From: Candidatus Caldarchaeales archaeon | GTDB taxonomy: Archaea; Thermoproteota; Nitrososphaeria_A; Caldarchaeales; Wolframiiraptoraceae | Assembly (NCBI GenBank): GCA_039630055.1 | Contig: JBCNVN010000028.1 | Span: forward strand, 1-18,954 | Length of the DNA stretch: 18,954 nucleotides | Direction of reading: 5' to 3' | In this document: positions 1 through 18,954 of the stretch, piece after piece | Position numbering within the stretch: position 1 is the first letter of the stretch | Layout of the letters: each line of letters opens with the position of its first letter | Position numbers and translations under genes: made by a program | The notes under the pieces: model-generated | Told to the model about the DNA's origin: nothing | The model's input: the letters and a program-made list of their open reading frames with translations, nothing else | Databases searched by the model: none

Positions 1-69
1 AAAAGGGTTCTAGTACTCGATGCATGCGTAGCTGGGAAATGGTTTAATGTTGAACCATTACGAGTTTAA
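1..69 (+). pseudogene. Truncated N-terminal fragment of a PIN-domain (VapC-like) toxin
   Basis: Frame +1 reads KRVLVLDACVAGKWFNVEPLRV-stop, matching the PIN N-terminal pattern (hhhDAShhhKWF..E). TAA falls at 67-69 and rpl10e ends at 78, so there is no room for the rest of the domain. The start lies outside the window. Confidence 0.55.
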
Positions 70-77
70 AAGTATGA

Positions 78-593
78 TTAGACTGCTATATTCTTCTTCT
101 CAGAGATTTTATTCATTACAATCGAATAATTCTTTGGTAGTTTCTTTGAAGCTAATTCTAATGCCTCTTTAGCTATTTGAACCCAGTTATCGTAGGTTAG
201 AACTCTTAATACTGGGTCGCCTGAATATACTTGTGCTGCTCTACCCACCGGTTTACCGAAAGCCCTCCTCATCCCTTCTTGAAGTCTATCAGCATGGGCT
301 CCAAAGATCATCTTATTCTCTCTCAATACGTGGTGTGGATGGGCCTTTATCTCGAGGAAGTAGTTTCCTTCACCAGCTCTTCTAGATAGATACTTGTCTG
401 CAGCTATCCTCGCAGACTCAATAGACGCATCTCTAATCTGCATATCCTCTCTAGCCACTAGCAACAATTCATAAGTATAGTCTTCTCTATATGTTCCCAT
501 CGAGTACTTGCTTATCCTAGGATGTGGGGGGCCATGGATATAATCGCTTCTAGTGTAAGGTCTCTCAATCGCTCTCCAGTTCTTAGCCTTCAT
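78..593 (-). CDS. rpl10e: 50S ribosomal protein L10e (uL16)
   Basis: Motifs PYTR..YI.G.P, IESARIAA, HPHHVLRENKM, GADRLQ-like HADRLQEGMRRAFGKPVG and KLP. The probable start is the second Met (ATG at 593; the ORF track starts at 620). Confidence 0.95.
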   Translation of the reverse strand: MKAKNWRAIERPYTRSDYIHGPPHPRISKYSMGTYREDYTYELLLVAREDMQIRDASIESARIAADKYLSRRAGEGNYFLEIKAHPHHVLRENKMIFGAHADRLQEGMRRAFGKPVGRAAQVYSGDPVLRVLTYDNWVQIAKEALELASKKLPKNYSIVMNKISEKKNIAV

Positions 594-788
594 TCTAGCA
601 CTACTGATAAGAGCTATCATTTAAAGATGTCGATTTAGAAGAAAGAGGGGTAAAGAGAAGTTATCTTAATTGCTTTAATAGAATTTCCAGCGATCTACGA
701 TATGAATAATCTATAGATGAAATCTAAGGTCATGGCAAACCTCCCCCTATTATCAGATTTCAATAGTGTCCTTAACAGTATCTTTAAA

Positions 789-1565
789 TTATCGATTAAT
801 CAGCCTTCTAGAATTATTTAAGATGAATTTCACAGACTCGTAAAGTTCACTTGGATTTAGAGAGTATATTCTTTTCTCCAATCTTTCTTTGAGTGGGCCA
901 CATTCTACCTCTCTAAGATCTAACCCGACCTTTTTTGAAAGGGATCTGAGTACTGTATTCAGCTTCTTCATCTTCTGAGTAAACAATATCTTTATGAATC
1001 TCAACTCTTCTTCCCCATAAAGTATAGAGTTATCTCTTCTCTCCATCGATAATATTACTGAATCAACCCTCGGTATAGGTTTAAACACACTACGAGGTAC
1101 TTCTTCAACTATCTCAGACTTATAAAATAGATCTGTTAAAAATGACGTGTAAACATATTTCTTTGTACCTGGCTTTGAAGTAAGCTTCTGAGCAAACTCT
1201 CTCTGTAAAGTTAATACTATCTTTTCAGGGAGCTTGAGTATAAGCCATTGGAGAAGCCTTGTAGAGATCTGGTATGGGGGGTTCGATACAACCTTATTGA
1301 ACCCGGAAACATCCACCCTCAAGATATCTCCAGTAATTAGTTCAACATTGCTATACTCAGAGATCCTGAGATAAGCCTTTGAGGCCAGCTTTTCATCTAT
1401 CTCTACCGCTACAACTTTACCAGCTCTCTCTGCCAGCCTCCAAGTCAATTCTCCAGTTCCCGCTCCTACTTCAAGTACCACATCCCTACTCGAGATCTCA
1501 CCATAATCTACAAGCCTATCTAGAATAGTGCTATCTAGCAAGAAGTGTTGTCCAAGTCTTCTCAT
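789..1565 (-). CDS. rsmA: 16S rRNA adenine dimethyltransferase (KsgA/RsmA/Dim1)
   Basis: LGQHFL, VLEVGAGTG, VEID, SNPPY, LQREFA and F.P.PRVDS motifs; 4-nt overlap with the DUF655 stop. Confidence 0.95.
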   Translation of the reverse strand: MRRLGQHFLLDSTILDRLVDYGEISSRDVVLEVGAGTGELTWRLAERAGKVVAVEIDEKLASKAYLRISEYSNVELITGDILRVDVSGFNKVVSNPPYQISTRLLQWLILKLPEKIVLTLQREFAQKLTSKPGTKKYVYTSFLTDLFYKSEIVEEVPRSVFKPIPRVDSVILSMERRDNSILYGEEELRFIKILFTQKMKKLNTVLRSLSKKVGLDLREVECGPLKERLEKRIYSLNPSELYESVKFILNNSRRLINR

Positions 1566-2155
1566 ATCTCTCTAGCTTGGCTGATAGGTTCTCTAACGAA
1601 TATCCTATGCCTTTCCTCTACATTCATCAACTCATACAGTATTCGGTTGGTCAATGCTTTGATAGGATCCTGCAATCCTACACGTTTCTTTAAGTCTTCA
1701 TAACTTGAGAAAGATTGAATCTCTCTCTCCTCTAATATCTTCAATGCAATCTTCTTACCGATTCCAGGGATTAGTTCTAGTGCATGCATTCTTGGAGTAA
1801 CTGGTGTAGAAACGTTAAAGAACTCGATAAATCTCTTCTCATCACTCTCCACAATCTTTCTAACTATATTCGGTATCTCATTCTTAGCATTCTGGGTTAG
1901 ATCATCATAACGTATCCTCCTAATTATCCTAATTATACTTCTAGGAACATCTCTTCCAATATACATTCTTATTCCGATCATCGGTCTATGTTTTGAAGAG
2001 ATTGCCGCCTCAAGAAGTGTGAAGAATTGTTCACCTAAAAGTTGTGCAATCAGCTCATTCTTGCCTACCATTATGTTTTGTTGAGTTGGGCGATTCTCAG
2101 GAGAAAACAAGTCGAGGACATAAGCGAAATCTTCATACTTCTTATATCTATACAA
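1562..2155 (-). CDS. DUF655 family putative nucleic-acid-binding protein (HhH)
   Basis: E..AYVLD, AQLLGEQFFTLLE and RMHALELIPGIGKK motifs; conserved position between rpoF and ksgA; TTG start. Confidence 0.9.
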   Translation of the reverse strand: MYRYKKYEDFAYVLDLFSPENRPTQQNIMVGKNELIAQLLGEQFFTLLEAAISSKHRPMIGIRMYIGRDVPRSIIRIIRRIRYDDLTQNAKNEIPNIVRKIVESDEKRFIEFFNVSTPVTPRMHALELIPGIGKKIALKILEEREIQSFSSYEDLKKRVGLQDPIKALTNRILYELMNVEERHRIFVREPISQAREI

Positions 2156-2190
2156 ATACTCTCACATCCCATAATGTTTATACTTCTAAA

Positions 2191-2550
2191 CTACTCTTGT
2201 AGATCTTCCTTCAAAAACTTCTTTACCGTATCGATTATCGCTTTTAATTTGTCTTCTGAGAAAAGTAAGAATGATACTAGACGTTTGTAACCGCTCAAGA
2301 TGGAGCGTAACTCTTCTACATGTGTTGGACAGATATCCGCTATCTGCACTGCTTCTTCACGGGTTAATTCAAATCTGGTAACCAGCTCTTCAATCAATTC
2401 TTCAGCATCCTTACTAGACAATTTAGAATATTTTCTAGTATATTCAAGAACTCGGAGCTGTAACGAGTCGAGACTCCCTTCTCTCTGCTCCAGGATCTCT
2501 TTTACTTCAGGAAGTGATAAAGGCTTTTGGGAGATAACCTTCTTAGACAT
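2191..2550 (-). CDS. rpoF: DNA-directed RNA polymerase subunit F (Rpo4)
   Basis: LSLPEVKEIL...LEY..KYSKLS...AVQIADICP....ELRSIL; lies immediately downstream of rpl21e as in the conserved archaeal cluster. Confidence 0.92.
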   Translation of the reverse strand: MSKKVISQKPLSLPEVKEILEQREGSLDSLQLRVLEYTRKYSKLSSKDAEELIEELVTRFELTREEAVQIADICPTHVEELRSILSGYKRLVSFLLFSEDKLKAIIDTVKKFLKEDLQE

Positions 2551-2844
2551 CTATCCACCCCACTCTGTTAGATGATCTGGTAAGATTATTAACTTCTTTA
2601 ACTTATCTCCTAAAGCAATCGAGATTATGTAGGCTTTACCACGTCTTCCTATGACCTCACCTACTCTACCATGATATCTTCTATGGGGGGCTCCTCTCTG
2701 CACTGAGGGGTCTATTCTTATTACAACTTTATCTCCAGGTTTAAACTCTCTTAAGTATATTTCAGGTTTAGCTCCACTTCTAGCTCCTCTAGGTCGGGTA
2801 AGTATACTCCTCGATTTACGTCTAAAACCCTTAGACTTCGGCAT
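2551..2844 (-). CDS. rpl21e: 50S ribosomal protein L21e
   Basis: MPKSKGFRRKSR, F..GDKV.I.IDPSVQRGAPHRRYHGRVGEV, G.K.K.L...PDHL. Confidence 0.96.
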   Translation of the reverse strand: MPKSKGFRRKSRSILTRPRGARSGAKPEIYLREFKPGDKVVIRIDPSVQRGAPHRRYHGRVGEVIGRRGKAYIISIALGDKLKKLIILPDHLTEWGG

Positions 2845-3108
2845 CTTTCCATCAACTTTAATCTGTTCAACTTATTTAAAAGGTTATACGTCTATGAGTC
2901 AAGTTAATGGGTCTCATCTTAATAACTTATTTGAGGAATAGTTCTTAAACCGCCCTCTAATCATAATATCAAAGAACATTATTACTAAACACTTCGTTAT
3001 AGGTTAGACTCTTTCTATAATCCGGAGCTCAGAGATTATCCAGTAACTCTATTGGAAGAGGATTAAGAAGAAATTTCTATACTCTCAACATGAATATCTC
3101 TAGTCTTA

Positions 3109-3726
3109 CTAGATAGATGAGAACTTCCTCTTTAGCTTTTTAAATATACCTGTAACATAGTGGGTTTGGTCAGTCCTAAACTCTTCATGAGATTCGGGAG
3201 GCTGTATATAATATAAGTCTACCGTCTCCATTCCCTTGATAGTGCTCTCGATAACCTTCCTTCTATGTATTCCTAAATTAACTCTAAGAGGGATGACTTT
3301 TCCCTCTTTATCTATATGGAAGATTTTAAACTTGAGATCTACTAGCTTCCTTGTCTCAGCATATTTTAATGGATCTATTACCATGGCGACAGCCTTTGGG
3401 AACATCATCTGATACCTCTTCTGGGTCTCGATATCTATAGTTGAGAGGAATAGGTCGAAGCCTGGATGTGAATGATACCATCCAACAATACTTAATCCAG
3501 GCCTCTCATGGATAAGCCACTCGTATGTTAAGGCCATGACCTCCTCATCTAGAAGAACGAACGCCGATGATGCTTTCTGGTTTCCAGAGATAGCATCCCA
3601 TATCTCTAGCACATCCTGCCTCTTCTCATATCTTCCAATCAAAAGACCTGCTACCTCTCTCTCCAGATCCATTAATGAATACTTTACAGCTTTTCCTAAA
3701 GCAAGTGGATAGATCCTTACCCTCAA
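3109..3726 (-). CDS. Rpn11-like JAMM/MPN+ metalloprotease (ubiquitin maturase/deubiquitinase)
   Basis: Complete JAMM motif: REVAGLLIG ... VGWYHSHPGFDLFLSTIDIETQ ... AMVIDP. Divergent from the ubiquitin gene; TTG start. Confidence 0.93.
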   Translation of the reverse strand: MRVRIYPLALGKAVKYSLMDLEREVAGLLIGRYEKRQDVLEIWDAISGNQKASSAFVLLDEEVMALTYEWLIHERPGLSIVGWYHSHPGFDLFLSTIDIETQKRYQMMFPKAVAMVIDPLKYAETRKLVDLKFKIFHIDKEGKVIPLRVNLGIHRRKVIESTIKGMETVDLYYIQPPESHEEFRTDQTHYVTGIFKKLKRKFSSI

Positions 3727-3754
3727 CTTTTCTCTAATCCTTAAAGACCAATGT

Positions 3755-3766
3755 AGAATATATTCT
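3755..3766. promoter_or_regulatory. Palindrome AGAATATATTCT, candidate TATA/operator for the Rpn11-like gene
   Basis: Perfect 12-bp palindrome about 30-40 nt upstream of the TTG at 3726. It shares the ATATATTC core with the repeats before E1 and the small RING gene. Confidence 0.4.
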
Positions 3767-3861
3767 TGATTTTATCTAAAATTCTCGTATACTAAATGTA
3801 GTTGCAGAGTTAGTTTCTACATATTCTCCATGAATTTCTCGAGATACATAATGTATAAATG

Positions 3862-3873
3862 TTTATATATAAA
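3862..3873. promoter_or_regulatory. Palindromic TATA box TTTATATATAAA upstream of ubiquitin
   Basis: Archaeal TATA consensus 35-46 nt before the ATG at 3908, with an SD-like GAGGG at 3893-3897 in between. Confidence 0.55.
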
Positions 3874-3907
3874 TCTAGAAGAATTAGCTCTAGAGGGCGA
3901 TGGTTTA

Positions 3908-4168
3908 ATGAAGGTTAAAGTCGTCCCTGCGGTAGGCGGTGGAAGCCCGATAGAATTAGAAGTAATGCCTTCAACTACTGTTGGAGCTATTAGAGCTAAG
4001 GTATGTGCTATGAAGAAGCTTCCCCCAGACACTACTAGACTAACTTTTAGGGGAAGAGCATTGAAAGATACTGAGACACTTCAAGATATTGGAGCACAAG
4101 ATGGAGATAAGCTAGTATTGATAACTAGAACTGTAGGGGGATTTAATTGTGTATGCGGAGCTCCCTGA
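3908..4168 (+). CDS. Eukaryote-like ubiquitin precursor (78-aa mature protein ending in GG plus an 8-aa C-terminal propeptide)
   Basis: Beta-grasp pattern MKVKVV...IELEV.PSTTV..IRAKV......PP...RLTFRGR.L.D.ETL.D......D.L.LITRTVGG followed by FNCVCGAP. The real start is ATG 3908; the ORF-track extension from 3830 runs over the promoter. Confidence 0.93.
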   Translation: MKVKVVPAVGGGSPIELEVMPSTTVGAIRAKVCAMKKLPPDTTRLTFRGRALKDTETLQDIGAQDGDKLVLITRTVGGFNCVCGAP

Positions 4169-4628
4169 GCTCCTATGGTATAAGAGGTTAGCGTTAGAAT
4201 ATAAACTAGTACATGAGCATGAACCTCTCTTCGATATAGTTGATGGAGATTTAACACATTATAAGGGTATAATAATAGGTGGAGGGCTTTATGAAGGAGG
4301 ATATTTTAAAGTAGAGATCCTTATACCTCGTTCTTTCCCATATGCTCCTCCAGAAGTTGTTTGGTGGACACGTATATGGCATCCAAACTTTACCGATGAG
4401 GTTCCTCCAAGAATATGTGAATCAGTATTTAAAGAAGATTGGTCTCCATCCCTTCACATAATAACACTAATAGAAACTCTTAGAAACCTCCTCAATAATC
4501 CTAATCCAGAAGATCCTCTAAATACCATAGCGGCCATGGAGATGAAGTTTAGACCAGATATATTTGAAGCGAGGGTCAGACAGTATATTGATTTATTTGC
4601 TAGACCTGAACAGGCTTTAACCCGTTAA
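4149..4628 (+). CDS. Ubiquitin-conjugating enzyme E2-like
   Basis: KRLALE, YEGG.F, FPY.PP, IWHPNF...ICES (catalytic Cys), WSPS and PNPEDPLN motifs. The GTG start overlaps the ubiquitin propeptide codons by 20 nt. Confidence 0.95.
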   Translation: MYAELPELLWYKRLALEYKLVHEHEPLFDIVDGDLTHYKGIIIGGGLYEGGYFKVEILIPRSFPYAPPEVVWWTRIWHPNFTDEVPPRICESVFKEDWSPSLHIITLIETLRNLLNNPNPEDPLNTIAAMEMKFRPDIFEARVRQYIDLFARPEQALTR

Positions 4629-4647
4629 ATAGATATAGAGAGCCTAG

Positions 4648-4662
4648 AATGAAGATATATTC
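4648..4662 (+). repeat. 15-bp direct repeat AATGAAGATATATTC, copy 1 (E2-E1 spacer)
   Basis: Exact match to 5886-5900; ends 26 nt before the E1 ATG. Confidence 0.8.
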
Positions 4663-4688
4663 TAGAGATATTTTAGATTTCAGTAGGT

Positions 4689-5873
4689 ATGCAGTACTTA
4701 GAGAGATATGAAAGACAGCTTAGAATAGAAGGTTGGAGGCAAGATAAGCTCTCGAACTCTACTGTAATGATAGTTGGTGTTGGTGCAATCGGATGCGAAG
4801 TCGCTAAAAACCTGACTCTAATGGGTATAGGAGAACTTATACTAGTAGATAATGATGTGGTCGAGGTCTCCAATCTGAGTAGGCAGATGCTGTTTACGGA
4901 TAGAGACATTGGTAGACCGAAAAGCTTGGTCGCCAAAGAAAAACTTGAAGAGATGAATCCCTTTGTAAAGATTAGAGAGTACTATGAGGATGTAAGGAAA
5001 CTAGATAACAACATATTTGAAGAGGCCGATTTAATCTGCTCATGTTTAGACAACTGGCCCGTAAGAAGATGGATTAACTCCATGGCCGTAGAACTAGATA
5101 TCCCATTGATCGATGCTGCCATGGATGGATTATACGCCAATCTGCAAGTTGTAATACCTCGTAAGACCGCGTGTTTAGAATGTCATGGAGAGGATCTTAT
5201 CCCTAAAGATGTACAATTAGCGGAGTGTACTCTTAGGAGGAGGAAACCTGAAGATCTAAAGAAAGATCTAGAAGAACAGAATATAATCGTGGATCTAGAA
5301 TTGGTTAAGAAACTATTCGAGATAGGGATAAAGACATCCTTCGATATAAAATACTCTCAATCTCATATTCTTGATAAGATAGACGAAGAGACTAGGGAGA
5401 AGATTAGAGAGATTCAAGGATTACTTAAACCTAGGATGCCTGCATTACAAAGTGTTGCAGCTACAATATCTGGATTAACCACTACAGAGCTTGTGAAGAT
5501 ACTTCATGGAGAGGCTCTCGGAAAGATCTGGAAGGGGATAATAGTATATGATGGATATTCATCGAGATTTACTAGGGTGAGATTAGAAAGAAAAGAAGAA
5601 TGTTTTGTCTGTGGAGATTATGTTAAGAGCGAAGGAGTAGAGATAAGTGCTAGCCTAGATGAGAAAGTAATAGACCTGAAGAAGAAGATTGCAGAGAAAT
5701 TCAGTCTTCCAGATCCCGAGATACTCTATAAGAAATGGAGGTTAAATGATGACCAAGTGCTTAGAGAGATAGGTATAAGAGATCATGACATATTATATGT
5801 AGAGACTAGTAGGAGATTTACACCATTGACTCTTAAACTGGTCTTAATAGATTCAGAGCCTGATAAGGTCTAG
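4689..5873 (+). CDS. Ubiquitin-activating enzyme E1-like with C-terminal ubiquitin-fold domain
   Basis: RYERQ, GVGAIG, VDND.VE.SNL.RQ, CLDN...R, Zn pairs CLEC and CFVC, putative catalytic Cys in LAECT, and a C-terminal beta-grasp-like segment (V.DLKKKIA...LNDDQVLREIGIRDHDILYV). Confidence 0.93.
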   Translation: MQYLERYERQLRIEGWRQDKLSNSTVMIVGVGAIGCEVAKNLTLMGIGELILVDNDVVEVSNLSRQMLFTDRDIGRPKSLVAKEKLEEMNPFVKIREYYEDVRKLDNNIFEEADLICSCLDNWPVRRWINSMAVELDIPLIDAAMDGLYANLQVVIPRKTACLECHGEDLIPKDVQLAECTLRRRKPEDLKKDLEEQNIIVDLELVKKLFEIGIKTSFDIKYSQSHILDKIDEETREKIREIQGLLKPRMPALQSVAATISGLTTTELVKILHGEALGKIWKGIIVYDGYSSRFTRVRLERKEECFVCGDYVKSEGVEISASLDEKVIDLKKKIAEKFSLPDPEILYKKWRLNDDQVLREIGIRDHDILYVETSRRFTPLTLKLVLIDSEPDKV

Positions 5874-5885
5874 AAGATAAATATA

Positions 5886-5900
5886 AATGAAGATATATTC
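5886..5900 (+). repeat. 15-bp direct repeat AATGAAGATATATTC, copy 2 (E1-RING spacer)
   Basis: Exact match to 4648-4662; ends 20 nt before the RING ATG. Confidence 0.8.
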
Positions 5901-5920
5901 AAGATGCTATTGGAAGTAGG

Positions 5921-6181
5921 ATGGAGAAGAGGATTAGGGTAGGTCGACCAATAAGTGGTGGTTTTTGGGATCCATGGGCTGTTGAAGAAGTTAGGAAGTC
6001 CACTCCTTTACCTAAGCTTGAAGCTAAACGTATATGTGTTATCTGTTTATCGGAGATTAGTGAAGGGGCATCTATCATCGAGTGCCCATACTGTAGTGCA
6101 ATAGGTCATGAAAACTGTTTTGAAGACTGGGTAACACTTAAAGGTAAATGCCCCCTCTGCCGAAGAGCAATAACACTCTAG
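5921..6181 (+). CDS. Small RING finger protein (soluble E3 ligase, srfp-like)
   Basis: C-x2-C-x12-C-x2-C-x4-H-x2-C-x3-W-x6-C-P-x-C-R; last gene of the Ub-E2-E1 run. Confidence 0.9.
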   Translation: MEKRIRVGRPISGGFWDPWAVEEVRKSTPLPKLEAKRICVICLSEISEGASIIECPYCSAIGHENCFEDWVTLKGKCPLCRRAITL

Positions 6182-6315
6182 TAGACCGTGATTGCTAATC
6201 CCCCATATTTAATCTCAAAAATTAATAAAGCAATCTGAGGGTTTGAGAGTATTTGGAGATAAAGTTATTAAGCATTGTCTCGATATAATCTTAGTAACGG
6301 AATAAGGGTGGGAGA

Positions 6316-6705
6316 TTGACAGATTTTTCAAAGGAGGAGAAGGAGCCTAGAAAATTCGAGATAGAGATTATTCCCGAATACCTTGATACTCCAAGTGGTA
6401 AAAAGGTTGCAACATTTAATTTTGCGATGGGTGTAGCTAAAGCTCTAGAGATTATAGATGAGGCACAACTAGAATTAGAGCAGAGAGTAGAAAGGTTGGA
6501 GAGGGGAGAGAACCTTACCAAGTTACTTGAAAGATTTAATGGCTTTGAAGCTAGAATAGCCAATATAGAGAAGACTTTAACGGGTTTAGAGAAAAACCTG
6601 CAGAACGATATTGAAGATCTATCAGATAAACTCTCAGCATTGATTGATGCTTTCCACGAGCTAGCTGAGAGGGTCCAGAGAATGGAGGAGGCTCTTAAGG
6701 GTTAA
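6316..6705 (+). CDS. Hypothetical protein with a short N-terminal beta-like region and a coiled coil
   Basis: 129-aa ORF with SD-like AGGGTGGGA before the TTG; heptad-rich, E/K/L-rich C-terminal two-thirds. Confidence 0.75.
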   Translation: MTDFSKEEKEPRKFEIEIIPEYLDTPSGKKVATFNFAMGVAKALEIIDEAQLELEQRVERLERGENLTKLLERFNGFEARIANIEKTLTGLEKNLQNDIEDLSDKLSALIDAFHELAERVQRMEEALKG

Positions 6706-7537
6706 GGTAAGCCCTCCTCAATTCGGTTATAAGCCCCTCCAATCTAGCTCTCTTATCTTCCAGCTCTCTTATCTCGGTTTCAAGCCTTCTCTTCTTCTCA
6801 ATCAAAGCATTTATCTCTCCCCTCAACTGGATAACTTTCTTCTCTGCCTCTTCAACCGCCCCCTCCCTCTCTCGAAGCCTAGCTAAAGAATCTTTAAGTT
6901 CAGCCTCCCTCCTAACCAGTCTCTCAAGTCTAATCTCTCTAAGCTTAAAGTCTCTCATAATTTCTTTAACAACCTCTTCGATCCTATTCTTTGCCTCTTC
7001 TAATCCGGAAAGATATTTTTGAGATAAATCAGCGATCTTTTGTTCAAGTTCTCTCTTCTTTTCTTCAAGGGTTCTCACTTCTTCCTCCCTTAAGTTTAGT
7101 TGTCTCTCTTTAAACTCAAGGTCTTCTCTCCATCTCTTCATCTCTTCTTTCATAGTCTCTAGCTCAGTCTTTTCTTTAAGGAGCTGATTTATTTCTTGTT
7201 TAATATTCTCTCTCTCTTTAGTCAATGCTTCTACTATATCCTTTATTCCTTCTTGAACAGATAAGAGCATATTTTCATAGTATCTCACTATGGTAATTTC
7301 TTCAGATACTTTCTCAAGCTTTTCTATAAATGGCTTAAGTTTGTCTTCAAGAGCTGAAGGAAAAGCTGAGAAGGTGGAGAGAAGCGTGATCATTTTATCT
7401 ATATCTCTACCAAGATTCTCATAAGTTCTCTCAATATGGTTAATCACATCAGATTTAAAATCAGATAAATCTCTAGTGATCTTCTGTTCAAGCTCTTCAA
7501 CCCATCTCTCTTTCTTGGATGAAGAAAATATGCTCAT
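6695..7537 (-). CDS. Hypothetical long coiled-coil protein
   Basis: 280-aa ORF, nearly continuous E/K/R/L heptads. A TATA-like TTTTTTATA lies at 7574-7566, about 30 nt upstream. The 3' end overlaps the convergent gene by 11 nt. Confidence 0.8.
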   Translation of the reverse strand: MSIFSSSKKERWVEELEQKITRDLSDFKSDVINHIERTYENLGRDIDKMITLLSTFSAFPSALEDKLKPFIEKLEKVSEEITIVRYYENMLLSVQEGIKDIVEALTKERENIKQEINQLLKEKTELETMKEEMKRWREDLEFKERQLNLREEEVRTLEEKKRELEQKIADLSQKYLSGLEEAKNRIEEVVKEIMRDFKLREIRLERLVRREAELKDSLARLREREGAVEEAEKKVIQLRGEINALIEKKRRLETEIRELEDKRARLEGLITELRRAYLNP

Positions 7538-7643
7538 ATCTTCTCTATAGAGTTGAGAGTAGGAGTATAAAAAATATTTCTTTCATCAATAATGAGAATA
7601 TTTATAAAAGAGGATAAAGGCATGTCTTAAGAGGCGTATAAAC

Positions 7644-8375
7644 TTGATCGTAACACATGAAGAAGTTGCCTCAAGATTTTTTAAGATAGGTTCTGGTGGA
7701 GCGGTAGTTGGAGCAGTACACATTCTAACCTTGCTGCTCGGATGGTATATTGAAACCGATAGTGGAGAGGTCATTACACTCGCAGGATACAATTTCATAG
7801 AATCATTCATTCTATCCACTATAGGGGGGATAGTGGCTGGAGTGAGCTTGTTGATTGCATACCAAGTTAAGAAATTAAATATTATGAAAGCTGTTATCGG
7901 AGGGCTAATAGTAGGTGGAGGATTATTTACCTTCTTCTCCCCAATATACATATACTTTTTCAAGATCCTCGCATTTAACCTCCGAGGTTATCCAGACCTC
8001 GGATTTTTCATAGCTATTATCACCGCTATAATCCAGCTTGGAATAGGGATACTCGTTCTCCTAACCCCACTGAAGGGAGAATTAATAGTTGCAGAAGAAG
8101 TAGCAGCCGTGGAGAGGTATCCTACATCTTCACCTCTTGAGGATATAGATATAGGTCTTCCTACGACTAGAGAAACTCGTAGACCAAGTGTGGCCCGCAT
8201 AGTCCCTGCAGAAGATGTAGAAGAAGGCGTATGCACTATATGTTACTACTCTTTAACTTATGAGAATGCTGTTAGATGTAGTTCATGTGGAGCTCTTTTC
8301 CATAGAGATTGTATAGATGCATGGGTGAGCTTAAACCGTATCTGTCCAAGCTGTAAGGCATCTATACGTGGCTAA
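7644..8375 (+). CDS. Four-transmembrane protein with C-terminal C4HC3 RING domain (putative membrane-anchored E3 ligase)
   Basis: Hydrophobic stretches at approx. aa 15-35, 51-73, 80-106 and 119-141, a polar linker, then CTIC-x11-CSSC-x4-H-x2-C-x3-W-x6-CPSC at aa 197-237. TATA-like TTTATAAAA at 7601 and GAGG at 7631 precede the TTG. Confidence 0.85.
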   Translation: MIVTHEEVASRFFKIGSGGAVVGAVHILTLLLGWYIETDSGEVITLAGYNFIESFILSTIGGIVAGVSLLIAYQVKKLNIMKAVIGGLIVGGGLFTFFSPIYIYFFKILAFNLRGYPDLGFFIAIITAIIQLGIGILVLLTPLKGELIVAEEVAAVERYPTSSPLEDIDIGLPTTRETRRPSVARIVPAEDVEEGVCTICYYSLTYENAVRCSSCGALFHRDCIDAWVSLNRICPSCKASIRG

Positions 8376-8848
8376 GAAAAGCTCTCCCTAATGAAAGATC
8401 CTAGATAGTATGCTGATACAATAACTATGGTAGTTAGTATTAGGTGCTCTACAATTATCTTGATCTCCCTCCTGTTCTGTTTTTTGGCCATATAATAACT
8501 GAAGAACGATATTAATCCAAATCCCCATATTATGCTTGCGTAAGTGGTATAGATCGGGTCAAGCAACAACACAGGTACTAAAAAGCTGAGCGTAAAGACT
8601 AGTTTGGAGAATAGAGTAGATATTGTGGCCTCTATTATCTCTATACTTGTATGCTCGCCTTCAGCCTCTTCTGAAACATGGATCCCCATAGCATCTGAGA
8701 GAGAGTCTGCGAGGGCTAGAATAAGTATTCCCGTAACTACTGCAGGCTTAGACTGGGTGCCAGATTCTAAACCAATGATTATACCTAGAGTAGTTATGAC
8801 TCCTGAGGTCAAGCCGAATCCCATACCTTTGGAGAATGTTATTCTCAC
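8372..8848 (-). CDS. VIT1/CCC1-like membrane protein (putative Fe/Mn transporter)
   Basis: FGLTSGVITTLGIIIG and G.....LADSLSDAMG.HVSE..E resemble VIT family TM1/TM2; about 5 hydrophobic segments; GTG start. Confidence 0.7.
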   Translation of the reverse strand: MRITFSKGMGFGLTSGVITTLGIIIGLESGTQSKPAVVTGILILALADSLSDAMGIHVSEEAEGEHTSIEIIEATISTLFSKLVFTLSFLVPVLLLDPIYTTYASIIWGFGLISFFSYYMAKKQNRREIKIIVEHLILTTIVIVSAYYLGSFIRESFS

Positions 8849-9195
8849 AGCTTATCATATTTCATCGTTTATCACAATTATTAAATTCTTCGAGAACATC
8901 AAAGTACAAGTATTTACCAGTATTCTCTTCTCTCTTTAAACTTTCTCAAGCTATGTTATCCCGACACATCCATAATAAGCTTAAAATATCCGCCACAATC
9001 ATTTAATATCTTCTCAATATAGAGTATAACCCATTTTCATCCATCTTAATTCTAGAGTTGTAGTTAAAGTATAGATTACCTTCAAACATACAATCTCTAT
9101 AAATTTTTAGAGGTCTGAAATAACCTGATTATAGTTATATAAATTCATCATCTTTATATTATGCAGGAACATCTCCCATATCTAGGTAAAATACT

Positions 9196-10677
9196 TTGGC
9201 CAGATTAGAAGACCAAATTCAAAAGTATGAAGCAGTTATCAGGCTAGCATTAGAACGTGGATTCTTCTATCCATCATCAGAGATCTATAGCGATGCTCCT
9301 GCAGGTTTCTGGGATTACGGTCCCCTCGGAGTATCACTGAAAAGAAAATTTGTCGAGCTCTGGAGAAGAGAACTAGTGAGAAGAGATTCTATGATCGAGA
9401 TAGATGGAGCACAGGTACTTTCAAGAAATGTCTTTGTAGCTTCAGGACACTTAAAGAGTTTTGTAGATCCTATTGCTAAATGCTCAAAATGTAGAGCGGT
9501 CTACAGGGTTGATAAACTGATCGAAGAGACTGCAGGCATATACATACCTGAAAGGCTTGACCTGTACAAGATAGAGGAACTAATCGTAAAGAACAATATA
9601 AGATGTCCTAAATGTAGGGGTGAGCTGACCGATCTCTCACACTTCAACATGATGTTTAAGCTCGATGTAGGGGCTACTGGAGTAGATGCATATCTAAGAC
9701 CCGAAACATGTCAATCAATATTCGTAGATTTTCTAAGATTATTCAAGGTTATGAGATGCAAGCTACCCATCGGGTTCGCTCAGGTTGGAAAAAGTTTTAG
9801 GAATGAGATATCGCCCAGACAGGGACTGATAAGGATGAGAGAGTTTTACCAAGCTGAGATAGAAGTATTCTTCAATCCTAAGAAAGTCAATGATTTACCT
9901 AAAGCCGAACCAATAATGGATTATACACTAAGACTTAAACCATTAGGGTCAAACGATATCTTTGAGATCTCGTGTAGGGAAGCATTAGAAAGAAAATTAT
10001 TGTCAAGCCAGCTGGTTGCTTATTATCTTGCACTTATCCAGCAATTCTATGAGAAGGCTGGAATACCTAGAAGTAAGATTAGGCTTAGACAGTTAGGGGA
10101 GGATGAGAGAGCATTCTATGCTATTGAAGCTTGGGATCTGGAGGTGGAGACCAGTCTAGGTTGGATTGAGCTAGTTGCATGTAACAATAGGGGAGATTAC
10201 GATCTTGGTGGACATCAGAAGGTGAGCGGACATGAGATGACGGTTCAAGATGATGATGGAAAAGTTCTACCCCACGTCTTTGAGCTATCTATGGGTATAG
10301 ATAGAAGCATATACTGTATTATGGAGTCTGCATTCACGAATGTTGATGGACGGAGAGTGTTGAGAATAAATCCTGAGCTTGCACCTATACATGTCGCGGT
10401 ACTCCCATTAATCTCGAGAGATCCTCTAATAAGCAAATCAAGAGAGATATATGATTTGCTGAGATTAGATTACGACGTAATATATGATGATTCAGGAAGT
10501 ATAGGTAGAAGATATGCTAGACAAGATGAGATAGGTACACCATACTGTATCACTGTAGACCATCAGACACTTGAAGATGACACCGTGACTATCAGAGAAA
10601 GAGATACGTCTCATCAAGTAAGGATAGAGATCTCGAGACTTCCAGACTTCTTTGCTAAGATATTCAGAATATCTTAA
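9196..10677 (+). CDS. glyS: Glycine--tRNA ligase (archaeal/eukaryotic alpha2 type)
   Basis: RGFFYPSSEIY...GFWDYGPLG, YLRPETCQ, GKSFRNEISPRQGLIRMREF.QAE, E.SMGIDR, SGSIGRRYARQDEIGTP. Confidence 0.97.
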   Translation: MARLEDQIQKYEAVIRLALERGFFYPSSEIYSDAPAGFWDYGPLGVSLKRKFVELWRRELVRRDSMIEIDGAQVLSRNVFVASGHLKSFVDPIAKCSKCRAVYRVDKLIEETAGIYIPERLDLYKIEELIVKNNIRCPKCRGELTDLSHFNMMFKLDVGATGVDAYLRPETCQSIFVDFLRLFKVMRCKLPIGFAQVGKSFRNEISPRQGLIRMREFYQAEIEVFFNPKKVNDLPKAEPIMDYTLRLKPLGSNDIFEISCREALERKLLSSQLVAYYLALIQQFYEKAGIPRSKIRLRQLGEDERAFYAIEAWDLEVETSLGWIELVACNNRGDYDLGGHQKVSGHEMTVQDDDGKVLPHVFELSMGIDRSIYCIMESAFTNVDGRRVLRINPELAPIHVAVLPLISRDPLISKSREIYDLLRLDYDVIYDDSGSIGRRYARQDEIGTPYCITVDHQTLEDDTVTIRERDTSHQVRIEISRLPDFFAKIFRIS

Positions 10678-10724
10678 GATTTGATGGGCTTGGAGATTTA
10701 TGTAGAATAAACCCTGCCGACAAC

Positions 10725-10765
10725 TTCCATATACATCTAGTCTCCCTAGATGTCTAGATATGGGA
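10725..10765. other. Stem-loop downstream of glyS (possible terminator or protein-binding dyad)
   Basis: ACATCTAG-tctcc-CTAGATGT (10733-10753), extendable by CCATAT/ATATGG pairing across a 4-nt bulge. Confidence 0.35.
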
Positions 10766-10842
10766 CTCTAAGCTAAGGAAAAGACTTAATAGATATTGAA
10801 GATAATGTATATTCAGAGAAGATTCAGAATTGGTGGATAGAC

Positions 10843-11508
10843 ATGGTTCTTCCTAGAGATAGAGAAGAAGAATTCCAAATAAGAATCTTTACCTTTGTTC
10901 AAGACCAGATCAGAAAGATAATCGATATGTATAAGATAGTGTTAGACATGTTGGAGAACTTCGTCCATGAACTCAATATTTCCAAGCTGGAAGAATTCTA
11001 TCAAAGGATCTTGAAGGCGGATGAATCTGCTAAAGAGACTGGAAGGATGATCGAGATGGAGATGAATAATGTGGGTGCTCTCCTTACGAATAAAGAAGAT
11101 TTTATCAGGCTTGTAACAGAGATCGATGAGATTGCAGACACGGTTGAGGGGGTCGCCTATAGATTGGTCAACTTAGCCAAGATGAAGACTAGGCTTAACA
11201 AAGAACTGAACAACAAGTTACTCGGACTTGGAGATATGGTTCTCTCCACGTTAAATAGGCTTCGAGAATCAATACTGGCAATCACATTAAATATAACTAC
11301 ATTTCAGCAGAAGATTCGAGAGACAGAAGAGCATGAGAAGAAGGTTGACGAAATATATCGTACACTCGACTTAGCAATACTTACAAGCGATCTGAAGATA
11401 GCTCCTCTACTGCTAACTAGAGAGATTGTCTTGATGCTTGAAGAGATCGCCGATACCGCTGAACGTATAGTGGATACTCTTAGAGCGCTCTCTCTGACAG
11501 TATTCTAA
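10843..11508 (+). CDS. DUF47/PhoU-like phosphate transport regulator family protein
   Basis: All-helical 221-aa protein with KEDFIRLV.EIDEIAD..E, E...DEIYR and LEEIADTAE...D motifs; SD GGTGG upstream. Confidence 0.8.
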   Translation: MVLPRDREEEFQIRIFTFVQDQIRKIIDMYKIVLDMLENFVHELNISKLEEFYQRILKADESAKETGRMIEMEMNNVGALLTNKEDFIRLVTEIDEIADTVEGVAYRLVNLAKMKTRLNKELNNKLLGLGDMVLSTLNRLRESILAITLNITTFQQKIRETEEHEKKVDEIYRTLDLAILTSDLKIAPLLLTREIVLMLEEIADTAERIVDTLRALSLTVF

Positions 11509-11511
11509 TCA

Positions 11512-12066
11512 ATGGTGGATAATTTGATAAAGGCTGAATTATTAGAAGATTCTGTAATAGTCTGGGATATTGAAGATGGGAGAAAACTGTATAGAAGAGG
11601 ATTTTATGGAAAACCGCTAGGTATATCGAAACCCAAGACACCCGATTTCAACGTACCTTTGATCCTAGATATAATCGAAGCAGTATACCTATCTGAGAAA
11701 GGCGAGATCGAGGTATATTCTTCTGAGAGGAAGCTGTCTGTAGAAGAATTAAGGGAGAATGCTTTGAAAAGTTATGAGAATTTCGATGAAAAATACAGCA
11801 TCTATAAAGACTTGAGGGAGAGAGGCTTCATAGTAACTCCAGGTATAAAGTTTGGAAGCGACTTTGCAGTCTATAGAATCGGTCCAGGCCTAGAGCATGC
11901 TCCATTCATAGTTCAAGTTAAGATGAGGGATGAATATATCTCAGCCCTAGAAGTTATCAGGTCTGGTAGGTTGGCCACGACAGTTAAGAAATACTTCACC
12001 ATAGCGGTGCCAGGAATAAAGAGTGGAAGAAACTATTACATAATCTTTGAATGGTGGAAGCCTTAG
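11512..12066 (+). CDS. endA: tRNA-splicing endonuclease, catalytic (alpha) subunit
   Basis: LDIIEAVYL, YKDLRERGF.V.PGIKFGSDFAVY...PG.EHAPF and R....VKK give an intact Tyr/His/Lys triad. It also carries a GFYGKPLGISKPK loop. Confidence 0.93.
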   Translation: MVDNLIKAELLEDSVIVWDIEDGRKLYRRGFYGKPLGISKPKTPDFNVPLILDIIEAVYLSEKGEIEVYSSERKLSVEELRENALKSYENFDEKYSIYKDLRERGFIVTPGIKFGSDFAVYRIGPGLEHAPFIVQVKMRDEYISALEVIRSGRLATTVKKYFTIAVPGIKSGRNYYIIFEWWKP

Positions 12067-12293
12067 AACTGAAGATTTATTCGTCATTATATCTACATGC
12101 CATCTCCAAAAAGAGACGACTTATAGTATACTCTTGTAAAATGGCTTTAACTATCTCTAATCGTCTCTTAAGATCTTTATAGCTAAAGGACATATATATG
12201 CGAGTCAACTCTAAACCTTAAACTCAGAAGAAATCCTCCACTCGAAAAATATTAATCAATTATGATTCTTTAAATTTTTAAATTATTTCGCTT

Positions 12294-13397
12294 CTATATT
12301 AGCCCAGTCTCTCTTAATAGTTGTATCGCTTCATCCTCGGTCGGTCTACGTTTATGCAGTATAGTATATCTATCCGGTCTAATATCGGTAGAGTGAATTA
12401 ATGCTTTCACAGCTACTTCTACAGGTATCTCTAACTCTTTAAGACTTAATGGTATACCAGCCCTCTCCATATAGCTTCTAAGCTTCTTCCAACCATATTC
12501 TGGATTCTTCCACCAGTTTGGATTATGTAATTCATGGTATAGAGAAGTTGGTAATGTACCTATAGCGGTCTGAACCCCATGTGGTGCTCTCTTCGGAGAA
12601 TACATATCTAGATAATGGCTGAATAGATGTTCACTGCCTGATGCAGGTCTAGAAGAACCAGCAATCATCATCGATATCCCAGAATATACTAGTGCTTCTG
12701 CTAATGCTTCATAGTTTTCACTATCGCCACTCTTTAGAGCATCTACTACTAGGCCTATAGATCTAAGAGTGTACTTTTCAGCCGTATAACAGTATTCTTC
12801 TCTTAGTTCATCTCTACCCAACTGCCAATCTTTTATCGAGACGACTTTAGCTAAAACATCTCCAAACCCTGATGCGGTAAGAATTCTTGGAGCCGTCGAG
12901 ATTATATCTAGATCTATCAGAGAGAATATGGGAGCACGGGTTATAACAGATCTTCTACCGCCTTCATAGAATAGAGAAACCACTGGTGATACTATACCAT
13001 CATGAGATAGGGCGGTAGGTATAGAGATGAAGGGTATCTGATGTTTATATGCAATGTACTTACCAACGTCTATTACTGTCCCTCCTCCTACAGCTAGAAC
13101 CCCTCCAACCCCTCTAGACAATATATAAATTCTCTCCGCCTCTCTAAATGTAGGTTCTGAGACCTCGAATCCAATGCCTTTCACTAATCTCACAATCTTT
13201 TCTCCAGCTATCTTCAAAGTTGTCTTATCATAGAATACTCCAAAAGGCTTCTTAATATCGAGTCTTTCTAAGAGATTTGGAAGATCACCAAGTATACCAC
13301 TCCCTATGATAACCTCTCTCAATACACTTTCATGGCTAAGACTGCATCCACAATCTTGTCTACTGGGAGTGATATCCTTTACACTGATGATCCTCAA
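12294..13397 (-). CDS. egsA: sn-glycerol-1-phosphate dehydrogenase
   Basis: GGGTVIDVGKY, PTALSHDGIVSP, SGFGD, DWQL, GSSRPASGSEHLFSHYLD, HGVQ and R..RYTIL motifs. Confidence 0.93.
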   Translation of the reverse strand: MRIISVKDITPSRQDCGCSLSHESVLREVIIGSGILGDLPNLLERLDIKKPFGVFYDKTTLKIAGEKIVRLVKGIGFEVSEPTFREAERIYILSRGVGGVLAVGGGTVIDVGKYIAYKHQIPFISIPTALSHDGIVSPVVSLFYEGGRRSVITRAPIFSLIDLDIISTAPRILTASGFGDVLAKVVSIKDWQLGRDELREEYCYTAEKYTLRSIGLVVDALKSGDSENYEALAEALVYSGISMMIAGSSRPASGSEHLFSHYLDMYSPKRAPHGVQTAIGTLPTSLYHELHNPNWWKNPEYGWKKLRSYMERAGIPLSLKELEIPVEVAVKALIHSTDIRPDRYTILHKRRPTEDEAIQLLRETGLI

Positions 13398-13449
13398 TTT
13401 TCTATTTAATATCTATATAGTATAATTTTAGTTTGCTGTAGCTGAACCT

Positions 13450-14817
13450 TTACTTTAACATCAGTTCCTCGAATCTTCTAAGTTCTTCAACGCTCCTCCT
13501 AATATCTGAGAAGAGTTTCTTCACATTATTTACATCTTCGACCGTTATCTCATCTCTCCCATTTCCTTTAGCTATCTCCATCCCTGGTCTTAGGAGCTGT
13601 ACAGCATACCTAAGCGTGGATCCTACCCCTATATCTGTTAGAGCCTCTAACGCTGCCTCAGAGACCTTGACCTTCTCTTCTGCAGCCCTTATCTCAAGTA
13701 TCTTTCTAACCTCATCCCTCGTATAAGGTCTCGTGCTTATAATCAATAATCTATCCAGCAGGTCGAGAGGTATTCCATGTGGAGACTCTATATCTGTACC
13801 TCTAACTTTCGTCACTCCTCTATTGCTTGCAAAGATGAGGATTGGTGCAAGCTCACTCTCCATAGCGCCATTTAAGAATGAAAATGCTTCGATATCCAGT
13901 AAATGTACTTCGTCGATAAAGAGTACTCCCGGAATTATCTCTGCAGTCCCCTCTTCAAGTCTCTTCTTAACCATTTCATCAACATCCTTTCTTATCTCTG
14001 AATCAATCTCTCTCGAGGTCGAACCACCAAAGAAGAGACTGAATAATCCTCCACCCCTCTGCTGGGCAGATATCTGGTCTAGATCATGTAATGTTAATAC
14101 ATATACGAATTCCTTGTTCTTCTCCACTGGGCCGCCAGGTCTCGATATAGGCTTCTCCTCCCACGTAGTTATCTCATATTTCTCAGATGCCTCTTCAGAT
14201 CTACCCAGCTTCGTAACTTTGCCAGTCTCCGCATCTATCATTATTACATCTCCTATAGTTATACCTTGCTGGATTAGGTGGATAGCTATGCTCTGCCCGG
14301 CTCTGAAGGTTCTCCTATCGTCTTTAGTGGCTAAGCCTATAACTACGTGGTCTGGAATCTCTTGATAAGGATTATAGGGATGTTTCCTAGTTTTTATATC
14401 TAGTTGTGTGACCTCACCCTCATATACGCGTCTCTGCTCTCTTAATCTTACACCTATCGCTTTTCTCATCGATTGGGTGAGGACCTCAGTCTTCTTCAAC
14501 TCAGATGAATATATCTCTGAACCGCTCAAGGCCACGAATGGAACATCTCTACCAAGCTCTTTAGCTATTGCGTAGGCTATGGCTGTCTTTCCAGTTCCCG
14601 GTGGACCGGCAAAGAGAACCGCTCTGCCAGCCATCCTACCTTCTTTAATCATCTTTACGACTATTCCAGCTGCTTCTCTAGCCTCGATCTGTCCAACTAG
14701 ACCATCAGCTATCGGTTTAGCTCTCAAACCGTCAAGTCCTAATCCTTTGATGTGGGAGTGGGCTCCAACTCTCGTAATCCTCCTACTCGTATAATCGGTT
14801 ATATCTGTTAAAGCCAT
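13450..14817 (-). CDS. TIP49/RuvB-like (Rvb1/Rvb2 homologue) AAA+ ATPase
   Basis: AHSHIKGLGL, GLVGQ..AREAAG, Walker A GPPGTGKT, KKTEVL, PGVLFIDEVH and SPHGIPLDLLDRL. Confidence 0.95.
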   Translation of the reverse strand: MALTDITDYTSRRITRVGAHSHIKGLGLDGLRAKPIADGLVGQIEAREAAGIVVKMIKEGRMAGRAVLFAGPPGTGKTAIAYAIAKELGRDVPFVALSGSEIYSSELKKTEVLTQSMRKAIGVRLREQRRVYEGEVTQLDIKTRKHPYNPYQEIPDHVVIGLATKDDRRTFRAGQSIAIHLIQQGITIGDVIMIDAETGKVTKLGRSEEASEKYEITTWEEKPISRPGGPVEKNKEFVYVLTLHDLDQISAQQRGGGLFSLFFGGSTSREIDSEIRKDVDEMVKKRLEEGTAEIIPGVLFIDEVHLLDIEAFSFLNGAMESELAPILIFASNRGVTKVRGTDIESPHGIPLDLLDRLLIISTRPYTRDEVRKILEIRAAEEKVKVSEAALEALTDIGVGSTLRYAVQLLRPGMEIAKGNGRDEITVEDVNNVKKLFSDIRRSVEELRRFEELMLK

Positions 14818-14922
14818 CTCGACCCTAGTCTAAGAGAAGTTGAACTAGAATAAATCCATAACTTTATGATGGGATGATTTTGTAAGAAAGATTTTAATAT
14901 TCTTGAAATATCTTATCATTGT

Positions 14923-15594
14923 ATGGTTACGATAAAGTGGCTGGGCCACTCGGCCTTCGAGATAGAGATCGCAGATAAAATTGTGATGATAGATCCTTTT
15001 CTAAAGGATAATCCCTTATCCCCGATAAGACTAGAAGATCTAAGACATATAGACATAATAGTGATTACTCATGATCATGGAGACCATTTTGGAGACTCTG
15101 TAGAGATAGCCAAGAAGCATGGATCAAAGATTATATCAGTATATGAGACAGCGAATAAAGCTCTCAGTCAAGGTGTAGTAGAATGTATAGGGATGAATAT
15201 AGGTGGAACCATCAAGATTGATGGTCTATCGGTAACACTAACCCCAGCCATACATTCTATGTCCTCTAACCCATGTGGTGTAGTGATCTCTGATGGAAAA
15301 GTCAGCATATATCATGCGGGAGATACGACGGTCTTCGGAGATATGAGGCTAATCGGCCAACTATATAAACCGACTGTAGCTCTTCTACCTATAGGTGGAT
15401 TCTATACGGCTGGACCGAGAGAAGCGGCCATGGCCACATACTTGATAAAGCCCAAGATTGTCATCCCCATGCATTATGATACTTTTGATGTGATTAGGAG
15501 GGATCCAGAAGAATTTAAACGTGAAGTTAGGAGGATGAAGATAAAAGGAGTGAAGATAGTAGTATTGAAGCCGGGGGAGAGCTTTAAACTATAA
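14923..15594 (+). CDS. Metallo-beta-lactamase-fold metal-dependent hydrolase (UPF0173-like)
   Basis: WLGHSAF, IDPFL..NP, THDHGDH.GD, GMNIGG, YHAGDT, LPIGG and IPMHYDTF. Confidence 0.9.
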   Translation: MVTIKWLGHSAFEIEIADKIVMIDPFLKDNPLSPIRLEDLRHIDIIVITHDHGDHFGDSVEIAKKHGSKIISVYETANKALSQGVVECIGMNIGGTIKIDGLSVTLTPAIHSMSSNPCGVVISDGKVSIYHAGDTTVFGDMRLIGQLYKPTVALLPIGGFYTAGPREAAMATYLIKPKIVIPMHYDTFDVIRRDPEEFKREVRRMKIKGVKIVVLKPGESFKL

Positions 15595-15685
15595 AGAACT
15601 CTGAGAGAAAACGTATAGAAAAAGTCGATTTAGAGATTGATCCTTGTAGATTTAAGATTATGGGATAGTATCGATGAGGTTAAAC

Positions 15686-16111
15686 TTATTTAATGGTAAC
15701 CAGTACAGGTAGGAGCTGTTTCAGTCTTCTAACACTCCTTATCACTCTAATCAATTCTTTAATCTTTGAAGCAACTCCAGATACAGCTATTATCTGTAAG
15801 CAGTCTTCCTCGGTTAAATGTAGATGAAGCGTAGAAGCTATAACTCCTATAAAGCGATGTTGTATATCTGTCAGCTCTTCTTCGAGACCTTTAATATCAT
15901 GCGAGTAATGTATCAGTATAACCCCGGCCACATTTTCTTCCTCTCTAAGTTTCCAAAAGTTTACAGAGATGAATGTCCGAATAGCTTCTTGTAATCCTCG
16001 AGATCTTGAACTGATCCCTATATCCTTCAACACTCTGTCAAAGCCTGCCAGAAGATCTGATGGGAAGGAGACCCCGGTCTTAACAGTCTTAGCCTTCTTC
16101 ATCTTCATCAC
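15686..16111 (-). CDS. nikR: NikR-family nickel-responsive ribbon-helix-helix regulator
   Basis: N-terminal RHH (GVSFP..LL..FD.......SRS....AIR) plus an ACT-like domain with Ni ligands IQH...LHLHL....C. The start could be GTG 16111 or ATG 16108/16102. Confidence 0.85.
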   Translation of the reverse strand: MMKMKKAKTVKTGVSFPSDLLAGFDRVLKDIGISSRSRGLQEAIRTFISVNFWKLREEENVAGVILIHYSHDIKGLEEELTDIQHRFIGVIASTLHLHLTEEDCLQIIAVSGVASKIKELIRVIRSVRRLKQLLPVLVTIK

Positions 16112-16214
16112 TAAAAATTATAAGCTAATGTTTATGATATAGTTTTAGATATCTTGATAGATGTTTGAACATAATTGTCTTCAGATAGACGATTCTGGAA
16201 GACTGTGATATTTT

Positions 16215-16514
16215 CTAGGATTTGCTCTCTCTTCTGTGTAATACTTTCTTTAGGTCTTTTATTGTTATAGCTATCCACCAGATTATTAGAGCTGACAATA
16301 CTAGAACTATGCCTAACAATGTCGATTCTACTGATACCTCTATGAATTCTCCACCTTCAAGCATGTATCCTACGAGGTGGTCTATGAAGACCATCGTAGA
16401 GGCTCCCCAAAGGATTAAACTTAGAAACTTGAGCATGTACTTATCTTCCCCTGCTTTAGTATACCATAAAGCTGTGCTCAGAATCGAAGCGATGACGAGT
16501 ATGACCAGCCACAT
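16215..16514 (-). CDS. Uncharacterised 3-TM membrane protein (paralog A; LWG-x7-DH)
   Basis: 99 aa with three hydrophobic segments and a basic C-tail; aligns by eye with the divergent neighbour. Confidence 0.75.
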   Translation of the reverse strand: MWLVILVIASILSTALWYTKAGEDKYMLKFLSLILWGASTMVFIDHLVGYMLEGGEFIEVSVESTLLGIVLVLSALIIWWIAITIKDLKKVLHRRESKS

Positions 16515-16536
16515 AAGTATTCAATAATCTTTAATA

Positions 16537-16565
16537 GTAACAATAATTTAAAAATTTGTTGTTAC
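16537..16565. promoter_or_regulatory. Putative NikR operator GTAACA-N17-TGTTAC enclosing a bidirectional TATA-like element
   Basis: Arms GTAACAATAA and TTGTTGTTAC are 9/10 complementary. The central TTTAAAAATTT (16547-16557) lies about 30 nt from both start codons. The layout resembles the E. coli NikR operator GTATGA-N16-TCATAC. Confidence 0.6.
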
Positions 16566-16584
16566 CGATAAGGAGGCGTAATAG

Positions 16585-16935
16585 ATGGCGTGTTTCATAA
16601 CTCCGATGATACTAGCGATAATCACTACGTTAATTCAGAGAATTTTAGGCAGGTCTGTGAAAAATTTGAAGCTAGACATGTTGAATACGCTACTGTGGGG
16701 TGGTGTAATCTTACTAGCGGTGGAACATGTCTGGCATGGAGAGGTCGTACCGTGGCCTCCATTCCTTACAGCTATGGATAATCCTACGAATATACCTCTA
16801 ATACTGAATGAGTTGGTCGTTGTAGGTGTACCGATGAGTATATCGATAATCACATTATGGGGAGCCATAGTAACCTTTCCGAAAATGATAAAGATGATGA
16901 GTACGAGCCTCCAGATATATAAGCGGGGTCGATAA
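16585..16935 (+). CDS. Uncharacterised 3-TM membrane protein (paralog B; MAC N-terminus, LWG-x7-EHVWH)
   Basis: 116 aa with three hydrophobic segments; strong SD AGGAGG at 16571-16576. Confidence 0.8.
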   Translation: MACFITPMILAIITTLIQRILGRSVKNLKLDMLNTLLWGGVILLAVEHVWHGEVVPWPPFLTAMDNPTNIPLILNELVVVGVPMSISIITLWGAIVTFPKMIKMMSTSLQIYKRGR

Positions 16936-16974
16936 TAAAATAATGAGAGATAGCGAGATATATCGTCAGCTCTA

Positions 16975-17451
16975 TCACAATCTTTTCAAGAGCTTTAATA
17001 TCTTATGATATATCTCCTCTACTATAATGTCAAGCTTATCCTGCAACTCTTCTGATAGTTCTTCAGAAATAGTGTAGACGTCCGAGACTTTTATGCCGAG
17101 GATGTAGAGTTTCTTCGGAGGATTCAGCTCAAGAATCTCCATAATCTTAAATGCTTCAGGTACCCCAATATAATGAGGACTCCAGATCGTGTAGGAACTT
17201 AAACTATCTATATCGAGCTCAACAATCTCTCCAATCTGGTAACCTGATGCTGTAATACTATCAACTATAACTACCTCTTCTCTTCCTTCAAGATAATCGA
17301 CCAAGTTTAAACCAGTCTTATCAGCTATCTCAACATCATATCCAATATTCAGCAGACTTTCTCTAAGCTTCTCTCCAATCATTAGCCCTATCTTATCATC
17401 TTTAAAGAGTGGGTTTCCAATAAAAATTATTAGAGGTTTTTTCTTCTCCAA
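16975..17451 (-). CDS. Hydrogenase maturation endopeptidase (HycI/HybD family)
   Basis: IGNPLFKDD.IG, VVIVDSI, SPH.IG and LS.EL motifs; begins 1 nt downstream of the large-subunit stop. Confidence 0.9.
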   Translation of the reverse strand: MEKKKPLIIFIGNPLFKDDKIGLMIGEKLRESLLNIGYDVEIADKTGLNLVDYLEGREEVVIVDSITASGYQIGEIVELDIDSLSSYTIWSPHYIGVPEAFKIMEILELNPPKKLYILGIKVSDVYTISEELSEELQDKLDIIVEEIYHKILKLLKRL

Positions 17452-17452
17452 T

Positions 17453-18916
17453 TCAAGATAATATATCTATGGTTTTGAGAAGCCGTCCATTATTATCGTA
17501 TAGGTAGATCTTTATAGGGATGGATCCTGGAAGTGAATGGGTTCCGCATGCATGGCATGGGTCGTATGCTCTGAAAGCCATCTCAACCATGTTTAGTATT
17601 CCTTCATCTACCACTCCACCCTTGATCAAGCTTCTAGCAGCCTTATCTATCGATAATGCTATCCTTGCAGCATTATGTTGTGTAGCTACCAGCAGGTTCG
17701 CTTTCTTCACAATCCCTCTCTCATCTGTCTCATAATGGTGTATTAATACCCCTCTAGGTGCTTCTACTACACCGATCCCTACATCTGGGATAGCGGTAGG
17801 CATATTTCTAACATCTCTACTAGCTATATCTGGATCGTTTGCAAGCTCTCTAAACCTCTCTGCAGCGTATATTATCTCGATTACTCTGGCCCAATGATTT
17901 GCTAGGGTATGATGGATAGGTTTGCCTCCGAGAGTCTCATACATTTCTTCATAAGCCTCTTGTGCTCTTGGAGTAGCCATACCATCTGAAGCATTGAGCC
18001 TCGCTAGTGGAGCTACGCTCATAATCCCACTATCTTCTCCATCTATGAACCCTCTCCATCCAATCTTCTTCAAGTATGGGAACTTTATATATGTCCAAGG
18101 TTCTACGTGCTCAGCTATGTAATCTAGGTATTGATGGATATCGAATTTAGCATGCTCAGATCCTTTGGGAGATACAACTCTAATCTTCCCATCGTAGAAG
18201 TTTACCCTGTTCTTATCATCCACCAAACCCATATAATATGTTCTATGAGTATATGCTTCACTAGTTATCAGATCGACGTACTCTCTATTGCTTAAGACGA
18301 TATCTTTAAAGACTTTATAGGTAAATTCCGCAAAATCTACAGCTTCATCCGCTATCTTCTTCGCATTCTCCACCATTTCCCCGCTTAAAGGTCTAGATAT
18401 TCCTCCAGGCAGACCGAAGACTGGATTTATCACCCTTCCAGCGATCGTCTCGATAAGTTTTCTAAGCTTCTTCCGCATACTGATAACCTTTAACCCAACC
18501 TCTTTTCCAACCTTTCCTATCACGCCGATAATGTTCCTCTCTTCTTTAGGAGCTGTCGGACCAACTATAAAGTCTGGACCTCCAAGCACGTAGAAGTGTA
18601 GTGCGTGGTCTTCTAACATGAAGATGTTATAAACCATCTCTCTAATCTTCTTCGCTGGCTCAGGAGGATCTACCTTGTATAGGTCGTCGAGAGCTTTTGT
18701 AGAGGCCATGTGGTGGGCTGTAGGACAGACTCCGCAGATCCTAGAAGTTATCTGAGGCATGTCTTCAGCATGTCTTCCAACTGCAAACTTCTCAAAACCT
18801 CTCAACTCTGGAACTTGAAGATATGCTCTAGAACAGTTTCCCATCTCATCTAAGACTACAACTATCTTTCCATGTCCTTCAAGTCTTGTAATTGGATCTA
18901 TTACTACTTCTCTCAA
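17453..18916 (-). CDS. mvhA: [NiFe]-hydrogenase large subunit, group 3 (MvhA-like, probably 3c)
   Basis: DPITRLEGHG, PELRGFEKF, L1 SRICGVCP.AH, EAPRG.L.HHY and L2 FRAYDPCHACGTH followed by a 27-aa cleavable tail; SD GAGGGGTGA before the TTG. Confidence 0.88.
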   Translation of the reverse strand: MREVVIDPITRLEGHGKIVVVLDEMGNCSRAYLQVPELRGFEKFAVGRHAEDMPQITSRICGVCPTAHHMASTKALDDLYKVDPPEPAKKIREMVYNIFMLEDHALHFYVLGGPDFIVGPTAPKEERNIIGVIGKVGKEVGLKVISMRKKLRKLIETIAGRVINPVFGLPGGISRPLSGEMVENAKKIADEAVDFAEFTYKVFKDIVLSNREYVDLITSEAYTHRTYYMGLVDDKNRVNFYDGKIRVVSPKGSEHAKFDIHQYLDYIAEHVEPWTYIKFPYLKKIGWRGFIDGEDSGIMSVAPLARLNASDGMATPRAQEAYEEMYETLGGKPIHHTLANHWARVIEIIYAAERFRELANDPDIASRDVRNMPTAIPDVGIGVVEAPRGVLIHHYETDERGIVKKANLLVATQHNAARIALSIDKAARSLIKGGVVDEGILNMVEMAFRAYDPCHACGTHSLPGSIPIKIYLYDNNGRLLKTIDILS

Positions 18917-18921
18917 TTATC

Positions 18922-18954
18922 TCACCCCTCAACCATCTTTATCTTTCCACGTAG
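18922..18954 (-). CDS. Probable 3' end of an upstream gene (hydrogenase small subunit, MvhG-like?)
   Basis: An open frame from the window edge reads LRGKIKMVEG-stop and ends 5 nt before mvhA. The identity is inferred only from usual operon order. Confidence 0.35.
   Translation of the reverse strand, partial: LRGKIKMVEG

Follow-up and report, generated by a model that had tools for sequence, protein, structure and literature searches.

The window, by which we mean the whole stretch of 18,954 nt on whose numbering all coordinates are given, carries a ubiquitin operon and, downstream of it, a gene for a protein with four predicted transmembrane helices and a C-terminal RING finger (TM-RING). 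A gene for an Rpn11-like JAMM isopeptidase (3109..3726, minus strand; PF01398, 63.5 bits) diverges from the operon. The operon itself runs on the plus strand through pro-ubiquitin (3908..4168; PF00240, 50.8 bits), the E2 (4149..4628; UQ_con, PF00179, 96.4 bits, the sole match in the genome), an E1-like ThiF enzyme (4689..5873; PF00899, E 3.5e-62) and srfp, the soluble small RING finger protein (5921..6181; zf-RING_2, 43.2 bits). Pro-ubiquitin ends in Gly-Gly and an 8-residue tail, and the extent of its tblastn match suggests that it starts at Met27 of the listed ORF. The C terminus of the E1-like enzyme gives a weak ubiquitin-like match (PF00240, E 8e-4) under the cut-off.

Two coiled-coil proteins follow. 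CC129 (6316..6705, plus strand; 129 aa) comes after srfp and has a short conserved N-terminal T-P-x-G motif ahead of its coiled coil, and CC280 (6695..7537, minus strand; 280 aa) is divergent from TM-RING. Searches of Pfam, NCBIfam and PDB profiles with both proteins returned only sub-threshold or generic coiled-coil matches, among them SMC, Rad50, spike heptad repeats and designed coiled coils, and neither was assigned to a family. A match to the ESCRT-I protein Srn2 (E 2.6e-4) was of the same generic kind and was set aside.

The TM-RING gene (7644..8375, plus strand) begins 1.46 kb after the end of srfp and encodes 243 aa from a TTG start. Across 22 loci, TTG, GTG and ATG start codons fall at one common position, and the 14 full-length homologues measure 227-243 aa. 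A TATA-box-like element, TTATAAAA (7602..7609, plus strand), lies 35-42 nt upstream of the start; its TTATAA core (7602-7607) is invariant in 8/8 aligned intergenic regions, and it is probably the promoter element of TM-RING. On the CC280 side, a second TATA-box-like element on the minus strand (7566..7573; TATAAAAA when read on the plus strand) is likewise invariant in all eight regions and would serve as the promoter of CC280. A search of sequencing runs listed three DNA holders, all belonging to one study, and none for RNA, which weighs neither for nor against expression of TM-RING.

The initial annotation had described four transmembrane helices and, joined to them by a linker of some 55 aa, a RING at the C terminus, an architecture borne out by hydropathy, by AlphaFold2 and by a zf-RING_2 match. 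Kyte-Doolittle peaks above 1.6 (19-residue window) fall at residues 15-33 (1.77), 54-72 (2.10), 80-98 (1.84) and 122-140 (2.75), and the AlphaFold2 model, built from 28 sequences, places helices at 5-31, 52-74, 78-108 and 119-140 in a block whose pLDDT is mostly above 90. Integrating both, we delimit TM1 at residues 15-35 (7686..7748), TM2 at 51-73 (7794..7862), TM3 at 83-106 (7890..7961) and TM4 at 119-141 (7998..8066), all on the plus strand. Among the 28 sequences, TM1 carries an invariant H26-x-L-T-L-L-L-x-W-Y motif and has the highest mean column identity of all segments (0.79); S58, G61, G62, A65 and G66 are invariant in TM2, G92, G93, S99, P100 and Y102 in TM3, and G120, F122 and G135 in TM4. 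The flexible linker, rich in P, S, T, E and R (residues 142-186; 8067..8201, plus strand), has the lowest mean column identity (0.38), with residues 147-180 disordered (pLDDT <50) ahead of a folded C-terminal domain at 181-243.

Charge distribution favours the orientation that had been proposed at the outset. In the 28 family members, Lys and Arg average 6.75 over the N terminus, loop 2 and the C-terminal flank versus 2.29 over loops 1 and 3. These counts predict an N-in/C-in topology in 28/28 members, which would place the RING in the cytoplasm.

The RING finger (residues 197-238; 8232..8357, plus strand) matches Pfam zf-RING_2 (PF13639) at 39.1 bits against a gathering cut-off of 27.3 (E 8.9e-10), and at 42.7 bits in a six-frame search of the genome. 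Its eight zinc ligands, C197, C200, C212, C215, H220, C223, C234 and C237, are invariant in 28/28 family sequences. A model of the RING alone (AlphaFold2, pLDDT 93.6) has a helix at 221-231, between ligands 6 and 7. The top matches among solved structures were Arkadia (2e-10), RNF165 and RNF38, and the membrane ligases AMFR/gp78 (4e-7), EL5 (3.8e-6), synoviolin/Hrd1 (3.5e-5) and RNF13 (7.7e-5) were also recovered. The ligand order is C4HC3 and not the C3H2C3 of the RING-H2 subclass: Ala217 occupies the alignment position of the canonical His4 of Arkadia, and TM-RING has an additional Cys212 upstream.

As the initial annotation had observed, this finger and that of srfp are spaced alike. Both read C-x2-C-x12-C-x2-C-x4-H-x2-C-x11-C-x2-C and share a W-V-[ST]-L...C-P-x-C stretch, and profile-profile comparison (hhalign) aligned them with a probability of 99.2 and E 2e-19. 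By sequence, the TM-RING finger is a paralogue of the srfp RING. NCBIfam holds no model for either protein.

To determine how widely TM-RING is distributed, we surveyed species genomes of the class (Caldarchaeales). The membrane domain was found in 72 of 76, including 42 of the 43 high-quality ones, and in 0/341 other genomes sampled from the phylum. The E2 is present in 75/76 genomes of the class, and UQ_con in all 72 carriers of the membrane domain, so that the protein was not seen apart from an E2. The source genome (1.54 Mb, 92% complete) has a single E2 and no RINGs beyond the two in the window. TM-RING is thus not peculiar to the source genome; it is single-copy and near-universal in the class. 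The initial annotation had also taken the Caldiarchaeum operon to have a single soluble RING, which does not hold, because C. subterraneum encodes the TM-RING orthologue CSUB_C1480 three genes after its srfp (CSUB_C1477). CSUB_C1480, annotated as "hypothetical" or "RING finger protein", shares a 90% cluster with the L023 orthologue.

Gene order around TM-RING is conserved. The order JAMM / Ub-E2-E1-srfp-CC129 / CC280 / TM-RING-GlyRS recurs in all 15 E2-bearing loci (of 23) and in both f4 loci examined. In 39/72 carriers TM-RING and the E2 share a strand and are 3.1-5.1 kb apart, which by family amounts to 23/31 in f1 (the family of the window), 13/18 in f2, 3/4 in f4 and 0/19 in f3. In three of the four f3 loci examined, srfp, CC129, CC280 and TM-RING stand together with Ub-E2-E1 located elsewhere. 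CC129 keeps its position in f1-f4 loci. CC280 occurs in 71/76 genomes of the class; among the 72 TM-RING genomes it is the divergently transcribed neighbour of TM-RING in 56, typically across a gap of 107-190 bp. TM-RING is the final member of a conserved block comprising srfp, CC129, CC280 and TM-RING. Its linkage to CC280 and GlyRS may simply reflect inheritance of the gene order, with no function in common.

Active RING E3s contact the E2 through a hydrophobic residue after Cys1, a Trp in the central helix, a Pro after Cys7 and a basic residue after Cys8. All four types are present in the TM-RING of the window (I199, W227, P235 and K238), where srfp has Arg at the position matching K238. 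The E2-binding surface initially read from this one sequence is thus there, and across 28 TM-RING sequences Ile199 and Pro235 are invariant; its other half did not extend to the family. At the position following the last Cys, f1 has Lys, f2 Gly or Asn, f3 Gly, and f4 either Asn or Lys, and Trp227 is replaced by Tyr in f2, in genus Caldarchaeum. Given this variation, some orthologues may be weak or inactive E2 activators.

A complex model of the E2 with RING residues 181-243 scored 0.57, against 0.00 for the best of three controls, with at least 95% contact agreement between runs and partner pLDDT of at least 85. Of 80 solved complexes, 58 reached the mark that this score passes, as did 2 of 110 mismatched pairs; scores of 0.60 or less accounted for only 7 of the 80 solved complexes but for both mismatches that passed. 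Because RING-E2 complexes have been solved many times, the pass may reflect likeness only, and the model lends weak support to E2 binding by the TM-RING finger. Taken with the distribution and the gene linkage, it is consistent with the most likely function, which we consider reasonably probable, namely that TM-RING is a membrane-anchored RING E3 using the single E2.

The variation in the contact residues also bears on a different, rather improbable role, in which TM-RING would be a non-catalytic RING, pairing with srfp or the coiled-coil proteins so as to keep the active ligase membrane-bound. Eukaryotic RING heterodimers offer a precedent, with one RING supporting the other (BARD1, BMI1). 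The TM-RING and srfp fingers are paralogous and always encoded together, and their E2-contact signatures are complementary across f2 and f3: srfp of f2 keeps Trp and Arg whereas its TM-RING has Tyr and Gly/Asn, and in f3 it is srfp that departs from the signature, with Ala or Val in place of Ile and Leu in place of Trp, and TM-RING that keeps Ile and Trp. This same pattern, however, would make TM-RING the active partner in f3. In f1 both RINGs have the full signature, and we identified no dimerisation element in TM-RING.

A role as a membrane-anchored ligase also has to be weighed against a function outside ubiquitylation, with the finger serving a lineage-specific tetraspan as a binding module, PHD-like or of another type, and the operon adjacency being inherited gene order. 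Three sets of observations would fit: the C4HC3 order with PHD-like spacing and weak sub-threshold matches to PHD, C1 and zinc-ribbon models; the loss of E2 linkage in 19/19 f3 genomes; and the equally conserved adjacency to GlyRS, which has no obvious functional meaning. We nevertheless regard this explanation as very unlikely. The Pfam PHD model (PF00628) scored 16.6 bits, below its cut-off of 24, and the 31 solved-structure sequence matches at E <= 0.01 were all E3 ligases, with no PHD protein among them; by sequence the finger is far nearer to RING-H2 ligases than to PHD. The central helix is present in the model, and Ile and Pro are invariant. TM-RING was never found in a genome without an E2, and where the cluster splits it stays with srfp and is not placed at random. 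Moreover, srfp of C. subterraneum has the same ligand pattern (Nunoura 2011, PMC3082918) and, with E1 and E2, was reconstituted into a working ubiquitylation cascade in vitro, of which it is the E3 component (Hennell James 2017, PMC5654768).

In the membrane domain, Pfam gave no match within residues 1-190. A profile of the domain searched against 1.84 billion representative proteins returned 15 matches, 12 with a C-terminal zf-RING_2 above the cut-off, and revealed no sequence relatives beyond the TM-RING architecture. The domain is, at this level of comparison, lineage-specific. A feature search of the ESM Atlas with residues 1-150 gave a best score of 0.77, below the meaningful level. Structure search returned its own family, as two Nitrososphaerota clusters with zf-RING_2 in 100% of members, together with generic bacterial four-helix membrane proteins (DUF4293, Trp_oprn_chp). 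The modelled fold appears to resemble tetraspans of the claudin/PMP22/TARP/MP20 type and not Hrd1. The conserved His and Ser were also considered as signs of a rhomboid- or Derlin-like protein, an idea abandoned since the domain has four helices only and matches no family. Conservation of the membrane domain equals that of the RING, so the domain probably does more than anchor the finger.

One such function would be that of a signal-responsive ligase or receptor, a site in the membrane domain sensing an external or lipid cue and switching the cytoplasmic RING. Claudin/TARP-type tetraspans, which the modelled fold appears to resemble, act through external loops and lateral contacts. Under the predicted topology the invariant residues H26, T29, W34, Y35, G48, S58, G61, G62, S99, P100, Y102, G120 and F122 sit in loop 1 or near the external ends of TM1-4, for the most part within the outer half of the modelled bundle and a small external beta-sheet, and TM1 is the best conserved segment; yet many of these residues are Gly, Ser or Pro that may serve helix packing only, and at about 15 and 12 residues the external loops are very short, which leaves little likelihood to this proposal.

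Returning to TM-RING as a membrane-anchored E3, we propose that the four helices would form a compact membrane bundle with both ends in the cytoplasm, from which a flexible tether of about 45-55 residues would carry the RING finger. The finger would recruit the ubiquitin-charged single E2 and promote transfer of ubiquitin to proteins in or near the membrane, and the membrane domain may recognise a partner or substrate or drive oligomerisation. TM-RING probably acts within a four-gene 'E3 block' of srfp, CC129, CC280 and TM-RING. Its placement beside the operon across nearly all Aigarchaeota genomes suggests that this minimal ubiquitin system may act on proteins at the cell membrane as well.

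A more tentative extension, possible though on balance doubtful, is that the in vivo ligase of Aigarchaeota is a membrane-associated four-protein machine of srfp, the two coiled-coil proteins and the tetraspan RING. Its membrane domain would select membrane or envelope proteins for ubiquitylation, constituting a prokaryotic pathway of membrane-protein ubiquitylation independent of, or predating, the eukaryotic ERAD/MARCH-type ligases.

For the question of how eukaryotic ubiquitylation began, the reference model is the Caldiarchaeum ubiquitin cascade, which has so far been studied as four soluble proteins plus Rpn11. A near-universal membrane RING encoded with srfp and two coiled-coil proteins would put part of this system's work at the membrane, and would mean that anchoring a RING there did not originate with eukaryotes. 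TM-RING, CC129 and CC280 provide three further proteins for an assay that already works, making the role of archaeal ubiquitin a more testable question. Our literature search, which covered CSUB_C1478, CSUB_C1479, CSUB_C1480 and E6N8K1, found no description of TM-RING; the gene may be mentioned by Burroughs, Iyer and Aravind 2011, on prokaryotic RING fingers, or in supplementary material to Hennell James 2017 or Fuchs 2018.

With PHD fingers TM-RING shares the C4HC3 order and the C-x2-C-x4-H-x2-C spacing, which is PHD spacing, and it differs from them in the RING-type helix modelled between ligands 6 and 7. With MARCH and viral K3 RING-CH proteins it has in common the C4HC3 order, a multi-pass membrane region and a predicted cytoplasmic finger. 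Unlike theirs, its finger gives no RINGv (PF12906) match at E <= 0.1 and is C-terminal; in MARCH proteins the finger is N-terminal, and the RING-CH consensus spacing between ligands 3-4-5 differs from that of TM-RING. The RING-CH protein K3 was matched at E 5e-3, weaker than 29 RING-H2-type matches and far behind Arkadia, so the likeness to MARCH put forward in the initial annotation did not survive.

Like Hrd1/synoviolin, gp78/AMFR, RNF13, ZNRF3 and plant ATL/EL5, TM-RING combines a membrane anchor with a predicted cytoplasmic RING. Its fourth ligand, however, is a Cys at a shifted position and not the His of RING-H2 ligases, and its membrane domain is unrelated by sequence to those of the eukaryotic membrane RING-H2 ligases; Pfam, the profile search and the tetraspan structural neighbours gave no indication of homology to a Hrd1/gp78-type domain. 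Relative to Hrd1 and gp78, we identified no Derlin, Hrd3 or Cdc48-recruiting partners. The minimal ERAD-like pathway initially envisaged is therefore best read as an analogy, since the membrane domain is without outside relatives, its modelled fold appears claudin-like and nothing points to retrotranslocation.

A close counterpart is srfp (CSUB_C1477), with which TM-RING shares C4HC3 order, ligand spacing, the Ile, Trp and Pro positions, gene neighbourhood and the single E2. Compared with this soluble protein of about 75-100 aa, tested in vitro, TM-RING adds a conserved four-helix membrane domain, a tether and a promoter-like element of its own.

The uncultured hot-spring Aigarchaeota archaeon from which the window derives (GTDB Caldarchaeales; genome 1.54 Mb, 92% complete) carries the known eukaryote-like ubiquitin cluster, comprising an Rpn11-like JAMM gene (3109-3726, reverse strand), pro-ubiquitin (about 3908-4168), E2 (4149-4628), E1 (4689-5873) and the small soluble RING finger protein srfp (5921-6181). 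Beyond it, the forward-strand ORF at 7644-8375 encodes the 243-residue TM-RING, which is a genuine, conserved RING protein predicted to be anchored in the membrane and, with moderate confidence, the likeliest candidate for a second E3 in the ubiquitin system of Aigarchaeota. The initial annotation had described four transmembrane helices, a linker and a C-terminal RING here, and that observation is confirmed because every detail it listed is present. The hydropathy profile shows four peaks above 1.6, and an AlphaFold2 model from 28 sequences contains confident helices at 5-31, 52-74, 78-108 and 119-140; loop 1 forms a short beta-hairpin, loop 3 contributes a single strand, and a disordered stretch (147-180) precedes a folded C-terminal domain. 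The ubiquitin precursor carries eight residues beyond Gly-Gly, like the pro-ubiquitin described for C. subterraneum, and the 3' end of its gene overlaps the E2 start (4149) by 20 bases. A VIT1-like membrane protein of 158 aa (8372-8848, reverse strand; 26.8 bits, just short of the 28.1 cut-off) is encoded convergently with TM-RING, overlapping its stop codon by 4 bases; of the loci checked by tblastn, L007, the closest relative, gave the sole match.

The membrane domain is more than a mere anchor. Mean column identity reaches 0.79 in TM1 and 0.61-0.70 in TM2-4, compared with 0.72 in the RING and 0.38 in the linker, and residues invariant in 28 sequences include R11, H26, an L-T-L-L-L run, W34, Y35, G48, S58, G61, G62, A65, G66, G92, G93, S99, P100, Y102, G120, F122 and G135. 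The domain also holds several small-xxx-small motifs, which would favour close packing of its helices. K+R counts assign loop 2, along with the N-terminus and C-terminal flank, to the inside in 28/28 sequences; by this sequence-based prediction the RING lies in the cytoplasm alongside E2, in agreement with the orientation originally proposed.

A word-indexed protein search recovered 14 full-length relatives of 227-243 aa, and a scan of species-representative genomes located 23 TM-RING loci in Geocrenenecus, Wolframiiraptor, Caldarchaeum and unnamed relatives, among them a C. subterraneum MAG. A profile built from 21 sequences and restricted to the membrane domain (residues 1-150) matched 72 of 76 class genomes, in single copy each (42/43 high-quality genomes, all 15 genera represented), and 0/341 genomes outside the class, sampled from 57 other families across the phylum. 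Against 1.84 billion representative proteins it returned 15 matches, 12 of which bear a C-terminal zf-RING_2 above cut-off; the other three are two apparent frame-shifted fragments and one spurious repeat protein, which leaves no known instance of the membrane domain apart from this RING. The E2 family was found in 75/76 class genomes, and the single exception, a 59% complete genome, is missing TM-RING as well. E2 is therefore present in 72/72 TM-RING carriers, and the possibility raised by the initial annotation, that the protein is common in archaea without E2s, does not hold. The window's own genome contains exactly two zf-RING_2 matches, both within the window, and one E2. In 5/7 genomes of genus g11 (G022, G024, G025, G026, G028), UQ_con gives an additional but weak match (31-33 bits) within open frames of 274-288 aa (for example G022:C2:193699-193947), which could represent an E2-variant or UEV-like protein.

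Searches with the window's proteins (tblastn) revealed a common gene order, JAMM (reverse) / Ub-E2-E1-srfp-CC129 / CC280 (reverse) / TM-RING-GlyRS, where CC129 and CC280 are coiled-coil proteins of 129 and 280 aa. This order was seen in 15/15 E2-matching loci among the 23 TM-RING loci, plus two loci of family f4. Across the four families of the class, TM-RING lies on the same strand as E2, 3.1-5.1 kb away, in 23/31 genomes of f1 (the window's family), 13/18 of f2 (that of Caldarchaeum) and 3/4 of f4, with the two genes on separate contigs in the remainder, and within that distance in 0/19 genomes of f3. In the f3 sample of four TM-RING and two E2 loci, srfp-CC129-CC280-TM-RING-GlyRS is intact in three TM-RING loci, and TM-RING-GlyRS alone is still linked in the fourth (genus g11); Ub-E2-E1 is located elsewhere, with JAMM adjoining in L030 and srfp absent from both E2 loci. 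CC280 was found in 71/76 class genomes and is the immediate divergent neighbour of TM-RING in 56/72 carriers, usually across a gap of 107-190 bp. Thus, given the f3 split and the class-wide linkage, the evolutionarily retained unit is two RING proteins plus two coiled-coil proteins, not TM-RING plus E2. Within the CC280/TM-RING spacer (window 7538-7643, 106 bp), two invariant TATA-like boxes lie about 30 bp from each other in opposite orientations, one toward each gene, which would allow joint control of both.

CC129 (6316-6705, forward) and CC280 (6695-7537, reverse), lying between both RING genes, are conserved in all four families; an F-[KR]-x-R-E motif is invariant in CC280, as is T-P-x-G near the N-terminus of CC129. 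Pfam, NCBIfam and PDB-profile searches assigned neither protein to a family, yielding just sub-threshold or generic coiled-coil hits. The GlyRS gene beside TM-RING looks split in three relatives (L003 1336-3308, L005 6789-12071, L014 1093-5080), where a complete second GlyRS gene, only about 55% identical, sits between or beside the pieces and may be part of an insertion bringing its own GlyRS.

Residues 197-238 of TM-RING match Pfam zf-RING_2 (39.1 bits, cut-off 27.3), with the ligand spacing C-x2-C-x12-C-x2-C-x4-H-x2-C-x11-C-x2-C, identical to that of srfp. A PDB sequence comparison gave 31 hits at E <= 0.01, every one an E3 ligase, led by Arkadia (2e-10), RNF165 and RNF38, with AMFR/gp78 (4e-7), RLIM, ZNRF1, EL5 and synoviolin/Hrd1 (3.5e-5) also present and the RING-CH protein K3 (5e-3) near the foot of the list; in sequence the domain is nearest to bona fide RING-H2 ligases. 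A canonical RING-H2 was rejected, Ala217 occupying the position of Arkadia's fourth-ligand His; the ligand order becomes C4HC3 through an additional Cys (Cys212) three positions before Cys215. Comparison with srfp (hhalign probability 99.2, E 2e-19) shows the two RINGs to be clear paralogues. As given in the available text of the two papers, srfp (CSUB_C1477) has this same ligand pattern (Nunoura 2011, PMC3082918) and was reconstituted with E1 and E2 within a working cascade (Hennell James 2017, PMC5654768); ligase activity is thus consistent with such a pattern.

At the predicted E2-contact positions, TM-RING invariantly has Ile after Cys1 and Pro after Cys7 in all families. Its helix residue is Trp in f1, f3 and f4 and Tyr in f2, and Cys8 is followed by Lys in f1, Gly or Asn in f2, Gly in f3 and Asn or Lys in f4. 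In srfp, Pro follows Cys7 throughout and Arg or Lys follows Cys8 (Gly in three f1 loci), with Ile or Val after Cys1 and a helix Trp in f1, f2 and f4, and Ala or Val and a helix Leu in f3. The f3 copies with these Ile to Ala/Val and Trp to Leu changes (L026 9687-9875, L028 9697-9894, L029 9909-10046, all reverse), which remove residues typical of RINGs that bind E2, remain in the TM-RING block, a long way from Ub-E2-E1. Judged by these family-specific residues, the better-looking predicted E2 binder would thus be TM-RING in f3 and srfp in f2. It is from this complementarity that a heterodimer draws its chief support; in that reading TM-RING would be a non-catalytic partner pairing with srfp or the coiled-coil proteins and holding the ligase at the membrane, an arrangement we consider unlikely. 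For TM-RING as a second E3, a complex model of E2 with residues 181-243 scored 0.57 (runs 0.49, 0.58, 0.57; best of three controls 0.00), with at least 95% of contacts shared among runs and partner pLDDT of at least 85. The calibration mark was reached by 58/80 solved complexes and 2/110 mismatched pairs, 7 of the 80 and both passing mismatches falling at 0.60 or below. RING-E2 pairs are textbook complexes, so the model shows likeness at most and lends weak support to pairing.

A PHD finger, whose consensus spacing equals that found here, is disfavoured by the Pfam PHD score (16.6 bits, below the cut-off of 24) and by a RING-only model (pLDDT 93.6) with a helix between ligands 6 and 7, the element that makes up the E2 groove of RING domains. 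The proposed MARCH likeness fails at the family level, as the Pfam search gave no RINGv match in TM-RING.

The C. subterraneum orthologue, CSUB_C1480 (BAJ51331.1; UniProt E6N8K1), is named in databases "hypothetical protein", "RING-type domain-containing protein", "RING-H2 finger protein" or "RING finger protein". In its available main text, Nunoura 2011 (PMC3082918) restricts its description to CSUB_C1473-C1477 and mentions neither CSUB_C1480 nor "transmembrane"; the available text of Hennell James 2017 (PMC5654768) lacks "transmembrane" and uses "membrane" in unrelated senses only. Grau-Bove 2015 counted zf-RING_2 genes in aigarchaeotes, "transmembrane" being absent, and Hua 2018 lists "E3-like" proteins only. 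A full-text literature search found no mention of CSUB_C1480, two further locus tags or E6N8K1. Databases thus already list the gene and its RING, and the literature has noted a second RING; the texts consulted describe neither the membrane anchor and its universality nor the block of four genes.

TM-RING is a putative RING E3 on a lineage-specific tetraspan anchor. A reference in-vitro ubiquitin system already exists, and three unstudied, always-present proteins can now join it. The ERAD/MARCH-like pathway envisaged in the initial annotation captures a likeness in layout only, of neither homology nor mechanism.

Follow-up and report, generated by a model that had tools for sequence, protein, structure and literature searches.

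A NikR-linked pair of related small membrane proteins in Caldarchaeales as candidate subunits of an undescribed nickel uptake family

Described nickel importers and the Caldarchaeales locus

The nickel importers of the NiCoT (HoxN/NixA) and HupE/UreJ families are single chains of 6 to 8 trans-membrane (TM) segments and carry their own signatures, which for NiCoT is the HX4DH motif. Like them, the pair of proteins described here is a candidate secondary nickel importer, of the kind whose genes lie next to those for hydrogenase, urease or NikR, and has His and Asp in its TM helices or close to them; unlike them, it consists of two proteins, orfA and orfB, of three TM segments each. The closest parallel is offered by NikM/CbiM with the small partner NikN/CbiN. 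In the structure of TtNikM2, nickel is bound via the amine of Met1, the amide and imidazole of His2, and His67, and an N-terminal extension abolishes transport (PMC3945884). With these systems orfA and orfB appear to share a role in NikR-regulated nickel uptake; orfB probably also shares a strictly conserved outer N-terminus that serves as metal ligand together with His in the TM2 region, and, as in NikM-NikN, there is a small membrane partner that occasionally is fused. The differences are considerable: the two proteins lack sequence or Pfam similarity and any significant fold match to NikM/CbiM; they have 3+3 TM segments (5 in fusions) where the NikM/CbiM system has 7+2; and no NikQ/NikO (CbiQ/CbiO) genes are adjacent to their loci. 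The N-terminus of orfB reads Met-Ala-Cys-Phe against Met-His in the NikM described in PMC3945884, so that a thiolate ligand is predicted.

The window, i.e. the whole stretch of DNA analysed, comprises 18,954 nt of contig JBCNVN010000028.1 from a Candidatus Caldarchaeales archaeon (assembly GCA_039630055.1). The layout reported in the earlier note was found intact, with two small membrane ORFs head to head across a short spacer, flanked by nikR and hydrogenase genes. Gene orfA (16215-16514, minus strand) encodes 99 aa and orfB (16585-16935, plus strand) 116 aa; the spacer (16515-16584) measures exactly 70 nt, and a Shine-Dalgarno-like GGAGG can be read at 16572-16576 on the plus strand, 8 nt before the orfB ATG. 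Downstream of orfA and on the same strand lies nikR (15686-16111, minus), encoding a nickel-responsive ribbon-helix-helix repressor (Pfam NikR_C, 4.8e-19; NCBIfam nickel responsive regulator, 2.6e-31); as the gap between both genes is 103 nt, they may be co-transcribed. On the other side are the genes for a hydrogenase maturation endopeptidase of the HycI/HybD type (16975-17451, minus; Pfam HycI, 3.6e-11; TIGR00072, 1.6e-24), which is nickel-related context outside the putative transporter, and for the large subunit of an Mvh/Vhu-type [NiFe]-hydrogenase (17453-18916, minus; PF00374, 1.4e-35; NCBIfam VhuA, 4.1e-123). The latter is a nickel consumer, and the contig ends at 18954.

The earlier note had not recognised the two proteins as NiCoT, HupE/UreJ, NikMNQO or ABC components, and this holds: neither orfA nor orfB has a match in Pfam, NCBIfam or the PDB sequences. 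More specifically, Pfam CbiM (PF01891) matches neither of them at E≤1, nor any of 21 bacterial relatives at E≤0.01; Pfam NicO (PF03824) and HupE_UreJ (PF04955) do not match the two proteins; and a sequence-profile search of the PDB returned only a chance row (E 0.036). Structural comparison gave a similar picture. The best Foldseek match of the orfB model in the PDB has E 2.3; that of a model of a natural orfB-orfA fusion (pLDDT 85.8), folded from orfB relatives and 10 fusions only, has E 1.4, with BioY (4dve_C, TM 0.38, E 3.6) at background level. The best score of the fusion model in a wide VIA-align search was Z 7.0, which is under the level that is meaningful for helical bundles (FolT, Z 6.0; CbiQ, Z 6.1); these fold comparisons therefore exclude no family. 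MAFFT set the orfA relatives on the orfB part of the fusions and not on the intended C-terminal part. Prediction of an orfA-orfB complex scored 0.16 against a mark of 0.32, a result that speaks neither for nor against a complex. No published description of the family was found in the literature searched. In the genome itself (91.9% complete), which has matches to the NiFe-hydrogenase large subunit on two contigs, none were found to CbiM, NicO or HupE_UreJ, the three importer families searched for.

Paralogy, pairing and topology of the two proteins

The proposal that orfA and orfB are ancient paralogs is borne out by profile comparison. Direct BLASTP gives a weak similarity (24% over 59 aa, E 0.007), while hhalign aligns the two family profiles over 85 columns with a probability of 88% and E 3e-6. 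Single-linkage clustering of BLAST matches joins both families in one cluster; in addition, the HMM of each family reaches members of the other, namely solo orfB genes with that of orfA and bacterial orfA genes with that of orfB. By these sequence comparisons the two proteins are distant paralogs, beyond chance. The strings shared in TM2 are LKFLSLILWGASTMVFIDH (orfA residues 28-46) and LDMLNTLLWGGVILLAVEH (orfB residues 30-48). The last helix of both window proteins carries G-x5-S-x4-W, as had been noticed before, of which Gly and Trp are kept throughout the family and Ser is not; the MAC start and the EHVWH string belong to orfB.

Among orfA relatives, the features kept are MWL at the N-terminus, LxxLLWG...VD(H) in TM2, EGGEFxE in an acidic loop, and a tail rich in K and R, with M1, T14, L31, W36, M41, D45, G54, F57, L67, G68, and W79 invariant. 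In orfB they comprise the near-invariant Met-Ala-Cys-Phe start and, at the predicted outer end of TM2, E47-H48-x2-H51-G-E53-VVPWPPFLTAM, with A2, C3, F4, P7, G39, L44, H48, E53, P58, P59, F60, L61, E76, G81, and W92 invariant. Counted over 257 orfB relatives, E47 is present in 226, H48 in 234, H51 in 217 and E53 in 237. A pseudo-symmetric His/acid site across the two subunits had been suggested. The acid stands, since Asp45 of orfA is found in all 77 relatives; the symmetry does not, since His46 is replaceable (present in 60 of the 77, and R, K, W, S, N, A or T in the other 17), which makes the site asymmetric. Among the N-termini of 120 orfB homologs, 107 start with M[AG]CF and 4 with MVCF or MTCF, and in 6 the motif lies internally behind a long called start. 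The residue after Met1 always is small, which permits removal of Met1.

Hydropathy plots show three hydrophobic segments in each protein, and the AF2 model of orfB has helices at 5-28, 30-50, and 67-115. The most plausible topology is N-out/C-in with three TM segments each, the K/R-rich loop 1 and tail being cytoplasmic and the acidic loop 2 outside. The natural fusions, in which the C-terminus of B runs into TM2 of A to give 5 TM segments in total, are consistent with this topology.

The two genes are neighbours across archaea and bacteria, and at times are fused. Of the 80 genome-contig loci compared, 78 have orfA adjoining orfB (45 divergent, 27 in the order B>A, 6 in the order A>B), and contig ends intervene in the remaining two; in the phylum sample the two genes are adjacent at 28 of 29 loci. 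Loci in bacterial metagenomes have translationally coupled B>A pairs. A word-index search had detected no fused or longer forms; an exhaustive profile search did reveal B+A fusions, at least 10 among the sequences retrieved from the 150 best profile matches. The family amounts to 465 representatives at 50% identity and occurs in at least seven named archaeal groups. Its bacterial carriers include Elusimicrobia, Dehalococcoidales, Spirochaetaceae, and bacteria from gut, rumen and digesters.

Nickel genes and NikR-type operators around the family

A survey of homolog neighbourhoods for nikR and nickel enzymes, proposed in the earlier note, found a nickel association in unrelated lineages through nikR, operators, hyp and lar genes. 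In 20 of the 80 loci nikR is adjacent, in four lineages: Caldarchaeales, Bathyarchaeia, Thermoplasmata, and one Elusimicrobia bacterium. When neighbours were clustered, nikR was the sole one to recur across lineages (19 loci). That the other 60 loci have no adjacent nikR under the query used counts against the nickel reading. With NikR in 167 of the 201 genomes sampled from the phylum, its mere co-occurrence with the pair is uninformative. Hydrogenase maturation genes are found near the pair in a few of the 80 loci (HypC in 5, HypB in 4, HycI in 6); one archaeal locus has a hypA-hypB-hypC cluster and another is arranged as hypB-nikR|B-A...hypF. In bacteria, larB, larC or larE follow the pair in 17 of 44 locus groups (LarB 14, LarC 16, LarE 6), at some loci in compact B-A-larB-larC operons. 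In Lactobacillus plantarum the nickel supply system Lar(MN)QO is encoded with larB, larC, and larE for the nickel-pincer cofactor; in bacteria from gut and digesters that position is held by the B-A pair, without ECF genes alongside. Against nickel speak the two gut-bacterial groups with the most loci (19 and 13), which have no nickel gene close by and whose neighbours include a regulator of LuxR type and a type IV ABC protein.

The spacer of the window pair contains a candidate NikR operator, the inverted repeat GTAACAA-N15-TTGTTAC (16537-16565, without strand), with an A/T-rich, TATA-like centre (TTTAAAAA). From here it is 22 nt to the start of orfA and 19 nt to that of orfB. Its core palindrome GTAACA-N17-TGTTAC occurs once in the 1.54-Mb genome, namely here, and in relatives the operator is kept at the equivalent position. 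The half-sites of the family are identical to the NikR signal predicted for δ-proteobacteria by Rodionov et al. 2004 (PMC545781): GTGTTAC/GTAACAC, spaced by N13-15, with the reversed form included; against the GTAACAC/GTGTTAC consensus the window site has N15 spacing and two mismatches. As in those regulons, the sites precede genes for a candidate nickel transporter, frequently with nikR next to them. The differences from what PMC545781 describes are that the regulated genes belong to another, unnamed family and that a direct-repeat arrangement is common among the archaeal sites (21 of the 28 exact ones). With operator definitions that were shaped in part after inspecting the sequences, GTAACAC-N13-15-GTGTTAC with at most two mismatches gave 29 matches in the 21,110 nt upstream of the pair, in 28 of the 80 loci, versus 1 in the other 734,040 nt; a search for exact half-sites, whatever their orientation, gave 28 matches upstream versus 2 elsewhere on the loci; and with both definitions pooled 46 of the 80 loci are positive upstream. 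Eight loci of Desulfurococcales/Sulfolobales type have a different repeat, GTGCAC-N14-16-GTGCA[CT], in place of the NikR-type box, and the 26 loci with neither operator type count against the NikR reading. A second NikR paralog is encoded in the genome, divergent from a P-type ATPase, and no clear box was seen in its intergenic region on contig C14.

Possible transport mechanism and alternative explanations

A related membrane pair by nikR, in a widespread family near nickel genes, probably is an undescribed nickel uptake system. The idea that the pair forms a nickel transporter of two subunits, linked to NikR and belonging to a new family, gains support from the lack of a match to known families, the constant pairing, and the context of nikR, operators, hyp and lar genes, and we consider it probable, going by sequence and context, that orfB and orfA are subunits of a small nickel uptake family repressed by NikR. 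Permease activity, the direction of transport and the heterodimer are the putative parts of this reading. Met1 of orfB would be removed, after which the free amine of Ala2 together with the amide and thiolate of Cys3 would form an outward-facing Ni(II) site. This site would be completed by Asp45 of orfA and by four residues of orfB, Glu47, His48, His51, and Glu53, where TM2 reaches its outer end. It would be a functional counterpart of the Met1/His2/His67 site of NikM and of the N-terminal hook of NiSOD. Nickel would then pass between the two three-helix bundles, energised perhaps by a secondary mechanism or by docking to an ECF module. At high nickel, NikR would bind the palindrome at 16537-16565 and thereby cover the TATA-like centre shared by the two divergent promoters, so that orfB and orfA-nikR would be silenced at the same time.

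A bolder version, possible and on balance doubtful, would make the pair a self-sufficient, minimal heterodimeric Ni(II) permease of some 215 residues with an N-terminal amine/amidate/Cys-thiolate hook and no relative, by homology or by fold, among known transporters. Many TACK archaea, Thermoplasmata, and Clostridia of the gut would then obtain most of their nickel through it, for hydrogenases and for the nickel-pincer cofactor. The hook would amount to NiSOD-type chemistry on a transporter, and to an independent reinvention of the device used by NikM.

Energy coupling is where the best of the alternatives, in our view an unlikely one, departs from the NikR-repressed uptake pair: the pair or fusion would be a split minimal nickel S component that docks to a shared EcfA/A'/T, as in group II ECF systems, so that import is ATP-driven and not autonomous. 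Its size and solitary genomic position are like those of group II S components, and NikM likewise uses its N-terminus and needs the small partner NikN, to which it is fused at times (PMC3945884). EcfT/CbiQ has three matches elsewhere in the genome; in the phylum sample, each of the 36 genomes with orfB carries it, versus 158 of 201 overall, a co-occurrence that is not independent evidence because a few EcfT-poor families drive it. Against docking stand the lack of any Pfam match to CbiM or another S component and the finding that neither CbiQ nor ECF ATPase genes recur near the pair in 80 + 80 loci. In the fold searches BioY, FolT, and CbiQ scored at background level.

Less probable still is a nickel-related pair that does not import: an efflux or homeostasis device, a membrane sensor, or a membrane-bound store or chaperone. 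Genomic context links the family to nickel without giving a direction, a transporter of this size would be very small, and the second NikR, divergent from a P-type ATPase, suggests that in this genome the role of NikR paralogs may go beyond uptake. Import is favoured by the location of the pair directly upstream of larB/C/E and of hyp genes, a position held by importers such as Lar(MN)QO in the L. plantarum lar cluster; by candidate ligands on the predicted outer face; and by the lack of matches to the three common nickel importer families (CbiM, NiCoT, HupE/UreJ) in the 91.9%-complete genome. NiCo riboswitches, the typical control of exporters, were not found by Rfam in the 12 bacterial loci scanned.

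It is very improbable that the family carries another divalent metal (Co, Fe, Mn) or is unspecific, the nickel contexts being those of some members only. Other metals are conceivable because 5 of the 80 loci encode, no more than about 2 kb away, a DtxR/IdeR-like repressor that includes a FeoA domain, and because one bacterial locus has FeoB close by; the GTGCAC repeat replaces the NikR-type box in its eight loci, and sites of the NikM/CbiM type take Co too (PMC3945884). Cobalamin riboswitches were absent from the same 12 loci in the Rfam scan, cbi/cob genes from the recurrent neighbours, and it is the nickel-specific NikR, HypA/B/C/F, and LarB/C/E that dominate the recurrent contexts.

The alternative raised in the earlier note, in which an SdhC/SdhD-like pair would hold a bis-His heme b and anchor the hydrogenase encoded alongside to the membrane, is most improbable: two small 3-TM subunits with a His near one end of each TM2, hydrogenase genes alongside in the window, and a weak structural match, at background level, to the anchor of a fumarate reductase (3vr8_C, Z 6.0) are outweighed by a second axial His (orfA His46) that is not conserved, hydrogenase genes that adjoin in the closest relatives only (HycI 6/80, large subunit 4/80), bacterial members in lar operons without hydrogenases, a NikR operator that favours metal supply, and a hydrogenase of the cytoplasmic Mvh/Vhu type, whose large-subunit gene in relative L059 is followed by those for the small subunit (Oxidored_q6) and MvhD (FlpD, 5.6e-57).

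Many nickel-using prokaryotes have long been without a known importer. As described in PMC2667541, 62 bacteria have nickel enzymes and no transporter, and the Thermoplasmales have hydrogenases and no assigned nickel transporter. The orfA/orfB family is a concrete candidate to fill this gap. If the reading as a nickel uptake pair is true, the known transporters would gain a new family, one with an unusual N-terminal Cys coordination; NikR regulons would be better annotated; and the nickel supply for the LarA-type enzymes of gut anaerobes would be identified.

Two related three-helix proteins and a candidate metal site

Next to nikR (15686-16111, minus strand) lie the small divergent membrane-protein genes orfA (99 aa; 16215-16514, minus strand) and orfB (116 aa; 16585-16935, plus strand), separated by a 70-nt spacer between 16514 and 16585. 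All the strings that the earlier note had quoted were found in the two proteins. Pairwise BLASTP relates them weakly (24% over 59 aa, E 0.007); the paralogy that had been claimed is clearer at the family level, where the alignments match over 85 columns, spanning TM2 and TM3 together with the end of TM1 (hhalign probability 88%, E 3e-6), and BLAST single linkage joins both families in one cluster of 146 proteins from 80 loci. The orfA relatives were also placed onto the orfB relatives by MAFFT, and the HMM of each family weakly detects the other. Positions common to both are L-x3-LWG, an acidic residue and a His closing TM2, and G-x10-W in TM3. The G and W of the proposed TM3 motif G-x5-S-x4-W are thus kept, but its Ser is not conserved; likewise, in the [D/E]H assigned to TM2 of orfA, Asp45 is invariant (77/77) whereas His46 is present in only 60 of 77.

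In both proteins Lys and Arg are clustered in loop 1 and the C-terminal tail, and loop 2 is acidic and devoid of them; from the positive-inside rule both are predicted to be N-out/C-in. Ten natural orfB+orfA fusions occur among the sequences retrieved from the best 150 matches of the profile search. They consist of an orfB-like three-helix part followed by an orfA-like part without its first helix, and fit this topology because the orfB tail is joined to TM2 of orfA and the TM1 of the latter is dropped.

The orfB N-terminus is strongly constrained: M[AG]CF starts 107 of the 120 closest relatives, and the rest include six in which the gene call starts too early and the motif lies further in, four with MVCF or MTCF, and two called from a downstream Met. 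Among 150 distant representatives, 97 start with M[AG]CF and 13 have the motif internally, most others being truncated calls or MAC[VLM], MCCF and MSCF variants. Only small residues (A, G, V, T, S or C) occupy position 2, and these are the ones compatible with removal of the initiator Met. Residues E47, H48, H51 and E53 are each conserved in 84-92% of 257 relatives. In NikM, as described in PMC3945884, the nickel ligands are the Met1 amine, the His2 amide and imidazole, and His67, and an extra N-terminal residue abolishes transport. By analogy, a candidate nickel site would comprise the Ala2 amine, the Cys3 amide and thiolate, and a TM2 His of orfB, with Asp45 of orfA assisting.

Distribution of the pair and its nickel-related neighbours

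A word-index search gave 1211 orfB relatives, with a Pfam domain in none of the 120 listed, and an exhaustive profile search 465 representatives at 50% identity; orfB is present in 36 of 201 genomes sampled from the same phylum. Scanning one genome per species confirmed 290 orfB loci, and the best 80 were analysed. These include archaea (Aigarchaeota/Caldarchaeales, Bathyarchaeia, Methanomethylicia, Desulfurococcales, Sulfolobales, Thermoplasmata, Archaeoglobaceae, Altiarchaeales and Micrarchaeota) and bacteria (Elusimicrobia, Dehalococcoidales and Spirochaetaceae). An orfA homolog directly adjoins orfB in 78 of the 80 (45 divergent, 27 orfB then orfA, 6 orfA then orfB), the other two being cut by contig ends.

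One lineage of the same order carries orfB alone (L046-L049, genomes G159, G122, G098 and G090): profile searches of five genomes (91-95% complete) found neither orfA nor NikR, and its orfB carries Asp-His, as orfA does. A homodimeric ancestor is a reasonable inference, and this lineage may retain an ancestral-like homodimer. An MFS transporter adjoins the solo orfB at these loci. In a relative, genome G034, a second orfB-like copy (contig C12, 187673-187973) is broken by two TGA codons and is probably a pseudogene.

In a clustering of every neighbour lying up to 4 kb from the 80 loci, NikR was the sole one recurring across lineages (19 loci; 20 by tblastn), downstream of orfA in Caldarchaeales relatives and divergent from an orfB-orfA operon in Thermoplasmata. 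Smaller recurrent sets were HycI (6), HypC (5), DtxR-like repressors (5), HypB (4) and NosD-like proteins (4). An Archaeoglobaceae locus has hypA-hypB-hypC ~2.5 kb from the pair, and in a Thermoplasmatales locus hypB-nikR is divergent from orfB-orfA, with hypF further on. The locus of an Elusimicrobia MAG (L117:155-5150) holds nikR, an unannotated 323-aa protein, orfB, orfA, a radical-SAM/BATS protein and a HypC-radical-SAM fusion, which is an unusual nickel-linked maturation set.

A separate set of 80 bacterial metagenome loci (gut, rumen, digester) formed 44 groups at 85% orfB identity, again with orfB then orfA, the stop codon of the first gene often overlapping the start codon of the second. 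The commonest downstream genes encode an AIR-carboxylase-family protein (LarB), a PF01969 nickel insertion protein (LarC, 8e-140) and a PP-loop ATPase (LarE-like). At least one lar gene occurs in 17 of the 44 groups (LarB 14, LarC 16, LarE 6) and in 10 of the 23 whose sequence extends 2.5 kb or more downstream; some loci are compact orfB-orfA-larB-larC operons. In the lar cluster of L. plantarum the position of the pair is taken by an ECF nickel importer. An archaeal query found no nikR on these contigs, and no riboswitch was seen upstream of the pair in 12 bacterial loci scanned; a Clostridiales-1 RNA (Rfam RF01699, 125 bits) immediately precedes one orfB homolog, on the opposite strand (L183:5734-5908, minus). 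LarB, LarC and LarE genes build the nickel-pincer cofactor (PMC7583248, PMC12611868). The survey of homolog neighbourhoods proposed in the earlier note has tied the pair to nikR and nickel genes.

Comparison with known systems

Neither protein has a Pfam or NCBIfam match at E<=1 or a relative by sequence in the PDB, and fold searches with the confident AF2 models of orfB (pLDDT 84.9) and a fusion (pLDDT 85.8, pTM 0.75) gave nothing above background. We found no published description of the family; supplementary tables, outside the search, might list such lar neighbours. CbiM, NicO and HupE/UreJ have no match in the window's genome (91.9% complete), and matches to the NiFe-hydrogenase large subunit lie on two of its contigs. 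EcfT/CbiQ has three matches there and is matched in all 36 orfB-positive genomes of the phylum sample, so that an ECF-dependent mode of action of the pair stays a live rival to independent transport.

Beyond orfB, a HycI-type maturation protease (16975-17451) and a [NiFe]-hydrogenase large subunit (17453-18916, the last gene before the contig end) are encoded on the minus strand, both identified, like NikR, by Pfam and NCBIfam. We assign this hydrogenase to the Mvh/Vhu type because its top NCBIfam score is VhuA (4.1e-123) and the small subunit and MvhD are the next genes in a close relative. Such hydrogenases are cytoplasmic, and the suggestion that the pair is their SdhC/SdhD-like heme anchor is rejected.

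At C14:7114-9583 (L132:6115-8584) the same genome encodes a second NikR paralog (133 aa, RHH and NikR_C) and, divergent from it, a P-type (E1-E2) ATPase of 648 aa that is possibly a metal pump under nickel control; their spacer shows no clear NikR box. Elsewhere in the window (3109-8375) lies a eukaryote-like ubiquitin set with interspersed small ORFs: a JAB/MPN protease (3109-3726), a ThiF/E1-like enzyme (4689-5873) and a RING-finger protein (7644-8375). A set of this kind is already described for Caldiarchaeum-type archaea.

A candidate NikR operator

The orfA/orfB spacer contains GTAACAA-N15-TTGTTAC (16537-16565) around a TATA-like TTTAAAAA, whose core GTAACA-N17-TGTTAC is found at no other place in the 1.54-Mb genome. 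The NikR sites predicted by Rodionov et al. are GTGTTAC-N13/14-GTAACAC, with the reversed GTAACAC-N13/14-GTGTTAC predicted in one species (PMC545781). Allowing up to two mismatches, the reversed form has 29 matches in the 21,110 nt upstream of the pair versus 1 in the other 734,040 nt, covering 28 of the 80 loci, 15 of them without adjacent nikR; the window's genome has four matches in all, of which the window's site alone combines an A/T-rich centre with a location in a promoter region.

In many spacers the half-site is present as a direct repeat, GGTGTTAC-N14-AGTGTTAC. When exact half-sites were required but their orientation was left free, there were 28 matches upstream versus 2 elsewhere on the 80 loci, the background counts serving as control because this definition was made after the spacers had been read. 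Direct repeats (GTGTTAC-N14-GTGTTAC, 21-bp period) account for 21 of these 28, an arrangement that, in place of a palindrome, is surprising for a symmetric NikR tetramer; the 21 loci with it include L057, L062, L063, L069, L074, L086, L087 and L092. One or other definition applies to 46 of the 80 loci. Eight further loci of Desulfurococcales/Sulfolobales type (L066, L071, L108, L111, L114, L119, L121, L123) have, where the operator would lie, GTGCAC-N14-16-GTGCA[CT] in place of the NikR-type box. This repeat, absent from the rest of the loci, may reflect a different regulator or metal signal; in several of the eight a DtxR-like repressor carrying a FeoA domain is encoded ~2 kb away.

In the window, NikR binding would cover the TATA-like centre common to both divergent promoters, and orfB and orfA-nikR would be repressed jointly. 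Across unrelated lineages, context of three independent kinds supports the proposal of the earlier note that orfA and orfB form a candidate new nickel transporter.
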